Source: a virus | Taxonomy: Duplodnaviria; Caudoviricetes | DNA: 64,000 nt | Strand: one strand, 5' to 3' | Virus record (IMG/VR): IMGVR_UViG_3300028558_000028 | Location: 572-64,571 of that record | Shown: one piece after another, positions 1-64,000 of the stretch | Numbering within the stretch: position 1 is the stretch's first letter | How the letters are laid out: each line of letters begins with the position of its first letter | Position numbers and translations under genes: made by a program | Notes under the pieces: model-generated | The model's database searches: none | What the model was told of the DNA's origin: nothing | What the model saw: only the letters and a program-made list of their open reading frames with translations

Positions 1-2
1 GG

Positions 3-506
3 GCCGTCTACCGGAAGCCGAACACGGTCGATCCGGAACTGCCAAACGATGTTCTGGTGGCGACCGTTCGTGGCCTCGAGGAAATCCTCGACGCCGACGC
101 GGTTCGGCTGGAGCGGGTGCGCCGCGGCGAGCTTGCGATTGTCGACGCTGTCGCGCAGATGCAGCAGCGCGCGCCGGTATCGGTAGATACCTCGATCGAC
201 AAGGGCGCTACGCGGATCATCCGCGAGCCGTGGCGCCTCGACCGCCTGCCCCTCTGGCTATGGACCGACCGGCTTGCCAATTGGCCGTTGGACAGGCTCC
301 GCGACTGGCTTGCGGGCCAGCTTCTCCATGCCGAACGGTTTCAGCGCGAGTCTCCGGAGCGGGCCGACATGTGCGGCAACGGAAGCCGCATCATGGCGAT
401 CAAGCAGGCGCAGCGCGCGCTGGCGATTGCGGAGCGGGCCGGCGGATGGGCCGCGGCGCGGGCTGAGCTGGAGCGGCGCGAATCGCCTGTGATTGCTGCG
501 GAGTAG
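3..506 (+). CDS. hypothetical phage protein, 5'-partial (frame open from the window start)
   Basis: ORF track 57..506; the same frame has no stop back to nt 3; tightly followed by the next gene. Confidence 0.55.
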   Translation, partial: AVYRKPNTVDPELPNDVLVATVRGLEEILDADAVRLERVRRGELAIVDAVAQMQQRAPVSVDTSIDKGATRIIREPWRLDRLPLWLWTDRLANWPLDRLRDWLAGQLLHAERFQRESPERADMCGNGSRIMAIKQAQRALAIAERAGGWAAARAELERRESPVIAAE

Positions 507-511
507 AGACG

Positions 512-1015
512 ATGGGACTCGACATCACAGCGTATACGAAGCTCACACTCGTTACGCACTTGCAAGCCGACCTTGCTGGCAAGATTGCTGAGTATATCGA
601 CAGAGAAATGGCGTTGCTCATCACAGAAACGAGCGTCAACAGCCATTTTCCCGGCCGAGAAGCCGGCATCGATGTTAACGCGCTATATTGGTTCCCATAT
701 AAAAGCGCATTCCGATTCCGAGCTGGCGCTTATAGCAGGTATGGTGAATGGCGCCGCGGCCTCGCCGGCATGGTAGGATACGCTGGATCCTATAGACAAG
801 AGCCAAACCCTGGGCCGTTTATGGAGCTGATATACTTCTCTGACTGCGAGGGAATCATCGGGCCGGCTGTATCGTCGAAGCTCGCGCGCGATTTCGAAGA
901 CAACTTGGAAAGAGCCAAGGTATTCTCGCCATCGGATCAGTGGATCGATTGCTACAATAACTGGCGCAAGGCTTTCAACTTGGCTGCCGATAACGGCGTC
1001 GTCGAGTTCCATTGA
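512..1015 (+). CDS. conserved hypothetical phage protein (MGLDITAY...FSDCEG type)
   Basis: 167-aa ORF with purine-rich leader GAGTAGAG and globular composition. Confidence 0.7.
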   Translation: MGLDITAYTKLTLVTHLQADLAGKIAEYIDREMALLITETSVNSHFPGREAGIDVNALYWFPYKSAFRFRAGAYSRYGEWRRGLAGMVGYAGSYRQEPNPGPFMELIYFSDCEGIIGPAVSSKLARDFEDNLERAKVFSPSDQWIDCYNNWRKAFNLAADNGVVEFH

Positions 1016-1106
1016 ATCTGGAGCGCCCCATGAAGGCCATCACTCTCTACGAGACCCGCGACGGCGAGCGCTTCGAGACCGAGGCGCCGAACGGCAGGAG
1101 TGAGCG

Positions 1107-2210
1107 ATGAACGGCGATGCGCAGTGGGCTTGGTGGCAGAACGCGGTCGCCGGCAATCGCGGTGAACTGACCCGCGGCAATCCGAAGTCGGGATTCTACC
1201 GGGATCGCAGGCATCGCGCCATCGCAATCTGGCGTGAGGCGGACGGCACTCTGCAGTGCACGGTCACGGTCATCGGCAAGCGCCCATTCCAGGTCGTCCA
1301 TGATGACGAAATCGATGCTCTGTTCGGAGAGTGCTGCCAGTTCCCCGTCCCTCATGCGATCTATGAGGATGTTGCCGCGCACGGCAAGCCGTGGCCGCCA
1401 GAATACTTGGTCGAATTGACGATCAAGGAGACGATGGCGGCCGGGCCGGGTCGGGCCGAAGCACTCCAGGCGAAGCGCGAGCGCATCGCAGCGGCTGCAA
1501 TCCGAGAGCCCGACGCTGCGGAGAACGAGCGAGCCGTCCTTGGCGGCAATAACCCGCCAGAGCCGATGGCGCCTGATCTCGACTTGGCCGATCGCGTGTC
1601 CAAGCTCGAGAAGCAGGTCACCGATTGGCTTGCCTCAATCGGCGGCGCGCCTCGGACCCAGACAGAGGGTGATATCGTAGCAAATTACAAGGCCAAGTTC
1701 CTGGAATTCGAGAACGAGGCCAAGGAGAAGCACAAGGCGGAGAAAGAGCCGCACCTCGAAGCCGGACGCGCCGTTGACCGGAAGTGGTTTCCGATCCGCG
1801 ACGATGCAGAGGCGCTGAAGAAGCAGTTTGATGGCATCGTGCAGACCTGGGGTCGTGCCGAACAGGCGCGCCTCGACGATCTGGCACGCATCGAGACCGA
1901 GCGTCGGCGTCAGGCCGCGGCCGCGGAGGCAGCGCACAACCCCACGGCGCCCGCGCCGGTTGTCGCGCCCGTCACAGCCCCCAAGGTTACGCTTGGCACT
2001 ACGGGCCGCGCGCAGGCCGTCCGGACGACGGCGCCGATCTACGTCATCACCGATCTGGGGAAGGTTGCGGCACACCTCGCCGGCCTCGGACCGGGCGGCA
2101 AGAACGCGGTGTTCTGGGATGCCTGCCAGCGGCGCGTCAATGAACTCTGCAAGGCTGGCGCGACCGTCCCAGGCGTGAACGAGCCTCGCGCCGAGTCCTC
2201 AGCCGCCTAG
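1107..2210 (+). CDS. hypothetical protein with coiled-coil C-terminal half, upstream of RecT
   Basis: 367-aa ORF, SD AGGAG, 'GGNNPP' linker; position in the recombination module. Confidence 0.7.
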   Translation: MNGDAQWAWWQNAVAGNRGELTRGNPKSGFYRDRRHRAIAIWREADGTLQCTVTVIGKRPFQVVHDDEIDALFGECCQFPVPHAIYEDVAAHGKPWPPEYLVELTIKETMAAGPGRAEALQAKRERIAAAAIREPDAAENERAVLGGNNPPEPMAPDLDLADRVSKLEKQVTDWLASIGGAPRTQTEGDIVANYKAKFLEFENEAKEKHKAEKEPHLEAGRAVDRKWFPIRDDAEALKKQFDGIVQTWGRAEQARLDDLARIETERRRQAAAAEAAHNPTAPAPVVAPVTAPKVTLGTTGRAQAVRTTAPIYVITDLGKVAAHLAGLGPGGKNAVFWDACQRRVNELCKAGATVPGVNEPRAESSAA

Positions 2211-2220
2211 GAGAAGACCA

Positions 2221-3096
2221 ATGAACGAGGTTGTTCCGATCGCCGAGGCCCGACCAAACATTGCGGCCGGCGGCCGCGTGGCCGCAATCGTTCCGCAGAG
2301 CATGGACGAAGCCTACCGCTTGGCCAAGGCTGTCTGCCTCGCCGGCATGGCCCCAAAGGGCATGGACAGGCCCGAGAGCTGCATGATCGCGATCATGCAT
2401 GGCATGGAGATCGGCCTTACGCCACTCACGGCCCTACAGCGCATCGCTGTCGTGAACGGGCGCCCAACGATCTGGGGCGACGGGGCGATGAGCCTGGTCC
2501 GCGGATCGGGTGCTTGCGAATGGATCAAGGAGTCGATCGCTGGCGACGGCGAGAAGATGATCGCGACTTGCGAGGCGAAGCGGCGCGGCGAGCCAACCTC
2601 GATCTCACGCACGTTCTCGGTCGCCGATGCGAAGCAGGCCGGCCTATGGGGCAAATCCGGGCCGTGGACGCAATACGCAAAGCGGATGCTGCAAATGCGC
2701 GCACGAGCTTTTTGCTTGCGCGATGGGTTCGCGGATGTGCTCGGCGGCCTCTATCTGCGCGAGGAGATCGAGGAGGAGCATGGCACGCGTCCGACGCCGC
2801 CCACGCCGCCCACGGTAGAGCGTAGCCAGACGGTCGCGGCATTGGCTGCTCCTGTCCCTCCCAAGCCGCCACTGCCGCCTATCCCGCCAAGGCCTGCAGC
2901 CCCGGTAGAAGAGCCCTTCGACCCAGAGGCGCTCCGCATGCGCTTCGAGACTGCGGCGAAGGCGGCCACCGACATCGACGCGCTGAATAATGCCTGGGAC
3001 CAGATCGTGCGGTCGCACGAAGCGGATATCTTCCCGCCCGACTTGGAAGACCTGGTTGGGCTGTTCCGGCGCCGCGAAAACGAGCTGGAGCCGTAG
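2221..3096 (+). CDS. recT: RecT-family single-strand annealing protein
   Basis: Motif 'IMHGMEIGLTPLTALQRIAVVNGRPTIWGD...GLWGKSGPWTQYAKRMLQMRARAFCLRDGFADVLGG'; SD TAGGAG. Confidence 0.8.
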   Translation: MNEVVPIAEARPNIAAGGRVAAIVPQSMDEAYRLAKAVCLAGMAPKGMDRPESCMIAIMHGMEIGLTPLTALQRIAVVNGRPTIWGDGAMSLVRGSGACEWIKESIAGDGEKMIATCEAKRRGEPTSISRTFSVADAKQAGLWGKSGPWTQYAKRMLQMRARAFCLRDGFADVLGGLYLREEIEEEHGTRPTPPTPPTVERSQTVAALAAPVPPKPPLPPIPPRPAAPVEEPFDPEALRMRFETAAKAATDIDALNNAWDQIVRSHEADIFPPDLEDLVGLFRRRENELEP

Positions 3097-3098
3097 CC

Positions 3099-3575
3099 AT
3101 GGCCGACCTTGAAGGTCGTTGCTTCGTGCGCCGCGGCCGCACCCTCGTTCCGCGCGACTCCGCGGCGGATGATCTGCTCGACACGATCGGTGACGGCAAG
3201 GAGGTCATCCTCATCGTCCGGAAGGCGCGCTCGCCGGGCCACCACAGATGGTTCTTCAAGCTGCTCCGCACTGTCGTCCAGAACTCGGACGACTTCAACG
3301 ATGAGGAAGAGCTTCTCGACGCCGTGAAGCACGCGACCGGCCACGTCGAGCGCCGAATGATGCTCGACGGATCGGCATACATCGCGCCGCGGTCCATCAA
3401 CTTCGCGGGGATGGACGAGCTGAAGTTCCGTCGCTTCGTCGATCGCGCGCTGTTCGTGCTGAGCCGAGCGCTCGGGTTCGATCCGGTGGAGCTGATGCGC
3501 GAGGTCGACGCCGAGCAGAAGGCCATCGGCGTGAAGCCCGACGATCTCGCCGAGGCCGGACGGAGGGCGGCATAG
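3099..3575 (+). CDS. DUF1367-like protein
   Basis: 'RSPGHHRWFFKLL...PRSINFAGMDELKF' pattern; usual position after RecT. Confidence 0.65.
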   Translation: MADLEGRCFVRRGRTLVPRDSAADDLLDTIGDGKEVILIVRKARSPGHHRWFFKLLRTVVQNSDDFNDEEELLDAVKHATGHVERRMMLDGSAYIAPRSINFAGMDELKFRRFVDRALFVLSRALGFDPVELMREVDAEQKAIGVKPDDLAEAGRRAA

Positions 3576-4061
3576 ATGGCACGCTCGCTCACCGCAGAAC
3601 GAATCGCCCAAGGGCTCTGCCCGCGATGCGGCACGGAAGCCGCGCCCTATAGGCTGTGCTCGAAGCATCGTGCTGAAGGCATGATCGGCCGGATCTGCGA
3701 ACGAGCGTCCCGCGCCGGTGGATTCAAGAAGGAAAAGAGGGGCAACCGCATCTACTGGTCCCTGGGCAACAGGGCCGCCTTGGATAGCATCAAATGGAGC
3801 CCCGATGTTGGCCTCGACGACAAGCGTCGTCGACCCCGGCTTGGCGGCATCCCGGTCGACGTGGAGAAGCAGCTTGTCGCGATCCTCACGGAGGCCGGCC
3901 GCCCTCTCGGAATAGAGGAGATCATCTCGGCGTGGGGAAAGCTTCGGGAGCGACGGACGGGATCAATCGCATCGAATCTGGCGGCCATCATCACAGCGCA
4001 GCAGCGGCGCGCGTCCCGTAACGCAAAGAGGGCCGCTCAGCATCGAGGTGCTGAGCCATGA
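3576..4061 (+). CDS. hypothetical protein with N-terminal CxxC/C-H zinc finger
   Basis: 'GLCPRCG...RLCSKH'; coupled to both neighbours. Confidence 0.6.
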   Translation: MARSLTAERIAQGLCPRCGTEAAPYRLCSKHRAEGMIGRICERASRAGGFKKEKRGNRIYWSLGNRAALDSIKWSPDVGLDDKRRRPRLGGIPVDVEKQLVAILTEAGRPLGIEEIISAWGKLRERRTGSIASNLAAIITAQQRRASRNAKRAAQHRGAEP

Positions 4062-4426
4062 ACAAACGCCGCGAATTCCCACGATCGGTCAAGGTCGCTG
4101 TGATCAAGCGCGCCACGCGTGCCGGCGTAGTCTTGTGCGAGAAGTGCGGCGCCATCGCGAAGCGGTTCGAGATCGACCACATCAACCCGGACGGCCTTAC
4201 GGGTGATCCTGTAATCGAGAATGCACAATTGATCTGCGAAGCCTGCTTTGCGGAGAAGAACGCGGCCGACGCCGAGCGCATCGCTAGAGCCAAGCGCCAG
4301 GAAGCCGCTCACCTCGGCGCCAAGGCCCCGCCGAAGCAGCCGATCCGATCCGCTGGGTTCCCGAAGAAGCCCAAGCGCCAGCCTCGCCCGGCCCTGCCGC
4401 CGCGCTCGCTGTTCGAGAGGATTTGA
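4058..4426 (+). CDS. HNH endonuclease
   Basis: 'CEKCG...FEIDHINP...ENAQLICEAC'. Confidence 0.8.
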   Translation: MNKRREFPRSVKVAVIKRATRAGVVLCEKCGAIAKRFEIDHINPDGLTGDPVIENAQLICEACFAEKNAADAERIARAKRQEAAHLGAKAPPKQPIRSAGFPKKPKRQPRPALPPRSLFERI

Positions 4427-4429
4427 GCC

Positions 4430-5470
4430 ATGACCCCCGACGAACGCCGCTTTTTGTTGGACGCACTCGAGCAGAGCCGGTTGAGCTTTGGTTCGTTGTC
4501 TCACCGCGACGAAGATGAACTTCTCCGCAGCTTCCGTCGGGACCTGGACGCAGAGGCGGCGCCGGATGCTGTCGAGGCGGCGGCAAAAGCATTCTGCATT
4601 TCGATAGGGATAGAGCCGGATAGCAAGAATCTATTCGACTGCCAAAAGGGCTGGATTGAGCGCTGGCATCAGTTCGAGCCACACATCGCTGCCGCCCTCA
4701 CCGCCGGCGGCATCAAGGTCGCGGCGGATGCGGAGCGCCCTACGTCCGGTGTCTTCGACTATGCGGCGATCGAGCAAGAGGCTCGCATGCGTCACGATCA
4801 AGCAACGAAGAGCACCGCGGCAGCAATCACGCCAGACATGCGCACGCTGGAATATTGGACGGCCCGGGCGGCGGACGCCAATGCCGCATCCGTCGCCGAA
4901 TCCCGCCTCAAGGAAGTCGAGGCTGAGAGGGACAGTTGGAAGGATCGGGCTAATACATTCGAGCGTGAGTCAAAACGTTGGGCTATGCAAAGCGTCATTG
5001 ATGTTCAATCCGCCGAGCGCGCGCTTGCCGAGGCCGCGGCGATAGAGCGAGAGGCGTGCGCGAAGATTTTCGATGATGAAGTCGCCAAGCTCGAAAAGCA
5101 GATTGAAGACAACATAGCATATTCGCGTCGCTCGAAGGGCCATGATGATCTTTGGTGCGCCTCGAATGAGTTGTGCCGCTCGGCAATATACAGAGCAAAA
5201 GAGGCCGCAAGAACCATCCGCGTGCGCCAGTCCGCGCCGGCCGGTGACGGATGGTCATCGATAGATTCCGCACCGCGAGACGGGACACGCATTCTTGCCG
5301 TTTCCTTGCACAATCGGCGCATCGTTATCGTGGAGTGGAGCGCGAGCGCCGCACTTTGGTGTGAGGGATCGGCCTGGAATAGTACCGGATACGGCACTGG
5401 TGATTTGGCGGAATGGCGCCAGCTTCCCGCGCCGTCCCTCCCGCAAGCAGGGGAGCGGAAGGATGGGTGA
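4430..5470 (+). CDS. mosaic hypothetical protein with C-terminal DUF551-like domain
   Basis: C-terminal 'WSSIDSAPRDGTRIL...EWRQLP'. Confidence 0.65.
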   Translation: MTPDERRFLLDALEQSRLSFGSLSHRDEDELLRSFRRDLDAEAAPDAVEAAAKAFCISIGIEPDSKNLFDCQKGWIERWHQFEPHIAAALTAGGIKVAADAERPTSGVFDYAAIEQEARMRHDQATKSTAAAITPDMRTLEYWTARAADANAASVAESRLKEVEAERDSWKDRANTFERESKRWAMQSVIDVQSAERALAEAAAIEREACAKIFDDEVAKLEKQIEDNIAYSRRSKGHDDLWCASNELCRSAIYRAKEAARTIRVRQSAPAGDGWSSIDSAPRDGTRILAVSLHNRRIVIVEWSASAALWCEGSAWNSTGYGTGDLAEWRQLPAPSLPQAGERKDG

Positions 5471-6080
5471 GCGAGATGACCTCTTCGCCGAAACAGCGCA
5501 AGTTGGTGCGGTAAAGCGAGCGGCGGACCTATCCCCTTGCGGGACCTTCCGGTGGACGCTGACACGCGCATGGGACGGCGGCGGCCGCGTCTGTTTCATC
5601 GGGCTTAATCCGTCGACCGCCGACCATCGCGTGGATGACCCGACCGTCCGACGCTGGAGCCGCTTCGCTCAGGCGTGGGGCTACGGCGAGTTCGTGGCGG
5701 TGAACCTCTATCCATTCCGGTCCCCCAGTCCCGCCGACTGTCGGCGCTGGTCCCAATGGGATGAGAACGGGCCGGATTGGTACGCACGCGACGCGCTGCA
5801 CGCCGGCCTCGATGTGATCGTGAGGGAGGCAAAGAATGCCGCTCTTGTTGTCGCGTGCTGGGGCGCTGGAGCCTGGGATGAAGACTGGATAGAGCACGTC
5901 GTCGAGAACATCCAGACCGGCGCTGCCCCATGGCCGGATATTTACTGCTTCGCGCGATCTCAGGACGGGTCACCGGTGCATCCGATGGCGCGCGGCCGTC
6001 ACCGGGTTCCTGACGATGCTCAGCCGCAGCTCTGGCGCGCCGCCCTCGCCGAAGCCGAGAAGGACCGCTCCCATGGCTGA
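5463..6080 (+). CDS. DUF1643 family protein
   Basis: 'FIGLNPSTADHRVDDPTVRR...VNLYPFRS...VVACWG...HP'; start taken at ATG 5463 overlapping the upstream stop. Confidence 0.85.
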   Translation: MGERDDLFAETAQVGAVKRAADLSPCGTFRWTLTRAWDGGGRVCFIGLNPSTADHRVDDPTVRRWSRFAQAWGYGEFVAVNLYPFRSPSPADCRRWSQWDENGPDWYARDALHAGLDVIVREAKNAALVVACWGAGAWDEDWIEHVVENIQTGAAPWPDIYCFARSQDGSPVHPMARGRHRVPDDAQPQLWRAALAEAEKDRSHG

Positions 6081-6366
6081 GCGTCTGACAGAGGCAGAGA
6101 GGGTCGCGCTACGGGTGCTAGCGGAGGGGCCTGAGACCGCCTTCAGCATCGGATGCGAGATCATCCTGGCGGAACGCAGCGCCGGGAAGAATCCGAAGGC
6201 CGTTGGCGGCTCAGTCGCGGGCAAGCTTCGGAACCGCCGGCTTGCCGCGCAAGTCTTCGACGAGGGTTTCGACGTCGCCCGCCGCCCGCCCGGCCATCCG
6301 GCCCTCGCGCTCATCGGGGCCATGCTCGACGGGCTGATCGCGAAGGAGGGGCATCAGCATGGGTGA
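6073..6366 (+). CDS. hypothetical (possibly winged-HTH) protein
   Basis: ATG 6073 after AAGGA; coupled to neighbours. Confidence 0.5.
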   Translation: MAERLTEAERVALRVLAEGPETAFSIGCEIILAERSAGKNPKAVGGSVAGKLRNRRLAAQVFDEGFDVARRPPGHPALALIGAMLDGLIAKEGHQHG

Positions 6367-6607
6367 GATTCCGGTCGACGGTCTCATCGCGATCTGCGCC
6401 TTCCGGTATGCGCTCGGTCGGATGACCTACGTCGTCGACCATGTGGCCGATTGGCTGATCGCCAATAGGGAGTTGCTATCGGCGCACGACCGCGCCCTGA
6501 TTGTCAATGAGATCGAAGAAGCGCGCCGGATGATGAGGTCCGGGCTTCCTCTCTCTAATCGATGGGTGGTGGTGCTGGAAGCAATGACGCGAGACTCGCC
6601 CCCATGA
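6359..6607 (+). CDS. hypothetical phage protein
   Basis: SD AAGGAGG; 'CAFRYALGRMTYVV' motif. Confidence 0.65.
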   Translation: MGEIPVDGLIAICAFRYALGRMTYVVDHVADWLIANRELLSAHDRALIVNEIEEARRMMRSGLPLSNRWVVVLEAMTRDSPP

Positions 6608-6656
6608 ACCGCCCCGCGAAGGTCACGCAGGGGGAGATCGCGGAGGCGAGGGCCGG

Positions 6657-7166
6657 ATGACCGTACGCCCCCTCCCCGACCGAGCCAGCATCGGGCCAGA
6701 CACGCCGCTCAGGCTCGAGGATGCGATCGCGATCGCGTTCCCCACGGGCGGGCTGACCAAGAATGAAGCTAGGGTCGCGGTCGACGAAGGTCGGCTTGTC
6801 GCTTATCGACTTGGGGGCAAGCTGCTAACAACTCTCGCCAATGTCGAGGTGATGGAGCGGCGACAGCGGCCGAGGCCGGAAGGCCCAGGAGCATCCAGGT
6901 CCCCGATCGGCTTTAGAGGATACATATACGTCGTCGGCTTCGCGGACTATGTGAAAATTGGATATACGAAACGTGGTCCCGCCGGACGAATAGGCGCCCT
7001 GCAGGGGGCTTGTCCGGTTACCCTTATCCGCTACGGAATCGTACGCGGAACGCTTGATGATGAGCACCATATTCATCGTAGATTTCATCAGGACCGCCTC
7101 CGGGGCGAATGGTTCCGAAAATCGGCTAGGTTAGATATCTGGATCGAGGCGGGGTGCCCGTTGTGA
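6657..7166 (+). CDS. excisionase-like HTH fused to a GIY-YIG/T5orf172 domain
   Basis: N-half 'TPLRLEDAIAIAFPTGG...GRL...TTLANV'; C-half 'GYIYVVG...VKIGYT...RIGALQ...E...H..F...RLRGEWF'. Confidence 0.65.
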   Translation: MTVRPLPDRASIGPDTPLRLEDAIAIAFPTGGLTKNEARVAVDEGRLVAYRLGGKLLTTLANVEVMERRQRPRPEGPGASRSPIGFRGYIYVVGFADYVKIGYTKRGPAGRIGALQGACPVTLIRYGIVRGTLDDEHHIHRRFHQDRLRGEWFRKSARLDIWIEAGCPL

Positions 7167-7537
7167 CCCGCGTCCTCACCATGGACGAGGCTGCTGCCGA
7201 GCTCCGCGTCTCGCGCCGGTGGCTGCAGGATTTCCTCAAGAGCCTGCCCGCAGACCGCGCTTGGCACTTGCAAGCCGGTCGGAAAAAGCTGTTCGATGCA
7301 AGCGATCTCGACCGCCTGAAGGATCAAATGCGATGCCGCTCCGTGTCGTCCCCCCACGCGTCGGGAAAAGCCCGAACTACACGATCCGCGGGACGCACCT
7401 GGGAGTCCGAGTTAATCGAAGCGCGAAGACTAGCGACGGAAGGAAGGCCGAAAAGGTCCGGGCCAAAATCCGCGACGAGATCGAACGTGGAGCCTTTTCC
7501 CGTCCGGGCGAGCCGACCTTCGCCGGGGCGGCCTTGA
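7163..7537 (+). CDS. xis: excisionase / MerR-like HTH
   Basis: 'VLTMDEAAAELRVSRRWL...GRKKLFDASDLDRL'; GTGA overlap with the upstream stop; directly before int. Confidence 0.75.
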   Translation: MTRVLTMDEAAAELRVSRRWLQDFLKSLPADRAWHLQAGRKKLFDASDLDRLKDQMRCRSVSSPHASGKARTTRSAGRTWESELIEARRLATEGRPKRSGPKSATRSNVEPFPVRASRPSPGRP

Positions 7538-8379
7538 AGTACATCAAGGCCGGCGGCGAGCGTCGATATCTCGACCCGATCCTCGCCCATTTCGGCGGGA
7601 CGCTGCTGAAGGCGGTGGACCAGCAAGCGACGGACGACGCGGCGATCGCGATATATCCCATCGCGAACGCCGCGACCCGCAATAGGCAGGTCTATACGCC
7701 GATCTCGGCCGTGCTGAAACATGCCGGCATCACGGCGCGCGTCGCGCGACCCGCCGGCTGGCGTGGATCGAAGCGAGTCGATTGGTTGTGGCCGGAGCAG
7801 GCCCTGCCGTTGCTGGAGACCGCGGAGGCTATGAACGCCGAATTCGGTATCCTGATGACCGTCATCCTCTATACGGGCTTGCGCCTCAACGAGGCGCTTG
7901 CGCTCGAGATCGACCGGATGAGGTTGGCCGACGGCTTCGTCTATGTGCCCGATACGAAGAATGACGATCCGCGCTCGGTCTATCTTCCGCCGTTCGCCGT
8001 GGCTGCCCTGACGCGCCATCCGCGCGGGCTAGACCGGCCGGGGGAACGTGTCTTCAAGTTCCACAAGAGCGGCAGGCTATACGAGCTTCTGGACAAGGCG
8101 GCGATGCGCGCTGGCGTTACCATCCCGGATGGCGTTGCCTTCCACATCCTGCGCCACACCTGGGCTACGTGGATGCGCCGCTACGGCGGGCTGGACACGG
8201 CCGGGCTGGTAGGGACCGGCGCGTGGCGGGACCGAACGTCAGCGTCTCGATATGAGCACGTTGTGGTGTCCGAGGAAGCCCGCAAGGCAGACCTTCTGCC
8301 GACCACGCTGCAGCGCACAAGTGGTGTAAAAAGCGTGGAAATTGGGAAAATCGCCAAATCGTCGAGGAAAATCAGATGA
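7333..8379 (+). CDS. int: tyrosine recombinase (phage integrase)
   Basis: Catalytic motifs 'YTGLRLNEAL' (R), 'TKND' (K), 'FHILRHTWATW' (HxxR), 'GAW', 'RYEH' (Y). Confidence 0.95.
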   Translation: MPLRVVPPRVGKSPNYTIRGTHLGVRVNRSAKTSDGRKAEKVRAKIRDEIERGAFSRPGEPTFAGAALKYIKAGGERRYLDPILAHFGGTLLKAVDQQATDDAAIAIYPIANAATRNRQVYTPISAVLKHAGITARVARPAGWRGSKRVDWLWPEQALPLLETAEAMNAEFGILMTVILYTGLRLNEALALEIDRMRLADGFVYVPDTKNDDPRSVYLPPFAVAALTRHPRGLDRPGERVFKFHKSGRLYELLDKAAMRAGVTIPDGVAFHILRHTWATWMRRYGGLDTAGLVGTGAWRDRTSASRYEHVVVSEEARKADLLPTTLQRTSGVKSVEIGKIAKSSRKIR

Positions 8380-8382
8380 TCC

Positions 8383-8435
8383 GCACACCCTTCACACGGG
8401 TGGGGTCACAGGTTCAATCCCTGTCGCGCCCACCA
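8383..8435 (+). other. attP: attP core = 3' half of tRNA-Val(CAC)
   Basis: CACCC-TTCACAC-GGGTG anticodon arm, GGGTC, ACAGG-TTCAATC-CCTGT T-arm, CGCGCCC-ACCA; no D-arm or 5' acceptor strand; directly after int. Confidence 0.9.
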
Positions 8436-8505
8436 GAAACTAAAGGCTTTTTCGACCTTTCCCGCAGTCCACTCGGCATCAATCGGCAGAACACCACCGG
8501 AACTC

Positions 8506-8534
8506 GGCGTGGACCGGCGTGGAAAACGCGTGGC
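8506..8534 (+). repeat. GCGTGG direct repeats, candidate Int arm-type sites
   Basis: ggcgtggaccggcgtggaaaacgcgtggc; one more gcgtggaa at ~8333 on the other side of the core. Confidence 0.55.
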
Positions 8535-8635
8535 ATCCGTTCCGGTCCTGTTCGCGGGAGGCAGGGGCGCCTCTTAGATCGCTTTAGCGCTCGCTCAGAA
8601 ATCCGCTCAGAAACCGCCTCTGGATGGGGTCGGCC

Positions 8636-9145
8636 ATGACCTACCTAAGCGCTTGCATGGGCTGCGCAGCCAACGCTCAGAAGTGTCCGACGCGCGAGAG
8701 CATCCGAGCCGCGGTGCGCGGACGGCATGTCACCAGCATCCGGCATCGATGCGCCGATCGCATCCCTCTCTATGCGCCCGGCGCACCGGTGCTGGTGAAG
8801 ACTTCCGCGTGGCTATCGAGGGACCAGGACGAGGATTACAGCAACCCTCCGAAGCTGTGGTTCCCGGGCCATTTCATTCGACAAAAGGGTAGTTCTGCGA
8901 TCGCATTCATCAAGCCGGATACCCGCGCCACAGATGATGCCGAGCAGTCGTTTGAGACGACCGGACAGGGCTTTGTGAAGGTCCCATTTTCGAGGCTGAA
9001 GCACAGCGCCGGCGGACTTCACATCCCGATGGACGAATGCAGCTTGTGCGGCAGGATCGCGGCTCTCATCTACGACTGCAACCTAGAGCCTCCTGATTGT
9101 CGTTGGAAAGCCGAGTCCGCCCCCGTTCGCGGGAGGCCGACATGA
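8636..9145 (+). CDS. Cys-rich hypothetical protein
   Basis: 169-aa ORF with CxxC motifs. Confidence 0.55.
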   Translation: MTYLSACMGCAANAQKCPTRESIRAAVRGRHVTSIRHRCADRIPLYAPGAPVLVKTSAWLSRDQDEDYSNPPKLWFPGHFIRQKGSSAIAFIKPDTRATDDAEQSFETTGQGFVKVPFSRLKHSAGGLHIPMDECSLCGRIAALIYDCNLEPPDCRWKAESAPVRGRPT

Positions 9146-9530
9146 GCGCGATGACGAAGGAGGAGGCCGCACGCCATCTCGACGGCGACGAGTATTGCGA
9201 GGAAGGCTAAGCGCGGCCGTGAGCGACCAGACCCGCGACATGCACTTTCCGCTGTGGCCGGATCAAGAACAGGATGATCTCTTCGCGGCCCCGCCGCACC
9301 CTGATGGACGGCCATGGCTCAAGGGTTGCGACGAATGCGCACTGCGCCGAGAGAACCCTCAGGCATACCCAGACCCCGGAGAGACCCAACGGGAGATCGC
9401 CAGGGGTTGGCCTGGGACGCACTTTTATTGCATTCATCGGCTATCGGACGACGGCAAGCACGTGCGCGTGTGCGCGTGCTATGCGGCGCTGAGATCCACC
9501 GCCCTCGCCCAGCCCGGATAGGAGAGACGG

Positions 9531-9749
9531 ATGATGACCGAGACTATCAAAAACGCTGAGCCAGGCCCCGCGTCTAATGCGCATGAAGCGCGGCCGACGT
9601 ACGCTTCCGACACTCGGCTTATCGGCGCGAAGTTTGAGGCTCTCCATGCTGCACTACAGGCCGCCGAGGATTCGAATGGCGAGCCTGGAGATGACCGTGG
9701 CGTGTTGCACATCTACAGCGGGAAGAACCTGGCGCCGCGAGCTGGATAG
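9531..9749 (+). CDS. hypothetical protein
   Basis: SD leader GGATAGGAGAGACGGATG. Confidence 0.5.
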   Translation: MMTETIKNAEPGPASNAHEARPTYASDTRLIGAKFEALHAALQAAEDSNGEPGDDRGVLHIYSGKNLAPRAG

Positions 9750-9758
9750 GAGAGACGG

Positions 9759-10025
9759 ATGGCGAGAGACCCAGCAGTTCTATTCGTTAAGCCCGGGGCG
9801 ATCAAGGCGGTCGACAAGCGCACGCTTCAAAAGGCAGGCATCATTGTTGTCGAGGTTGACGACGTCGCGAACGTCAAGCTCGTCCGCGCGACCGCCGAAC
9901 TGTCGTCAACCGAGATGCTCGCGCTGGCCGCAGCGGCTATCCGAAAGGCCAACACCGATGGCGTGAGAATCGACTTCGCCAGGTTGATCTGCATCGCGCT
10001 TGAATCGAAGGGGTCGCCAGCATGA
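9759..10025 (+). CDS. hypothetical protein
   Basis: Same leader as the 9531 gene. Confidence 0.6.
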   Translation: MARDPAVLFVKPGAIKAVDKRTLQKAGIIVVEVDDVANVKLVRATAELSSTEMLALAAAAIRKANTDGVRIDFARLICIALESKGSPA

Positions 10026-10315
10026 CCGACATCCTCGAGCGCATGGCCCGGGCGATTATGGATCACGGCCTGTGGCCAGGGTCGTTCGATGACCCAGGTC
10101 ATCTGAAGAATGCATGGGATATCGAGCGGAAAAGATGCCGAGAGCTCGCCCGCGCGGCACTCACAGCGATGCGCGAGCCGACCGAGGCGATGGTTGTGGC
10201 CGGCTGCGGCGAGATCATTCCGCAGGACATGGACACCAACAACGTGCGCGAGCAGGCGCATGATTGCTGGCGGGCCATGATAGACGCTGCCTTGGTTCAG
10301 GAGCAACCTTCATGA
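10022..10315 (+). CDS. small phage protein (ARAA..AMREPT.AM...WRAMIDAAL family)
   Basis: Motif shared with the next gene. Confidence 0.65.
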   Translation: MTDILERMARAIMDHGLWPGSFDDPGHLKNAWDIERKRCRELARAALTAMREPTEAMVVAGCGEIIPQDMDTNNVREQAHDCWRAMIDAALVQEQPS

Positions 10316-10581
10316 GCGAGATCGTTGATCGCGTGGCCGATGCCGTGCAGGATGTCGTTCTGGCGCATGTCCAGCCGATGCCGGGGACCAAATCGCCCTA
10401 CAGCGACTGGGATGAATGGTTCAACGCGATTGCCCGCGCCGCGATCAGGGCCATGCGCGAGCCAAGCACGGCGATGATCCGGGAAGGCGAGAGCGCCGCT
10501 CCATTCGGGATTGGAAAGCCGAGCGACGACGAAGCCATCCCTCGCGTTTGGCGCGCTATGATCAACGCGGCGCTCCAGTGA
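10312..10581 (+). CDS. paralog of the preceding gene
   Basis: 'ARAAIRAMREPSTAM...WRAMINAAL'; ATGA overlap. Confidence 0.65.
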   Translation: MSEIVDRVADAVQDVVLAHVQPMPGTKSPYSDWDEWFNAIARAAIRAMREPSTAMIREGESAAPFGIGKPSDDEAIPRVWRAMINAALQ

Positions 10582-10646
10582 AACGACCGAAGCATCACTT
10601 CTACGGAACGGATATCCACTGCCGTGGCTTCCCTTGAGCAGCATAG

Positions 10647-11000
10647 ATGAGCGACATCGACAGAGCCATAGATTCTCTCAATCGCCTGAGCCTTTTAGCA
10701 CAGCTCCTTGATATGGTTAGAATGGCAGAAAAAGCGAGCAGACCCGTTTGTGGAAGTTGCTTCTTCTGGATGAAAAGTTCACTATGCCCAAGGGAGCGAA
10801 ATGTAAATGGTATGTCGAGGGGGCCGTCTTGCGAAGACGCGATCTGCGGTAAATTTAAGATCACTAACGATGCCATAAACAACATCGATGAGCGCTTCCG
10901 ACAAGCCGTGGACTTCGCGACACAGCATGGCCTGCCTATGCCCACGAGGGCCTATAGGCAGCAAGTGCTTGCTGAAACGCAAAACGCCGCCCCGGGGTGA
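10647..11000 (+). CDS. lower-GC Cys-containing hypothetical protein
   Basis: 117-aa ORF 'CGSCFFW...CPRE'. Confidence 0.55.
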   Translation: MSDIDRAIDSLNRLSLLAQLLDMVRMAEKASRPVCGSCFFWMKSSLCPRERNVNGMSRGPSCEDAICGKFKITNDAINNIDERFRQAVDFATQHGLPMPTRAYRQQVLAETQNAAPG

Positions 11001-11012
11001 GCCGGAGCGGCG
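10981..11012 (-). terminator. intrinsic terminator ending the late operon (possibly bidirectional)
   Basis: Minus strand CGCCGCTCCGG-CTCACC-CCGGGGCGGCG-TTTT, at the point where the two transcription directions converge. Confidence 0.6.
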
Positions 11013-11048
11013 CTGAATAGGAGAGGGATTCGTGCCGGGCCTAGATCA

Positions 11049-11807
11049 TCACCGCCTTGCCGTGGGAGCGATACGCGTGCTGAGCACAAGGGTTGCGAGC
11101 GCCACGAGCACGCCGCCGGCGCCGACGATCCAGCCGAAGACGGAACCGACGCCAGACCCGCTGCCCTCAGCCTTGTCGAGCCGCGATTTCACATCGGTGA
11201 GCTGCGCCTCGATCGAGGATAGGCTGCCCTGCGTCTGCAGCAGCGGGCCGTCCAATCGGTCGAGCCGCGATTTCACGTCGGATAGCTGCGCCTCCTGCGC
11301 GTTGGTCGTCTGCACGAAGCTGGCACGGAGCTGCGCCAGGGCCTCTCCGGACTGCGCCTGGGCCTTCTCGACGGACGACGCGGACGCGAGCTGCTGCTGG
11401 CCCACTGCCTCTTTGGCGGCCTGCAGCGCTGCGGCGACGGCGGTCGAGCCGGCGGCCGTGCGCTCCTGAAACTGGATCTCCAATTTGTCGACACGCCCGC
11501 CAACGACCTCCTGCGCGTTCGCGATCTTGCTCTCCATGAGCGTCTGGAGATTAGAGACCGCTCGGTCGACCAGCGTCGGCACCCGGACGGAATCCTGATG
11601 CGACAGCTCGACAGCCTTCTCGATCGCGTCAAAGTGGACCTGGATGCTCGCGAGCGCGCGGTCAAGGTCGGAGCGCGTGATGGGCGTGGTGTCGGGGAAT
11701 TCGACCGTCGGCGCCGCTGCCCTGATCTGTGTCGGATCAGGCGTCTGCGCGGCGACCCCGGAGCCGAGAGCGAGAGCCGCGGAAGCCGCGAGAGAGAGAC
11801 GCCGCAT
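11049..11807 (-). CDS. signal-peptide + coiled-coil + C-terminal TM protein (lysis/envelope block)
   Basis: N-term 'MRRLSLAASAALALGSGVAAQ'; heptad repeats; C-terminal hydrophobic helix. Confidence 0.7.
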   Translation of the reverse strand: MRRLSLAASAALALGSGVAAQTPDPTQIRAAAPTVEFPDTTPITRSDLDRALASIQVHFDAIEKAVELSHQDSVRVPTLVDRAVSNLQTLMESKIANAQEVVGGRVDKLEIQFQERTAAGSTAVAAALQAAKEAVGQQQLASASSVEKAQAQSGEALAQLRASFVQTTNAQEAQLSDVKSRLDRLDGPLLQTQGSLSSIEAQLTDVKSRLDKAEGSGSGVGSVFGWIVGAGGVLVALATLVLSTRIAPTARR

Positions 11808-11811
11808 CGCC

Positions 11812-11982
11812 CTACCGGAAGCCGCCGCGGAACAGGACCCAGATCACCAGGATCAAGACCACCGTCCCGATCCCGATGCCGAAGCCCCCGCTCGAGCCGT
11901 AGTTGTTGTAGCCGTAGTACCCGCCGCCACCGCCGAGCACGACGACAACGACGAGGATGAGCAATAGCATGCCGAGGCTCAT
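11812..11982 (-). CDS. DUF3309-like small two-TM Gly-rich membrane protein
   Basis: Translated by hand: MSLGMLLLILVVVVLGGGGGYYGYNNYGSSGGFGIGIGTVVLILVIWVLFRGGFR; SD AAAGGAA. Confidence 0.7.
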   Translation of the reverse strand: MSLGMLLLILVVVVVLGGGGGYYGYNNYGSSGGFGIGIGTVVLILVIWVLFRGGFR

Positions 11983-11997
11983 GTGATGTTCCTTTGC

Positions 11998-12282
11998 CTA
12001 TGGGACTCGGTGCGGCTGCACCTCGTGGCGCACAAACCATTCAAGGTCTTGCAGAGATGTCTTGATGGCGCTCGCGTCGGTCTTCAGGTCGCTGATGGCC
12101 TGGAGCACGTCGAGATAGTGCTGCTCGGCCTTGTCGTTGTCGGTCCGCGCCGACGTTGACAGTTGCTCGATCTGCTGCGTGTGTAGATCGGTGTTTTCCT
12201 TCACCGTCGCTATGCTGTTACTGAACCAAAGGGCTGCTATCGTCCCGCCGGACACGAGCAGCACCGCGTTGAATCGGCTCAT
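11998..12282 (-). CDS. membrane-anchored coiled-coil protein (holin/antiholin-like)
   Basis: N-terminal TM followed by coiled coil. Confidence 0.5.
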   Translation of the reverse strand: MSRFNAVLLVSGGTIAALWFSNSIATVKENTDLHTQQIEQLSTSARTDNDKAEQHYLDVLQAISDLKTDASAIKTSLQDLEWFVRHEVQPHRVP

Positions 12283-12553
12283 TGGAGAGCCTTTTAGCAT
12301 GGTCAAAAACCAAGTTGCGATCGACTCGATCAGCATCTTTTTGTTGCCTCTTGAAAACCCAGATGGGTACTGCGATCATGGCGATGAGAGTTACGGCGAG
12401 CCCAGTCGTGAGACACCTCCCGATCTTGCGTCGTTCGTCAGCCCGGATTCGTGCCTCAAACGCCGGCGCGTACTTGTCGATCGCCCGGCCGAGTTCCACG
12501 GCCATCTCGCCGCGGAACCGGACCTCTGGCGGAAACTCGTAGACGGCAGGCAT
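12218..12553 (-). CDS. single-TM hypothetical protein
   Basis: TGATG coupling with the upstream gene; TM 'LAVTLIAMIAVPIWVF'. Confidence 0.5.
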   Translation of the reverse strand: MPAVYEFPPEVRFRGEMAVELGRAIDKYAPAFEARIRADERRKIGRCLTTGLAVTLIAMIAVPIWVFKRQQKDADRVDRNLVFDHAKRLSNEPIQRGAARVRRDDSSPLVQ

Positions 12554-12966
12554 CAGGACTTCGGCAAGATGCCATACGACTGCAGCTCTTCCTTGATCCA
12601 CGGGTCGGTCTCGGTCAGCAGCCAGGTCTCAAAGGCCGGGAACTTGCCGATGAGAATCTTCAGCACGTCGGCGACGACGCCCGAATGAACAGCCACCGTC
12701 AGCGCGCTGCCGCGCGAGATCGTCTCGATCTCCGAGAAGAGGCTCATGAACAGGTCGTGCACCTCGCTCGGCGGCAGAAGCGTCAGGAGGAGGCCCGGGG
12801 CGTACATCTGCCAGAAGAACGCCACCGTCGAGGAAATCGGCGATGCGACCTCGACGAGAGCAGTCGTAAGGTACTGCCCCCATGCGGCGGTCAGCTCGGT
12901 CGTTGCGGGCGTGGTGGCCGGCGGCATCGTGGCGGGCTTGGGTACCGTAGCGGTCTGATCGGTCAT
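12553..12966 (-). CDS. hypothetical (holin-like hydrophobic) protein
   Basis: SD GAGGA before ATG 12966. Confidence 0.55.
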   Translation of the reverse strand: MTDQTATVPKPATMPPATTPATTELTAAWGQYLTTALVEVASPISSTVAFFWQMYAPGLLLTLLPPSEVHDLFMSLFSEIETISRGSALTVAVHSGVVADVLKILIGKFPAFETWLLTETDPWIKEELQSYGILPKS

Positions 12967-13030
12967 TGTGTCCTCGGATTGGTTGCGCGGCATCAGCCGG
13001 CGCGCGCGCGGCTTCTCGGGGAGGCTCGGT

Positions 13031-13801
13031 TCAGCCGGTCAGCAGCAGATCCGCGTCGCGCTTGATGGTGGAAAGATGCAGCATGCTCGGGGAGAGCTGG
13101 TTGGTCCGGATCCACTGGTCCGTCACGACGGCCTGGAGATCGCCGCCAAGGCGAGGCGATGCGCACTCCATCAGCCAGGCCGCTTTCAGCTTCTGTCGCT
13201 GGCCCCAGGTGACGGCCTCGAACACGTCGCCATCGTAGGCGCCGACCAGCACCTCATGGCCGTTGTCCTGGTTCGGTGGCTTGCCGGCGACGATCGACCA
13301 CGGCTCGTTCGCGTCGAACTGGTCCTCGGCATTGTCGGGGAGCGCGACGCCGACGAACACGGGTCCAAGCCAGTCGATCGCGAGCTTCAGGAGCTGCAGG
13401 TTGCCTGGATTGATCCGGATGCGGCTGATGATCTTCGTGCCGGCCACGCCGATGACCTGCCAGTAGGCGCCGGCCGCATCGAAGTCGCTGCCGACGTCGG
13501 TATCTGGCTTGTCGGGATCGAAGGCCGGCACCACGGCGTGGTAGAGCCCGAAGGCATCGGCCGCGCCGAAGTCCGGCACCGGCCGGCTCGTGTTGGCGGC
13601 GAAGACCCGCACGCCGTTCAGCGTCGCGGCGAAGACGCAGTCGCCGACCGTGTCGTTGCCGAGCGGGTCCCATGACGGGACCTTGCTCAGCCAGTCGCAC
13701 GATGGCCGCGGCGCCGGCAGGATGTGGCCCGCGACGACGGACGAGAACAGCGGCAGCGCGAGGTTGTGGCGGCCCAGCCGCAGCCCGGTCTTGCGCCTCA
13801 T
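13031..13801 (-). CDS. papain-like (C1-type) cysteine peptidase
   Basis: 'LGNDTVGDCVFAA' catalytic Cys, 'GHEVLVGAYD' His, 'VTWG'. Confidence 0.75.
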   Translation of the reverse strand: MRRKTGLRLGRHNLALPLFSSVVAGHILPAPRPSCDWLSKVPSWDPLGNDTVGDCVFAATLNGVRVFAANTSRPVPDFGAADAFGLYHAVVPAFDPDKPDTDVGSDFDAAGAYWQVIGVAGTKIISRIRINPGNLQLLKLAIDWLGPVFVGVALPDNAEDQFDANEPWSIVAGKPPNQDNGHEVLVGAYDGDVFEAVTWGQRQKLKAAWLMECASPRLGGDLQAVVTDQWIRTNQLSPSMLHLSTIKRDADLLLTG

Positions 13802-14310
13802 CGCATGAAACGCCGATGGAAGCGGCGCGCCCGCTTCGGGACGAGCGGCGCGAACCGATCCTGCAGCGCACGGCCTTCAGACAGCGCGCGGAGGAGGGTG
13901 CCGCTCACGTGAAGCGAGCCGCGCATCGCTCTCTTCGCTGCCATTGGCTGGCTGATCGCTGCCATGATCGTGTTGATGGCGTTGTCGACGCTGATCAGGG
14001 TGGTCGTCAGGTCGGTCGGCGGCGTCTTGCATGCGGTATCGAGGACCGCGAAGGCCGCCGTCGCACCAGCGACAACGACGACTGGGGCAAGCCCCGTGGC
14101 TCTGATAAGCGACCACGCCGCGGATGCGGTCGGCTCCCACTTGCATGCAGCGGCGAGCGCCGCCTGAGCGTCGCCACCGAGGTCCGTCACGGCGGTGTCG
14201 ATCTGGCCCAGCGTCGAGCAGCCGCCGAGCGCGGCCGCGCCGCCGAACACGGCTGACATGGTGAGAAAGCGACGGCGGTCGAGCGCCGCCGCGGGGGGCG
14301 TCGTTTTCAT
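13798..14310 (-). CDS. twin-arginine (Tat) signal lipoprotein
   Basis: 'LDRRRFLTMSAVFGGAAALGG|C': RRxFL motif plus lipobox. Confidence 0.7.
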   Translation of the reverse strand: MKTTPPAAALDRRRFLTMSAVFGGAAALGGCSTLGQIDTAVTDLGGDAQAALAAACKWEPTASAAWSLIRATGLAPVVVVAGATAAFAVLDTACKTPPTDLTTTLISVDNAINTIMAAISQPMAAKRAMRGSLHVSGTLLRALSEGRALQDRFAPLVPKRARRFHRRFMR

Positions 14311-14422
14311 GGGGATGATCCTGATGATGTGGCGCGGTGCGACAGCCGGTCGCACTCGGTTTGTCCGTTCCGGATTTCCGGTTTCCACGTCGCTTTCCCT
14401 TTAAGGGGATAGGAGGTGCGCG

Positions 14423-14710
14423 ATGGACGATTTGGAAATGGAAGAGTGGCTGGCGCTTTCGGATGGGCAGCAGCAGGTCATGCTTGATCGAAAGATGGCC
14501 GCCTTCAAACGGTGGTTCGATCGACTGTCAACCGCCGAGCAAATCACCTATTGCACACGGCGCGCGCTTAAGAATTGCGCGCAGTGGCGTCGGCTGATGC
14601 GGCGTCTGCCCGCGGGAGGGTGGTCGAGAGAGCATCTACGCACTATACAGATGCGCCTGCTGAAGCTCAGAACGTGGCGCCAGACCGGTGTCTATCCGGG
14701 CAGCGGGTAG
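14423..14710 (+). CDS. opposite-strand accessory (moron-like) protein
   Basis: Strong SD AGGAGGT; the only + strand gene in the lysis block. Confidence 0.65.
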   Translation: MDDLEMEEWLALSDGQQQVMLDRKMAAFKRWFDRLSTAEQITYCTRRALKNCAQWRRLMRRLPAGGWSREHLRTIQMRLLKLRTWRQTGVYPGSG

Positions 14711-14717
14711 GTCTCAG

Positions 14718-14945
14718 TTAGCCCGCGGCTTGAGCTTCCTTCGCTTGCTTGTCAGCGAGAACGCGGGGGTCGTTGTAGTCGAGGTCGACGATCTCCAGCG
14801 TGCGCGTCGTCGTGCAGTAAAGCAACTGCTCGCCAGATTCCGCAGTGAAAACCTGCTCGTTCACGACTTCGCGGTCAGACATCTTATCGCGAGTGCGTAC
14901 GAGGACGGGATAGTTGTGCGACAGCACTTTTACCGTGGTCGTCAT
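14718..14945 (-). CDS. hypothetical protein
   Basis: Leader CATCAGGATCATCCCCATG identical to that of the Tat lipoprotein. Confidence 0.6.
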   Translation of the reverse strand: MTTTVKVLSHNYPVLVRTRDKMSDREVVNEQVFTAESGEQLLYCTTTRTLEIVDLDYNDPRVLADKQAKEAQAAG

Positions 14946-15147
14946 GGGGATGATCCTGATGGATTGCGCCGTTCCGCGGCGCTCGGTTACTTCGTCGCCT
15001 TCTCGATCTTGGCGATGAGCGTCTTCAGCCATGCGGCCTTGAAACCGGCGATCGACAGTTCGAGGTTGCCCTTGTGCCCACGCGCGCGATGGAGTTCGCG
15101 ATCGGCCTCAGCATTGCGCAGCTCAGCGCGGAGGATATCGAGAGCCG

Positions 15148-15432
15148 TCAGCGGAGCGCCTGGCACGCCTGGCTCACCGCGATCCGCGGCGGCTCGGCGC
15201 CCACGCCGTTGCTGATCGTCACCGTGCAGCCGGCGGGGCAGGTCAGCACGACGGGATTAACGCGCGCATCGATCGAGCAGTCGGAGATGAGGGCGCGGAG
15301 CGAGAGGCCGTGGTGCTGCGCGGCGCGGGCCGGTCCTGCGAACGTCATGCCGAGCAGCCACACGATGAACGCGATCGCGGGAAGCAGGCCGACGAGGACG
15401 CCGCCGAAGAACGAGGGCCAGTGGATGCGCAT
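15148..15432 (-). CDS. membrane/secreted Cys-containing hypothetical protein
   Basis: N-terminal TM 'FFGGVLVGLLPAIAFIVWLLG'. Confidence 0.5.
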   Translation of the reverse strand: MRIHWPSFFGGVLVGLLPAIAFIVWLLGMTFAGPARAAQHHGLSLRALISDCSIDARVNPVVLTCPAGCTVTISNGVGAEPPRIAVSQACQALR

Positions 15433-15437
15433 GGCGA

Positions 15438-16025
15438 TCACGCGACCGCGGCGAGCGCCTCGGCGCGCTCGAACACCTTGGACCACTGCAACGCGCCCGG
15501 GTCCCAGTGCTGGTCCGGCAACGGCATGTCGCCGTGACCGAGCCAGCCCGAGAACGTGCCGAGCTTGCCGGCATGGCGATGCGGATTGTCGCCAGCGCGG
15601 CCGAAGTCGCCGTCCGGCCAAGGGTGCGCCAGTGGGATGCCCCACACGTCGCGGCAGGCCAACATCAGCGAGGCGAGCGCGTCGAGCGTCTCCGGATCCG
15701 GGAGCCAGAGCGTCGGCTTCGAAAAGCCGATCATCTCGATCTCGACTCGCGCCTTGTTGTTGTGCGCTTCGCACGCGAGCCCGGTAAAGCCGATCGGCAT
15801 GAGCTGCGCGATCTCAGCCTTGCCATACCCGTTCAGCCCGACCAGGAAGTGCGGGGCCCAGTGCTGCTTGAACACGCCAAGGCTGCCGGGCCACCCGCCC
15901 TCCGTGGTATGCAGGATGCCCGCCGGCGGCGCACTCAGGTCGATCGTGAGGTTGTGCTGAAACGGGCACGGCGCCTGGACGACAGGAAAGCGACCGGCCT
16001 TGTCGATCGTGGGGCGGAGCGACAT
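15438..16025 (-). CDS. N-acetylmuramoyl-L-alanine amidase (Amidase_2-like)
   Basis: Zn motifs 'ILHTTEG', 'PHFLV', 'EIEMIG', 'GHGDMP...HWDPG'. Confidence 0.8.
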   Translation of the reverse strand: MSLRPTIDKAGRFPVVQAPCPFQHNLTIDLSAPPAGILHTTEGGWPGSLGVFKQHWAPHFLVGLNGYGKAEIAQLMPIGFTGLACEAHNNKARVEIEMIGFSKPTLWLPDPETLDALASLMLACRDVWGIPLAHPWPDGDFGRAGDNPHRHAGKLGTFSGWLGHGDMPLPDQHWDPGALQWSKVFERAEALAAVA

Positions 16026-16105
16026 GCGTCACCTCATGAGGAATCGCGCCGCCAGGTCGGCAGCGGTGGAAGCAGGAACGGGAGCAGATAGGAGGACGCG
16101 ACGGC

Positions 16106-16645
16106 CTACAGATCGCCGTCCTGAACCACGTACTCGAACCGCGGCGTGGTGTGCGGATCGCCGCGCCACCATGGAATGAGCCCCAACGGGCCGTAGTCCC
16201 CGATGAGAAACATCCGCTGCTCGGCGATGCGGCGGGTGAGCAGGCCTGACAGATGGGCGCCGGCGCTGTTCGTGTCGAGGGTTACGAGCATCGCAGCGAC
16301 GGCGGACGTCTCGCCACGAATGACGCCCCGAACAACAAGCGCCATGATCTCAAGAAAATCTCGGTTGCCGCGGTTGTAGTGGAGTGATACCAGCGCATCG
16401 AATTCCTGTTGCAGGATGGTGGTGCCTCCAAGCAGCCGGTTGACGTCCTTCTCCCGCAGCGCGACGTCGGCTTTGAGGTGCGCCAACGCTTGCTGCGGGG
16501 TCCAGCGATCGGTCGGCTTGATGTCCGGGCTGTTGAAGCCGCAGCCGATGCTCAGGTGCGGCCCGTCCGCGTAAGGAACCTCGACGATCGCCTCGCGGCA
16601 GGCGATGAAGAGCCGGCCATTGCGGCTCGTCGTCATCACCGACAT
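16106..16645 (-). CDS. GH24 phage lysozyme (endolysin)
   Basis: 'REAIVEVPYADG...SIGCG', 'QQEFDALVSLHYNRG', 'GLLTRRIAEQRMF'. Confidence 0.85.
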   Translation of the reverse strand: MSVMTTSRNGRLFIACREAIVEVPYADGPHLSIGCGFNSPDIKPTDRWTPQQALAHLKADVALREKDVNRLLGGTTILQQEFDALVSLHYNRGNRDFLEIMALVVRGVIRGETSAVAAMLVTLDTNSAGAHLSGLLTRRIAEQRMFLIGDYGPLGLIPWWRGDPHTTPRFEYVVQDGDL

Positions 16646-16650
16646 GGCGA

Positions 16651-16989
16651 TCAGCTCCCCGCCGGCACGTTGCCGCTCGGCGTGAAGCCCGACGGCTGAG
16701 ACGCCTGCTTCGCCAGGTCGAGGATGCGGTCCGTCGCCTTGTCGAATTCGGCTTGGTCGTCCGCCTGCTGTGCGGCCCTCGCCGCGGCGGTAGCGGCCTG
16801 CAGCTCGGTCGCGATCTGCTGCTTTTCGGCGTTGAAGGCTGCGGTCAACTGGTCGAGCGCGGCCTGCAGCTTGTCATCGTTGGCGGTCATGATTCTCTCC
16901 AGATTGTCCACCTTCCGGTGGAGGGACTTGACGAGTTCGTGCGTCGCCCGGGCTTGGGCGAACAGGTCTGCCAAGGCGCTGAGGCTCAC
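16651..16989 (-). CDS. coiled-coil hypothetical protein
   Basis: GTGA coupling; heptad pattern. Confidence 0.55.
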   Translation of the reverse strand: MSLSALADLFAQARATHELVKSLHRKVDNLERIMTANDDKLQAALDQLTAAFNAEKQQIATELQAATAAARAAQQADDQAEFDKATDRILDLAKQASQPSGFTPSGNVPAGS

Positions 16990-17468
16990 CCGGCGAGGAC
17001 CGCGTTGATCTGGTCCACGACTTCGCTGTAAAATACTGGATGTATCCCCGGCTGATCGCCGGTCTGCCAGACGGTCACCCAGGGCGGCGCGAGCGGCCCG
17101 GCAAACCGGACGCGGTCGTCGTAGACCTCGTAGCTGGCGACCTGCCGGAGCCATTCGTTGACGCCCGTCAGGTTGACCTTGTCGTTGCCGGGGCCGACGC
17201 CGATGATCATGATCGAGCGCGCGCCGCGGGCGAGCAGTTCAGAGAGCTGCGGTTCGACGAACGCGCGGCCGTCCGGGTTGTTCGAAATGCCACACGATAG
17301 CAGCACGTTGCGGTCGCGGATCAGGCCGGCCGGCGTCGCGCGAATGACGGCGAGGACCTGATGCGGCTCGCGGTCCTTCAGGCAGCTATGCGGGATGCCG
17401 GCCGCTTCCGCAGTCCCGGCGCCGATGCTGTCGCCGCCCGGGGCGATCCAGTCGATGCTGTTGATCAC
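16986..17468 (-). CDS. SGNH/GDSL-like hydrolase
   Basis: 'GGDSIGAG' block I, 'GISNN' block III, 'PGIHP..Y' block V. Confidence 0.55.
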   Translation of the reverse strand: MINSIDWIAPGGDSIGAGTAEAAGIPHSCLKDREPHQVLAVIRATPAGLIRDRNVLLSCGISNNPDGRAFVEPQLSELLARGARSIMIIGVGPGNDKVNLTGVNEWLRQVASYEVYDDRVRFAGPLAPPWVTVWQTGDQPGIHPVFYSEVVDQINAVLAG

Positions 17469-17665
17469 GACTTCGGCTCAGCCAAGGTTAGCCGCCACGC
17501 CTGTATCCAGGCCTCTTTCGCGTCGCTAACGGCGATCCAAGAGCACTCGACCGAGACGCGCTCGTTACGCCAGCACAGGCCGGTGACGATCGCAGTGAGA
17601 TCGCGGCAGCCGTCGATCCAGACGCGATCGCCGAGCGCGAAGGGACTTTCGAACGTAGCTCTCAT
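17465..17665 (-). CDS. small SH3-like hypothetical protein
   Basis: 'FALGDRVWIDG...AIVTG...VECSW'; coupled to neighbours. Confidence 0.55.
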   Translation of the reverse strand: MRATFESPFALGDRVWIDGCRDLTAIVTGLCWRNERVSVECSWIAVSDAKEAWIQAWRLTLAEPKS

Positions 17666-18012
17666 GTCGCACCTGCCGGCGTGAAGAAGCAGTACACGGT
17701 CGGGTTCTCCGTCATGTAGGGGCTCCAAAAGCCCCAATACGTGCCATCGGGAGATGGAAGCGACTTCGCGAACGGAATCGCCGTGCCGAGCCCGTCCACG
17801 TGGTAGCCGTCAGAGGCGATGCGGACCTGGTCATCGCGCAGGTGATGCACGTCGCTCGGGCCGCAGCACGCTCGCTTGACCCAGGCCGGCACAGGTTCGC
17901 CGTTGGCCCATTGGTCGTGCGCACGAGCCGGCGCGAGGCCGATCACGAGCAGCACGAACGCGAGCACGCCGAACGCGACCATCGTCAGCCGGAACACCTG
18001 CGCGCCGGTCAT
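17662..18012 (-). CDS. secreted Cys-containing protein
   Basis: Signal peptide ending 'APARA|HDQW', then 'CCGPSD'. Confidence 0.65.
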   Translation of the reverse strand: MTGAQVFRLTMVAFGVLAFVLLVIGLAPARAHDQWANGEPVPAWVKRACCGPSDVHHLRDDQVRIASDGYHVDGLGTAIPFAKSLPSPDGTYWGFWSPYMTENPTVYCFFTPAGAT

Positions 18013-18233
18013 TGCGGCACCCCGACAGCGCCGGGCGCCGGCCTACGCGGGCAGAGAGGTCCCTGGCAGGTGCGCTCCGCGGTCGGCGGGCAAATGCAAC
18101 CGTGCGGAGGAGGCGACTGATAGATCAGCGTCCGATCCTGGACAACTGGAGGCCAGGGTCCAAGCGTCTCCAGGTAGCCCGAGCACGTGTACGGCGGGAC
18201 CTTGCAGCGGCCGGTGCAATAGCACGCGCTCAT
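18009..18233 (-). CDS. small Cys/Pro-rich protein
   Basis: MSACYCTGRC...GCICPPTAERTCQGPLCP; ATGA overlaps at both ends. Confidence 0.55.
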   Translation of the reverse strand: MSACYCTGRCKVPPYTCSGYLETLGPWPPVVQDRTLIYQSPPPHGCICPPTAERTCQGPLCPRRPAPGAVGVPQ

Positions 18234-18793
18234 GCGTATCTCCAGTGATGATGATGCCGCGCCGCGTGGCGATGCCGGACGTGGTGGCCGTGCACATGGA
18301 TCGGCCAGGGGACGGCGGCGGCAATGCTTGGCGCCGCGGGCGCATAGGCCAGCGCGGCCGTTGGCATCCCGCCCCGCGCGATCTGCCGAGCCCCGATCGG
18401 CTCGATGTGCCAGCTTTCCCAGCTCAGTGGGAACGTCAGGCCGAAACGGGCGGCAGCCACGTGAGCCGCCGCCCGCATGCCGGGGCCTGGAAAATGCAGA
18501 TCCGCCGCGAGGCCGGCTTGATGCATCGACCGACCGGGCGGCGCGACCATCCACGACGCGCTCCGGCCGTAGCGATGCCGCGCCCGCGCATAGAGTGCCG
18601 CCTGCGAGCCGGGCGAGCGATAGCCGGATGTGATCGTTACGCCCGGCAGCGCGTGCAGCAGCGCCTCGAGGCGAGCGGCGAAGAACGGCTGGAGGCCGAC
18701 CGTGGTCGCGGCATAGACCGGCGTGTTGCCCGCGCACGACGCGCAGAGCAGCGCGCCGGCGAGCGCCAGCGCCGAGAGGAAGCGGTGAAGCAT
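18230..18793 (-). CDS. M15-family (VanY-like) peptidoglycan peptidase with signal peptide
   Basis: 'SGYRS...Q', 'SMHQAGLAAD' (SxHxxGxAxD), 'ESWHIE'. Confidence 0.85.
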   Translation of the reverse strand: MLHRFLSALALAGALLCASCAGNTPVYAATTVGLQPFFAARLEALLHALPGVTITSGYRSPGSQAALYARARHRYGRSASWMVAPPGRSMHQAGLAADLHFPGPGMRAAAHVAAARFGLTFPLSWESWHIEPIGARQIARGGMPTAALAYAPAAPSIAAAVPWPIHVHGHHVRHRHAARHHHHWRYA

Positions 18794-18897
18794 GCGAGCT
18801 TGGTTCCTTTCAGGGTCGGGCGCGGGCGGCGGGGATCGCGCTCGGCATCACAGGCTCAGGACATTGACCGGGAGCGCCCAGACGACGTCGGCGAGGA

Positions 18898-19302
18898 TCA
18901 CGCCGGTACCTGCCCAGCCAGGATCGCGGTCTTCCGATCCGCGGTGATCAGCCCGGCCGCCACGAGGCCATCGAGGCCGTTGGTGACGAGCGCGTTGCTC
19001 ATGTCGATGGTGACCGCTCCGGCGGCCTGCAGCAGCCAGTCGAGCACGGCATGGTTGCTCAGCGCGGCCGTCATGATCGCCTGGTTCTCGGCAGGGGTGA
19101 AAAGGGACCGGAATTGCAGGTAGGAGAGAACCGGACGGTCGACCCACGTGACGAGAACATTGGCTGCAGCATCGCGCTGCTCGACAGTCGCACTCGGGTC
19201 GAATTCGATCGACCATGTCGATCGGTCGCCTTCTTTTCCGATCGTAAGGCTAATTATCGGACAAACGGATGCGACGGCGTCGTGAAGAGAGGCGGTATCC
19301 AT
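18898..19302 (-). CDS. tail-fibre-associated (assembly) protein
   Basis: Directly after the fibre; 'FRSLFTPAE...GLDGLVAAGLITADRKTAIL'. Confidence 0.6.
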   Translation of the reverse strand: MDTASLHDAVASVCPIISLTIGKEGDRSTWSIEFDPSATVEQRDAAANVLVTWVDRPVLSYLQFRSLFTPAENQAIMTAALSNHAVLDWLLQAAGAVTIDMSNALVTNGLDGLVAAGLITADRKTAILAGQVPA

Positions 19303-21761
19303 CAGAAGTATCCTTGGAATGTCAGAAAAGAGTTTGCCCCGATCGCGGATGATCCGCTGATAGTAGCTGTGTTTGTTCCTGTATTTGATTCCAGTGCGCT
19401 ATAAAAATGCTGTCCTATATTGACGCTAGAGAATGAACCAGTACCGGTTCCGACTGTAATGCCCGTCGGTGTTTGTCCGGTAGCCCCACTATATGTAGTA
19501 GTGCTATCAAGACCTATTCCGGGTAATATCGATCCAGACGTGGCAACTGTTGCAATCTCATTGAACACGCTTGAAAAACTGTCTTCAGCTAGGCCGCTTA
19601 CGAAAGTGACCCGCCAGGTAGTCGACCCGTGAGCTGCGCGAATCGTCGTCAAGGCATAGGTCCAGCTAGCTGTGGTGTCTATAACTTGGGTGAAAACCGG
19701 CCTTCGGTTATATTCGTTCCACAGGTTGAAGATACCGGCCCCGCCGTTAGCCGCAGCACTTCCGTATTGCCACGTGACTGTCGCGCCACCAGGGTCGGTT
19801 GCGAAAGTGCCGACATAGGTGCCGGCTCCTGCTCCGGGCCCGTTCGTGATAGCACTGGTATTGGTGAGGATACCGTTGACACGGGTAAGACCTGTGCCGG
19901 TCCCCGCTCGCGTCGCACAACTGGTCCATGCCGGCCCCCGGGTCAGCGTCGGCGTTCCGGAATTGCTCCATTCATAGAGATCGTAACAACTGCTCGCGAC
20001 TGCAGCGGCGGGCCCAGCGTTACCAGTTGACGAATTTGCGAGAACGTTCGATGTCTCAGCCGCCGGCGTGGCGACGAAGTTGGTCCCGTTCCATAGCGGG
20101 ATCATGTTTCCAAGGTATGGCGTCTCGTAGATTGTCCCTGCCGCCGTAACCGTCGTCGAGAGAACGGGGACGCCGCTCGTCAGCGTCAGGCGCTGCTGCG
20201 GCATCTCGACCACGCCGCCCGAGATCGCCGGGGTCACGATCGTAGCAGAAGTGTTGAACACGGCGAGCCCGGTGCCGGTCTCGTCGCTTAGTACACCAGC
20301 GAGTTGGGCGCTCGTCGTCGCCGCAAAGAAACCCAGGTTCTTGGCTGACGTCGCTACGGCGGATGCCAGGAACCCCGCATCCTGAATGACGGTCCCGCTC
20401 GTACCGCTGAAAGAGGCGACATCCCCGCTAACCGATGAGACCGGGCCTGTGACGTTGCCGCCGCCGGCAGGGGAGGCCCACGTGCCGTCTCCGCGCCAGA
20501 ACGTCGAGCCCGAAGCGCCGGAGCCGCTGCCGAGGTTGGCGACCGGTAGGTTGCCCGTCAGGGTCGATGTACCGAGCGCGACGGTGAAGCCGGATCCGGT
20601 GGCGCCGCTCGTCAGCGTGCCGACGCCTGTCAGAGACGATCCGGTCACGCCAGAGGCGAGGGTCGAACCTGAGAGCGTGCCGGCTGGCGCGATGACGACA
20701 TTGCCGGCGGCTGCGATAAGCTGGCCCTGCTGGTTGACCGTGAAGCTGGGAATGGACGTCGAGGAGCCATAGCTGGCGGGCGTGACTGCAGTGCTGACCA
20801 GGACAGAGCTCGGGATGGTCCCTGCGCCGGAAACAGTGCCCGTGAGCCCAAGATTCGCGATTGACGGACCGCTGGCCAGGACCGCGCTGCCGGTCCCGGT
20901 CGGTGTCTTCTCGCCCAGCACGCCAGCATTATTGTAGAGGATATTACCGGAACTACCGGAACCAATCGTCGTCGTGCCAACCGTTATGCTGCCAGCTGTC
21001 GCGGAGATCGTGCACGACCCGCTCAGCGCACAGGATGTGCTGTTGATCGTGATGGTGGCCGCGCCGCCGTCGCTGATGACCTTGCCTGTGGAGTCCGCGT
21101 AGGATGCCCAATGCCCGGACGTAGCCGACGCAGGCCCGAGAACGGCCGAGAGGCTGTTCATCGTCGGGCGCCAGGTCGTGTTCGGCGCGTCGTAGATCCA
21201 TCTCGTACTGCGGCCGTGGCCGATTACACCCGATCCGCTGATGGTCGTGCCAGCTCCGGCCGACACCGTGTCGGACGCCGAAGCATCGACGTTGTTCAGT
21301 TGGATGGTCGTGCCGTTTGCCATTCCCAGCGCGGTGGCCGCGGGGAAGGTGTCGGTCATCGCCGAGCCGGAATTCGATCGGCGGGTCTCCTGGAAGAGAT
21401 CGGCCGTCGCGAAGGTGTAGCTCGCGCCGGTGACGGTCTGAACCGGCAGCAGCGCCTCGAGCGTGCCCGTTCCAGGGTCGTTGACCGACGTCCCGACGTT
21501 CTTTGTCGCCGCGGTTCCGAGCCCGAGAACCGTGATCACCTGGCTCGGTGACAGCGCCATCACATTGGCCGGCAGGTTGGTGTTGTTGCCGAGAATCGTC
21601 AGCGGCGGGACGAACAGCACATCCTGCTTCGACGCCCACTCCGCATTCCACTGGCCCGCCGTCGGCACGTAGCCGTATGGCCAGTTGGGCGAGGACTGCG
21701 CGCAGGCATGAAGGCTCGTCCCAGCGAGCAAGAGCGCGCCGGCGATTATCCGTCTAAACAT
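19302..21761 (-). CDS. tail fibre-like protein with N-terminal signal peptide
   Basis: 819 aa, Gly/Ser/Thr-rich, fibre repeats 'TFWRGDGTWA', 'SDETGTG'; N-term MFRRIIAGALLLAGTSLHACA|QSSP. Confidence 0.8.
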   Translation of the reverse strand: MFRRIIAGALLLAGTSLHACAQSSPNWPYGYVPTAGQWNAEWASKQDVLFVPPLTILGNNTNLPANVMALSPSQVITVLGLGTAATKNVGTSVNDPGTGTLEALLPVQTVTGASYTFATADLFQETRRSNSGSAMTDTFPAATALGMANGTTIQLNNVDASASDTVSAGAGTTISGSGVIGHGRSTRWIYDAPNTTWRPTMNSLSAVLGPASATSGHWASYADSTGKVISDGGAATITINSTSCALSGSCTISATAGSITVGTTTIGSGSSGNILYNNAGVLGEKTPTGTGSAVLASGPSIANLGLTGTVSGAGTIPSSVLVSTAVTPASYGSSTSIPSFTVNQQGQLIAAAGNVVIAPAGTLSGSTLASGVTGSSLTGVGTLTSGATGSGFTVALGTSTLTGNLPVANLGSGSGASGSTFWRGDGTWASPAGGGNVTGPVSSVSGDVASFSGTSGTVIQDAGFLASAVATSAKNLGFFAATTSAQLAGVLSDETGTGLAVFNTSATIVTPAISGGVVEMPQQRLTLTSGVPVLSTTVTAAGTIYETPYLGNMIPLWNGTNFVATPAAETSNVLANSSTGNAGPAAAVASSCYDLYEWSNSGTPTLTRGPAWTSCATRAGTGTGLTRVNGILTNTSAITNGPGAGAGTYVGTFATDPGGATVTWQYGSAAANGGAGIFNLWNEYNRRPVFTQVIDTTASWTYALTTIRAAHGSTTWRVTFVSGLAEDSFSSVFNEIATVATSGSILPGIGLDSTTTYSGATGQTPTGITVGTGTGSFSSVNIGQHFYSALESNTGTNTATISGSSAIGANSFLTFQGYF

Positions 21762-21782
21762 CGTTGGATGTGCCCCTTTTTC

Positions 21783-22499
21783 TCAGGTCGGCAGGGGCTG
21801 CGGCGACCATGCCATGACGGTCTCCGCAGTCAGGTCTTCGATCGCGGCGTGCTGCTCGGCCGCCCATCGCTCGACCTTCCGAGCCGCTTCGATGCGCGCG
21901 CCATGCTCGACGAGGAATCGCGCGTCCTCGGCGGAGATGCTCAGCGGCGGGTTGTCGGTCAGGAACTTCGTGGCGCGATCCAACCGCCCGAGCGAAATCG
22001 ATGCGGCCTCGCTCTTCGCGCGCTCCGGGTCAGCGGCGAGCCAGGTTTCGGCCTCTTGCTTCGCGGTCGTGTGATGCTCGATGAGCGCAGCGCGCTGCTC
22101 CGCATTCGCTTTGGCCGCAGTCGCCTCACTCCAGCGCATCCCGTAGAGCCGCCGCTTGCCGGGGGGCAGGATCGCCTCGATCGCGGCGCGCTCCCGCTCG
22201 CTGATGGCGGTGAAGAGCGCCTGGCGCTTGGCCTGGAAGGCGAGTTCCACCTCGTCTTCATGGATGACGAAGTCTGGATGCAGCACGGTCAGGCCCGATG
22301 CGCTATCGCTCTCTCCACGGATCGCGGCGGCGACGAGCGGATGAGCGCTGGGGGCTGGATAAGCCTCTGCCCGACCGGCATGGACCTCCGCCGTATGCGC
22401 TTCCCAAGCCGCGTGCTCACGAACAAAGGTGTCCACGGCGAGGGGGAAGTCCTCGATCCCGGCCCGGCGGATGACCGAGCGCTTGATTGTTCTCGGCAA
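21783..22499 (-). CDS. hypothetical protein (fibre chaperone-like), TTG start
   Basis: SD TAGGAG before TTG; lies between the two fibre genes. Confidence 0.6.
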   Translation of the reverse strand: MPRTIKRSVIRRAGIEDFPLAVDTFVREHAAWEAHTAEVHAGRAEAYPAPSAHPLVAAAIRGESDSASGLTVLHPDFVIHEDEVELAFQAKRQALFTAISERERAAIEAILPPGKRRLYGMRWSEATAAKANAEQRAALIEHHTTAKQEAETWLAADPERAKSEAASISLGRLDRATKFLTDNPPLSISAEDARFLVEHGARIEAARKVERWAAEQHAAIEDLTAETVMAWSPQPLPT

Positions 22500-22508
22500 A
22501 GATCGCTC

Positions 22509-23639
22509 CTAATACTTCACGTACCAATAGACGCCCATGCTGGACTGGACGGTGTTGTGCGCGGTCCCGCTACCGGAATTATTGATCGTTATGTCGGTTA
22601 CATCGGTCGGAATATTATGATGATGGTTGCTGAGGGGGGCTCCCGTCGCTGCAGTCGCCTGTCCGATCCCGTTGATGACTTGGCTCACGCCGCCGCTAGC
22701 GCCTGTGGTTGTGACGCCGGTCACCTCGACGTAGTCGTGCGCATGGACCGGAGCGTCGTTGCCGCTGTTGCCAGAATGGTTGTGCCCCGGATCGGTGACG
22801 CCGTGCCCGTGCACACCGTTCTCGACGCTGGACAACGCATGCAGGTTCTCGCCGAAGAGCGACCCGGGCGCCGTCGTCGAGCCCAGCGTCACCGGCACAC
22901 CCGCCAGGCGCGCCGTCGCGGCGCCGCCCATCGTGTCGACGCCCATCGGCCCCAGGCCACGCCAGTCCGGGACCGCGATCGCCTTGTTTGCCGCGAAGTC
23001 CGCCGCCGAGGAGGCACCACGCGTCGTCAGCACGCCGCCCGACGTGTATACCGGGCACTGGGTATTGCTGAACCGCGACCAGATGTAGGAGAACAGCGCC
23101 AACGTGCTGGCAGCGGCAAGCTGCGTCGCATTCGACGAGGCGTTGCCGATCGTCGTCGCGTTGAGGATGGCCCAGCCGTCGAGAACATCGGCTGCCATCC
23201 GGTGCTGCATGGTGCCCGTGGTTGGCAGCGCCCCGCTGATCAGGGTGATGCCGGCCCAGTTCGCGCCGCCCGTGTCAGGGTCGCTCGTGTTGGCATCCAC
23301 CAGGCTCAGCCAGAAGCTGCCGAGCGCCGCCGCCGAGATCAAGGCCCCCTTCGGATAGCCGCTAATCGCGGATGAGAACGTCGGGTCGTAGCCGATCGGG
23401 CCGCCCGCCTGCTGCCATTGGCTCCAGAGCGTGGTTTCTTTCAAGATCCCGTTCATGTCCCGGCCGTCGGGCGGATCGCCGCCGCCGCCGACTGGCGTGA
23501 ACGTGATCGGCGGGAAGCCCTGATCGAGCGATGCCGCGCCTGGTGTGGTGGTCGTCTGCGGGATGGCGCGCACGAAGCTGCCGCCGGCGTTCGCCGCGAA
23601 CGGAATCGGAAACTTGGCCGGGATACTTGCCGCCAGCAT
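22509..23639 (-). CDS. tail fibre / tail-collar protein
   Basis: 'GFPPITF...PPDGRDMNG', 'GYPKGA', collar 'PDWRG', HxH repeats. Confidence 0.85.
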   Translation of the reverse strand: MLAASIPAKFPIPFAANAGGSFVRAIPQTTTTPGAASLDQGFPPITFTPVGGGGDPPDGRDMNGILKETTLWSQWQQAGGPIGYDPTFSSAISGYPKGALISAAALGSFWLSLVDANTSDPDTGGANWAGITLISGALPTTGTMQHRMAADVLDGWAILNATTIGNASSNATQLAAASTLALFSYIWSRFSNTQCPVYTSGGVLTTRGASSAADFAANKAIAVPDWRGLGPMGVDTMGGAATARLAGVPVTLGSTTAPGSLFGENLHALSSVENGVHGHGVTDPGHNHSGNSGNDAPVHAHDYVEVTGVTTTGASGGVSQVINGIGQATAATGAPLSNHHHNIPTDVTDITINNSGSGTAHNTVQSSMGVYWYVKY

Positions 23640-23653
23640 CTATGGGGTCCCTC

Positions 23654-24304
23654 TCAGGGCAGGACGACCGAGGCGGAGACACCGACCGGCTTCGGCAGCA
23701 CGCCGGAGTTCTGGACGATCGCAAGCTCCACGGGCGACAGCGGGAAATCGAACGTGTAGGTCATCGTCATGTCGCCGTCGTCGGTGACGTAGCAATTGCC
23801 GCGGCCCGGGAAGAGCGAGAGCAGGATCTGGTTGATCGCCGGGATCGATCCGTTGGTGATGTTCGCCGCGGCCTTGGCCAGGATCAGCCGGCGATAGGGA
23901 TCGTCCGCGAGCTGGAAGCTGTCGGTCAGGGCCTGGCCGGAAAAGAACGAGCCCTGGCCGAACGTATCGGCGCCGGGGACGCCCTGGTCGAAGCCGAACC
24001 AGTCGCCGACCGTAATCTGCAGGGTACGCGACACCCCCACGATGCGACCCCAGACGTCGAGGCCGTAGCCCTGCGCGGTCAGCACGTTCCAGATGTCGTC
24101 GAAGAAGGCGTCGAGGTTCTCGGTCTGAAGGAGGTAGGCCGCGTCGTTGTTGATCAGCGCCGTCAGGATCGGCGAGTTGGCGTACTGCGATATGATGGTC
24201 TTGCGGTAATCGAACGGGATGTCGCCGATCGGGCTGACCCCGATGACGAACTGCCCGATGCCGTTCGGACCGAGCGGCGGATAGGGCGGGCCCGTATCGG
24301 TCAC
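23654..24304 (-). CDS. DUF2612 baseplate protein
   Basis: 'TIISQYANSP...AQGYGLDVWGRIVGV...LPKPVGV'. Confidence 0.85.
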   Translation of the reverse strand: MTDTGPPYPPLGPNGIGQFVIGVSPIGDIPFDYRKTIISQYANSPILTALINNDAAYLLQTENLDAFFDDIWNVLTAQGYGLDVWGRIVGVSRTLQITVGDWFGFDQGVPGADTFGQGSFFSGQALTDSFQLADDPYRRLILAKAAANITNGSIPAINQILLSLFPGRGNCYVTDDGDMTMTYTFDFPLSPVELAIVQNSGVLPKPVGVSASVVLP

Positions 24305-25722
24305 GACAGCGTGACGGCGATGTTGCCGGCGGCGAGGGTCGGCACCTCATCGATGTCGACACCGACCTGAAACAGGTTGGCGAGCGCCGACACCATGGCC
24401 TCGCTCGACACGGTCTGCGTCTGGTTCACCACCCAGCTCGTGCCGCTGCCCGAGACGATCTTGGTGCCGGGAAGGACGTTGCCGGTCAGGTCGAGCACGG
24501 ACTGGCCGATCGCGATGGTTCCCGTCACCGAGCTGACGGTAAGCGCCGTGCCGGCAATGGCCCCGGTGAACGTCGCCGATGTGTTGGCGGCCGATCCGAT
24601 CTCGAGCGAGATGATCTGCGCCCATGCGCCGAGCGCCGCCACTGGAGCGTAGAACCGGCTGGCATAGAGCGTGCCGCCGATCCGGGCGCGCGGCCCGCCA
24701 TCCCCGCCGGCGAACGCGCTGAGGATAGCATTCTGGATCTGCGTCGTGGCGTCGGCCGGGACCGCCGTGCTGTTGACGAGGTTGACCGCGAACAGGGTCG
24801 GCAGGCCGGTCGGGATTTCGAACTTGACCGTGTAGGACGGATAGGGCGGCGAATAGCCGGGGCTCGTGTCCTGTACCGTGACGGTGGTGTTGCCATTGTA
24901 GGCACATCCCGGCGCCTTGCGGGACCAGATGGCCTCGGCGATGTCCTGCGCCTCGCCACCGACCACCGCGACATAGACCGAGTTCGCGGCGAGCGACACG
25001 CCGCCGATCGTCTGCGGCGAGTCCTGATCGTTCTCCGTGACGTAGGCGTCGATCACGTTCTGGACCGACAGGACGGCGCCGAGGATCGCGCCGAGCGCCC
25101 CGTTCGAGTTCAGCGCGACCGAGGCGGCGCGGCGCGCCTCGAACGCGGCTCGGGTCTCCGTGTTGTTGCCGAGCACGCCCGACACGACGCTGACCGTGTC
25201 CCAACCCGGGATCGCCTGGTAGATCGTGATCTCATCGGCACCGGGCACCGCGGTCGGCCCGGGAATGACATTGGCGAACGGCAGCGTGATCGTGCCGCCG
25301 CCCGGGATCGTGCCGGCCTCGGTGCACGCGTAGAGGTTGCCCGACCCGTCCTGGATCAGCGCGTTGACCGGAATGACGACGCCGACCGCCCCGACGCAGG
25401 TCACCTGCAGGACGGTCGATTGCGACGGGTTCCGCTCGAGGAAATAGATGCGGGCGATCGCGTCCTGCATGCGGCCGGAGGCGTAGGCCGGATCGACCTG
25501 GTTGGTGATCGCGACGAACGTGTCGTTCACGTTGCCGATGATCGCGGCCATGCTCGATGCGAGCTGGCCCTGCGGCGTATCGAGCGCCGGGTTGAGCGTG
25601 AAGCCGGCGGCGGCGAACGCCGCCACGATGTCGGCGATGACGCCGGCGAGGATGGCCGCCTCCGACGGGGCAATGAAGCCCGTCGGGCCGAACGTGGGCC
25701 CGGGAACGTTCGTCGTTGGCAT
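24301..25722 (-). CDS. baseplate J/gp47-like protein
   Basis: 'TPQGQLA...ASGRMQDAIARIYFLER', 'ETRAAFEARR'. Confidence 0.9.
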   Translation of the reverse strand: MPTTNVPGPTFGPTGFIAPSEAAILAGVIADIVAAFAAAGFTLNPALDTPQGQLASSMAAIIGNVNDTFVAITNQVDPAYASGRMQDAIARIYFLERNPSQSTVLQVTCVGAVGVVIPVNALIQDGSGNLYACTEAGTIPGGGTITLPFANVIPGPTAVPGADEITIYQAIPGWDTVSVVSGVLGNNTETRAAFEARRAASVALNSNGALGAILGAVLSVQNVIDAYVTENDQDSPQTIGGVSLAANSVYVAVVGGEAQDIAEAIWSRKAPGCAYNGNTTVTVQDTSPGYSPPYPSYTVKFEIPTGLPTLFAVNLVNSTAVPADATTQIQNAILSAFAGGDGGPRARIGGTLYASRFYAPVAALGAWAQIISLEIGSAANTSATFTGAIAGTALTVSSVTGTIAIGQSVLDLTGNVLPGTKIVSGSGTSWVVNQTQTVSSEAMVSALANLFQVGVDIDEVPTLAAGNIAVTLS

Positions 25723-25725
25723 GGA

Positions 25726-26076
25726 TCAGAACGCCGCGGTTGTCGTCTGGCCGGATGCGTCGGTCACCTGTACTTGGCCCGTTGCGGCGCGGTCCGTGAG
25801 CGAGGCGATGAAGCACTTCGCGCTCACCACGCCCGGCACCGTCATGGCCGCCGCGACGAACTTCGCGGTGAGCAGCGAGATCGGCGGCAGGTAGCCCAGC
25901 ACCTGCGTGAAGTAGGGAATGCCCTGGCTCGTGTCGAACCACAGCTCGCCCTGGAACAGCCGGATCGCGCTCGCCGCGTCCTGCGCCAGCGAATAGGGCT
26001 CGCTCGCGACCGCGATGTTGCCGCTGAGGTCGACAACCAGATCCCAGTTCGTGAGGTCGAGCAGGAGCGTATCGAT
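25726..26076 (-). CDS. baseplate wedge/sheath-initiator-like protein, apparent ATC start
   Basis: 'DTLLLDLTNWDLVVDLSGNIA...AIRLFQGELWFDTSQGIPYF'; AGGAG 8 nt before ATC; no nearby in-frame ATG/GTG/TTG. Confidence 0.75.
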   Translation of the reverse strand: MDTLLLDLTNWDLVVDLSGNIAVASEPYSLAQDAASAIRLFQGELWFDTSQGIPYFTQVLGYLPPISLLTAKFVAAAMTVPGVVSAKCFIASLTDRAATGQVQVTDASGQTTTAAF

Positions 26077-26087
26077 GGCTGTCGCTC

Positions 26088-26885
26088 CTACAGCGGGGGG
26101 CCGGTATTGGAGCCGCCCGACGTCACGCCGGTGTGCACGTGCGTCTTCAGCGACTTGCCGCCGCCGACGACGTCTGTCGAGCCTGTGACCGTGCCGCCGG
26201 TCGAGGTGATGTTCCCGGTCGCCGAGATCGCGCCGCTCAGCGTGATGGCATTGGAGTAGGTCGAGCCAGCGAGGCTCTCGATCGACCCGGCAAGCTTGAG
26301 CGCGCCGGTGACCGGCAAGTCGCCCTGCACCTGGCCGGTGCGGTTGAACAGGATGCCGTTGATCGAGATGCCGGCCGTCGTCATCTCGATTCGGTTGGCG
26401 TTCTTGTCGACCGCCTCCATGCCGGCGTCGGAGAATCGCCAGTATTGCGATGGCGTGGCATTGAGGACGCCGCCGATGTAGATGCCGTCGGCGAGATTGA
26501 ACCGGCGGAACGAGCCGGGGTTCGCGACAGCTTTGTTGGCCTTCACCGCGCTGATGTCGCGGTCGCAGATGATGCCGATGCCGATGTCGCCGACGACCGG
26601 GTCGATGATGATGGCGTTGGTGCCGCCCTGGAGCCGGAAGTAGGTCAGCCCGAAGATCGTGCCGTGCGGCGTCGCGTTGCCTTGGCCGTCGAGCATGTTG
26701 ACCAGGGGATGCACGTCGACCGTGCCGGCCGGCGCCAGCGCGCCAGCGCCTTGATGGACTGCAATGACCTTGACCGGGACGGAAGTGCGGACACGGCCGA
26801 GCGCCTGCTGGACGAGAAAGCTCAGCGCGTTGAATTCGGAGCCGTTGTCGCTGAGGCTTTGCTGGCCAGCGCTCCCGTCCGCCAT
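26088..26885 (-). CDS. Gp138-like baseplate spike (membrane-puncturing)
   Basis: 'DPVVGDIG...DRDIS...RRFNLADG', C-terminal 'THVHTGV' HxH tip. Confidence 0.85.
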   Translation of the reverse strand: MADGSAGQQSLSDNGSEFNALSFLVQQALGRVRTSVPVKVIAVHQGAGALAPAGTVDVHPLVNMLDGQGNATPHGTIFGLTYFRLQGGTNAIIIDPVVGDIGIGIICDRDISAVKANKAVANPGSFRRFNLADGIYIGGVLNATPSQYWRFSDAGMEAVDKNANRIEMTTAGISINGILFNRTGQVQGDLPVTGALKLAGSIESLAGSTYSNAITLSGAISATGNITSTGGTVTGSTDVVGGGKSLKTHVHTGVTSGGSNTGPPL

Positions 26886-27743
26886 TCAATAACCCCCAAG
26901 CGTCGAGGCCTGGAAGCTCGACTGCCACTTGCCGTGCGGCACCTGCGCCTCGATGTCGTGGTTGACGTTGATCACGACCCAGTCGCCGCAAGCCGGCGTG
27001 AGCGAACTCTGCACCGTGACCTTGCTGCCGATTTTCAAGTCCGGGTTGAATCGCGTCCGGATGTTCACATTCGACTGACTGAACGTCGGGTAGCCGATCA
27101 TGCCGGTCTCGGGCGAGACGATCACGGTGCCGCTGCGGGTCTGTCCGGTCGGCCAGATCGCCAGCGTGTTGTTGTCGATTGTCCACTGGATGCCGGCCTG
27201 GTCGGCGATGTCCTTGACCTGCTCCCGCGGCGAGCCCCACAGGTAGCAGCTCGCCAGCTTCGTCGTGACCCCGCTGTTCTCGAAGGAGAGGCCCATCTGC
27301 CCGGCCAGCGTCTGCATGGCCCCGGCAACATCGATCGACGTGCTTGAAAAGCTCGTCGGCTGCGCCGGCTGCACCGCGCCGTACAGGCCGGCATAGGCCA
27401 TCAGGCGAAAGTTGACTTCGGGCATGGCCGCGGCATCGACCCATGCCGCATAGATCGTTCCCTGAAAGACGGTCGGCAGGACCGAGTCGGCGTCGCCGGC
27501 GAGCACCGTGACCGCGTTCTGGCCCTGGACATTGTACTGCGTCCCGACCGCCGAGAGTTGGTTCATCATCTGCAGCGGCATGCCGTAGACGGAAATCTCG
27601 GCGACGCCCATCCCGGGCGCGCCAGCGTTCGCGATCTTCGCCGAGACCCGCAGCCCGCTCAACGTAGCCGAGTTGCCCCCACCTTCGAAGTTGCCGTTCT
27701 GCAGGGACAACTGCAGGTCGATGCGCTTCTGGGTGAAGGCCAC
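26886..27743 (-). CDS. baseplate hub protein
   Basis: 'VLAGD...VFQGTI...SPETGMIGYP'. Confidence 0.8.
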   Translation of the reverse strand: MAFTQKRIDLQLSLQNGNFEGGGNSATLSGLRVSAKIANAGAPGMGVAEISVYGMPLQMMNQLSAVGTQYNVQGQNAVTVLAGDADSVLPTVFQGTIYAAWVDAAAMPEVNFRLMAYAGLYGAVQPAQPTSFSSTSIDVAGAMQTLAGQMGLSFENSGVTTKLASCYLWGSPREQVKDIADQAGIQWTIDNNTLAIWPTGQTRSGTVIVSPETGMIGYPTFSQSNVNIRTRFNPDLKIGSKVTVQSSLTPACGDWVVINVNHDIEAQVPHGKWQSSFQASTLGGY

Positions 27744-27758
27744 ATTGAGACTCCCCTA

Positions 27759-28463
27759 TTAAAAGTCCTTGTCGACCCCAAGCCCTCCAGGCACGACTTG
27801 ACCAGTAAGCATGTCTAGATCTGAAACAGTTGAATGACATAACTCCATTGATACTTCAAAATCCTGGGATCTCCGGTTCGCCTTGGCCCAGAGGTCAGAG
27901 GTAGGTATATCTGGATGTTTTTCCTTTATTGCTTCTTCTATTCTCCGGACTTCAAGTCTTGCACGCTCTATCTCTGCGTCTGATACATATATCAGCAGGT
28001 ACCCGTCTCGGGCTTGGTGACACTTCTTCAAGAAAATGTACCTTACATACCCAAGTCCGAGCAGATTTTCTGGGAGATTTTCAATTCTGTCTTGTTCTGC
28101 CTTTTCCCTTGCATCCGCTAGGCTCAGCTTCTCAGGCAGGCCGCCAAAACAAATTGCGTCAGCGTCGCTCAACCGCTCGATGTTTGTCGCGAACTGTTCC
28201 TGGTATGGCGAGAATTCCGCCTCGCTGCTTCTAACATAGGACGACAACTTATGCTTGAAATCAAGAAATGTTGCGATCCGCGACGGCTTCGCCTGAAGAC
28301 TATCGATTACGGTCCGCGCGGCGGTTTGAATCCGCTCATCTTGCATCGCGCCACATTTCCCGACAGGCGGCGGCTTCCCCCAAAAGAACTGTGCGTTGCA
28401 GGGAATGCTTCGCCCGATTAGCATTGGTAGGAGCAGGACAAGAATGCCGATATTGCGCCCCAT
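27759..28463 (-). CDS. low-GC secreted accessory protein inserted in the baseplate module (moron)
   Basis: Visibly AT-richer; signal peptide; own candidate promoter. Confidence 0.7.
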   Translation of the reverse strand: MGRNIGILVLLLPMLIGRSIPCNAQFFWGKPPPVGKCGAMQDERIQTAARTVIDSLQAKPSRIATFLDFKHKLSSYVRSSEAEFSPYQEQFATNIERLSDADAICFGGLPEKLSLADAREKAEQDRIENLPENLLGLGYVRYIFLKKCHQARDGYLLIYVSDAEIERARLEVRRIEEAIKEKHPDIPTSDLWAKANRRSQDFEVSMELCHSTVSDLDMLTGQVVPGGLGVDKDF

Positions 28464-28495
28464 ATGCCGACCCCCTCTTTTTTCCGAGGGGGTCA

Positions 28496-28524
28496 CAAAT
28501 ACGACCGTGCGCTGTTTCGTTCAA
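28496..28524 (-). promoter_or_regulatory. candidate sigma70 promoter for the moron
   Basis: TTGAAC-17 nt-TATTTG. Confidence 0.4.
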
Positions 28525-28533
28525 GCCTTGCGC

Positions 28534-28851
28534 CTAACCCTGCCCTACCGGCAACTCGCTCGCTTCGAGATATGCCAGGCTGAACCGCGTCCCCAGGCCC
28601 GTGTAGACCGGATCGCCGCTGCCGGCATTGTCGATGAAGCACAGGTCGCCGATGAACCCGAGGTAGAGCGACCGCACGATGCGGTTCAGGTTCTCGGCGA
28701 TCACGCCGCCGATGATCAGGACGTTGCTCACGTAGAGATCGACGAAGAGCCCGTAAGCTTTCTGGTAGACGTCGATCTGGCAGAGCTGGTTCGCCAGCAC
28801 CACGGTGACGGTCTGGTTCGGCACCGGCTGGAGCGGGATGATCAGCGCCAT
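28534..28851 (-). CDS. baseplate plug-like protein
   Basis: 'IPLQPVPNQ...YLGFIGDLCFID..G..DPVYTGLGTRF'. Confidence 0.75.
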   Translation of the reverse strand: MALIIPLQPVPNQTVTVVLANQLCQIDVYQKAYGLFVDLYVSNVLIIGGVIAENLNRIVRSLYLGFIGDLCFIDNAGSGDPVYTGLGTRFSLAYLEASELPVGQG

Positions 28852-29501
28852 CAGGTCGGGCCGCTCGGGAAGTCCGGGTCGCCCGGGTGCACGAAGGTCA
28901 CGGCCTTCTGCTGCGTCGGCGTCGCCGGCACGGTCTGGACGGTCCCGTCATTCACCGTCGCCGCGGCGCTCGGCGACTGCGTGCTGTCGAGCGTGTCCGA
29001 CGTCGCGATGCGGATCTGCACGCACATCACGTCCACCGTGATCAGGCCAACCCCGTTCGTCGCGGTTCGCCGATAGCTGTAATTCGCGACGTTGACGTTC
29101 TCGTAGACCGCCTCGGGCGTCACGGCGTCATAGAGGTCCGTAGTCCCGGCGATAGCGTCGATCGAGTCGAGCAGGGCTTGACGGTCGCCTTCCGAGCCGC
29201 CGGCCGAGAAGCTCAGCCGGAACGAGAACGGCGTCTGCACCTTGTCGTAGGTCTCGAACGCGCCCTCTTCGAGCGGATAGTCCGCGATCACCCATTCCTG
29301 CTTGTAGTCGACCGCGACGACGTTGTCGGCGACCACGACCGGCGCCCCATCGAGGAACAGGCCCCACTGCGGGCCGAACGCGCCCGCGAACAGCGAGACG
29401 ACGTCGGCCGTGAGCAGGTCGATGACGTCGGGCAGAGCGAACGGATCGCGCGGGATGGCCGGGACGCCCGGCGCGATCGGGACGTTTGGAAAGACGGCCA
29501 T
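28851..29501 (-). CDS. Dit-like phage baseplate/tail protein
   Basis: 'DYPLEEGAFETYDKVQTP'; directly after the tape measure. Confidence 0.75.
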   Translation of the reverse strand: MAVFPNVPIAPGVPAIPRDPFALPDVIDLLTADVVSLFAGAFGPQWGLFLDGAPVVVADNVVAVDYKQEWVIADYPLEEGAFETYDKVQTPFSFRLSFSAGGSEGDRQALLDSIDAIAGTTDLYDAVTPEAVYENVNVANYSYRRTATNGVGLITVDVMCVQIRIATSDTLDSTQSPSAAATVNDGTVQTVPATPTQQKAVTFVHPGDPDFPSGPT

Positions 29502-29504
29502 GCC

Positions 29505-31256
29505 CTACGCCAAGCCGTAGTTGGCCTGCGTCGCGAGATCATTGCGCCGCAGCGCGCCGGCGAAGTCCCGGGCGATGCCGCCGGCATCGGTCGCCTGCGT
29601 GTGGATATGCACCGTGCCGACGTTCGTTTCGCTCGAGGAGGTCGACGACGACTGGTTGCTCGTCGTCGAGTGCCGGATCGCCGCGGCGGCCGGGGCGCCG
29701 GTGTTCGGCAGGAACGTCACGCTACCGCGGTGTGCCGCGACAGCGCCGGCGACGTTGCGGGCGTAGGCGCCGGGATCGTTGCGGTCGGTCGCCGGCGCGT
29801 AGCCGGGTATGCCGCGTGCGGGATCGCCGGCAAGCATGCCCTCGATCGACCGCGACCCATAGGTCCCGAAGACCAGCGCTTGCATCGCGGCCAGGCCCGT
29901 GGTGCGATCCGGGAAGATCGCGAAGCCCCGCGCGTCGGCGCCGATTGCGCCATGCCGCGCGGTCCACGGCGAGAACCGCAGATTGCCCGGGTTGGTGCTG
30001 TTCGCCCCCGCACCTTCCTGCCGCACCATGGCGCCGATGAGCTGGCTGCGCTGCGTCGCATCGAGCGTGTTCAGAACGGTGCCCGGCGATATGCCTGTCG
30101 CCCCAGTTCCAGCGGGCGGTGCGCCAGCCATGCCCCGCCGAGCGTCGTCCAGATCCTGCTGTGTGTAGCGCGTATGGCCTCGCGAGCGGGCGATTGCCAT
30201 GGCGCGGTGCTGAAACCGCTCGTTCGCCGCGACGCCGAGCGGGTCGGCCTCGACGAGCAGCGCGGCCAAGCCACCGCCGATGACTGCGGCAGCAGCGCCG
30301 AGAAGGCCGCCGCTGCCAGCGATGGCCCTTGGGGCGAGGCCAAGCGCGCCGGCGGCAATCGTCAACGCACGGATAGCGGCGGTGAGCGATGTCAGCGCCA
30401 CCACCGCGGTGACCGCGGCGGCGCCAAGCTCGACGAGCCGCGGATGGTTGCCGGCCAACTGGGTCAGCAGGTTCAACACCGCCGTGATGAACGGCGCGGC
30501 GTCGGCCGCGAGCCGGTCGAACAGGATGCTCATCTTCTGCGTGAAGGCGATCCAGCCGTCCTGCAGCTTCTGCAGATTGCTGACCTGCTCCGCTGTCAGC
30601 ACGCCGAGGCCGCGCGATCGGTTCAGCTCGGCTGGGACGTTTCGCTGCAGCAGGAAGTTCAGCGTGCCTTCGTCGATCGGGAGCTGGCGCCCGAGCGAAT
30701 GGGCGAGCGCCGGATTGGACCGCGCGATGGCCTGCAGGTCTTGCGAGATCGCGGCCAAGACCTGATCGGGCGAGCCGTTGATGAAGTCGATCTTCGTGCC
30801 GCCAAGGCCCTGCAACCGGGCCAGGATCGGCACGATGTGCGTGTCGCCGGTCTTGATCGCCTGGATCGCGTCGGACAGCGACAGGAACGACGACGCGGCG
30901 CCTTCCGCGGTGCCGCCAGCGCGCTCGACCGCCTTTTCCCAGGCCGACAATGCGTCGGGCGCGACGCCGATGTTCTGCGACAGACGCGCCATCGCGGCGC
31001 CGGCGCTCGTGGTCTGTTCGACGAAGTCCTTGATCGCCCGGGCGCCGGTGAAGACAGCGAACAGGGTCAGCGCCGCATCGGCGATCTTGCCGATGGCATC
31101 GGCCGCCTGGCGCGCCGACTTCTCGATCTGCTCTGCGTCCTTCTTGGCCGCATCACGCGCCTTGTCGAAGGCGACGATGGCGGCTTTCTGGCCCTTGTCG
31201 AAGTTGCTCGGGTCGAGCTTTAGTTCGATCAGAAGGCTGTCGATTACCGTCGGAAT
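29505..31256 (-). CDS. tape measure protein with C-terminal NPGN-type hydrolase domain, apparent ATT start
   Basis: AGGAGG-CTGCG-ATT CCG ACG GTA ATC GAC = (M)PTVIDSLLIELKLDP; frame open to ATG 30992; 'NPGNLR...GFAIF...YAPATDRNDPGAYA'. Confidence 0.8.
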   Translation of the reverse strand: MPTVIDSLLIELKLDPSNFDKGQKAAIVAFDKARDAAKKDAEQIEKSARQAADAIGKIADAALTLFAVFTGARAIKDFVEQTTSAGAAMARLSQNIGVAPDALSAWEKAVERAGGTAEGAASSFLSLSDAIQAIKTGDTHIVPILARLQGLGGTKIDFINGSPDQVLAAISQDLQAIARSNPALAHSLGRQLPIDEGTLNFLLQRNVPAELNRSRGLGVLTAEQVSNLQKLQDGWIAFTQKMSILFDRLAADAAPFITAVLNLLTQLAGNHPRLVELGAAAVTAVVALTSLTAAIRALTIAAGALGLAPRAIAGSGGLLGAAAAVIGGGLAALLVEADPLGVAANERFQHRAMAIARSRGHTRYTQQDLDDARRGMAGAPPAGTGATGISPGTVLNTLDATQRSQLIGAMVRQEGAGANSTNPGNLRFSPWTARHGAIGADARGFAIFPDRTTGLAAMQALVFGTYGSRSIEGMLAGDPARGIPGYAPATDRNDPGAYARNVAGAVAAHRGSVTFLPNTGAPAAAAIRHSTTSNQSSSTSSSETNVGTVHIHTQATDAGGIARDFAGALRRNDLATQANYGLA

Positions 31257-31265
31257 CGCAGCCTC

Positions 31266-31493
31266 CTACTCACGCCGCTTCGCCAGGATGGCATCGTTGT
31301 GCGCATCGATGCTGATGATCTCGAGGAGATCGTAAGCGTCCTCGATCGACAGGAACGCGTCTAGGTCGCGGAATGCCGCCTTGCCCGATGAGACGACGAT
31401 GCCGATGAGACGGGTGACGTTGGGGTAGTGGGCGAGGGCTGAGCCGGCGCTTCCGAGGTCGACTTCGACAGGAGCCCGGCGATCGAAAAACCC
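31266..31493 (-). CDS. tail assembly chaperone 'T' portion (-1 frameshift extension)
   Basis: The -1 frame from G GGT TTT reads GFFDRRAPV...LSIEDAYDLLEII. Confidence 0.7.
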   Translation of the reverse strand, partial: GFFDRRAPVEVDLGSAGSALAHYPNVTRLIGIVVSSGKAAFRDLDAFLSIEDAYDLLEIISIDAHNDAILAKRRE

Positions 31494-31870
31494 GTGTGGA
31501 GCTCGACGACCTCCGAGCGCAGGCGCAACAACGTCGACACCTCCTCGATATCGTCTGGAGTCATCAGCGCCCGCGTCGAGGCCTCCGGCCGTTTCGGATC
31601 GACCTGCCAGGACACGCAGGTCATCATCTCGTCGAGGAGCGGCTCGGCGTCGTCGAAGCTCATGCCGAACAGCGCCTTGATGCCGAGCGCCATGACGCCG
31701 CGGACGCCAGCGCCCGTCGCATCGCCGATATCGACCCCGGATCGGGCCATGGCGAGCAGGGCGCGCGTCGCCCACTTCTCGGCCTGGACCGCGCTCTTCT
31801 CCTCGATGACGAACACCTTGCCCTTGTCGCGGCCATCGGCCGTGATCGTGATGGTGATCTTCTTGCGCAT
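31361..31870 (-). CDS. tail assembly chaperone 'G'
   Basis: 'GRDKGKVFVIEE...AEKWATRALLA'; between tube and tape measure. Confidence 0.8.
   Translation of the reverse strand: MRKKITITITADGRDKGKVFVIEEKSAVQAEKWATRALLAMARSGVDIGDATGAGVRGVMALGIKALFGMSFDDAEPLLDEMMTCVSWQVDPKRPEASTRALMTPDDIEEVSTLLRLRSEVVELHTGFSIAGLLSKSTSEAPAQPSPTTPTSPVSSASSSHRARRHSAT
31487..31493 (-). promoter_or_regulatory. -1 programmed frameshift slippery site G GGT TTT
   Basis: X XXY YYZ heptamer in the G frame (ACG GGT TTT TCG). Confidence 0.75.
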
Positions 31871-31878
31871 GCCCTCTC

Positions 31879-32310
31879 CTACGCCACGGCCGGGCTGACG
31901 GATTGCCAGGTCAGCCCGAACCGCCGCGGCTGCAGGACGCGCGCCGCATTCGGGATCGGCGGATAGGTCGTCAGCACGCCCTTGGTCATCGCCCACTTCG
32001 TGCCGAGCGATTTCAGCGTGACGATCCCCGAGGCGAAGAAGATGTCCTTGGACGCCTGCTGCTGAGACCACCACGTGTCGAAGATGGCGCCCGACGGCGA
32101 GTCGGCCTGCAGGCTGATGTTCTGCCTTACCGCGACGTAGACGAAGCCGGCCGACAGGAGGCCGTCGACGCCCATGAGCACCTCGGCCGATTCGAGCGGA
32201 TCGGTCTCAAAGATGTTGTCGGCCGCGAAGCCGTGAAGCTGTTGCGGCGTCGGGAACAGCCCGGCGATCGCCAGAGTGAAGATCGCATTGGCGGCGGTGA
32301 TCGATGCCAT
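31879..32310 (-). CDS. tail tube protein (DUF3277-like)
   Basis: 'GFAADNIF...MGVDGLLSAG...LQADSPS'; after the sheath. Confidence 0.8.
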   Translation of the reverse strand: MASITAANAIFTLAIAGLFPTPQQLHGFAADNIFETDPLESAEVLMGVDGLLSAGFVYVAVRQNISLQADSPSGAIFDTWWSQQQASKDIFFASGIVTLKSLGTKWAMTKGVLTTYPPIPNAARVLQPRRFGLTWQSVSPAVA

Positions 32311-32325
32311 GGCGGCGCGCTTCCC

Positions 32326-34302
32326 TTATTGGAGTGCGGTGCTGGAAAGCGTGATCGCCTGGATCGACTCGCCGTCGACGTACCAGAACTTGATCTGCGG
32401 CGAGGCGCGGCCCTGGCGGACGATCGGCGCGGCGTCCAGGATCTGCAGATACCAGCCGCGCGTGCTCAGCGTTCCCGCGATGTTGGCGCCGGCCGCGGCG
32501 TTGACCTCGGCGATCTGCGCCGCCGACAGCGTGACACCGGCCCGGAATGCGCCGAAGGCCAGGCCCGCGTTGATCGGATCGGCCAACGCCGCCTCGATCA
32601 GGGCGTAACCGTCGTCGTTGTAGGGGATCGAGCCGGACTGCGTGACCAGCTCCATCAGCGCGAGCTGGAAGGCGTTGTTCAGCCAAATCTGATTGACGTA
32701 GCTGTCGATCCACTCGAACGGGCCGGAGATCGTGCCGCGGCTGAAGAACACGAAGCCCTGGTTCGCCGTGGCATAGGCGCCGTAGAAATTGTAGGAGTTG
32801 CCGAAGTCGCCCGGCGTTTGCGGATTGCCGGCGAGGTTGATCGCCACCTGCGCATTCGTCACGCCGGCGAGCAGCCCGGCCTGCGACCGGAAGGCCATCG
32901 TGGTCCTGCCGTTCGGCTCCTCGAAGTCGATCGAGGCGATGGCGCCGAGCAGGAACGATGCGACGTTGAGGTCCGACGGCTCGTAGATCAGGATCGTGCC
33001 GGAATAGCTGGCCTGCTCGATCAGGTAGCCCAGGCAGGACGTGGCCGGCACCTGCGTGGTCGGCGACGCGTCTGTGTCCCAACAGACGTAGGCGTAGCGG
33101 TCGTTCTGCGCGCTGGTCCACGCGGCGAACGCCAGCTTCTGGCTGTTCCCCGAGCCGCCGTCCGGATCGAACGCCGTCATGAACGTCGCCCAGTTCTGCG
33201 TGACCTGGATCAGGCTGTTCATGAAGGCGCTGGGCGTCGTGGCGGCCGCACCCTGCGACAGGACGGCGCCGGTCGCCGAGGTGAGCAACAGCGGCGCAGC
33301 CAGCGTGCCGGTCGCAAAGGCCGCGGTCGACGGCGTCCCGGTGATCCCCGACGTGATGACGAAGGCGCCGGACACGCTGTCGAAGGTGACGAGCGGCGCC
33401 GTTGCGACGCCAGTCATCGACTCGCTGGCGACCGACTGCTGCGCGCCGCTGATCCGATATGTGCCGACGCCGCCGGTCGTGCCGCCGAGCTGCGCCGTGA
33501 TCACCGGCGAGCCGGTCACGCCCGAGCCGACGACGGTCTGCCCGACCGCGATGGCGTGGTCGGTGTCGACCGTCACATCGAGCACGGTCGAGGCCGTCGC
33601 CAGGCTCGCGCTGCTCGACGTCGTCGCGTTGCTCGTGACGTAGACGCCGGCACCGCCCGTCGTGCCGCTGGTCTGCGAGACGATCGTGGTGTTGGCCGGC
33701 ACACCGGAGCCCGAGACCGTATCGCCGACCGAAATCAGCCCCGTGACCGATGTGGTGGTCAGGTTCGTGCCGGAGCCGGTGCCGGTGAATGTCGCGCCGA
33801 GCGAGGCCGTGAACGTCGCCTCGGTCGGATCCGTGAAGGCCGCCTGGATGCCGGCCGCCGCGGCCGAGAAGCTGTTGTAGGACGAGAGGCTGATCGAGGA
33901 GATGACGTGCGTGTAGCCGTCGATCACGACGGTCAGCGAGCCGGACAGGGCCTGGAGCTGCGCCAGCGTGAGGTTCGAGACGTTTCCGCCGCGGAGATAG
34001 GCCGCGACCGCCGTCGCCGGATATTGCGCGAAAAGCAGCGCGCCGGGCTTCTGCGTCGAGTTGTCGTAGCCGCCGAAGTAGCCCGAGCCGAGGCCGGTGC
34101 CGCCGCCGGCGATCTGCGCCTCATGCGAGCCGGCCCCGAAGAAGCTCGCCACGGCCGCCCCGGAGGCGAACGACTGCACCGTCCCGATCGGTACCCGCGC
34201 GCTCTCGGTCAGCACGAGGCCGTTGAGCGCGAACGCGTCGCCGCCGGCGCTGAGCACGCCCGGATTGACGGCGACCAGTTGCGAGGCCGGGATGGTGCTC
34301 AT
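32326..34302 (-). CDS. tail sheath protein (DUF3383)
   Basis: 'MSTIPAS..V.VNPGVL', 'TQNWATF', 'SIPYNDDG', 'WYVDGESIQ'. Confidence 0.9.
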   Translation of the reverse strand: MSTIPASQLVAVNPGVLSAGGDAFALNGLVLTESARVPIGTVQSFASGAAVASFFGAGSHEAQIAGGGTGLGSGYFGGYDNSTQKPGALLFAQYPATAVAAYLRGGNVSNLTLAQLQALSGSLTVVIDGYTHVISSISLSSYNSFSAAAAGIQAAFTDPTEATFTASLGATFTGTGSGTNLTTTSVTGLISVGDTVSGSGVPANTTIVSQTSGTTGGAGVYVTSNATTSSSASLATASTVLDVTVDTDHAIAVGQTVVGSGVTGSPVITAQLGGTTGGVGTYRISGAQQSVASESMTGVATAPLVTFDSVSGAFVITSGITGTPSTAAFATGTLAAPLLLTSATGAVLSQGAAATTPSAFMNSLIQVTQNWATFMTAFDPDGGSGNSQKLAFAAWTSAQNDRYAYVCWDTDASPTTQVPATSCLGYLIEQASYSGTILIYEPSDLNVASFLLGAIASIDFEEPNGRTTMAFRSQAGLLAGVTNAQVAINLAGNPQTPGDFGNSYNFYGAYATANQGFVFFSRGTISGPFEWIDSYVNQIWLNNAFQLALMELVTQSGSIPYNDDGYALIEAALADPINAGLAFGAFRAGVTLSAAQIAEVNAAAGANIAGTLSTRGWYLQILDAAPIVRQGRASPQIKFWYVDGESIQAITLSSTALQ

Positions 34303-34312
34303 CGATTGGTCC

Positions 34313-35050
34313 TCATGGGGTGTAGGTCGCCTCGACCGAGATCAGATCGACCGTCAGGCGGTCGGCGAACTGCTGGGGCACGCCGACGACTTGGTTGGCC
34401 TGCAGCACCGCGTCGACCACATAGCGGGTCTCGTATTGCTGCTCGGCGTTGATGAACGGCATCTGCTTGGGATCGCCCGCGTAGAGCGGCGTCACGTCCG
34501 TGCCGGTCACGGCGAAGAATTGGGTCGCATATTCGTCGCGGAACAGCGTCGCGATGGTCTGCGCCATGTCCGCCGCGTCCTGGACATTGGCGCTGTGCAC
34601 GTCGAGCTGGACCGTCACCTTGGTCGGCTGAGCGATGATCCCGGCGCCGCAAGCGAGCGTCTCGGTGCCGACGGTCTGAGACGGCATGACCGTGTAGGTC
34701 CCGATACCGCCCGGTGCACCGCCGGTCTGCGCGGTGATCGTGGTGCCGGCCGTCACGCCTGACCCGAACAGCACGTTGCCGACCACGACGGCCCCGATCT
34801 GCACGGCCGTGACGGTCATCACGGTCCCGGCGATCGACCCGGTGAAAGCCCCGTCGGCATAGGTGTCGATGTTGGTCTCGAGCCGCTCGCGCAGGATCGT
34901 CGTCATCACGACGAAGTCGGTGCCCTGCGGCTCCGGTACGCGGTTGTCCTGGCCCTCGATCACCTCGACGCCGGTCGGCAGGATCTGGATCAGGAAGGCC
35001 CGTAGCGCTGTCTGGATGCCCGACTGGGTCGGGACCGGCGCGAATGGCAT
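34313..35050 (-). CDS. neck/tail terminator protein
   Basis: 'GQDNRVPEP', 'QLDVH', '[14 protein letters not shown]'. Confidence 0.8.
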
Positions 35051-35379
35051 CAGCGATAATAGAGGATGTTCAGCACCCCGCCCGATACGGCGTTGATGCA
35101 CTGCATCGCGGAGAGCGTGCCGGAATACTGGAAGGGCGCGATGCCGACCGGGATCAGGAAGCCCGCGCTCGTGGTCGGCGCCACGCCGTCATCGCGGCAG
35201 CGGATCGCCTGCACCTCGGCCGAGAGCAGCGCCATGGTGGCGCCGGCCGGCGCGGTGAACGCCGTGGCCGAGGTCGGCGCGATCTGCTGGTAGCCGAGCG
35301 GCACCCATGTGATGACCGGATCGGCGCGCGCCGCCGTTGCGAAGAGCAGAGCTACGGCGAGCAGCAAGCGCTTCATCAT
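35050..35379 (-). CDS. signal-peptide-bearing small beta protein within the neck module
   Basis: [19 protein letters not shown]|DPV; '[11 protein letters not shown]...G'. Confidence 0.7.
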
Positions 35380-35765
35380 CAGCCCCCGTCCTGCAGCGTG
35401 ATCGCGACCTTGACCCAGTCGGGCCACTGCTCCAGCACCATCGCCGCGAGCCATGTGTTCCCCTCAGGCAGGGTGCCGTCCGGGAACACGATGAGATCGC
35501 CGCCGCGCCGGTCGACACGGACGAGCGCCATGACGTTGCCCGTGAGGTAGATCGCCCGCCGGACGCCCTGGATGTTGAGGCTGTCGAGTTGGACGATGTC
35601 CGTGTAGGTCAGCGCCTGGACCTGCGCGACGATCGCGAACGTGTCGTAGGTCGGGACCCGCGAGCCGTCCGGATTCGTCGTCGAACCGGTCGAGCGCTTG
35701 ACCGTCGCGGTGACGTTCGGGTTGATCGTGCCGATGAACGGCGCGACGATGCCGTGAAGGTTCAT
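35379..35765 (-). CDS. head closure / head-tail joining protein
   Basis: 'MNLHGIV...INP...QVQAL...GGDL...W.....E.WPDW'. Confidence 0.8.
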   Translation of the reverse strand: MNLHGIVAPFIGTINPNVTATVKRSTGSTTNPDGSRVPTYDTFAIVAQVQALTYTDIVQLDSLNIQGVRRAIYLTGNVMALVRVDRRGGDLIVFPDGTLPEGNTWLAAMVLEQWPDWVKVAITLQDGG

Positions 35766-36511
35766 CCCTGGAACGCGACACTGTTGATCTGGCCCGTCGC
35801 GCCGCCGGCCGACGTCGTGACCAGCATGACGAGCTCCAGCATGACGTGCTGGCCAGGCACGAGGCCCGTCCCGGTCACGGTGAACGTGTAGTTCGCCGCG
35901 GTGAGGGTGAACTGTTGAGCGGCCGACGTCGTCACCGCGGCCTCGACGCCGTTCGTCTCGGTGTAGAGCTGCGCCGTGATCGTGGTGCTGGCCGCCGTCA
36001 CGGTGCCGCCACCGGCATAATTGGCGTTGACGATGACCGGAATGTTGGCGCCGGCGATGTAGGTCGTCGGCAGGTTGAACTCGAAGATGACCTTGTTCGT
36101 CTTGGCGCTCGACGAGGTCGTCTCGCCGGTCAGGACGAGCGAGGTGCCGGCCGTGCGCGAGACGCCGACCGTGCCCGAGGGCGTGCCGGCTGCAGCGGTC
36201 ATCGGCACGCCGAGATCGGAGTGACCGTCGATCAGCGGGAGATAGCGCGTGAGCGGGCCACCGCCACCCGGAACGAACGCCATGCCGCCGGGGACGAGCT
36301 GACCGCCCTGGCCCGGCTGCCGGAAGAAGCTCTGGTAGACCGCACCGCCCGGCACCGCATAGTACTGCAGCAGGTTCTCGGAGTTGAGCCCCGTGTTCGA
36401 TGTCGACGGGACCGGCGCCGGGATCTGGTCCAGCGACGTGGTCTGACCGAGGGCGAGCGCCGGCGAGAGGATAAGCGCGGCGATGCCGAGGATGCGGGCG
36501 AAACGGAGCAT
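35762..36511 (-). CDS. signal-peptide-bearing beta-rich protein within the neck module
   Basis: MLRFARILGIAALILSPALALG|QTT; SD AGGAG. Confidence 0.7.
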   Translation of the reverse strand: MLRFARILGIAALILSPALALGQTTSLDQIPAPVPSTSNTGLNSENLLQYYAVPGGAVYQSFFRQPGQGGQLVPGGMAFVPGGGGPLTRYLPLIDGHSDLGVPMTAAAGTPSGTVGVSRTAGTSLVLTGETTSSSAKTNKVIFEFNLPTTYIAGANIPVIVNANYAGGGTVTAASTTITAQLYTETNGVEAAVTTSAAQQFTLTAANYTFTVTGTGLVPGQHVMLELVMLVTTSAGGATGQINSVAFQG

Positions 36512-36528
36512 GACGGTTGGTCTCCTGA

Positions 36529-36978
36529 TCAGGACGTCTTCACGATGTGGTCGATGCTGTTGAACATGTGGCCGGTGTCGACGAGCGGCTTGGCTGAGCC
36601 CTTCCGGTCGATCGTGCTCTGGGCCAGCGGCGGGCTGTTCGTATCGACGATGCTCTGCCGGAGCTGGCCGGCGATGGCCGCGCCGGTCTGGTCGAGCGTC
36701 TTCTCGGCGTCGTAGTCGTTGGTCCGCAACAGGCCGGCAACGGCGCTGGGCCACTCGCCGCTCTTCGCCGCGATCATGCTGCGGAAGAATGGCCGCGGCG
36801 GGATGTTGCGGGACGGAGCCCCGAATTCCTGGATCGCCGCGACCATGGCGACGGGCGTGCCATCCGGATAGGTCGCACCCTCGAGGAAGCCGATCTCGAC
36901 GCTCGCCGCCTTGTCGACGCCCTGAGCGATCTTCCTGAGCGCGGTGGTGAGCTTGTCGCCGCCCTTCAGCGTCGCCAT
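36529..36978 (-). CDS. neck/tail-completion protein
   Basis: 'AAIQEFG...IPPRPFFR...TIDRKG..KPLVDTG'. Confidence 0.8.
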   Translation of the reverse strand: MATLKGGDKLTTALRKIAQGVDKAASVEIGFLEGATYPDGTPVAMVAAIQEFGAPSRNIPPRPFFRSMIAAKSGEWPSAVAGLLRTNDYDAEKTLDQTGAAIAGQLRQSIVDTNSPPLAQSTIDRKGSAKPLVDTGHMFNSIDHIVKTS

Positions 36979-37433
36979 CAGGTCCGGGCGTCGGTCTCGG
37001 CGCCAGCCTCCGCGGCCGGCCGGTCGCGGTCGTCTGCGGCGTCGGCCTCGGCCCTGGCCTTCTCAGCGGCGTCAGCCTTGGCCCGCTCTTCGCTCTCGCG
37101 CAGCGCCTTGGCCTCGGGCCGGTCGTCCACGATCTCGGCGTCGCCGTTGATCGCGGTCTCGATCGCCTCCTGCGTCTCGAAGACGTGCAGCGGCGTGACC
37201 GTCGAGTCCATGATGTGGATGATGGCCGATTCCGGCGAGCCTGCCTGCTCCGGGACCGCGGCGACCGCCTTGGTGGCGGGCGGCCAGGCCTTCGCGCCGG
37301 CCGTCGCCGGACGGGCCGGGATGGCGGGCCGCGCCTCGACCGCGGCGACGCGCTCGATGTGCTGGATCGATGCGGGGTTCAGCGTGACCGCGACCTTGTC
37401 GCCCAGCCGATGCAGCCTGAGGAATTTTGCCAT
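36978..37433 (-). CDS. hypothetical protein with Ala/Pro repeats
   Basis: 151-aa ORF coupled within the operon. Confidence 0.6.
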   Translation of the reverse strand: MAKFLRLHRLGDKVAVTLNPASIQHIERVAAVEARPAIPARPATAGAKAWPPATKAVAAVPEQAGSPESAIIHIMDSTVTPLHVFETQEAIETAINGDAEIVDDRPEAKALRESEERAKADAAEKARAEADAADDRDRPAAEAGAETDART

Positions 37434-37463
37434 GATGATCTGTCCTTTCGTCGAAGGTTGTGC

Positions 37464-37916
37464 TCAGCGCCGCCCGTAGCCCCAGCCGCCCCACGATCCG
37501 TTGATGGGCTGGTATTGCGGCGTGATCTTCGGAGCGTAGCGGCCAAGCCGGAACGGCAGCGCGAGCTGCCACCACATGGCGCCGTATTGCGTCTGCGAGA
37601 ACCACTTGTCGTTCGGCGTCGTCGGGAAATCGGTTCCGACAGAGACCGAACCCTCGCTGGCGTTGCTGATCCGGCCGACTAACGGCGAGAGCGGCTGCGT
37701 CGTCGAGCCGAAGAGCAGCTGCGCGACGTGCGCGACCATCATGTTCAAGAGCTGCGTCTGGATTCCGGCGTCGCACACCGGGCCGCCGCCGTCGTTGCGA
37801 TTGTACTGCTCCGCCAGGGTCAGGATCGGGCCGGCGACCTGGTCGCTCGTCAGGTTGCTGAACTGCGGGAACAGCGCTGCCCAGGCCGCATAGTTGAACG
37901 TGACCTGGACGCCCAT
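37464..37916 (-). CDS. DUF4054 head-tail adaptor
   Basis: 'FPQF...LLNMMVAHVAQL...GRISNASEGSVSV...QTQYGAMWW'. Confidence 0.85.
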   Translation of the reverse strand: MGVQVTFNYAAWAALFPQFSNLTSDQVAGPILTLAEQYNRNDGGGPVCDAGIQTQLLNMMVAHVAQLLFGSTTQPLSPLVGRISNASEGSVSVGTDFPTTPNDKWFSQTQYGAMWWQLALPFRLGRYAPKITPQYQPINGSWGGWGYGRR

Positions 37917-37922
37917 GGCGGT

Positions 37923-38411
37923 CTACGCCGCGTCGTCGCGCGAGTCGGTCCGGATCCCCGATAGGTTCGGATTGGTGCGCGCCGGCCAGCGCGGGTCGCG
38001 CGGCACCTCGCGGCCGTTCTTGGTAGCGGTGCGGACGTCGAGGCGCTCGAGGCCGCTCTTCACGGCGCTCTGCTCCTTCGACTTCTTCTCGGCGAACTCG
38101 GCCTTCTCGTGAAAGTGGATGATGTCGTTCTGAACGAGGTCCGAATCCTTGTTCTGCTCCATCCACGCGTTCGCGACGTCGGCCGGCACGTTGGGCGTCA
38201 GCGCATAGCCGCCCGCAATGACGAAGCTCGGCGTATGCCCGAACGGCACGGCCGGCCCGTTGATCTTCACTGCCTTGCCGACGGCGATCGCGCGGGATTC
38301 CTTGCGTGTGCCGCCGCCGAGCACCGGCATGTCGTATTCCTCGCGCTTGAACACGCGCATGATGATGCCCGGCGGATGCTTGCAGGCAACGGTGACGGTC
38401 GGTCCGGCCAT
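37923..38411 (-). CDS. conserved protein downstream of the capsid gene
   Basis: 'TVTVACKHPPG...GGYALTPNVPAD...SGLERLD'. Confidence 0.75.
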   Translation of the reverse strand: MAGPTVTVACKHPPGIIMRVFKREEYDMPVLGGGTRKESRAIAVGKAVKINGPAVPFGHTPSFVIAGGYALTPNVPADVANAWMEQNKDSDLVQNDIIHFHEKAEFAEKKSKEQSAVKSGLERLDVRTATKNGREVPRDPRWPARTNPNLSGIRTDSRDDAA

Positions 38412-38415
38412 TGGT

Positions 38416-39510
38416 TCAGATCCCGATCATGGAGGCGATGGTAGACGTCATGCGCAGGATGCAGCCCCAGGTCCCGCCGCTGACCTTCTGCTTGTAGCTC
38501 GACATCTGCGGGATGAGCTTGTGGGCCCGCATCTTCTCGTTGAAGCCGCAGAACCCGGTGTCCTGCCCGTCGAGCTGCTTGGCGATGAGCTGCATGAAAT
38601 TGCCGCCGGAAATGCCCTGCGGGTTCGATGCGCTGAGCGCGCCGTACTGCACGGCGCTCTCGACCTTCAGGTTGGGGAAGTTCTTCTTCAGCAGGTCGCT
38701 GACGTTGACGTTGAACGAGTTCGTCGTGGTCAGCGCCGCTTCCGACTGCGGGCTCATCGCCAGCACCATTGGCGTCTCGCGATCGACCAGGCCAGCGGTC
38801 TGGCTGACGAGGGCCGCGAACAGGTTCTCGATGTCGGCGTAAATCTCGTTCGCCGATGCCGCGATCTGCCCCGACGGATTGTACCAACCGGTCCCGCCCC
38901 ACGCCTTCGTTGCCGGCGTCAGCGACGCGTTGAGATGAGGATCATTGAGCAGCCCGTAGTTCTGGAGGCCCGCGACGCCGAAGAAATACGTCAGGTTCGA
39001 GAACTTGTTCAGCATCAGGGCGGCGGAATAGTCCAGCTCCGACACCCAGTTGATGCGGGCCAGTCCGGCGCGCTCCAGCTCGCGCTCGCCGTACTGCTTG
39101 ATGACCTGAAACAGATAGGCCTGGCGCTGCGGCCAGTTGGTATTCGACGTGACCGTGCCGTTCTCGGCGTAGTCGCCGTAGCTCGACACCTCGCCCGCGG
39201 CCTCGGTGATCGGCAGCATGATCGTGTCGTCGAGCCAAGTACCGCGCCGCTCCTCGCCCATAATGACCGCGGCCTTGTTCGGCGCGAACAGCGCCTTGAA
39301 GACCTTCGGGTCGATCATGGTGGTGAGGATCGCCGGGACCGCCGAGTTCGGATCGGTCGCCGAGAGCTGCGGCTGGGCATCCATGGCCAGCGCGAAGTCG
39401 TAGCGGAATTCGTCGGGAACGTAGGACCGGACGGCGTCCATGGTGACGCCGCGCTGCGCCAGCATCCCGCGGTGCTCGGCCCAGAGCTGTGCTGCTTCTT
39501 GACGGTTCAT
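38416..39510 (-). CDS. major capsid protein (DUF2184-like)
   Basis: 'AMDAQP', 'E...GTW', 'YFFGVAGLQNYGLLNDP', 'GTWGCI'. Confidence 0.9.
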   Translation of the reverse strand: MNRQEAAQLWAEHRGMLAQRGVTMDAVRSYVPDEFRYDFALAMDAQPQLSATDPNSAVPAILTTMIDPKVFKALFAPNKAAVIMGEERRGTWLDDTIMLPITEAAGEVSSYGDYAENGTVTSNTNWPQRQAYLFQVIKQYGERELERAGLARINWVSELDYSAALMLNKFSNLTYFFGVAGLQNYGLLNDPHLNASLTPATKAWGGTGWYNPSGQIAASANEIYADIENLFAALVSQTAGLVDRETPMVLAMSPQSEAALTTTNSFNVNVSDLLKKNFPNLKVESAVQYGALSASNPQGISGGNFMQLIAKQLDGQDTGFCGFNEKMRAHKLIPQMSSYKQKVSGGTWGCILRMTSTIASMIGI

Positions 39511-39544
39511 AGTCGATTTCTCCTGAGCTTTGGGCCGATGAGGC

Positions 39545-40513
39545 TTAGCCGACGCCCGGCACGTTGGTGATCTTGACGAGCTCGCCGGCAAGGCCCGACG
39601 AGCGGGCGTACCAGGAGGTTTCGACGTTGGTGGCGCCGGTCAGGTTGCCCTGGCTGCCGCTGCTCGACGTCTGCGACGGGGTGACGGCCGCAGTGCTGCC
39701 CGTGCCGCCCGAGCCGGTGATGAACTGCGTGATCGTTGTCCCGGCGGTGACGCCCGCCGTCGCGCCGGTCAGCGTGTCGCCGACGCCGAAGGCACCTGCG
39801 CTGACCGTGGTCAGCGTCAGCAGGCCATAGGCCGCGGTGATCGTCGTCGCCGCGACGATCTGCTCCGGGATGCTGACGGAGTAGGTGCCGTCGCCGCCCG
39901 TGGTGCCGGAGAGTTGGCCGGTGATCTGCGTGCCGGTCGCGACGTTGGTGCCGGACAGAACGCTCCCGGGGTAGATCGTGCCGGTGACGGCTCCGGTGAC
40001 CGTGAGGACGTCGCCGGAGATCGAGCCGGTGAACGAGGCGGTCTGCGCCGAGATGGACCAGGACGTCGCGGTCGCGCCGGACGGCGACCCGGCAGCGGCG
40101 AACGTCGCCTTGCCGTCGGCGAAGTTGGCGTAGCACTTCTGCCCGGGAAGCGCCTCGGTCGCGCCGTCGTTCCGGACCCAGAACCCGCCCGCCGAGAACG
40201 GCGTCGCCATGAATCCCGCGGGGATCGTCATGCCGGCTGCCGTCAGGTAGGTGGTGATCAGGCCCTGCTGCGCCCGGCCGACGAAGCCGATGACGGGCCC
40301 GGAGCCGAAGTTGTTGTAGGCAACCGGCGCGCCGTCGGCATCGGTCGTCGAATAGGAGGCCCACGCGAACCGGCCAATGACGAGGCCGTTCGGGCCGGCC
40401 ACGCCGCCGCCCGGGCCGGCATCGACCGAGTAGCGCGGGTTTGCGTCGCAGAAATCGCCAGCCACTCCGGGTGCCGGCTGGGTCGTCACAGTTTGCTGAA
40501 TCCCGCCGGTCAT
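39545..40513 (-). CDS. head decoration/cement protein with inserted beta modules
   Basis: 'PAPGVAGDFCDANP...IGRFAW...GFVGRAQQG'; between protease and capsid. Confidence 0.8.
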   Translation of the reverse strand: MTGGIQQTVTTQPAPGVAGDFCDANPRYSVDAGPGGGVAGPNGLVIGRFAWASYSTTDADGAPVAYNNFGSGPVIGFVGRAQQGLITTYLTAAGMTIPAGFMATPFSAGGFWVRNDGATEALPGQKCYANFADGKATFAAAGSPSGATATSWSISAQTASFTGSISGDVLTVTGAVTGTIYPGSVLSGTNVATGTQITGQLSGTTGGDGTYSVSIPEQIVAATTITAAYGLLTLTTVSAGAFGVGDTLTGATAGVTAGTTITQFITGSGGTGSTAAVTPSQTSSSGSQGNLTGATNVETSWYARSSGLAGELVKITNVPGVG

Positions 40514-40549
40514 GGCGATATCTCCTCTTGCCGTTCAGGCGCTTGGGGG

Positions 40550-42469
40550 TCAGGCGTTGAGGCGGATGTCCATCGCGCCCGGGAACATCTCGGCGAAGCT
40601 CTTGGCGTTCTGGCTCGCCGCATCCATGCCGATGCGGTTGCCCGCCGGGCGGTGCTCGGTGCCGGGCTTCGGCAGCATCTCGAGGATGGCGCGAAAGGCG
40701 GAGGGGTGGATGTCCTTCGTGCTCTTGCCGCGGGCCTCGATCGCCGCCTTGTAGACGTCGTCGGCCGAGTCGTAGGCGATGGCGAGGTCGCCGATCCACG
40801 GACGGACGAAGCGCTCAGCCTCGCGCACGTCGCGCTGGCGTTGCCGTTCGGAGGCGATCTTCTCGTCCATCGCCTTCTTCGTCACCATGTCCTTCATTTC
40901 AGCGTCCTTCGCCGGCTTGTCCTTCGTTGCCGCGACGGCCGCTCGACCCCCGGCGCGCTCACGCTCCTCGCGCGCCGCCTTCTCGTCGTCGGTCTCGTCC
41001 ATGGCCGGCTCGCCCCACATCTCGGCGCAGGCCGCCATGTCCTCGGGGCTCAGCTTGTCCTTCAGGAATTCCATGACGCGGGCCTTGGGGTCGTCCGCGT
41101 CCTCGACCGGGGCCATCGGAATGCCGCTGTTCGGGTCGAGGTCGTCGCCGGCGCGCGGCTCGCCGGTCTCGACCTTCTCCAGAGCGTCGAGGAGGTTGGT
41201 GAGGTCCGCGATGTCCGCGTCCTGCGCCAGCTTGTCCCTCGTCACCTCCTTGACCGCATCGACGATGCCGGCCTTGCGCGCGCCGAAGTTCTTGGCCGTG
41301 ACGCCCTTCAGCACGGGCGCGAGATCGACGGGCTTGGCATCCTTCGCCATCTTCGGCGCGAGGTAGACCATGAGAGCGCCCTGTGCGACGGCGCCCTTGC
41401 GGGAAAGAATGTTCATGTCTTGGGCTCCGTTGCTTGCGCTCTCCCGAGCGCGTGGTTCAATCAGCCGCTCGATTTCGGCCATGTCCTGCGGGCTGAGCTT
41501 GTCGGTGAGGAAGGCCTTCACGGCCGTCACCGGATCGGCGTCGCCGGTGAATTGCCCGTTCGATGGATCGTGCTTGGTCTTGCCGCCAGCGCCGCCGCCC
41601 TTGCGCTTGCTGGCGCCAGCGAGCCGGCTCCAGCTACCCGCGAAGGACGGCTCTGCCTTCGTCGCATTCGCGACCTTCGCCTCGCGTTCGGCCTTGCGCT
41701 GCTTCGGCGACATCTGGGAACGCTGCGCGAGCGCTTCCCAACTCGCGTTCGCGGCACTCTGCCCGCGGGACTCAGTCGCTTCGTTGTGCCGCTGGAAATA
41801 CTTGTCGTAGTCAAACGGCTTCTTCGGCGCGGCATCGAAGACAAAGCGGCTGAAGTCGAAGCTCATGCCCACCTTCTCCTTGCTGTCCCCGACCACGACG
41901 TCGGGCCCGGCCCGGCCTTCCTTGACCAGGGCGACATGGTTGCCCGCGATGTCGCGCATCACCCCGTCATAAGCCTCGCCGTCCGGCGTCTTGCCCGGCG
42001 TCATGTCGGCGCGGTAGCGGTAAGCGCTCGACAATTCCTTCTGCTCGCCCGAGTCGATGAGGCCGATCGCCTCGCCGTCCCACACGCTCAGCGGCGCCAT
42101 GAGATAGGGCGCCTTGAACGCAACGTCGTTGCCGACCGAGCCGACCGTGCTCTGCCGCGGGTGCTCGTCCGCGGTCACCGGCGTGTGCACGAGCAGCAGT
42201 GGCTTGCCGGCGAAGCTCGCCGCCGCCCTCTCCAGCTCGTCCGGGTCCCGGTAGAGCTGATAGGTCTTGTCCGGCTCGAGCCCAAGCTTCTCGAAGTCGG
42301 GGATTTCCCGGCCGAAATAGGGACAGACGTTGGCTTTGCTGATCGGGGTCATCTCGACGTGGAGATGGCCGTCGTGATCGACGCGGCGGACCGTGGCCTT
42401 GTCGAGGGCAAAGGCGTCGCGTGACAGCGGTCGCAGCTTTCTCGCCCTGGATCGAAGTGCGCGCCTCAC
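40550..42469 (-). CDS. DUF2213 prohead protease-scaffold
   Basis: '[15 protein letters not shown]...KELSSAY...[16 protein letters not shown]'. Confidence 0.9.
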
Positions 42470-43008
42470 GCCCCCCACTCCTTGCGCGCCTGTTTCATGC
42501 CCGAGGCCTTGTCCTGGTAGGTGTCGAGCATGCTGTCGATCTCGTCATGCATTTCGCGAGCGGCCCTGACGATCGGAGACGAGTATTCCGACTCCCCACC
42601 GTTTGCGGCCTCAATCTCCTCTAGACGCTCTAGATTGCGCTCAGCGATCTTGACATGCTTTCCCAACAGCTTGTGGTGCTTCTTCAGCTCGGCCATCAGC
42701 TTCGCGATATTATTATGTATGGTTTCGAGGTTTTCGTGATTCTCTTCGATCGCCTCGTCGCGCTGATTGTATTCCTCGAAGGCCTCGTTGCTGATCACAC
42801 CCTCTTCGTCAGGGTCCTCTAAATTATCAACCTCTTTGATGCCGCCGCTGCCCTTGGCGAACTTGCCATGGTCGCGCGGGTGGTCCTCCTCGTTGAACTC
42901 GGCGTCGCCGACGAACTCCTTGCCGACCTTCTGCGGAATGCCCAGCGTGGACTTCCCATGCGCGGCCGCTTGCATAGCGCGGCGCTGGCGCTCGCTGACA
43001 GCCGGCAT
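42466..43008 (-). CDS. head-associated protein: conserved [12 protein letters not shown]...GIP..VGKEF leader + HPRDHGKF tag + acidic coiled coil
   Basis: SD GGAGG before ATG 43008; C-terminal half AT-richer. Confidence 0.7.
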
Positions 43009-43064
43009 TCTGACGCCTCCGCAATCCGGCAGGAAATATTTTTGCCCCTGCTGCTTTTTCATAG

Positions 43065-43092
43065 TTGACATTAGCGTATGATGCGCTAGTGT
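43065..43092 (+). promoter_or_regulatory. sigma70 promoter with palindromic operator for the inserted cassette
   Basis: TTGACA-16 nt-TAGTGT; TAGCGTAT-G-ATGCGCTA dyad at 43072-43088. Confidence 0.65.
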
Positions 43093-43193
43093 GTACTTGT
43101 GAACGACGGGGCAAGTCGTCATAGACCGAGCGAGACCAAAGCCCCGGGACATCAGAGAGACGAACCTACCCACCAAACCTATGGAGCGAGACG

Positions 43194-43361
43194 ATGCAAG
43201 CTACCCGCCAAGCCTACGAAGCCACCCTCGACCAGATCGGCGCCGCGGTCGCCTCCGGCTCAATGAGCATCGAGCAGGGGCGCAAGGAGATGGCAGCCGC
43301 CGAGGCCTCCTACGCCCTCAGCGTGATCGAGGCCGTCCTGAAGACCACCAACGAAGCCTGA
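43194..43361 (+). CDS. 55-aa hypothetical protein
   Basis: SD GGAG; [16 protein letters not shown]...; followed by hairpin GGGGCGGC-GCAA-GCCGCCCC. Confidence 0.55.
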
Positions 43362-43412
43362 ACCGAACCAGGGGCGGCGCAAGCCGCCCCGCCAACCTCA
43401 CGGAGAACACCA

Positions 43413-43553
43413 ATGCTGAAGATCATCCTCGGAACCCTCACGATCCTGAAGAAGACCGCGCTCACGACCCTCATGCTCTTCGCCATCGGCTCGTGCCCTT
43501 GGATGTGCGCCGAATGGAGTGGTACGATCGCCGATATCTGGAGTGACGACTGA
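43413..43553 (+). CDS. 46-aa hydrophobic peptide
   Basis: SD GGAG; MLKIILGTLTILKKTALTTLMLFAIGSCPW... Confidence 0.5.
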   Translation: MLKIILGTLTILKKTALTTLMLFAIGSCPWMCAEWSGTIADIWSDD

Positions 43554-43556
43554 TCC

Positions 43557-43763
43557 ATGAGCCAGCCGATCGACTTCGAGGCCATCCGCAAGCAGGTCGG
43601 CGTCCGCACGCAAGAGGTGTTCGCGGCCGTCCTTGGCATCACCGGATCACACTATCGACGGCTGATCCACAAAACCGAGCCGCGGGAACCGAGCGAGACG
43701 CTGCGGCGCCTCGCCGAAGCCTACCGAGACGGCTATCGGCCGAGGGACTGGCCGACGTTCTGA
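43557..43763 (+). CDS. XRE-family HTH protein
   Basis: 'FEAIRKQVG..TQEVFAAVLGITGSHYRRL...P'. Confidence 0.75.
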   Translation: MSQPIDFEAIRKQVGVRTQEVFAAVLGITGSHYRRLIHKTEPREPSETLRRLAEAYRDGYRPRDWPTF

Positions 43764-43784
43764 ACACAGGGGAAGGCGTCAACG

Positions 43785-43988
43785 ATGACCCTCAGCCAAT
43801 ATAGAACGATCGTCGCATACATGAACTATTGGACTCCATTATATCCAGAGCTGGGGCTTGATGTAGCAATCCGAGATTGCGGCATCGCCGAGAGCAAGGC
43901 CGATATCATCGCCGAACTTGCCAGGGCTGGGCACCGATACGATGAAGAGTCAGGACTGTTGGTTGACACTCAGGAGGAGCAACAATGA
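43785..43988 (+). CDS. hypothetical protein
   Basis: 67-aa ORF in the cassette. Confidence 0.55.
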   Translation: MTLSQYRTIVAYMNYWTPLYPELGLDVAIRDCGIAESKADIIAELARAGHRYDEESGLLVDTQEEQQ

Positions 43989-44134
43989 CCGTTGGCGAAC
44001 TGCGCAAGGCGCTTGAAGGTGTGCCAGATGAAGTAGACGTCGTGATTTACGGACCGGGCGACGCTATTTCGATAGAAATGACGTCGAGCGCAGAGCTTAT
44101 ACCAGATGACCCAGCCAAGTTCCTGATCAACTAA
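43985..44134 (+). CDS. 49-aa hypothetical protein (MTVGELRKALE...)
   Basis: SD AGGAG, ATGA overlap. Confidence 0.55.
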   Translation: MTVGELRKALEGVPDEVDVVIYGPGDAISIEMTSSAELIPDDPAKFLIN

Positions 44135-44948
44135 ACCCCTTCACGACCGGCCGCGCCACGCACCGACAGTTGATCAGCTCGCCCGGCAGGATGTGCCGCT
44201 GCTCGTGCGGATCGAACCAGCCCTTGCGCACGTCGTAGCGGGCCTGCTCGCGCCCAGCCTTCACATGGGTCGGCCGCGGCGTCTTGCCGCCGGCGCTGTG
44301 CACCCAGATCGCTTCGGTGATGCCGAGCTCGACCTGCCTGGCCCGCGTCAGGCTCGCGGTCGCTTTGTTGTTCTGGTCCCGCGCGATGAACGCCGCGCGC
44401 CGCTTCGTGACGCCATGCTGCTTCTGCAGCGCCTTGGTCAGCTCGCCGAGATCGCGCCCGGTCTGCACCGACCGCATCACGAGACCCTCGACGCTCGTCA
44501 GGTACTGCGCCGGGATGGACTTGATGAGCCCGACCTGCTCGCCGATCGTCGCCTGCAGGACGTCGTTCTGCGCCTTGGTCATCTTGAACTCGACGCTGAT
44601 GCCGCCCTTCTTCAGGATGGCCTTCAGCGCCGCGTCGCTGCGATCCGAGACCGCCGTCGCGAAGTAGTCCGCCAGCTCCTTGGCCGCGACATCGAAGCGC
44701 CGAAACCAGCGCCGCGCCAGCCTGCGCATAGCGGCCCGAAGCGCGGCCGCCGGCGACTCGTCCTGCGCGATCTCCGGTTCGTTGGCCCGGTACGCGGCGC
44801 TCAGCCAGTACCCGACCGAGCGCGCCATCTCGTCGATCAGCGCCGTCAGCTTGCGGCGGTAGGCGGCTTGCAGGCCTGCGTTCGGGTGAACCGGACGCAG
44901 GACCAGGTCATTCTTCCGCGTCTTTCGCTGGCGCAGTCTCGACGGCAT
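44127..44948 (-). CDS. head morphogenesis protein (SPP1 gp7/MuF)
   Basis: 'RAAFIARDQNNK...W.HS...RPTH...PGELINCRC'. Confidence 0.9.
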   Translation of the reverse strand: MPSRLRQRKTRKNDLVLRPVHPNAGLQAAYRRKLTALIDEMARSVGYWLSAAYRANEPEIAQDESPAAALRAAMRRLARRWFRRFDVAAKELADYFATAVSDRSDAALKAILKKGGISVEFKMTKAQNDVLQATIGEQVGLIKSIPAQYLTSVEGLVMRSVQTGRDLGELTKALQKQHGVTKRRAAFIARDQNNKATASLTRARQVELGITEAIWVHSAGGKTPRPTHVKAGREQARYDVRKGWFDPHEQRHILPGELINCRCVARPVVKGFS

Positions 44949-45228
44949 AGACGGCCCTTTTCATCGCGGCCAAGAGACCAGCATCTTCGCGAAGGAGGCG
45001 CTCCAGATCGTGGACGGCATACCATCCGCCTTCGATGTAGAAGCCGCGATCGTCAGGCGCTGATATCTCGGCAAAGACGACCGCGCCATCAGGAGCAACA
45101 CCGACCGGATAGGGGCCAAATACGCGCTCGAATTCCTGCCCCGCCACCTTGGCAAATCGCGCGATGCTCTCTCTGGGAACCGATGCGGGCTCGCCGTTCA
45201 GCAGTTCCGCCAACGTCAACTTGACCAT
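44908..45228 (-). CDS. hypothetical protein
   Basis: SD AAGGAG; coupled to neighbours. Confidence 0.55.
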   Translation of the reverse strand: MVKLTLAELLNGEPASVPRESIARFAKVAGQEFERVFGPYPVGVAPDGAVVFAEISAPDDRGFYIEGGWYAVHDLERLLREDAGLLAAMKRAVYAVETAPAKDAEE

Positions 45229-45440
45229 GCCGCGCGCTCCTTGAGATGGCCTCCGGCCTGAAGCGCTAGAATATCATCCGCCGCCGCGTCCCGCCAAACG
45301 ACTTCCTCTTGGATTCTGCGGCCGGAGACTATCGCCGCCTTCCCGAAGATCGGACGCCTGCGCCTCTCCTGGACTTGCACGATCGGCCTACGCAGAAGCC
45401 CTATCCTGAAGCGCCAAAGGCCCGTCAAGGACGGCGTCAT
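45216..45440 (-). CDS. hypothetical protein
   Basis: ATGA overlap with the portal gene. Confidence 0.5.
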   Translation of the reverse strand: MTPSLTGLWRFRIGLLRRPIVQVQERRRRPIFGKAAIVSGRRIQEEVVWRDAAADDILALQAGGHLKERAAWSS

Positions 45441-47509
45441 TGATCGAGGGAGCCGCCGTCATCGCCGATCTGCTCGCGGAGAGCCTCCAGCGCCTCGAGG
45501 AACTCGTCATCGTCCTCCGGCACATCGGCCTCGGCCGCGTCCTTCGCCGGCTTGCGGTAGGCGCCGATCAGCGCGTCGACGGCGTTCCGCATAATGCCCC
45601 TCGCCTGCGCCGCAGAAACCGCCAGTCCGACCTCGATATGCTGGATGCCGTGCGCGATGATGTCCGAATCGACATAGTCGTGCGTGTAGACGTAGTGGCC
45701 GATCGCCTGGTTGAGCGCCGTGCCGATCGCTGCCTTGATGAACTCCGGATCCTTGATCTTCGTCTTGACCGCGCCGGCGACCTGCGCGAGCGCCGCGCTG
45801 GCCTTGTCCCGGCTCAGCCAGGCCGAGGCCTTCTGCTGCGCCTGCTTCGCGGTGACCTTGGCCGCTGCGCCGCCTTCCGATCGACCGCCAGACGACGCGA
45901 ACTTGCCGTGATCCCGCGGGTGCTTGCCTTCCTCGAAGCGAGCCTCGTCCTGACCCGGCAGAGCCCCGGCTTGCTTCTCCGCGACCGGGTCGGGCCTCCC
46001 ACCCTCCGGCTCGAGCCCCTGCGCTTCCTCGTCCAACAAGTCCGGCGCGTCGTCCGGGTCGAGCCCGTCGTAGGGAGACGATGGGTCGCCAGCGAGGCGC
46101 CGGCGCTCTTCCTCGGGAGAGATCACGCCAGAATCGATACGGACCTGCGCCGTGTCGGCCCCGGTCTTCTCGACTTCGGCCCGCTCCTTCTCGTTCAGCT
46201 CCCAGAGCGGCTCGAACTCGTAGGTGATCTCATCGTCGACCTCGCCCCAGATCGTGAGCTGGACGAAGTCGATGACCCGCGTCAGGTTCTCGCGGAACAG
46301 CGCATGCTGGTAGGCCGCAATCCAGTCGTAGAACGTCCTGATCTCGCCATCCGACGAAGCGTTCAAGCCGGACGGCGTGATGCCGAGGAACTTGACCAGC
46401 GGAATGCCAGCCGGGCAGGCCATGTGCTCCTGCGCCTGGGCCTGCAGGTGGTCGAGGCCGCTGAGCGGCGCCGAGACGTTCTCGAACTCCTCCTGCTCCT
46501 TGTCGAGCATGAAGAGGCCGCGGTTGTTGCGGAAGTTGTTGAACACCTCCGCGCGCCGGACGCCCGCGTCGCCGCCGACCTGCAGCGATTCCGACATGTT
46601 CGTCTTGAGCACGAAAGTCGAAAACGCCGAGACGATGTCGTTGACCGACTGCCGGGTCTGCAGCCAATTGTCGACGTAGGGCTTGGCCATCTGCGTGAGC
46701 GACAGGCCACCGAACGAGTAGGCTGGCTTCAGCAGGTCCGGCACCTCGCGGCCGATGAACGTCAGCAGGCGCGACGCGTGGATGCGCTTGCCCATGACGA
46801 ACCAGGTGTCCGGCTTGTACCAATCTCCCTTCAGCGGATCGTTCGAATTGTAGTTCGTCGGGTAGGTCCAGACCGCCTCGACCGGCCGCAACGCCTTTAG
46901 GCTGCCCTTGGCGACCTTCGTCCGGCTCAGGCTATCCCGGCCCGTGCCGATCGGGGTGAGCAGTTCTTCCGGGTTGTCGGTCGCTCCAGTGTCGACATAG
47001 AGGTGCGACCGCCCGAAGAAGCCGTCCTGGACGGCGATGGTCTTGAACGAGTCGCGGACGGCGAACCCGTCCAGCGCGTCGTTGAGCTCCGCGATCCTGT
47101 CCGTCTTGTCCGCGTCGCCCTTCGACTTGAGCTTGATCCACTTGCGCGTCATCTCGGTCGCGATGACCTCGACAATGCGGCGATATTCCGGCCGCTGCGA
47201 CAGCTCGGCCAGATACGGATACCCGAGAAATTCCAGTCCCTCGCTGAAGGCGTAGCCGTAGTATCCGCCGGCCCACGCCCCCGCCGCGATGATGTCCGCG
47301 TTCGAATCCATCGCCATGCCGGCGCCGGACGCATCCTTAGGCAGCACGCCCGGATAGGGCTTCGGGACGGCGAACGGCATCGCCGACTGACGCCCCGGCC
47401 TGATGCAGGATGCCGCCAGGACGCTATCCGGAATCCTGCCTTGCCACCGCGCCTCTCGCTTGGCCTCCTTCTTCGCGGCGGCGCGCGCCGCGCGCTTGGC
47501 TCCCTTCAC
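45437..47509 (-). CDS. portal protein (DUF1073-like) with C-terminal extension
   Basis: 'FLGYPYLAELSQRPEYR', 'IHASRLL', 'GIPLVKFLGITPSGLNASSDGE'. Confidence 0.9.
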   Translation of the reverse strand: MKGAKRAARAAAKKEAKREARWQGRIPDSVLAASCIRPGRQSAMPFAVPKPYPGVLPKDASGAGMAMDSNADIIAAGAWAGGYYGYAFSEGLEFLGYPYLAELSQRPEYRRIVEVIATEMTRKWIKLKSKGDADKTDRIAELNDALDGFAVRDSFKTIAVQDGFFGRSHLYVDTGATDNPEELLTPIGTGRDSLSRTKVAKGSLKALRPVEAVWTYPTNYNSNDPLKGDWYKPDTWFVMGKRIHASRLLTFIGREVPDLLKPAYSFGGLSLTQMAKPYVDNWLQTRQSVNDIVSAFSTFVLKTNMSESLQVGGDAGVRRAEVFNNFRNNRGLFMLDKEQEEFENVSAPLSGLDHLQAQAQEHMACPAGIPLVKFLGITPSGLNASSDGEIRTFYDWIAAYQHALFRENLTRVIDFVQLTIWGEVDDEITYEFEPLWELNEKERAEVEKTGADTAQVRIDSGVISPEEERRRLAGDPSSPYDGLDPDDAPDLLDEEAQGLEPEGGRPDPVAEKQAGALPGQDEARFEEGKHPRDHGKFASSGGRSEGGAAAKVTAKQAQQKASAWLSRDKASAALAQVAGAVKTKIKDPEFIKAAIGTALNQAIGHYVYTHDYVDSDIIAHGIQHIEVGLAVSAAQARGIMRNAVDALIGAYRKPAKDAAEADVPEDDDEFLEALEALREQIGDDGGSLDQ

Positions 47510-47715
47510 CGGTGCGGCTCGGCCCGGTCGGAAAAGCTCCCGACGTAGCCGCCGTAGGGCCGCGGCACGATCTTGCGGGCGTCGCCGCGCCGGCTGCGGC
47601 CTTCTCGCGATGCCTCCAGCGCGTCGTCGGAGATGGTGAGCGGCTGGCGCGAAAGCGCTTCGTCGTCACGATAGCGACGATCGCCCGTATCATCGTCGTG
47701 GCGGCGAAGCGTCAT
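47506..47715 (-). CDS. small hypothetical protein repeating the TerL C-terminal 'ISDDAL.ASR' motif
   Basis: Coupled at both ends. Confidence 0.5.
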   Translation of the reverse strand: MTLRRHDDDTGDRRYRDDEALSRQPLTISDDALEASREGRSRRGDARKIVPRPYGGYVGSFSDRAEPHR

Positions 47716-49079
47716 CGGAACCTCGATGAGGACGGCCGGCGGGATGCCGCCAGAGCGTCATCGCTGATGACGATAGGCGCCGGGCCAACAACCATCAGCT
47801 CGGACAATGCCCACACCAGCGCATCGACGCGATCCGGTGATCCGTCCTTGGCGCGATCGAAGTCCGTCGTGAACACGCACATCTGGTCTTCGAGATCCGG
47901 AAACGAGCCCACGTGGTGGACTTTTCGCTGCTCGTAAAGCGCCGACACCGGCTCGGCCCGGACGACCTTGCCCCGGCTGGCGTGCACCGCCTTGAACGAG
48001 GCGTTCGGGTCGACCATGCGGATGGTGCTCTCCACCATCTCGCCGCCGTTGTTGATTTCGGCCACGATCCGGTCGCCCCGTCGGGCCTTCAGCATTGCGA
48101 TCGCCTGCCGCGCCCACGCGACTGGGCTGTAGATTCCCGACCCGTCCTCGAGGACGTAGCCGTGACGGTCGACGCCGAGACCCGCGCATATGATCCCGGT
48201 CTCGTCCGAATCCTCGTGGCTCGTCACCGCCGGGTCGATCGCGACCACGATCCTGCGCAGTTGCGGCACCACGGCTGGCTTGCATCGAAGCTCATCCAGC
48301 AGCGCCCTGGTCCACAGAGCGCCAGGTGCGTCTTCCAGCAGCTCGGCATCAAGCTCTTGGCGGCCGAGCCGTGTGCCGGCATAGCGTTCGTAGAGCTGCG
48401 CGAGCGCGGCCGGCGCGAGGTTCTCGGCGTTCTCGGACGTCGCGCCGCGCGTGATCCTGACGGTTTCCTTCGCGACCAATTCCCGGATCAGCCGCGTCGG
48501 ACGTGGCGTCGTGGTGACGACGACACGAGGATCATCGCCGAGCCGTAGTCCGAACAGCAACTGATCCCAGGCCTCGGGATATCGCCATGCCGCGAGCTCG
48601 TCGCACCAAGCCCTGTGATTCTGTGGTCCGCGCAACCGCTCCGGCTCGTCCGCCGAGAAGAGCTTGTAGCGCGACCCGTTGACGAGGATCAGTTCGCCGA
48701 GCGAGCGGTTCCAGGCCTCGACGCACTCGGGCGGGACGACGCCAAGCAGCCCGGACTCGCCTTCAACGCATGTGTCGCGCGCGTCCCCGTATGTCGGCGC
48801 GACGATCGCAATCCTGACCCCGGGATGGCTGAGGCCGTACCACGCCACATCCTCCGCGCCGGTCCGGGTCTTTCCCCAGCCGCGGCCAGCCAGGATCAGC
48901 CAGGTCGACCAATCCCCGTCAGGGGTGATCTGCGACGCCCTCGCCTCGTTCAGCCAAGCCGCCCTGGATTTCAGGGCCGCTCGACTTCCGGGAGGCAATG
49001 CCGTCCAGAGCCTTGGTGAAGGCTTCAAAGGCGCCCTGGCCGTCGGCGCCGCCGCCATCATGGTCGTCTCTGGCATCAA
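47712..49079 (-). CDS. terL: terminase large subunit (start uncertain)
   Basis: Walker A 'AGRGWGKT', 'LRGPQ', Walker B 'WCDE', 'TTTP', nuclease 'AIDPA', 'DRVDALVW'. Confidence 0.95.
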   Translation of the reverse strand: MMPETTMMAAAPTARAPLKPSPRLWTALPPGSRAALKSRAAWLNEARASQITPDGDWSTWLILAGRGWGKTRTGAEDVAWYGLSHPGVRIAIVAPTYGDARDTCVEGESGLLGVVPPECVEAWNRSLGELILVNGSRYKLFSADEPERLRGPQNHRAWCDELAAWRYPEAWDQLLFGLRLGDDPRVVVTTTPRPTRLIRELVAKETVRITRGATSENAENLAPAALAQLYERYAGTRLGRQELDAELLEDAPGALWTRALLDELRCKPAVVPQLRRIVVAIDPAVTSHEDSDETGIICAGLGVDRHGYVLEDGSGIYSPVAWARQAIAMLKARRGDRIVAEINNGGEMVESTIRMVDPNASFKAVHASRGKVVRAEPVSALYEQRKVHHVGSFPDLEDQMCVFTTDFDRAKDGSPDRVDALVWALSELMVVGPAPIVISDDALAASRRPSSSRFR

Positions 49080-49581
49080 GATTGAACGCTTGCCGCTCCA
49101 GCGGGATCAGGTTCTTGAGCGTCTGGGACAGCTCCCGCGCGACCATGGCGCGCGATGGCAGGCTCACCGCCCTCCGCATCGCGTCACGGCGAGCCGCGTT
49201 GAACCCTTCCTCAGCGGCTACGCGTTCAACCTCGTCTTCGATCTCGCCCCGCTTGTCGGTGCCTTCCTCCAGCTCATCGAGGAGCTTCTCGACGATGCGG
49301 TTGGCACGCCCCAGCGACCCGCGATGCTGCCGGACAAGCTCGACCACACGGCTGGCTGCGGCATCGATTGCCGCCCGTGCGTTACCATCGGTAACGCTCT
49401 CGGTAACCAGTCGATTGGTAACCTCGGCACGGACGTCCTTGGCAAGGTCGCGGGCCCAGCCGTTCGCCTTCGCCTTCTTGCCGATAGCGACATGGCTGAC
49501 GCCGAACTGCCGAGCGATCTCGCGGACGGATAGCTGCCCGGCGCGGTACTCGCGCTCGATCGCCTCCCAATCGATTGACAT
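48919..49581 (-). CDS. terS: terminase small subunit
   Basis: 'IDWEAIEREYRAG..SVREIARQFGVSHVAIGKKAKANGW.RDL'. Confidence 0.85.
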   Translation of the reverse strand: MSIDWEAIEREYRAGQLSVREIARQFGVSHVAIGKKAKANGWARDLAKDVRAEVTNRLVTESVTDGNARAAIDAAASRVVELVRQHRGSLGRANRIVEKLLDELEEGTDKRGEIEDEVERVAAEEGFNAARRDAMRRAVSLPSRAMVARELSQTLKNLIPLERQAFNLDARDDHDGGGADGQGAFEAFTKALDGIASRKSSGPEIQGGLAERGEGVADHP

Positions 49582-49767
49582 TTGGTCCGGCCTACGCTCG
49601 CCCGATCACGACGACGGCGGCGAGCACGATGAGGAAGAGCGCGGTCTGCATGGCGGGGCTCCGGGCTTGGTGCCAGCATGCGCGCGCAGACGCTTTGCAC
49701 TGTCGGGAGGCCAAAGGATCTCCCCAATGCCTCGTGGGGACCAACCGACAGGCATGCTGGATAGGCC

Positions 49768-49852
49768 TTCGAGTGAGCTAGAGCCCCATTTGCTCGGTTG
49801 AGACCAGCCGGGTGACGGCTGCACCAGCGTGATTCCACGCCGCTCACTCGAA
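49768..49852. ncRNA. multibranch (cloverleaf-like) RNA element
   Basis: 11-bp closing stem TTCGAGTGAGC/GCTCACTCGAA enclosing hairpins GAGC/GCTC, GGT/ACC, AGCCG/CGGCT, GCGTG/CACGC. Confidence 0.5.
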
Positions 49853-49854
49853 AC

Positions 49855-49971
49855 TGGTTGCGCGGGCGGGATTTGAACCCGCGACATGAAACTTACGGGG
49901 TAGAACTCCGATCGTCATCGGCTCTTGCCCCTGCGCGCGATCCACTGCTACCATGAGCAGATTCCTGCGCG
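49855..49971 (-). ncRNA. tRNA-like RNA with a long hairpin inserted in the anticodon arm
   Basis: CGCGCAG..., D-like CTGC-TCATGGTA-GCAG, perfect T-arm GCGGG-TTCAAAT-CCCGC, CCGCGCA-ACCA. Confidence 0.6.
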
Positions 49972-49992
49972 AATTTGGGTGCCGCTCGAAAC

Positions 49993-50066
49993 TGGTTGCG
50001 GGTGCCGAGTTGAACGGCCTGCGTCGGCTTATGAGACCGAGGAGCGCACCGGCGCTCTTACCCGCC
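49993..50066 (-). tRNA. degenerate tRNA-Met(CAT), initiator-like
   Basis: GGCGGGT/ACCCGCA acceptor with 1:72 mismatch, GAGC/GCTC D-stem, TCGGT-CTCATAA-GCCGA, 4-bp T-stem with TTCAACT, ACCA. Confidence 0.7.
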
Positions 50067-50125
50067 ACAGCGGTGGACTGTCAGCTCTGGCGAGCTACCG
50101 GATTGCTCCACCGCGACATGAACTT

Positions 50126-50230
50126 TGGTGCTCGGGAGGGCGGCAGAAACCCCGCTGCCGTCCTCTCCACCGGAAAGGACGGCCCCGGCTGATCTGCTCG
50201 CCGGGCCTTACCTGCCGGCCTGGCTGAGCG
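50126..50230 (-). ncRNA. highly degenerate tRNA-like RNA with long variable arm
   Basis: CGCTCAG.../CCGAGCA-CCA; GGCC-GGCAGGTAA-GGCC; CGGC-GAGCAGATCA-GCCG; 12-bp hairpin GCCGTCCTTTCC/GGAGAGGACGGC. Confidence 0.4.
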
Positions 50231-50288
50231 TCGGACGCGATCCGACACATAGAATTTCCTGAGCCTGTACAATGGAAACGACCTGCCG

Positions 50289-50840
50289 TCAATGCCGCTG
50301 GAATCGGTAAACCACAGCAAGAGCCCGAAGCCCAGGCAAGATCCACAGCTTTTCGGCCCAGCTCGGCTGATGTTGATAGACGCAGACGCGCTCCAGGACG
50401 TCCAGGACGCCCAATCCTCCGGGAAGACCTGAGATTGCCTCGCGACCCTCCAAATGCCGCCGGCGGGCCTTTTCCGCTCGCTTGCGGGCCTCTTTCTGCC
50501 CATCATGGGTCTCGGCATCTGGAGATCGGCCCGAGCCAACCTCGAAGTTTGGCGACCGTGCACTGCCTGGCGGAGCATTGATCGATTGATCGTAGCTGAG
50601 CTTGCGGCTGGCATATTCGCGGCCGGCGGCGTATTCGGCGCTCGTGATCTCTCCCTGGAGGTACATCGCCCCGAGCGGATCGCCCCATTGCGGATCGGCA
50701 GCCCCGGCCTTCGCCTGATCTGCGAGGCGACGAAAGGTGGCCGGTGCCGTCTCGTTATGGTTCCTGGCGCGCTGGCCCGAGGGGTAGCGCTCGCCCGGCA
50801 CTGGCTTGCGTCCTGCTTTGCTCTTCGCCATGGTCAGCAT
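50289..50840 (-). CDS. probable late transcription regulator / antiterminator-position protein
   Basis: Last early gene before the late operon; 'GRKP..GERYPSG...LGAMYLQGEITSAEYAAG'. Confidence 0.6.
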   Translation of the reverse strand: MLTMAKSKAGRKPVPGERYPSGQRARNHNETAPATFRRLADQAKAGAADPQWGDPLGAMYLQGEITSAEYAAGREYASRKLSYDQSINAPPGSARSPNFEVGSGRSPDAETHDGQKEARKRAEKARRRHLEGREAISGLPGGLGVLDVLERVCVYQHQPSWAEKLWILPGLRALAVVYRFQRH

Positions 50841-51031
50841 CGTTCCCTCGTTTGTCAGAATGCACCTTCGCCGAGATCATGCATGGGGCTAGTCACTTTC
50901 GCTGGAGGAGCTTCAGAGCCCCTTCTCGATGGGCCTCAATGATGCGCCCGTGTACAGCGTGCCATTTCCACGAAACGTCATCTCGAACCCGTAAGTGTGT
51001 GGCGCTCCGGGCGCAGGCTCTGGAAACCACA

Positions 51032-51292
51032 TCATGTTCCGCCCCCCAGTTTGGCCCGCATCGCGAGATACTCGCGGGCGACGTCCAGAAGTGCGCCAAC
51101 CGAAATCGCTATCTGCTGCATCCTATCACCGTCATCGACAGCGAGGCTAAAGTGACGGCTGGCCAGTTGGTCCGGAATAGCCATCCAAGCCCTTACGTCG
51201 CTATCAAGCCGTAAGATTCGTAGCCTCTCTTGAAAGGCAGCCTCCCGGTCTTCCACTGAGGCCTCAACAGGCTTGCGCGTTCGCTGTTTCAT
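51032..51292 (-). CDS. hypothetical protein
   Basis: Coupled ORF. Confidence 0.45.
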   Translation of the reverse strand: MKQRTRKPVEASVEDREAAFQERLRILRLDSDVRAWMAIPDQLASRHFSLAVDDGDRMQQIAISVGALLDVAREYLAMRAKLGGGT

Positions 51293-51507
51293 GTCCCTGT
51301 TCCCTTTTTCTCTGCGGGAGTGGAGATGGGCGGGAGGGGGTAGAAGCCGGCGAACCAGTCTTCCGGTAGCCTCCCCGCCGTCGCGAGCGGACCGGCCACG
51401 CCCCAGCCAAAATCAAATATCACCGGCTTGATTTTCCCTTGCTCGGCGAGATAGTTGATCGTCGCGCCGTGCTCGGATGCAATGGCCTTGATCAGGTCTG
51501 TCCTCAC
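51289..51507 (-). CDS. hypothetical protein
   Basis: SD GGAGG, GTGA overlap. Confidence 0.5.
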   Translation of the reverse strand: MRTDLIKAIASEHGATINYLAEQGKIKPVIFDFGWGVAGPLATAGRLPEDWFAGFYPLPPISTPAEKKGTGT

Positions 51508-52220
51508 GCCGCATCCTCCTTGCGATGGTTCAGAGAGGCGAGGGCCTCGGGGGAGAGCTGCGATTCCGGCATCGGCTCGCGGAGAAGGCGTTCAAGCCTG
51601 GCTTTCGCCTCGTCCTCGGTCAAAGGCCAGTGATCCTTGCCCTTCGGCCGGCCGATCTCAGCCTGGAGTTCCGCAAATCCCCGCTCGACCGCCGCGCGCT
51701 CGGCTTCGGTCTGCTCACGCACGACGGCCGCGCGCAGAATCCGATCGATCACCGCCAGCTCCTCGCGGAGCGGATGGAACAGCTTGTCGGCCTCTTTGCG
51801 CAGGTCAGCCGCCGACGGCTCGAAACCCGTGTGCGCGCCCGCGCGTGCACCGAGCCAAAGCTCGCATGCCCCTCGGATAGCCCAGGCCGGCAAGCCACGC
51901 AGCACGCCTCGGTATACGGCGATCCTCTGCCGCAGCGACACGTCCGAATCCCGTGCGCCGCCGAACCCCATGAACAGGGTGCTCAGGATGAAATCGATAT
52001 CGCTATCCGAGGCTGCGCCGAGGCCGGCGGCGATCTCGGAGCGGCGTTCATTCAGGGCCAGGACGTCGCTATCGGTCGGCGCGTCGCGGGAAGAGATCGA
52101 GTGATGGCCCGCGCGCTCCCACTTCAGGCGGTTGCGATAGTTCGCCAACGCGACGGCCATTTCGCGGCTCTGTGGCTTCGGTTTCACCTGTCGGGTATTG
52201 CGGATTGCCAGATTGGTCAT
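51504..52220 (-). CDS. replication accessory (helicase-loader-position) protein
   Basis: 'YRGVLRGLPAWAIRGAC..W...FEPSAADL'; follows the initiator. Confidence 0.6.
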   Translation of the reverse strand: MTNLAIRNTRQVKPKPQSREMAVALANYRNRLKWERAGHHSISSRDAPTDSDVLALNERRSEIAAGLGAASDSDIDFILSTLFMGFGGARDSDVSLRQRIAVYRGVLRGLPAWAIRGACELWLGARAGAHTGFEPSAADLRKEADKLFHPLREELAVIDRILRAAVVREQTEAERAAVERGFAELQAEIGRPKGKDHWPLTEDEAKARLERLLREPMPESQLSPEALASLNHRKEDAA

Positions 52221-52827
52221 CGAGCATTCTCTGCGCGGCTTCGCGTTGGATTTCGGCAAGCGTGTCAAGGCGGGTCGGACGCGGGCCGGCGCGAACTGGC
52301 GGGACGAGCCCTTCGTCATCCCAACATCCGCGTGTGAGCCAGACGACCGGCGATTTGATGTAGCGCGGCTCAACCCCGCGTACAGATTCCGCATACCGGC
52401 CGGCGCCATCGATGAGAACCTGCGGATCTAGGCCGGTCTTGACGAGCGCATGGAACTTAGCCTCGGCTGCCTTTTTTTCGATCCGCTTCGGGTAGGCAGC
52501 AATGAATTCGAGGAACCTCGCGCTCGCGTGACGAACACCGAGCGAAGCGAGGATGGAAGGGGTTTTTTCTTTAGGGGGTGCGGGGGACGTTTCTTTAGGG
52601 GAAGGATCGGTAACGCCTGTCACAGAATGTAACTGTGTGTCATGGTATGTAACGTTACCATCCGTTACGTCACGTGACAGTTGCCTGAGAGCGCGGCTTT
52701 TCCGCGTGCGCTCTGCCTGACGCTCAAGTCGCTGCCGTTCCTTCTCTTCGCGATCGCTTTCAACGGCCCTTACAGCGGCGGCGATCATCTCAGGAGACGC
52801 GCCGGCCGACACGAGGGCATCGATCAT
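52069..52827 (-). CDS. phage replication initiator
   Basis: 'MIDALVSAGASPEMI...ER...R', C-terminal 'FLEFIAAYPKR..KKAA...YIKSPVVWL....W.DE'. Confidence 0.75.
   Translation of the reverse strand: MIDALVSAGASPEMIAAAVRAVESDREEKERQRLERQAERTRKSRALRQLSRDVTDGNVTYHDTQLHSVTGVTDPSPKETSPAPPKEKTPSILASLGVRHASARFLEFIAAYPKRIEKKAAEAKFHALVKTGLDPQVLIDGAGRYAESVRGVEPRYIKSPVVWLTRGCWDDEGLVPPVRAGPRPTRLDTLAEIQREAAQRMLDDQSGNPQYPTGETEATEPRNGRRVGELSQPPEVGARGPSLDLFPRRADR
52560..52682. repeat. candidate replication origin iterons inside the initiator gene
   Basis: Cluster of GTAAC/GTTAC/GTCAC plus duplicated TTTCTTTAGGGG. Confidence 0.5.
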
Positions 52828-53237
52828 CAGCACGAGCTGCGACAAGCGCCCTCCTCGCCTGGCGGCAACCGAACATATTCCCAGAGCGAGTCCCTGAAGT
52901 CGTGATCTCCTGCGCCGAGGCCGAAGAACACCCACTCCGTCTCGATGGCAGTTTCGACACCCTCTACCGCCTCATCCGGAGCTATATCGAACCATTCTCG
53001 CTGCATCCTTTGATCATTGTATAGGAAGTGGAACTCACGCTCGATTTTTGACGCTCTGGCGCGCGTCGGGAATCTAAAGGTGCGAAGGAGGGCAATGGGG
53101 TTCGGACATGCCGTGGCGAGGCCCTCCAGACGGCGCGACGGGTCCGTGCTGATGCCAACCTTCACCGGCGATACGGGAACGCTGCCACGCATGGTGGCTA
53201 TGACATAGACGAAGCAGTTCCGATCGAGAGACCGCAT
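52827..53237 (-). CDS. GIY-YIG/T5orf172 domain protein
   Basis: 'FVYVI...VKVGISTDPSRRL..L...IEREFH...REWF'. Confidence 0.8.
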   Translation of the reverse strand: MRSLDRNCFVYVIATMRGSVPVSPVKVGISTDPSRRLEGLATACPNPIALLRTFRFPTRARASKIEREFHFLYNDQRMQREWFDIAPDEAVEGVETAIETEWVFFGLGAGDHDFRDSLWEYVRLPPGEEGACRSSC

Positions 53238-53492
53238 CTACCGCACCCCGTCCACGTGCTCGGCGGCTTTGGATAGGAGCTTGCTTTGGACCGCGGTCAG
53301 CATTGGAGATAAAAGACTTGGCCATACGCAAAGGATCAGTGTATACCATACGGGAGTTATATATTGATTGTAACGACTTTCCATGCGTTTATTTGCGTGA
53401 GATACTCGGAGAAATCGACCCTTATAGCTCAGAGGGTGCGGCTTGTCATCGACACAAACCACCTTCTGTCCGACATGTAAGTTCGCGCTCAT
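53238..53492 (-). pseudogene. 'VGQKVVCVDD' family gene with an internally inverted segment
   Basis: N-terminus on the - strand; the expected continuation 'IRKGSVYTIREL...VYLREI' lies on the + strand at 53303-53430. Confidence 0.55.
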
Positions 53493-53884
53493 GCCTCATC
53501 CCTCACAAGCCTAGTGGGAATCTCGACGCCAGCCTCCCGCGTCTGAATGCCGGCGGAGCGGAGGACGATCTTGACGTCGTCGATCGAGCGGACGACGGCC
53601 CAGACGTACCCGCCGAGCGCGGTGACCCTCATGCCGAAGGCGCGCTGTTCTGGGCTGACGCGACCTTTCTCAGCCTTGACTTCGAGCAGGAGCGTTTGGC
53701 CGCCGCCGGGCATGACGATGAGATCGGGGAAGCCCGGGAGCACGCCGAGGCGCTTCATCTTCCGAGCCTCGCCTTCCGTGCGGCCGCCGCCGTTTGGGAC
53801 ATGCGCTATGATCGCGTGCGGGAGCATGGCCTGGAGCCACGAGAGGATGCTGACGTGCACGGTGTCCTCGGGCTTCCAGGTCAC
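53489..53884 (-). CDS. VRR-NUC domain nuclease
   Basis: 'HVPNGG...GVLPGFPDL...LEVKAEKGRVSPEQRAF'. Confidence 0.9.
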   Translation of the reverse strand: MTWKPEDTVHVSILSWLQAMLPHAIIAHVPNGGGRTEGEARKMKRLGVLPGFPDLIVMPGGGQTLLLEVKAEKGRVSPEQRAFGMRVTALGGYVWAVVRSIDDVKIVLRSAGIQTREAGVEIPTRLVRDEA

Positions 53885-54210
53885 GGATGCCACCCTGGAA
53901 CTGTTCGATATTCGACGGGACGACCTTCCGATTCCGCCCGAACGATGCCCTTTTGCATGCCGCGCGAAATGCCAAAATCGGTGTAAACTGCCGTTAGATG
54001 AGCGCGGGACCCCCACGCCAAGCCCGCCTCAATTCCCAAGCGTCTCTGACGCGGATCGGCATCGTCGAGAACGCCTTCCTGAGTATAGAGCAGGTGAGAC
54101 GCGAATGGATATTCACCCCGCTTGAAGCAATCCGCAATCGCAGCGCGCGCATAGGCAAGGTTGCGCTCGACTTCGCCAGCGAAGGGGCTTTCAACAATGA
54201 CGAGCTTCAT
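53881..54210 (-). CDS. conserved phage protein (VESPFAG...NLAYAR...PFASHLLY)
   Basis: Recognisable Rossmann-like motif; ATGA coupling. Confidence 0.75.
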   Translation of the reverse strand: MKLVIVESPFAGEVERNLAYARAAIADCFKRGEYPFASHLLYTQEGVLDDADPRQRRLGIEAGLAWGSRAHLTAVYTDFGISRGMQKGIVRAESEGRPVEYRTVPGWHP

Positions 54211-55421
54211 GCTCCGCCTCCGCCGAAGAGAGGACCGGCATCTACCGGCAAGCCCCGTGCCTTGACGCTTTCCCGCGCGCGCTCGTCCCGACCGGCAAGA
54301 ACAAGCGCCATGCGCCGTTCAATGTCGGCGATGTATTCGGCCTCGCGCTCAATCAGGATGGCGCTGAACCCCTCGCGGTAAGCGGCCTCGCCAGTTGTCC
54401 CGGTTCCAGCGAAGCAATCAAGGACGGTCCCGCCGGGCGGCGTGATCAGGCGAGCTAGTTCCTGGATGAGATCCAGCGGCTTGACTGTCGGATGCTTGGA
54501 CCCGAGTCGATCGTCGGCACCCGCCTTCGAGGACCAGAAGAACCGCGCCGCGGAACCGCAATCAGCGCGAGCGACGGATGCTGGTCGGCCGGCGAATTGC
54601 CCGTACACTGCATTTGTTAAATTGCTTGGTTCATCCCCTCGCACGTTGCCTTGCTGGCCGTCGCTGTCAGGAAACGCTGCGACAACCTCTGGCGATCCGT
54701 CGTGCATGACGTTGGCAGGCCAGCGGCCGCGTCCGGGAACCCGAGGGGCAAAAGCGCCGTTCAACCCGTCTACATAGATATAAGCACCGGCACCGGCACC
54801 GGCACCGGCACCGGCACATCCGCCATTGTCCCCTACGAGGCACCCGTCAATGTTCACGGCCCCAGTCCCCCAGTACTCCACGTTCATAGTGCCGTTCTTT
54901 TCCGAGAACGGCTTCTGTCCCATGTAGATCGGTTCAAGCGCCGGCTTGAGAGCCTGGCCGCCATAGCGCCAACCTTCCCGCCCAGGTACGTGAACGCGAT
55001 GCGCCTTCGGAAAACCTTGGCCAAACAGCCAGCCGATGAACGGATGCGTGATGAAACCGGCATCCTCGATCGCGACCGACATGCGACCGAAGGTCCGGGA
55101 AGATGAGAATGCGAGGATGTACGCGCCCGGCTTCAGAACGCGGAGCACTTTCGCCCACGTTTCGACGCGGAAGGCGATATCCCCGCCGTCCCACTGCTTG
55201 CCCATGAAACCGGCGCTCGCGCGGGAATAGAGGCCGTCCGAACCATGCTGCGCGGCCGCCGCGCCGTTCGCGCCGAAGCGCTTGACGATCGAGGCCAAAT
55301 GGTAGGGCGGATCGCAGACGACAGAGTCCACGCTGTTCTCGGGCAGCGTGTCGAGCACGGCGAGACAATCGCCATGGTGCAGCTCGACGCGGCCGTTCAG
55401 GAACAGTCGAGCCTCACCCAT
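54207..55421 (-). CDS. beta-class N6A/N4C DNA methyltransferase
   Basis: 'DPPY' precedes 'HPTVKP' and 'DCFAGTGTT'. Confidence 0.9.
   Translation of the reverse strand: MGEARLFLNGRVELHHGDCLAVLDTLPENSVDSVVCDPPYHLASIVKRFGANGAAAAQHGSDGLYSRASAGFMGKQWDGGDIAFRVETWAKVLRVLKPGAYILAFSSSRTFGRMSVAIEDAGFITHPFIGWLFGQGFPKAHRVHVPGREGWRYGGQALKPALEPIYMGQKPFSEKNGTMNVEYWGTGAVNIDGCLVGDNGGCAGAGAGAGAGAYIYVDGLNGAFAPRVPGRGRWPANVMHDGSPEVVAAFPDSDGQQGNVRGDEPSNLTNAVYGQFAGRPASVARADCGSAARFFWSSKAGADDRLGSKHPTVKPLDLIQELARLITPPGGTVLDCFAGTGTTGEAAYREGFSAILIEREAEYIADIERRMALVLAGRDERARESVKARGLPVDAGPLFGGGGA
54784..54817. repeat. (GCACCG)5 tandem repeat encoding a Gly-Ala run
   Basis: Read directly from the sequence. Confidence 0.9.
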
Positions 55422-55611
55422 TGAGACGCTCCTCGACGCTCTCCAGCTCCAGCGCGGGCTCCTCTTCCCGCACCGACCTTTCATGCGCGTTGATGATCAG
55501 CCGCTGGTCCGTGCCGTGATCGCAGGGAACGCGAACGGTCATCCATCCGTCGGGGCCGACGGAGAGAATCTTGGCGCGGATCAGGATGTGATCGCCGGGG
55601 CGGAGGGTCAC
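55414..55611 (-). CDS. small hypothetical protein
   Basis: GTGA coupling. Confidence 0.55.
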   Translation of the reverse strand: MTLRPGDHILIRAKILSVGPDGWMTVRVPCDHGTDQRLIINAHERSVREEEPALELESVEERLNG

Positions 55612-55928
55612 GAACGGCTCCCGTCGTCGAGAACAGCCTCAACCAGGCCATCGGTCAGGATGGCTTCCAGCAGCTGCCGGGCCAGCACTGGAGGCTGCTC
55701 GCCGCGCTTGGTGGCTGAAGCCGAAAGGGAATCCAGAGCCGCCGGCGACAGACCGTGAATGGCAAGCGATAGCGATAGCGGCAGCCACCCCTTCATGCGG
55801 GCGTAGCGGATATAGCCGCCGACGTGCCTCGGCGGTATTGAGAGTTGGCGCGCGATCTCACCTTGCTTGCAACCTTTGGAAACCAGGGCCGCGACAGCGG
55901 CGGTCAAAGGCGCTTTGCTCTCACTCAT
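55608..55928 (-). CDS. HTH DNA-binding protein
   Basis: 'GCKQGEIARQLSIPPRHV'. Confidence 0.6.
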   Translation of the reverse strand: MSESKAPLTAAVAALVSKGCKQGEIARQLSIPPRHVGGYIRYARMKGWLPLSLSLAIHGLSPAALDSLSASATKRGEQPPVLARQLLEAILTDGLVEAVLDDGSRS

Positions 55929-56377
55929 CGTGCAACTCCAACATGAACGAACGCGATTTGCGCATGGGCCTCGCAATACGGCGGCTCGATTGGAGCCGCA
56001 TTGCAGAAGCGGAAATCGGGTTGGCACGGATCGCCGATCGGCCATCGGCAGGTATGCGCATCGAGGGCGGCGGTAGCCTCAGCACCGAAGCCGAGGGCCG
56101 GACCGAATGCCGCCCGCGCCGCTGTCGAGCGAGCGGCTTCGCTGAGTGGCTTCGCGATCGGCGAAGGCTTCGGCGGAACGAACTTGCGCTGAACCGGCGG
56201 GGTCGGCGGCGCGACCGGCCGCTTTGGCCTTGGCGGGCAGCGAACGCCAACCCGGGCCATCTTGCTGATGATGGCGCTCTTGCTCGCGCCGATCGCCTGG
56301 CCGATGGTGGCAGCGCTTATGCCCTGCTCCCATAGCTTGCTCGCGATGGAGACGCGCTCTTCGGTCCAGAAGTCCAC
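55925..56377 (-). CDS. gcrA: GcrA cell-cycle regulator homolog
   Basis: 'WTEERV....LWEQGISAA.IG......SKSAIISK..R', 'TCRWPIGDP..PDFRFC...PYCEAHAQIAF'; SD GGAGG before GTG. Confidence 0.9.
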   Translation of the reverse strand: MDFWTEERVSIASKLWEQGISAATIGQAIGASKSAIISKMARVGVRCPPRPKRPVAPPTPPVQRKFVPPKPSPIAKPLSEAARSTAARAAFGPALGFGAEATAALDAHTCRWPIGDPCQPDFRFCNAAPIEPPYCEAHAQIAFVHVGVAR

Positions 56378-56381
56378 GGCG

Positions 56382-57278
56382 TCAGTCCTCCGGACGCCCT
56401 TCGTAGGTCGGGAGGGCCGTCTCATCTTCGACGCGCTTCAGGTCCGAAAGGAGCTGCGTCCGCAGAGCGAGGTCCGGCCGATAGAGCTGGTAGAACCAGT
56501 TGATCTTGGCGCCGTCCCGCCGATAGCGCAGGCGTGCGGTGATACGGACGGGATCGCCGTCGAGGAACAGCGGAACCTGCAGGATGAAAAGGCCGGGAAT
56601 GATGAGCTTCTGGCCGTTCGCATCGTTGTGGGTCTCTTCGTAGACCACCTGCGTCTCGCCCGACTGCAGGAACCGGATGTCTTTGATCTTCGCTTCGACC
56701 GAGATCTGCATCCCGCGCGAGAGCGTGATCAGATCGGACGGCGCGGCGATCTTCGTCTGAAAGAGACGCTCGAACTCGCTCTTCTCCGCGGCGAGCGGCG
56801 AGGCCAAGTCGGCGATGTGCTCCTCGACGAACGCCGCCCAATCGAGCTGGCTCATGGGCTTCGCGTCCATAACGCGCCAAGACAGCCATTCCAGCGAGAG
56901 CGGGAACGAGTAGACGATGCGGTGCTGACCGAAGCGCGGACCGTGATCCATCTTGTGATAGTCGATAACCGCCGTGAGAGACGGGCTCTGGCCGGCAATG
57001 TCGGCGAAGACCGCCGAGTCCTCGTCCTTGTGGCGATTGACGAGATCGACGAAGGACGTGAGTGTGGTGGTGTACGCGGTGCCTCTCAGGCGCTTCGGGG
57101 CCACGCGCCAAGCGTCGAGCAGCGCCTGCGCCGGCTCGACCACAACGCCCTTATCGGTGTTCCGCGCGATGAACGGGATAGGCTCCTCGCGGATGGAGCT
57201 TTCCTGAATGGTGAAGACCTGCGCGCCGGCCGCGTTCCGGGCAAGCTCGGCAATCTCTTTGACGCCCTGGTTATCCAT
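56382..57278 (-). CDS. DUF2303 (YfdQ-like) protein
   Basis: 'SFVDLVNRHK...AVIDYH...HR...MSQLDWAAFVEE...ARLRYR'. Confidence 0.85.
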   Translation of the reverse strand: MDNQGVKEIAELARNAAGAQVFTIQESSIREEPIPFIARNTDKGVVVEPAQALLDAWRVAPKRLRGTAYTTTLTSFVDLVNRHKDEDSAVFADIAGQSPSLTAVIDYHKMDHGPRFGQHRIVYSFPLSLEWLSWRVMDAKPMSQLDWAAFVEEHIADLASPLAAEKSEFERLFQTKIAAPSDLITLSRGMQISVEAKIKDIRFLQSGETQVVYEETHNDANGQKLIIPGLFILQVPLFLDGDPVRITARLRYRRDGAKINWFYQLYRPDLALRTQLLSDLKRVEDETALPTYEGRPED

Positions 57279-57291
57279 ATACCCCTCCTGA

Positions 57292-57627
57292 TTATTCGGC
57301 CGCCGACACTTCGCGCGGGCCATCGAACATGTTGGTCTGCTTCGGGTGCTCCGTGCTGAGCGCCGCATCTTCGGTGACGAAGTAGAAGTCGGCGCCGCGC
57401 GGACGCTTCGGCGTCTTGCTGGTGAATTCGGATTCGACCCGCACGGACGAGCCCTCCATCGCGAACTTCAGCTTGAGGCTGACCTCTCCCTTGACGGTCT
57501 TGCCCTTCGGAGGCGCTGCTTCCTGGAGCGCGGCGAGAACCTTCGCGATCTCCGCCGTTAGATCGGCGTTTAGATCGCCACGCTCGAGAACGCCGATGAT
57601 GTCCGTCGCTTGCCTGATCTTCTTCAT
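57292..57627 (-). CDS. DUF2303-associated partner protein
   Basis: 'KGEVSLKL...K.PK...F.......LSTEHPKQ..MF'. Confidence 0.75.
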   Translation of the reverse strand: MKKIRQATDIIGVLERGDLNADLTAEIAKVLAALQEAAPPKGKTVKGEVSLKLKFAMEGSSVRVESEFTSKTPKRPRGADFYFVTEDAALSTEHPKQTNMFDGPREVSAAE

Positions 57628-57677
57628 GACTTTGGTTCCTTCCGGGGTTAGTGTGAATTTTCAGTACCCGCCCCTAT

Positions 57678-58076
57678 TCATGCCGCCACCACTTCGCCCA
57701 AGACCCGGCGAAGCGCAGCGAGGCTTTTCTTAGCCTCTTGAACTTCGCCTGAATCAGGACGCAGGCCGCGCTGAGCAAGCATTTCCAATCCATGGCTATG
57801 TGCCGCGATTTCGTGTTGCAGCTGGACTATCATCGCGGCGCGAAGCCGTTGATAAATCCAGCCCCGAATGCCCTTCGTCCGTCCGCGCCGCAGATTTTCC
57901 AGCGTGCCAGGCAGAACACCAAGGCGCGTCGCTACCTCCTCGCGCGCTTCATCCAAAGCGCAGCCGGAGCGGACCTTCTCGGCTCTTTCCAGGCGCGTCA
58001 CCCAGCCGCGAGCCCTTTCGTCATAGACAGCCGTCGTCATGGATGAAACGTCCTTCGACATTGTCGTCTCCTTCAT
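57678..58076 (-). CDS. CII-position HTH regulator
   Basis: 'AREEVATRLGVLPGTLENLRRGRTK'. Confidence 0.65.
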   Translation of the reverse strand: MKETTMSKDVSSMTTAVYDERARGWVTRLERAEKVRSGCALDEAREEVATRLGVLPGTLENLRRGRTKGIRGWIYQRLRAAMIVQLQHEIAAHSHGLEMLAQRGLRPDSGEVQEAKKSLAALRRVLGEVVAA

Positions 58077-58587
58077 GCTTTCTTTCGATCGCTATGAAGG
58101 AACGCGAGGTTACTCGGTATGTGCTACAATCACAGCTTCACGAGTTTGGGCTGGCAGGCGCGAAAGATCGTGCAGCGCGTGAGAGGGGAAATTCGCCGGG
58201 GGCCGAAGCCGCCCGGCAGGCACGATGCGATCCTTCGCCGCTTGCAATCCGATCGGCTTACACCCGATCGGGGAGCGCCCGGCACCGCAGAGTCGCTTGG
58301 TATGCTCGGTCGCGTGCCGGCGACCGCGTGGAGTGGCGCTCCGGAGAGGAAACTGGGAAAGGCGCCCGACGCCGAAGCGCCGGGTGAGTCTCAGGGAGGA
58401 AAACCGCAGGGTGCGGCACCCCTCCACACCGACGGCGACGTCGACGTGGAGCTTGGACCGGTGGCGCATCACGATCGCGCCTCCCGAATGAACGTGTCGG
58501 ACATCGCAGACCAAGCGCGGAACGCCCGGCGATAGCCGCGGCGGATGCCGAGCCAGTGGCTGACGGCGGCGACGAAGATGATCAGGG

Positions 58588-58836
58588 TCATCGGATCAGC
58601 TCCGGCAGGCCGCCCGAGACGAGCCAGAGGGCAAGGGTGACGCCGACGGCGATGAACGCGATCACGGTGAGCCATTCGCGCCAATCCAGGAAAGCCGCGA
58701 CCGTTTCTATGGCAGTCAGGCGGATCGGCGGCCGATCATGCGGCCCTGGCGACGGCGGCTCGTATTCGAGCGGGTCGTAGAGACCAGGATCAGGCTCGCG
58801 CGGATGGCGCGGCGGGTCGCTCCAGGGATGCGTCAT
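58588..58836 (-). CDS. small membrane protein
   Basis: C-terminal TM; ATGA coupling. Confidence 0.45.
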   Translation of the reverse strand: MTHPWSDPPRHPREPDPGLYDPLEYEPPSPGPHDRPPIRLTAIETVAAFLDWREWLTVIAFIAVGVTLALWLVSGGLPELIR

Positions 58837-59058
58837 CGGACGAGAACCCAAATTAGAGTGGAGCAGGAGACGCCGAACGCGAAAGCGGACAGCCCAAAAG
58901 CGATCAAGCTCCAGCATGAAGGGATTGCTCTCGGAGCTGGCGGACGATGCGGGTCGCCGCAGTGCCGGATCATGAGAACCACCACATGCCAACCGGAACG
59001 CCCGTGATGAGGAGCGCCCAAACGACGAAGACCGCGATGATGAAGCGATCGCCCGTGC

Positions 59059-60108
59059 TCACGGCGCCCCTCCCATGACGGCGCTGGCAACGACCGCGGC
59101 GCTCGCGCGCTGGCTCGGCGCGCTGATCGTGATCGGCGGGCAGTTCGTGTTCGTGTGGCCGGCCGCGTAGGCGGCGAGGATGGCTCGGCCTATCGCTTCG
59201 ACAACCTGGGGTACGACGGCGTTTCCGAGGGCCTTCAGACGATGAACGCGATCTTTGACGCCATGAGCTGTGCGAGGGATGTCGGGCTCAGTTGCCCAGG
59301 TCAGTCCACCGCCGTCCAATTCGGCGGGAAGCCTTGCAACCATTCGACCCAGGTCGGATTCAGAGGGGCGCCAACCGTGTGGCAGAGTTGGACCTGGCCG
59401 CTTCCCTTTCTCGTCCCACCCTTCGCATCTACCGTATTCGGCGTGGGCCAAAGCGCCACCCTGGTCGGAAGGTCGTCGTCGCATGCTGCCCTGCACGCCC
59501 TGGGCGTCGGCCAAAGAGCGTCCTTCGCCATCGAAACGAGCGACGGCCGCTTCACACCGGTTCGTCCGGCAGCGCCGCCTTGGTTCGACCCGTACTGCGT
59601 CGCGGACGGCGCGGGCAACGAGCCAAGCTCGCTGTCGCCTGTGCGGCGCTCCGACATGGACAGCACCCACCACGGCCGGCTCGCAGGCGTAGCCGAGCGT
59701 TTCCAGGTCAGAGAGGACCCGGTCAGCGCCGCGAGTTCGCAGAGCAGGGACGTTCTCAATGACGACGAAAAGGGGTCGCAGCTCGCCGATGAGACGGGCG
59801 TATTCCCGCCAGAGCCCGGAGCGCTCGCCATCGATGCCGGCGCGCTTGCCGGCGTTGCTGATGTCCTGGCACGGGAACCCGCCGCAGATGACGTCAACGG
59901 CAATTCCATCTGCCGCGAGTCGATCGGCCGTGAGCGTGCGGACATCGTCATAACAGGGGACATCCGGCCAGTGCTTCGCGAGCACACGACGGCAGAACGG
60001 ATCGATTTCGCAGAACGCTACGGTCTCGAAGCCGCCGGTGCGCTCGAGGCCGAGCGAGAAGCCGCCGATTCCGCTGAAGATGTCCAGAACACGGAGGGGA
60101 GCGGTCAT
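59059..60108 (-). CDS. C5-cytosine DNA methyltransferase, alpha polypeptide (motifs I-VIII and X)
   Basis: 'FSGIGG', 'GGFPCQD', 'IENV', 'HRRQRAW', 'RLKALGNAVVP'. Confidence 0.9.
   Translation of the reverse strand: MTAPLRVLDIFSGIGGFSLGLERTGGFETVAFCEIDPFCRRVLAKHWPDVPCYDDVRTLTADRLAADGIAVDVICGGFPCQDISNAGKRAGIDGERSGLWREYARLIGELRPLFVVIENVPALRTRGADRVLSDLETLGYACEPAVVGAVHVGAPHRRQRAWLVARAVRDAVRVEPRRRCRTNRCEAAVARFDGEGRSLADAQGVQGSMRRRPSDQGGALAHAEYGRCEGWDEKGKRPGPTLPHGWRPSESDLGRMVARLPAELDGGGLTWATEPDIPRTAHGVKDRVHRLKALGNAVVPQVVEAIGRAILAAYAAGHTNTNCPPITISAPSQRASAAVVASAVMGGAP
59301..59987 (-). CDS. overlapping alternative-frame beta polypeptide carrying WPTP repeats and motif IX (start uncertain)
   Basis: 'LWPTP' x2 and 'LNPTWVEWLQGFPPNWT'. 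Confidence 0.65.
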   Translation of the reverse strand: MCSRSTGRMSPVMTMSARSRPIDSRQMELPLTSSAAGSRARTSATPASAPASMASAPGSGGNTPVSSASCDPFSSSLRTSLLCELAALTGSSLTWKRSATPASRPWWVLSMSERRTGDSELGSLPAPSATQYGSNQGGAAGRTGVKRPSLVSMAKDALWPTPRACRAACDDDLPTRVALWPTPNTVDAKGGTRKGSGQVQLCHTVGAPLNPTWVEWLQGFPPNWTAVD

Positions 60109-60908
60109 GCCGCCTCTCCCGCCGAGAAGAGCGGTAGATCTTCCGCGGCCTGGTTGCGCCGGTCACCCCGCATCGAGCGGGCTTTGTGAAAATCAGCGTG
60201 GACGATCTCGGTCGTCGGGGCGGCGCCGCGCCACTCGTTCCGATATGCCGAGGTATCGATCGGAATGCCGACGGAGAGTTGGATCGCAGTTTGCCGTTCG
60301 AAACCCGCGTACGCAGTCGACGACGAGATTCGGAAGTCCTGCCGTCCGCTATAGCTGAACGGAGCCGACATTTGCGGAACGATGAACACGCCAGCGTCGC
60401 CGAGATCACTGGCAATGTCGATCAAGTGATACTCGAATTCGCGCCCGCGGTAGCGGGGCGAGGCAGATTTGGATCGAGCCGTGCCGCCGAACGGCGGGTT
60501 TGCAATCACGCAGTCGAAATGGCCAAGGTTCGGAAGAGCGAAGACGTCAGCCTCGATCCATGTTGCCTCGGGGACAATCTTGCGGCCGACGGAAACATAA
60601 TCAGGATTATTATCGACGCAGACGATCTCGCGCTTAGCGTCATCCCAGCATGTCGGATGGAGGAAGAAGGAGAGCGTCCCGATCCCGGCGCAGAGATCGA
60701 GAATGCGCCGACCATGCACTTCGAGGCGGAAATCCCGGGCGAGGCCCAGCGGCGTAAAGAACGCGCCGGCCGCACTGTTGATGTGGGTCGCCGACTCCTG
60801 CCAGTTCTCCAGCACGAACCATCGGTCGTCTTCGGAAAGCACGTCCTGCCGCAACAGTTCGCAGGCCTGCTTGTGGGCGGCGATCTGCGGTTTCGTGAGC
60901 TTGCTCAT
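60105..60908 (-). CDS. gamma-class N6-adenine DNA methyltransferase-like
   Basis: 'GAFFTP', 'LDLCAGIG', 'NPPF'. Confidence 0.85.
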   Translation of the reverse strand: MSKLTKPQIAAHKQACELLRQDVLSEDDRWFVLENWQESATHINSAAGAFFTPLGLARDFRLEVHGRRILDLCAGIGTLSFFLHPTCWDDAKREIVCVDNNPDYVSVGRKIVPEATWIEADVFALPNLGHFDCVIANPPFGGTARSKSASPRYRGREFEYHLIDIASDLGDAGVFIVPQMSAPFSYSGRQDFRISSSTAYAGFERQTAIQLSVGIPIDTSAYRNEWRGAAPTTEIVHADFHKARSMRGDRRNQAAEDLPLFSAGEAA

Positions 60909-61180
60909 ACCTGCGCGCCCTCCTGCTCGGAGGGGGCGGGGGCGACGGGGCGAGGCTCAGGACGCTCAACGTCGGCAGGCCACAGTATGTTGTCTGGCCA
61001 ATTGGCGCTCAGCCAGCCGACGACACGGTCAAAGGTCTTGACCGTGAAGCCGTCGCCTCGCTCAAGGCGAGCGAAGAACGTGGTGTCATTGATGGCGCGT
61101 TTGCCGATGGCGGACCGGGACAGTTGCCCCGACACCGCGTCAGCGAGACCGATCAATGACTGGCGGAGCTGCTCTTCCAT
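60905..61180 (-). CDS. cro: Cro-like regulator
   Basis: Divergent from cI; 'SRSAIGKRAINDTTFFARL..G...TVKTF...W...NWP...WPADV.RP'. Confidence 0.7.
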   Translation of the reverse strand: MEEQLRQSLIGLADAVSGQLSRSAIGKRAINDTTFFARLERGDGFTVKTFDRVVGWLSANWPDNILWPADVERPEPRPVAPAPSEQEGAQV

Positions 61181-61245
61181 ACGGAAAACGTAGACGGATT
61201 TTTACGTTTCCGCAAGAGGGAAAAATCCTTGTCGTTTTCCGATGG
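61181..61245. promoter_or_regulatory. OR-like operator/promoter region
   Basis: AT-rich; ACGGAAAACGT, ACGGATTTTTACGT, GGGAAAAATCC, GTTTTCCG resemble the OL dyad. Confidence 0.6.
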
Positions 61246-61267
61246 CGCGGAAGGGATAGTCCCCTTC

Positions 61268-61939
61268 ATGGCTGACGACGACCTGAAGGATGCGCTACGC
61301 CAGGCGATCGCCGACGCCGGCACTGACGCGACCGCCCTATCCAGGGCGATAGGCCACGGACCTGATTACGTTCGCGACTATCTGAGCGGGCGCAAGGCAT
61401 CCCTCAGCGCCGACGCGTGGGAAGCTATCAGGGGCGAAATTGGCTTCACACGCCCTTTGGTGGTGCCCGCTCGTAAGCCGCCCGCAAAGTCGACGTCTAT
61501 GCGAGTGAAGCCCATCCCCCGCTTCCTTGGAGCTCGCGACCTACCTGTGTACGCAGCGGTCGAGGGCGGCTCCGGAGAGATGGTCATCGATTCGACGGAG
61601 CCCGTCGAGATCGTACCCCGGCCGTGGTATTTGAAGAACGTGACTGCTGGTTATGCCGTCGTCGTGATCGGGCATTCTATGGAGCCTCGCTACGAAGCCG
61701 GCGAGATCGTCGTTGTAAACCCGAAAGCGGCTCTCGTCCGCGGCAAGGACGCCATCATCACGACGGCCACCGAAGGAGGCGACTTCCGCGCGATGGTCAA
61801 GACCTATCTCGGGTCAACCGCCTCGGCCTGGCGGCTTCGCCAATACAATCCACCATCCGGCGAACCGGCGGACTTCGAGAAGTCCAAGAAGGAATGGCCG
61901 TTCGCGTTCAGAGTCGTCGGTCGGTACGACGGCGGCTAA
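61268..61939 (+). CDS. cI: CI-like repressor (HTH + S24 peptidase)
   Basis: 'GHSMEPRY..GE' Ser, 'MVK' Lys, N-terminal HTH. Confidence 0.9.
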   Translation: MADDDLKDALRQAIADAGTDATALSRAIGHGPDYVRDYLSGRKASLSADAWEAIRGEIGFTRPLVVPARKPPAKSTSMRVKPIPRFLGARDLPVYAAVEGGSGEMVIDSTEPVEIVPRPWYLKNVTAGYAVVVIGHSMEPRYEAGEIVVVNPKAALVRGKDAIITTATEGGDFRAMVKTYLGSTASAWRLRQYNPPSGEPADFEKSKKEWPFAFRVVGRYDGG

Positions 61940-61950
61940 TCGCTCGCCGC

Positions 61951-62000
61951 AGGAAATTTCCGTTTTCCGTATTGACGAACGGAAATTTCCGTGAGATATG
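61951..62000 (+). promoter_or_regulatory. OL/PL-like: two GGAAATTTCC palindromes flanking a TTGACG -35
   Basis: aggaaatttccg (61951-61962), ttgacg (61972-61977), acggaaatttccgt (61979-61992). Confidence 0.75.
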
Positions 62001-62045
62001 TTTCCCCAGCAGCCACCCGCCGGGCGGCGAAGATGGGGAACGACG

Positions 62046-62336
62046 ATGGCAATCGAGGTCGACGCGATCATCGCCGATATCCTGCGGGATGACATTCGTA
62101 AAGCCGAGACGGCCGAGCAATTCGGTGAAGTCTGCCGGCTTGAGGCCGTGCTGAAGCAAACCGCGGCCAGCATCCGCACGACGTTCATTTATCCGCCCAT
62201 TCCGATCCGGAGCATGGATTGGTCGGCGATCGACGACAGCACTTACGACGGCGCCGAAGACAGCCATTGCCCGATTGGGTACGGCGCGACCGAGGCGGAC
62301 GCGATCCGCGATCTTCTGCAGCAAATTTGTGAATAG
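62046..62336 (+). CDS. early hypothetical protein
   Basis: 'PPIPIRSMDWSA...YDG...IGYGATEADAIRDL'. Confidence 0.7.
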   Translation: MAIEVDAIIADILRDDIRKAETAEQFGEVCRLEAVLKQTAASIRTTFIYPPIPIRSMDWSAIDDSTYDGAEDSHCPIGYGATEADAIRDLLQQICE

Positions 62337-62348
62337 GGAGCAACGACG

Positions 62349-62591
62349 ATGGCGAAGCCGGTCGAGTGCAAGATCGCAATCCTGATGGACGAGTACGGCG
62401 CATGGCGCGTAATCGACATTGATAGCGGCGACGTCGAGAGCACGGCCAAAGAGTTTCTCGACGAAGAGGGCAGCACCTCAGTTCGCCGCGTCGATCTCAA
62501 CGTCACCATGACGCCGCCGGTCGCATCCGCGCTTTCCGTCACCGTCCCCGAGGAAGCCGGCCATGTCGTCGCGGCTGAGATCGAGGACTGA
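62349..62591 (+). CDS. hypothetical protein
   Basis: SD GGGAG. Confidence 0.65.
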   Translation: MAKPVECKIAILMDEYGAWRVIDIDSGDVESTAKEFLDEEGSTSVRRVDLNVTMTPPVASALSVTVPEEAGHVVAAEIED

Positions 62592-62625
62592 CCAGCAACT
62601 ACGTGGCTGATTGAGGGAGGCGGGG

Positions 62626-63198
62626 ATGGTCTACGAGATCGAAGACGAGCGCGAGATCGACGAAATCGAGCCCGCCGAGCCGATGGGCCACGCGACGGTC
62701 ACGTTCAACGTCCCAATGCCGACGATCGAGCAGGTAACGGGCGCAATCGCTCGGCAACTAGTTGCGTCGTCTGGTTACGATAAGCGGGCCGAGTATTCCG
62801 CTCTAGTTCGCACTAAGATCGACGATCTGATTGATCAGATGATCGAAGAGAAGGCGCGGCCTGTCCTCGCCGATCTTCTCTCCAAAGCGCTCCAGCCGAC
62901 TGATGGCTTCGGCAAGCCGGTGGGTTCTCCTATCAGCCTAGAAAGCCTTATCGCCGAGAACATTACAATCTGGGCGAGCCAGAAGGTAGACCCGTATGGG
63001 GCCCCGATCAAGGAGATCGGCTGGTCTGACAAAGGCAAGCCACGGATCGAATTCATGCTCGGCCAGATCGTCCAGAACGATCTTGCGGCAGCCGTGGGCG
63101 CCGAGACGAAGCGCATCAGTGAACAGCTGAAGGGCGCGGCAACCGCGGCGATCGCCAAACAGATCGCTGAGCGCGTCGCCGGCATGGTGCTGAAGTGA
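62626..63198 (+). CDS. hypothetical protein
   Basis: SD GGAGG; 190-aa ORF. Confidence 0.65.
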   Translation: MVYEIEDEREIDEIEPAEPMGHATVTFNVPMPTIEQVTGAIARQLVASSGYDKRAEYSALVRTKIDDLIDQMIEEKARPVLADLLSKALQPTDGFGKPVGSPISLESLIAENITIWASQKVDPYGAPIKEIGWSDKGKPRIEFMLGQIVQNDLAAAVGAETKRISEQLKGAATAAIAKQIAERVAGMVLK

Positions 63199-63374
63199 CC
63201 GTCGCCCGCCTTCGCACCCTCGCCCGCAACCTCCGCCCGCCGCGCTTGAGCACGATCGTCATCGTCGCCGGCCTCGCGCTGCTCCTGCACCCGCCGCTCG
63301 GCGCCGTCGCGCTGACACTCGCCATTCTCGCCCTCGCCGAAGCGTGGGGACGAACCACTCAGAGGAGTTGAGCC

Positions 63375-64000
63375 GTGAAGCAATTGCCCGCCATCGATCC
63401 GTCGTCGTTCACCTTGTCGGCCGGCAGCCATGAGTCGATCGACGAGGGCGCCTGCGCGATGGAGCTGGTCTCCTACCTCGCGGGAGAACCCTGGTCGGAC
63501 CATCCGCGCTGCACCTGCCCGGCCATCACGGCCTACGCCATCGGCCTCAACGATCGCGGCCCCCAGTGGCTGCGCGACGTCCTCCGCGACCTCGCGCCCA
63601 AGATGATCGGCACGCGCGGCAGCGTCTCGCTGCAGATTGCCCGCGCCAGATTGTTTGCGGAGGCGGCGATCGCGTCGGCCGAGGACGTGCTGGCGATCTT
63701 CGAAGAGCGCCGCCCCGGGGACGATCGCCCGCGCGCCGCCATCCGAGCCGCCCGGGAGGCTCTGGATGCTCCGAAGGCCGCCAACGCCGCCCGCGCCGCC
63801 GCCTACGCCTACGCCGCCGCCGCCGACGCCGCCTACGCCGCCGACGACGCCGACGACGCCGCCGCCGCCGCCAACGCCGCCCGCGCCGCCGCCTACGCCG
63901 CCGACGCCGCCGACGACGCCCGCGCCGCCGCCTACGCCGCCGCCTACGCCGCCGCCTACGCCGCCGCCTACGCCGCCGCCTACGCCGCCTACGCCGCCTG
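63375..64000 (+). CDS. Imm5-like domain protein with Ala/Tyr/Asp low-complexity tail, 3'-partial
   Basis: Translated by hand: 'GSH...GACAMELVSYLAGEPWSDHPRC', 'VLAIFEERRPGDDRPRAAIRAAR'; SD GAGGAG. Confidence 0.7.
   Translation, partial: MKQLPAIDPSSFTLSAGSHESIDEGACAMELVSYLAGEPWSDHPRCTCPAITAYAIGLNDRGPQWLRDVLRDLAPKMIGTRGSVSLQIARARLFAEAAIASAEDVLAIFEERRPGDDRPRAAIRAAREALDAPKAANAARAAAYAYAAAADAAYAADDADDAAAAANAARAAAYAADAADDARAAAYAAAYAAAYAAAYAAAYAAYAA
63777..64000 (+). repeat. GCC-based microsatellite-like coding repeat (GCC GCC GCC TAC)n with GAC/AAC variants
   Basis: Read directly from the sequence. Confidence 0.9.

Follow-up and report, generated by a model that had tools for sequence, protein, structure and literature searches.

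A non-canonical initiator-type tRNA-Met gene next to fragments of a second tRNA-fMet upstream of terS in a temperate phage

Results

A noncoding spacer separates an upstream ORF from terS

We analyzed a 64,000-nucleotide stretch of phage DNA, hereafter the window, which corresponds to positions 572 to 64,571 of IMG/VR record IMGVR_UViG_3300028558_000028. The phage is temperate and integrates at a tRNA gene. Its integrase gene (positions 7219 to 8379) adjoins a tRNA-Val-like 3′ fragment that represents attP (8344 to 8432), and the relatives of its terS gene are found in Hyphomicrobiales. On the minus strand, a spacer of approximately 700 nt (49582 to 50288) lies between an upstream ORF (50289 to 50840) and terS (48919 to 49581; phrog_1206, E value of 1.9e-50), the first packaging gene downstream of the spacer. 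Apart from a possible ORF of 19 codons, the spacer is noncoding. The codon-position GC signal, present in the flanking genes, is absent between 49660 and 50260, and the ORFs inside the spacer have no match in Pfam or PHROGs, in agreement with a first-pass annotation that saw about 550 nt without a credible ORF here. That annotation also regarded the upstream ORF as a putative late regulator, which our searches did not support. Its 183-residue product, a phage hypothetical protein, matched nothing in Pfam or PHROG, and in Atlas it matched only viral clusters without names. Atlas also returned DUF6456 as a weak lead for this protein.

Neither ARAGORN at its default settings nor Rfam at the gathering cutoff detected a tRNA gene anywhere in the window, and RF00005 gave nothing above 29 bits over the record. 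Below these thresholds, models of the tRNA clan matched two of the six elements that had been delimited in the spacer, elements (c) and (d). The spacer is not an attP-type site, as it lies 41 kb from the integrase gene and includes a tRNA 5′ half. It probably separates the early operon from the packaging genes and contains a single working gene, element (c), the only tRNA gene of this phage.

Element (c) folds as a non-canonical initiator-type tRNA

Element (c) (49993 to 50066, minus strand) is 74 nt long, and its minimum-energy fold is a cloverleaf, which bears out its original description as a tRNA-Met(CAU) with a 4-bp T stem. The acceptor stem has 7 bp with a G1·A72 mismatch and is followed by A73 and an encoded CCA. 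The next positions are A8 and A9, i.e., without U8, and the D arm consists of a 6-bp stem and a CGGU tetraloop. The anticodon stem, UCGGU/GCCGA, includes a U31·G39 pair and carries the loop CUCAUAA, the variable loop has 5 nt, and the 4-bp T stem carries the loop UUCAACU. The 7-nt anticodon loop with U33, the UUCRA-type T loop, and the discriminator base with CCA are typical of tRNAs and vary little or not at all in the family of (c) described below. Canonical tRNAs have a 7/5 acceptor/T branch and U8, neither of which is found in (c), with its 4-bp T stem and A8. Because it has no U8 and its acceptor/T stack (a 7/4 branch) comprises only 11 bp, its activity in translation is not assured. It also falls below the curated thresholds of the standard detectors; its best match in the Rfam clan is to the tRNA-Sec model, with 36.5 bits (E value of 2.6e-5) against a gathering score of 47.

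Formylation of tRNA-fMet depends on a mismatch or weak pair at 1:72, on G2:C71 and C3:G70, and on A73. Element (c) has G1·A72 and all three of the other determinants. It also has the A11:U24 pair found in the D stem of initiator tRNA-fMet. Initiator tRNAs further have three consecutive G:C pairs at 29-31:39-41 in the anticodon stem; two of the three are present in (c), G29:C41 and G30:C40, followed by U31·G39. Overall, (c) is identical to the host tRNA-fMet at 56 of 81 positions.

Element (c) belongs to a covarying family of phage tRNAs

At least seven further phage contigs contain homologues of (c), 80 to 90% identical and in unrelated flanks: L245 (89.7%), L247/L255 (88%), L264 (86%), L249/L257 (83.6%), L262 and L270 (82% each), and L263. 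The patterns used to gather the family fixed one of two pairs of segments, the D arm with the anticodon loop or the 3′ end with the T loop, which makes invariance there partly a matter of construction. A nearly identical copy was found in sequencing run X2, the metagenome of a second, unrelated study, where 70 of 71 positions matched (c). This match ends 2 nt past CCA and its flanks differ; apart from (c), the run contains only a 37-nt piece, with 7 differences. Another run with the sequence, X1, is probably the sample from which the phage record derives. No RNA run is listed among the sequencing runs containing the sequence.

The four-stem cloverleaf is maintained through compensatory changes in (c) and its homologues. 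In an alignment of nine sequences, 92.0% of cells were paired, compared with 75.9% in shuffles and 30 to 50% in slid controls, none of 500 shuffles was as good, and 13 of 23 pairs had changed on both sides. The eight 74-nt members gave similar values (93.2% paired, 11 of 22 pairs compensatory, 0 of 500 shuffles as good). Variation without loss of pairing is seen in the two extra D-stem pairs and in all but one of the four T-stem pairs (two on both sides); D-stem pairs 14:21 and 15:20 covary among the nine sequences, and the tetraloop is CGGU or UGGU. Eight members, (c) among them, have a T stem of 4 bp, and A8 is present in all nine aligned sequences. Position 1:72 is U:A in four sequences, mismatched in four and G:C in one, while 2:71 is G:C and 3:70 is C:G in eight of nine each. 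Pair 11:24 is A:U in 9/9 (7/8 in the 74-nt set), 31:39 is U·G in 8/9, and 29:41 varies. Two sequences pair poorly, L259 in the T stem and L263 in the D stem, and L269 holds a truncated copy of the (c) type. Three members with a 4-bp T stem are named tRNA-Met by ARAGORN.

Beyond this family, the anticodon-arm 18-mer of (c), CUCGGUCUCAUAAGCCGA, occurs exactly in 111 IMG/VR contigs. At 80 of these loci ARAGORN calls tRNA-Met in nearly all cases, mostly within tRNA arrays, and the same arm is found in annotated tRNA-Met genes of Klebsiella and Salmonella phages. The D-arm 18-mer had six matches in IMG/VR, four of them by chance in coding DNA, and the combined D-arm and anticodon pattern had no match in those searched of 401 genomes of the order of G004.

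The family model R1 identified a single copy per temperate-type locus. The position of the tRNA varies: that of L270 belongs to an early region, an antiterminator gene precedes those of L249 and L262, and those of L245, L247 and the window are close to terS. The proteins encoded upstream of the tRNA in L247 and L249 are unrelated to the 183-residue protein of the window, indicating that there is no conserved regulator-tRNA module. Judged by these comparisons, (c) is a real, conserved and covarying tRNA gene that forms a discrete unit, not a mimic or a decoy. The phage tRNA family to which it belongs has a D arm like that of tRNA-Sec, and its subfamily has a 4-bp T stem (7/4 branch).

Elements (b) and (d) are rearranged pieces of a tRNA-fMet

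Element (d) (49855 to 49939, minus strand) is a pseudo-tRNA that scored 14.8 bits with RF00005 and 16.6 bits with R1 (E value of 0.0027 in 4 kb) and that ARAGORN names at -ps80 only. Its acceptor has a C1·A72 mismatch and five Watson-Crick pairs, including a flipped C5:G68, and it has a perfect 5-bp T arm and an ACCA end. Directly after CAT, 9 nt are deleted, which leaves the anticodon arm without a 3′ strand; in the D region, expansion has produced a hairpin. The element is identical to the host tRNA-fMet at 38 of 57 positions with one 9-nt gap, and to a phage tRNA-Met (in L111) at 57 of 80; in IMG/VR its T-arm string was found in one contig, which has an ordinary tRNA-Met. It folds with a z-score of -1.78. 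The 117-nt version first proposed gave -0.99 with 31 of 200 shuffles as good; the perfect T arm and CCA end of the original description hold, and its longer fold does not.

Element (b) (50067 to 50125, minus strand) is a chimera in which a 15-nt junction string, AAGTTCATGTCGCGG, is joined at CGCGG to positions 3 to 34 of a host-type tRNA-fMet with the D arm intact. It matches the tRNA-fMet of a Hyphomicrobiales genome at 28 of 33 positions and folds back through GCGGTGGA and TCCACCGC (z-score of -2.9). In all five Hyphomicrobiales genomes searched, the 29-nt BLAST match of (b) and the match of (d) correspond to the same tRNA-fMet gene.

Two repeats link these elements. A 21-nt direct repeat, 90% identical with a spacing of 138 nt, has its first copy (49847 to 49867) in the 3′ acceptor strand, ACCA and trailer GTTTCGAG of (d) and its second copy (49985 to 50005) at the end of (c). 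A 12-nt exact repeat, TTCATGTCGCGG on the minus strand (z-score of 5.0, 0 of 200 shuffles), forms the deletion junction of (d) in one copy (49879 to 49890) and the head of (b) in the other (50111 to 50122). No further internal homology was found at z > 3 among nine segments.

The first-pass annotation was thus right to see initiator-tRNA-derived sequence, a folded-back tRNA-fMet-like 5′ half in (b), and strings shared between (b), (c) and (d). A mismatch at 1:72 with A72 had been ascribed to all three CCA-ended elements; it is present in (c) and (d) and cannot be established for (a). The annotation had also argued against simple decay on the grounds that stems were kept while anticodon arms were remodelled. 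This is true of (c) and its family, and the argument is limited to them by the deletion in (d) and the copying of its junction into (b), which instead fit the decaying tRNA duplication that had been envisaged as the alternative. On sequence grounds, then, (b) and (d) derive from a second tRNA-fMet, of host type, and show marks of decay.

Some of the remaining elements are highly structured

Element (a) (50126 to 50230, nominally minus strand) comprises two putative GC-rich hairpins, one with a 12-bp stem, and an ACCA end. It folds far better than shuffles (z-score of -3.1, 0 of 200 as good), and a 100-nt scan window overlapping it (50151 to 50250) ranks 8th of 1111. It had been described as tRNA-like, a description we do not retain, since neither ARAGORN at -ps80, nor Rfam at E ≤ 10, nor R1 recognized it as a tRNA and its minimum-energy fold contains no acceptor stem. 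No homologue of (a) was found in 107 loci of terS relatives or in the loci with (c)-type tRNAs. Element (e) (49768 to 49852, nominally minus strand) is a putative four-way junction, much as the cloverleaf-like multibranch first proposed, with a z-score of -4.04, 0 of 200 shuffles as good, and rank 38 of 1111. A 10-bp closing stem holds three hairpins, two of 6 bp with loops of 4 and 5 nt and one of 4 bp with a 7-nt loop. The element begins inside the trailer of (d) and features an 11-nt perfect inverted repeat; it has no support from tRNA models or Rfam and no homologue in the loci searched. Element (f) (49700 to 49751, nominally minus strand), reported as a further nested stem, proved to be a putative weak hairpin (z-score of -1.55, 13 of 200 shuffles as good), enclosed, as read by eye, by another inverted repeat of 9 nt, CCAGCATGC/GCATGCTGG.

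Taken as a whole, 546 nt of the region fold better than shuffles on both strands, with z-scores of -2.75 for the minus strand and -4.56 for the plus strand. Only 4 of its 16 100-nt windows are in the top 5% of the 1111 scanned across the phage, and the plus strand folds better than the minus strand, so that "almost fully base-pairable" was an overstatement. Elements (a), (e) and (f) are lineage-specific GC-rich hairpins that may or may not have a role. Some selection on (a), (d) and (e) is possible because (d) has kept its acceptor, T arm and CCA, and (a) and (e) fold far better than shuffles.

Three other structures were considered and rejected. A permuted alphaproteobacterial tmRNA was proposed by ARAGORN only at -ps80, with an atypical tag; RF01849 had no match at E ≤ 10 in the record, and the sole match to the tmRNA model, 17.3 bits over 18 nt, is with the generic T arm of (d). 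A tRNA with a 290-nt intron, from the start of (a) to the end of (d) (ARAGORN -i -ps90), has a poorly pairing acceptor and no intron family. No group I intron lies between tRNA halves, as no intron family of Rfam matched 49400 to 50600 at E ≤ 10; the 5′ half in (b) and the 3′ half in (d) form only three Watson-Crick acceptor pairs together, as read by eye.

Only element (c) is conserved in the loci compared

A search of IMG/VR with the TerS protein alone gave no close relative, and the upstream ORF as query gave one weak match. By TerS alignment we collected 107 loci, 80 viral and 27 from genomes, with identities of at most 60% and, for the nearest, of 55 to 60%. The closest TerS proteins of all, at 60 to 67% identity, are encoded mostly in Logan assemblies. 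Against these loci, BLASTN of the 701-nt spacer returned a single 34-nt match, to a T arm. R1, run on 100 of them (all except L103 to L109), gave two matches, a canonical tRNA-fMet in L067 and a degenerate CAT tRNA-like sequence in L101. In the phages with a (c)-type tRNA, BLASTN matched only (c), and (a), (b), (d), (e) and (f) had no counterpart. Conservation and covariation, which the first-pass annotation had proposed to look for upstream of terS, were seen for (c) and its own family; the flanks are not shared.

Discussion

We consider it likely, with a probability of roughly 0.6, that the spacer holds one working initiator-type tRNA-Met, element (c), together with the wreckage of a second tRNA-fMet and some hairpins, without forming an organized array. 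Element (c) would be transcribed as part of a leftward, minus-strand transcript that runs into terS and would be released by RNase P and 3′ trimming, with CCA already encoded. Methionyl-tRNA synthetase would charge it by way of the CAU anticodon. Since it has kept the mismatched 1:72, G2:C71, C3:G70, A73 and A11:U24, (c) probably undergoes formylation and serves as an additional initiator in late protein synthesis. Element (d) would have arisen from a second, host-type tRNA-fMet copy by the 9-nt deletion after CAT, and (b) by recombination, at the shared CGCGG(G), between a copy of the resulting junction and a 5′ half. The 3′ end and trailer common to (c) and (d) would stem from a tract of gene conversion or duplication.

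The U31·G39 pair of (c) is located at the junction of the anticodon loop and stem, where the host has G31:C39. VapC-type toxins are described as cutting initiator tRNA at this same junction (PMC8522696), and escape of phage tRNAs from anticodon nucleases through changes in the anticodon loop is an idea put forward in PMC10264068. The coincidence of the VapC cut site with U31·G39 makes nuclease escape a plausible benefit of carrying (c). In a bolder version, which we regard as rather unlikely, (c)-type RNAs would make up a distinct class of phage initiator tRNA, supplied at the onset of late gene expression because VapC-type toxins, which destroy the host initiator, do not cut it, and (d), perhaps also (a), would be processed as bait or as processing punctuation. 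The 11-bp 7/4 acceptor branch, the tRNA-Sec-like D arm and U31·G39 at the loop-stem junction are the features of this proposed class.

The first-pass annotation proposed that the whole set, (a) to (f), is an array that RNase P processes into functional tRNA mimics or decoys. On this view, enzymes or toxins that target tRNA would be bound or distracted by the acceptor, T-arm and CCA modules of (a), (c) and (d). Such an array could explain why (d) has kept its acceptor, T arm and ACCA after losing the anticodon arm, why (a) and (e) are significantly structured, and why the same trailer follows (c) and (d). We nevertheless consider it unlikely. Element (c) stands on its own as a conserved gene, and the other elements recur neither beside other (c)-type tRNAs nor upstream of the 107 terS genes. 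The deletion of (d) and the chimeric junction of (b) look accidental, (a) has no tRNA-like fold, and the 117-nt (d) does no better than shuffled sequence.

Two further explanations treat the region as a whole, and both seem very unlikely to us. In the first, the spacer specifies one long structured leader RNA of the late operon, active in processing, antitermination or translational control, with the tRNA-like parts as modules. Read-through into terS is indeed likely, since neither a sigma-70-like promoter nor, on the minus strand, an intrinsic terminator was found between 49300 and 50700, and the 546 nt outperform shuffles. However, no Rfam family matches at E ≤ 10 except for tRNA-clan pieces, only a quarter of the region's scan windows are unusually structured, and in other genomes (c) has boundaries of its own and behaves independently, nothing else being conserved. 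In the second, the signal resides in the DNA, with inverted repeats as protein-binding sites (for pac/terS recognition or a late activator) or as remnants of a former attachment site in tRNA-fMet. The spacer abuts terS, its plus strand folds at least as well as its minus strand, as would be expected of DNA palindromes, and the phage uses a tRNA fragment as attP elsewhere. Against this, attP lies beside the integrase gene, an attP does not include a tRNA 5′ half like that in (b), (c) shows covariation at the RNA level, and no repeated binding-site motif was found beyond the two tRNA-derived repeats. Finally, that all elements, (c) included, are functionless decaying tRNA DNA is the least credible explanation, as the subthreshold scores of (c), its A8 and 4-bp T stem, and the truncated copy in L269 are outweighed by compensatory changes that preserve all four stems across at least eight phages, by the near-identical copy with other flanks in an unrelated sample, and by the three 4-bp-T-stem members that ARAGORN names tRNA-Met.

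The reading of (c) as a working tRNA gene bears on the single tRNA-Met or tRNA-fMet genes that temperate phages of rhizobia and related bacteria commonly carry. Some of them form a covarying family with a long D stem and tetraloop, a 4-bp T stem and a U·G pair at the loop-stem junction. Standard callers partly miss this family, and tRNA counts in such phages are thus underestimates. The one systematic difference from the host initiator falls at the reported VapC cut site, which is relevant to the idea that nuclease-sensitive host tRNAs are replaced by phage tRNAs. The broken copies next to (c) are of minor interest as a record of duplication, deletion and recombination of phage tRNAs. We found no description of the 7/4 family in the open-access literature on non-canonical phage Met tRNAs; one may still be in print.

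Several known systems resemble parts of this locus. As described in PMC5389517, allo-tRNAs and tRNA-Sec-like tRNAs have 8/4 or 9/3 branches, and some are encoded by alphaproteobacterial phages. Element (c) shares their long D stem with a tetraloop and their 4-bp T stem. In contrast, allo-tRNAs reach a 12-bp branch through a longer acceptor and have a long variable arm and Ser-type or other anticodons (PMC5389517). The acceptor of (c) has 7 bp, for a total of 11 rather than 12 or 13, its variable loop has 5 nt, and the base before position 1 cannot pair in three of four members of its family examined by eye. Like tRNA pseudogenes and att fragments, (b) and (d) are partial, rearranged tRNA copies, and the phage does have a tRNA-Val 3′ fragment as attP; they differ from att-site fragments in being far from the integrase gene and in having a 5′ half and an internal deletion.

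The tRNA-fMet genes of the five Hyphomicrobiales genomes share with (c) the 1:72 mismatch, G2:C71, C3:G70, A73, A11:U24 and the CAU anticodon. Element (c) differs from them by U31·G39 in place of the third G:C pair and by A8 in place of U8; its D stem is longer, and its T stem has 4 bp. Elements (b) and (d) come directly from a gene of this type, as fragments. The tRNA-Met genes with CUCGGUCUCAUAAGCCGA in the arrays of large phages have an anticodon stem-loop identical to that of (c), including U31·G39, and an acceptor of the same xGCGGG/CCCGCA type with A73. However, they mostly have a 5-bp T stem, are detected by ARAGORN and belong to the arrays of lytic or jumbo phages, while (c) stands alone in a temperate phage.

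A close parallel is with the phiLM21-like prophages of Sinorhizobium, of which 15 of 25 are reported to have one tRNA gene, Met(CAU) in 10 and fMet(CAU) in 4 (PMC12429752). Compared by description only, these prophages resemble our phage in host group, temperate lifestyle, integration into tRNA genes and possession of a single CAU tRNA, and (c) differs in being missed by ARAGORN at default settings and by Rfam at the gathering cutoff and in the build of its D arm (a tetraloop on a 6-bp stem) and of its T stem, which has 4 bp. Element (c) is thus a non-canonical member of the single tRNA-Met/fMet genes of alphaproteobacterial temperate phages, accompanied by local debris.

A temperate phage with a non-coding spacer next to terS

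The window covers almost all of a 64.6-kb IMG/VR virus record and, from its gene content, is a temperate tailed phage. Directly behind the integrase gene (7219-8379, + strand) lies a tRNA-Val(CAC)-like sequence of which the 3′ two-thirds are present, with anticodon arm, T arm, acceptor strand and CCA (8344-8432, +; RF00005, 19 bits); it begins within the final integrase codons. This fragment is likely attP, and therefore the phage would integrate into a tRNA-Val gene. The lysis, baseplate, tail and head genes are on the minus strand, and so is terS (49581-48919), with terL, portal and a Mu-F-like gene. The early genes, for replication and three DNA methyltransferases (54207-55484, 59059-60108 and 60105-60908), extend from about 61180 down to 50289, with an S24 repressor on the opposite strand. 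Two proteins with a T5orf172/MUG113 (GIY-YIG-like endonuclease) domain are also encoded (6657-7166, +; 52827-53237, -). The host probably belongs to the Hyphomicrobiales, because the best terS protein matches come from Methylobacterium, Bradyrhizobium, Hyphomicrobium and Methylocella.

We studied the region between terS and the last early ORF (50840-50289, -), which borders the spacer on the side away from terS. This ORF of 183 aa has no Pfam or PHROG match, and its Atlas matches are unnamed viral clusters only. Between ~49660 and 50260 codon-position GC is flat, with periodicity on either side, so this interval is non-coding. Closer to terS, a 19-codon ORF (49594-49650, -), read by eye, has G or C at 18 of its 19 third positions, encodes a hydrophobic peptide and has a GGAG 7 nt upstream; it may be a gene for a small membrane peptide.

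The first-pass annotation had described the spacer as almost fully base-pairable and divided it into six minus-strand elements, (a) to (f). This was overstated: in a structure scan of 1111 100-nt windows (minus strand, positions 1-55600), 4 of the 16 windows of the region are in the top 5%, corresponding to (a) (50126-50230), (c) (49993-50066) and (e) (49768-49852), and the remaining 12 are ordinary. The fold z-scores are -3.1 for (a), -2.9 for (b) (50067-50125), -2.5 for (c), -4.0 for (e) and -1.6 for (f) (49700-49751); (d) scores -1.8 as an 85-nt element (49855-49939) and -1.0 in its 117-nt version (49855-49971). Over its 546 nt the region folds better on the plus than on the minus strand, so the non-tRNA hairpins may belong to either strand. 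The top-ranked structure of the scan (25501-25600, minus-strand RNA, z -8.1) is within the baseplate gene region.

At standard cut-offs, neither ARAGORN (default) nor Rfam (gathering cut-off) detected any tRNA or RNA family in the window, but tRNA-type matches are present below threshold on (c) and (d). At E ≤ 10, Rfam matched (c) to tRNA-Sec with 36.5 bits (E 2.6e-5), short of the cut-off of 47, and matched 18 nt of (d) to the tmRNA T arm; (d) also scores 14.8 bits with RF00005.

Element (c) belongs to a covarying family of tRNA-Met genes

Sequence comparisons identify (c) as a genuine, conserved tRNA gene. A 177-nt contig from the metagenome of a second study is identical to 49991-50061 at 70 of 71 positions and turns unrelated 2 nt past the CCA. 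Searches whose patterns targeted either the unusual D arm or the 3′ end together with the T loop found close homologues in other viral loci, L245 (89.7% identity), L247 (88%; also fetched as L255 and L266), L264 (86%), L249 (83.6%; also L257 and L268), L262 and L270 (82% each) and L263 (80% over 50 nt), all with unrelated flanks. All members have A8 and A9, and their 6-bp D stem carries a tetraloop, CGGU or UGGU. Also common to them are the anticodon loop CUCAUAA, U31.G39, a variable loop of 5 nt, A73 and a CCA end encoded in the gene. In the sub-family to which (c) belongs the T stem has 4 bp, giving an acceptor/T stack of 11 bp; the more distant members L252, L253 and L256 have a normal 5-bp T stem.

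By design, the patterns constrained part of the D arm and anticodon loop, or of the T loop and 3′ end. Among nine sequences, 92.0% of the pairs are standard vs 75.9% in shuffles, and 13 of 23 pairs have changed on both sides, with none of 500 shuffles as good. When the partners were slid as a control, only 30 to 50% of the cells paired. The eight 74-nt members gave a similar picture (93.2% paired, 11/22 pairs changed on both sides, 0/500 shuffles). The exceptions are L259, which breaks two T-stem pairs, and L263, which breaks D-stem pairs. ARAGORN calls L262, L263 and L264 as tRNA-Met, but not (c), L245, L255, L257 or L270.

The exact 18-nt anticodon arm of (c), CTCGGTCTCATAAGCCGA (with U31.G39), is found in tRNA-Met genes of 111 IMG/VR contigs (L134-L244) whose acceptor, D and T arms are otherwise diverse. 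Such conservation of one arm over so many phages is unusual. In the 80 loci fetched with this 18-mer, nearly every copy lies in a phage tRNA array and is called tRNA-Met by ARAGORN. In L260, a non-canonical (c)-like tRNA-Met without an ARAGORN call (1494-1567, +) lies 3 nt before a canonical one (1571-1644, +), which suggests that the two types are not redundant. Besides the internal deletion in (d), described below, this tRNA family shows another in L269 (IMGVR_UViG_3300031416_000304; 1201-1240, -), a truncated (c)-type copy in which the T arm and 3′ end come straight after the first 14 nt (34 bits with R1, our own (c)-family model).

Elements (b) and (d) resemble fragments of a second tRNA-fMet

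Elements (b) and (d) are best read as wreckage of a second, host-type tRNA-fMet, and we filed them as tRNA pseudogene fragments. In 5 of 5 Hyphomicrobiales genomes, blast matches of (b) (50115-50087, 86%) and of the (d) 3′ end (49885-49855, 84 to 91%) both map to a single tRNA-fMet gene. From D stem to CCA, (d) aligns with the host gene at 38 of 57 positions, with a single 9-nt gap right after CAT; missing there are the two final bases of the loop, the anticodon stem's 3′ strand and two bases of the variable loop. Element (d) is also identical to a phage tRNA-Met (L111) at 57 of 80 positions.

Both shared repeats named in the first-pass annotation are present. AAGTT(T)CATGTCGCGG, common to (b) and (d), is exactly the junction left by this deletion, continuing into the T stem. 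The copy of this string in (b) is joined at CGCGG to tRNA-fMet positions 3-34 (28/33 identity), a fusion that would be expected from recombination between the T-stem CGCGGG of one copy and the acceptor CGCGGG of another. Elements (c) and (d) end in the same 12 nt of tRNA sequence and continue with the same trailer GTTTCGAG, a duplication or conversion tract. R1 detects (d) (16.6 bits, E 0.0027 in 4 kb) and nothing in (a), (b), (e) or (f). The rearrangements of (b) and (d) look like accidents such as those that give rise to pseudogenes. Against this, (d) keeps its ACCA end, a perfect T arm and five Watson-Crick pairs in the acceptor, which either recent origin or selection may explain.

The surroundings of (c) differ from phage to phage

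When the 701-nt spacer was compared by blastn with 107 loci surrounding relatives of terS, a 34-nt T arm was the sole match, a comparison fair for deep conservation only, since the nearest relatives fetched have terS at most 60% identical. ARAGORN found tRNAs in 5 of these 107 loci, and R1 matched 2 of the 100 that it was run on, L067, a canonical fMet tRNA, and L101. The latter, in a Pseudochelatococcus contaminans prophage (2355-2429, +; 26.8 bits), is a degenerate CAT tRNA-like sequence without an ARAGORN call; a terminator-like hairpin comes after it, and some 70 nt separate it from the start of a downstream terS that is a relative of the one in the window.

In comparisons with all loci that carry a (c)-type tRNA, spacer matches were limited to (c). 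R1 finds a single copy in each temperate-type locus. The tRNA lies near terS in three cases, after an antiterminator gene in two and in an early region in one, and the genes upstream of it are unrelated from phage to phage. The flanks of (c), including (b) and (d), thus appear not to be conserved. The spacer most likely consists of one working gene, (c), debris of a second tRNA-fMet and lineage-specific hairpins. What the first-pass annotation described is thus confirmed in part, and its reading as an array of initiator-tRNA mimics is supported in part: the supposed array is a single real, oddly built initiator-type tRNA together with local wreckage.

Proposed role of (c)

Initiator and formylation features comprise a 1:72 mismatch, G2:C71, C3:G70, A73, A11:U24 and three anticodon-stem G:C pairs. 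Element (c), identical to the tRNA-fMet of the five Hyphomicrobiales genomes at 56 of 81 positions, shares with it the mismatch (G.A) and the next four of these features, but has just two of the three G:C pairs. The constant difference is U31.G39 in place of G31:C39, where the anticodon loop and stem meet and where VapC toxins are reported to cut initiator tRNA (PMC8522696).

The (c) tRNA would probably be made from a transcript running into terS, because neither a promoter-like site nor a minus-strand terminator was found in 49300-50700. It would then be released by RNase P and 3′ trimming; its CAU and initiator-type acceptor and D stem suggest that it would receive Met and then probably be formylated. 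A plausible benefit is escape from a nuclease that targets initiator tRNA, given the position of U31.G39 and the proposal in PMC10264068 that phage tRNAs escape anticodon nucleases via anticodon-loop changes. The idea worth keeping, and a testable one, is that of a phage initiator tRNA that resists nucleases and whose acceptor branch is shortened.

Comparison with known systems

According to PMC12429752, 15 of 25 Sinorhizobium phiLM21-like prophages have one tRNA gene (10 Met and 4 fMet), and a single tRNA-Met/tRNA-fMet(CAU) gene is already reported there as their usual tRNA cargo. The 7/4 build of (c) was not found described in the literature searched, which does not prove its absence. According to PMC5389517, tRNA-Sec and allo-tRNAs, some of them in alphaproteobacterial phages, resemble (c) in their long D stem with a tetraloop and 4-bp T stem, but have a 12-bp branch (8/4 or 9/3) and long variable arms. 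Element (c) is thus best described as a non-canonical form of the known phage tRNA-Met/fMet genes.
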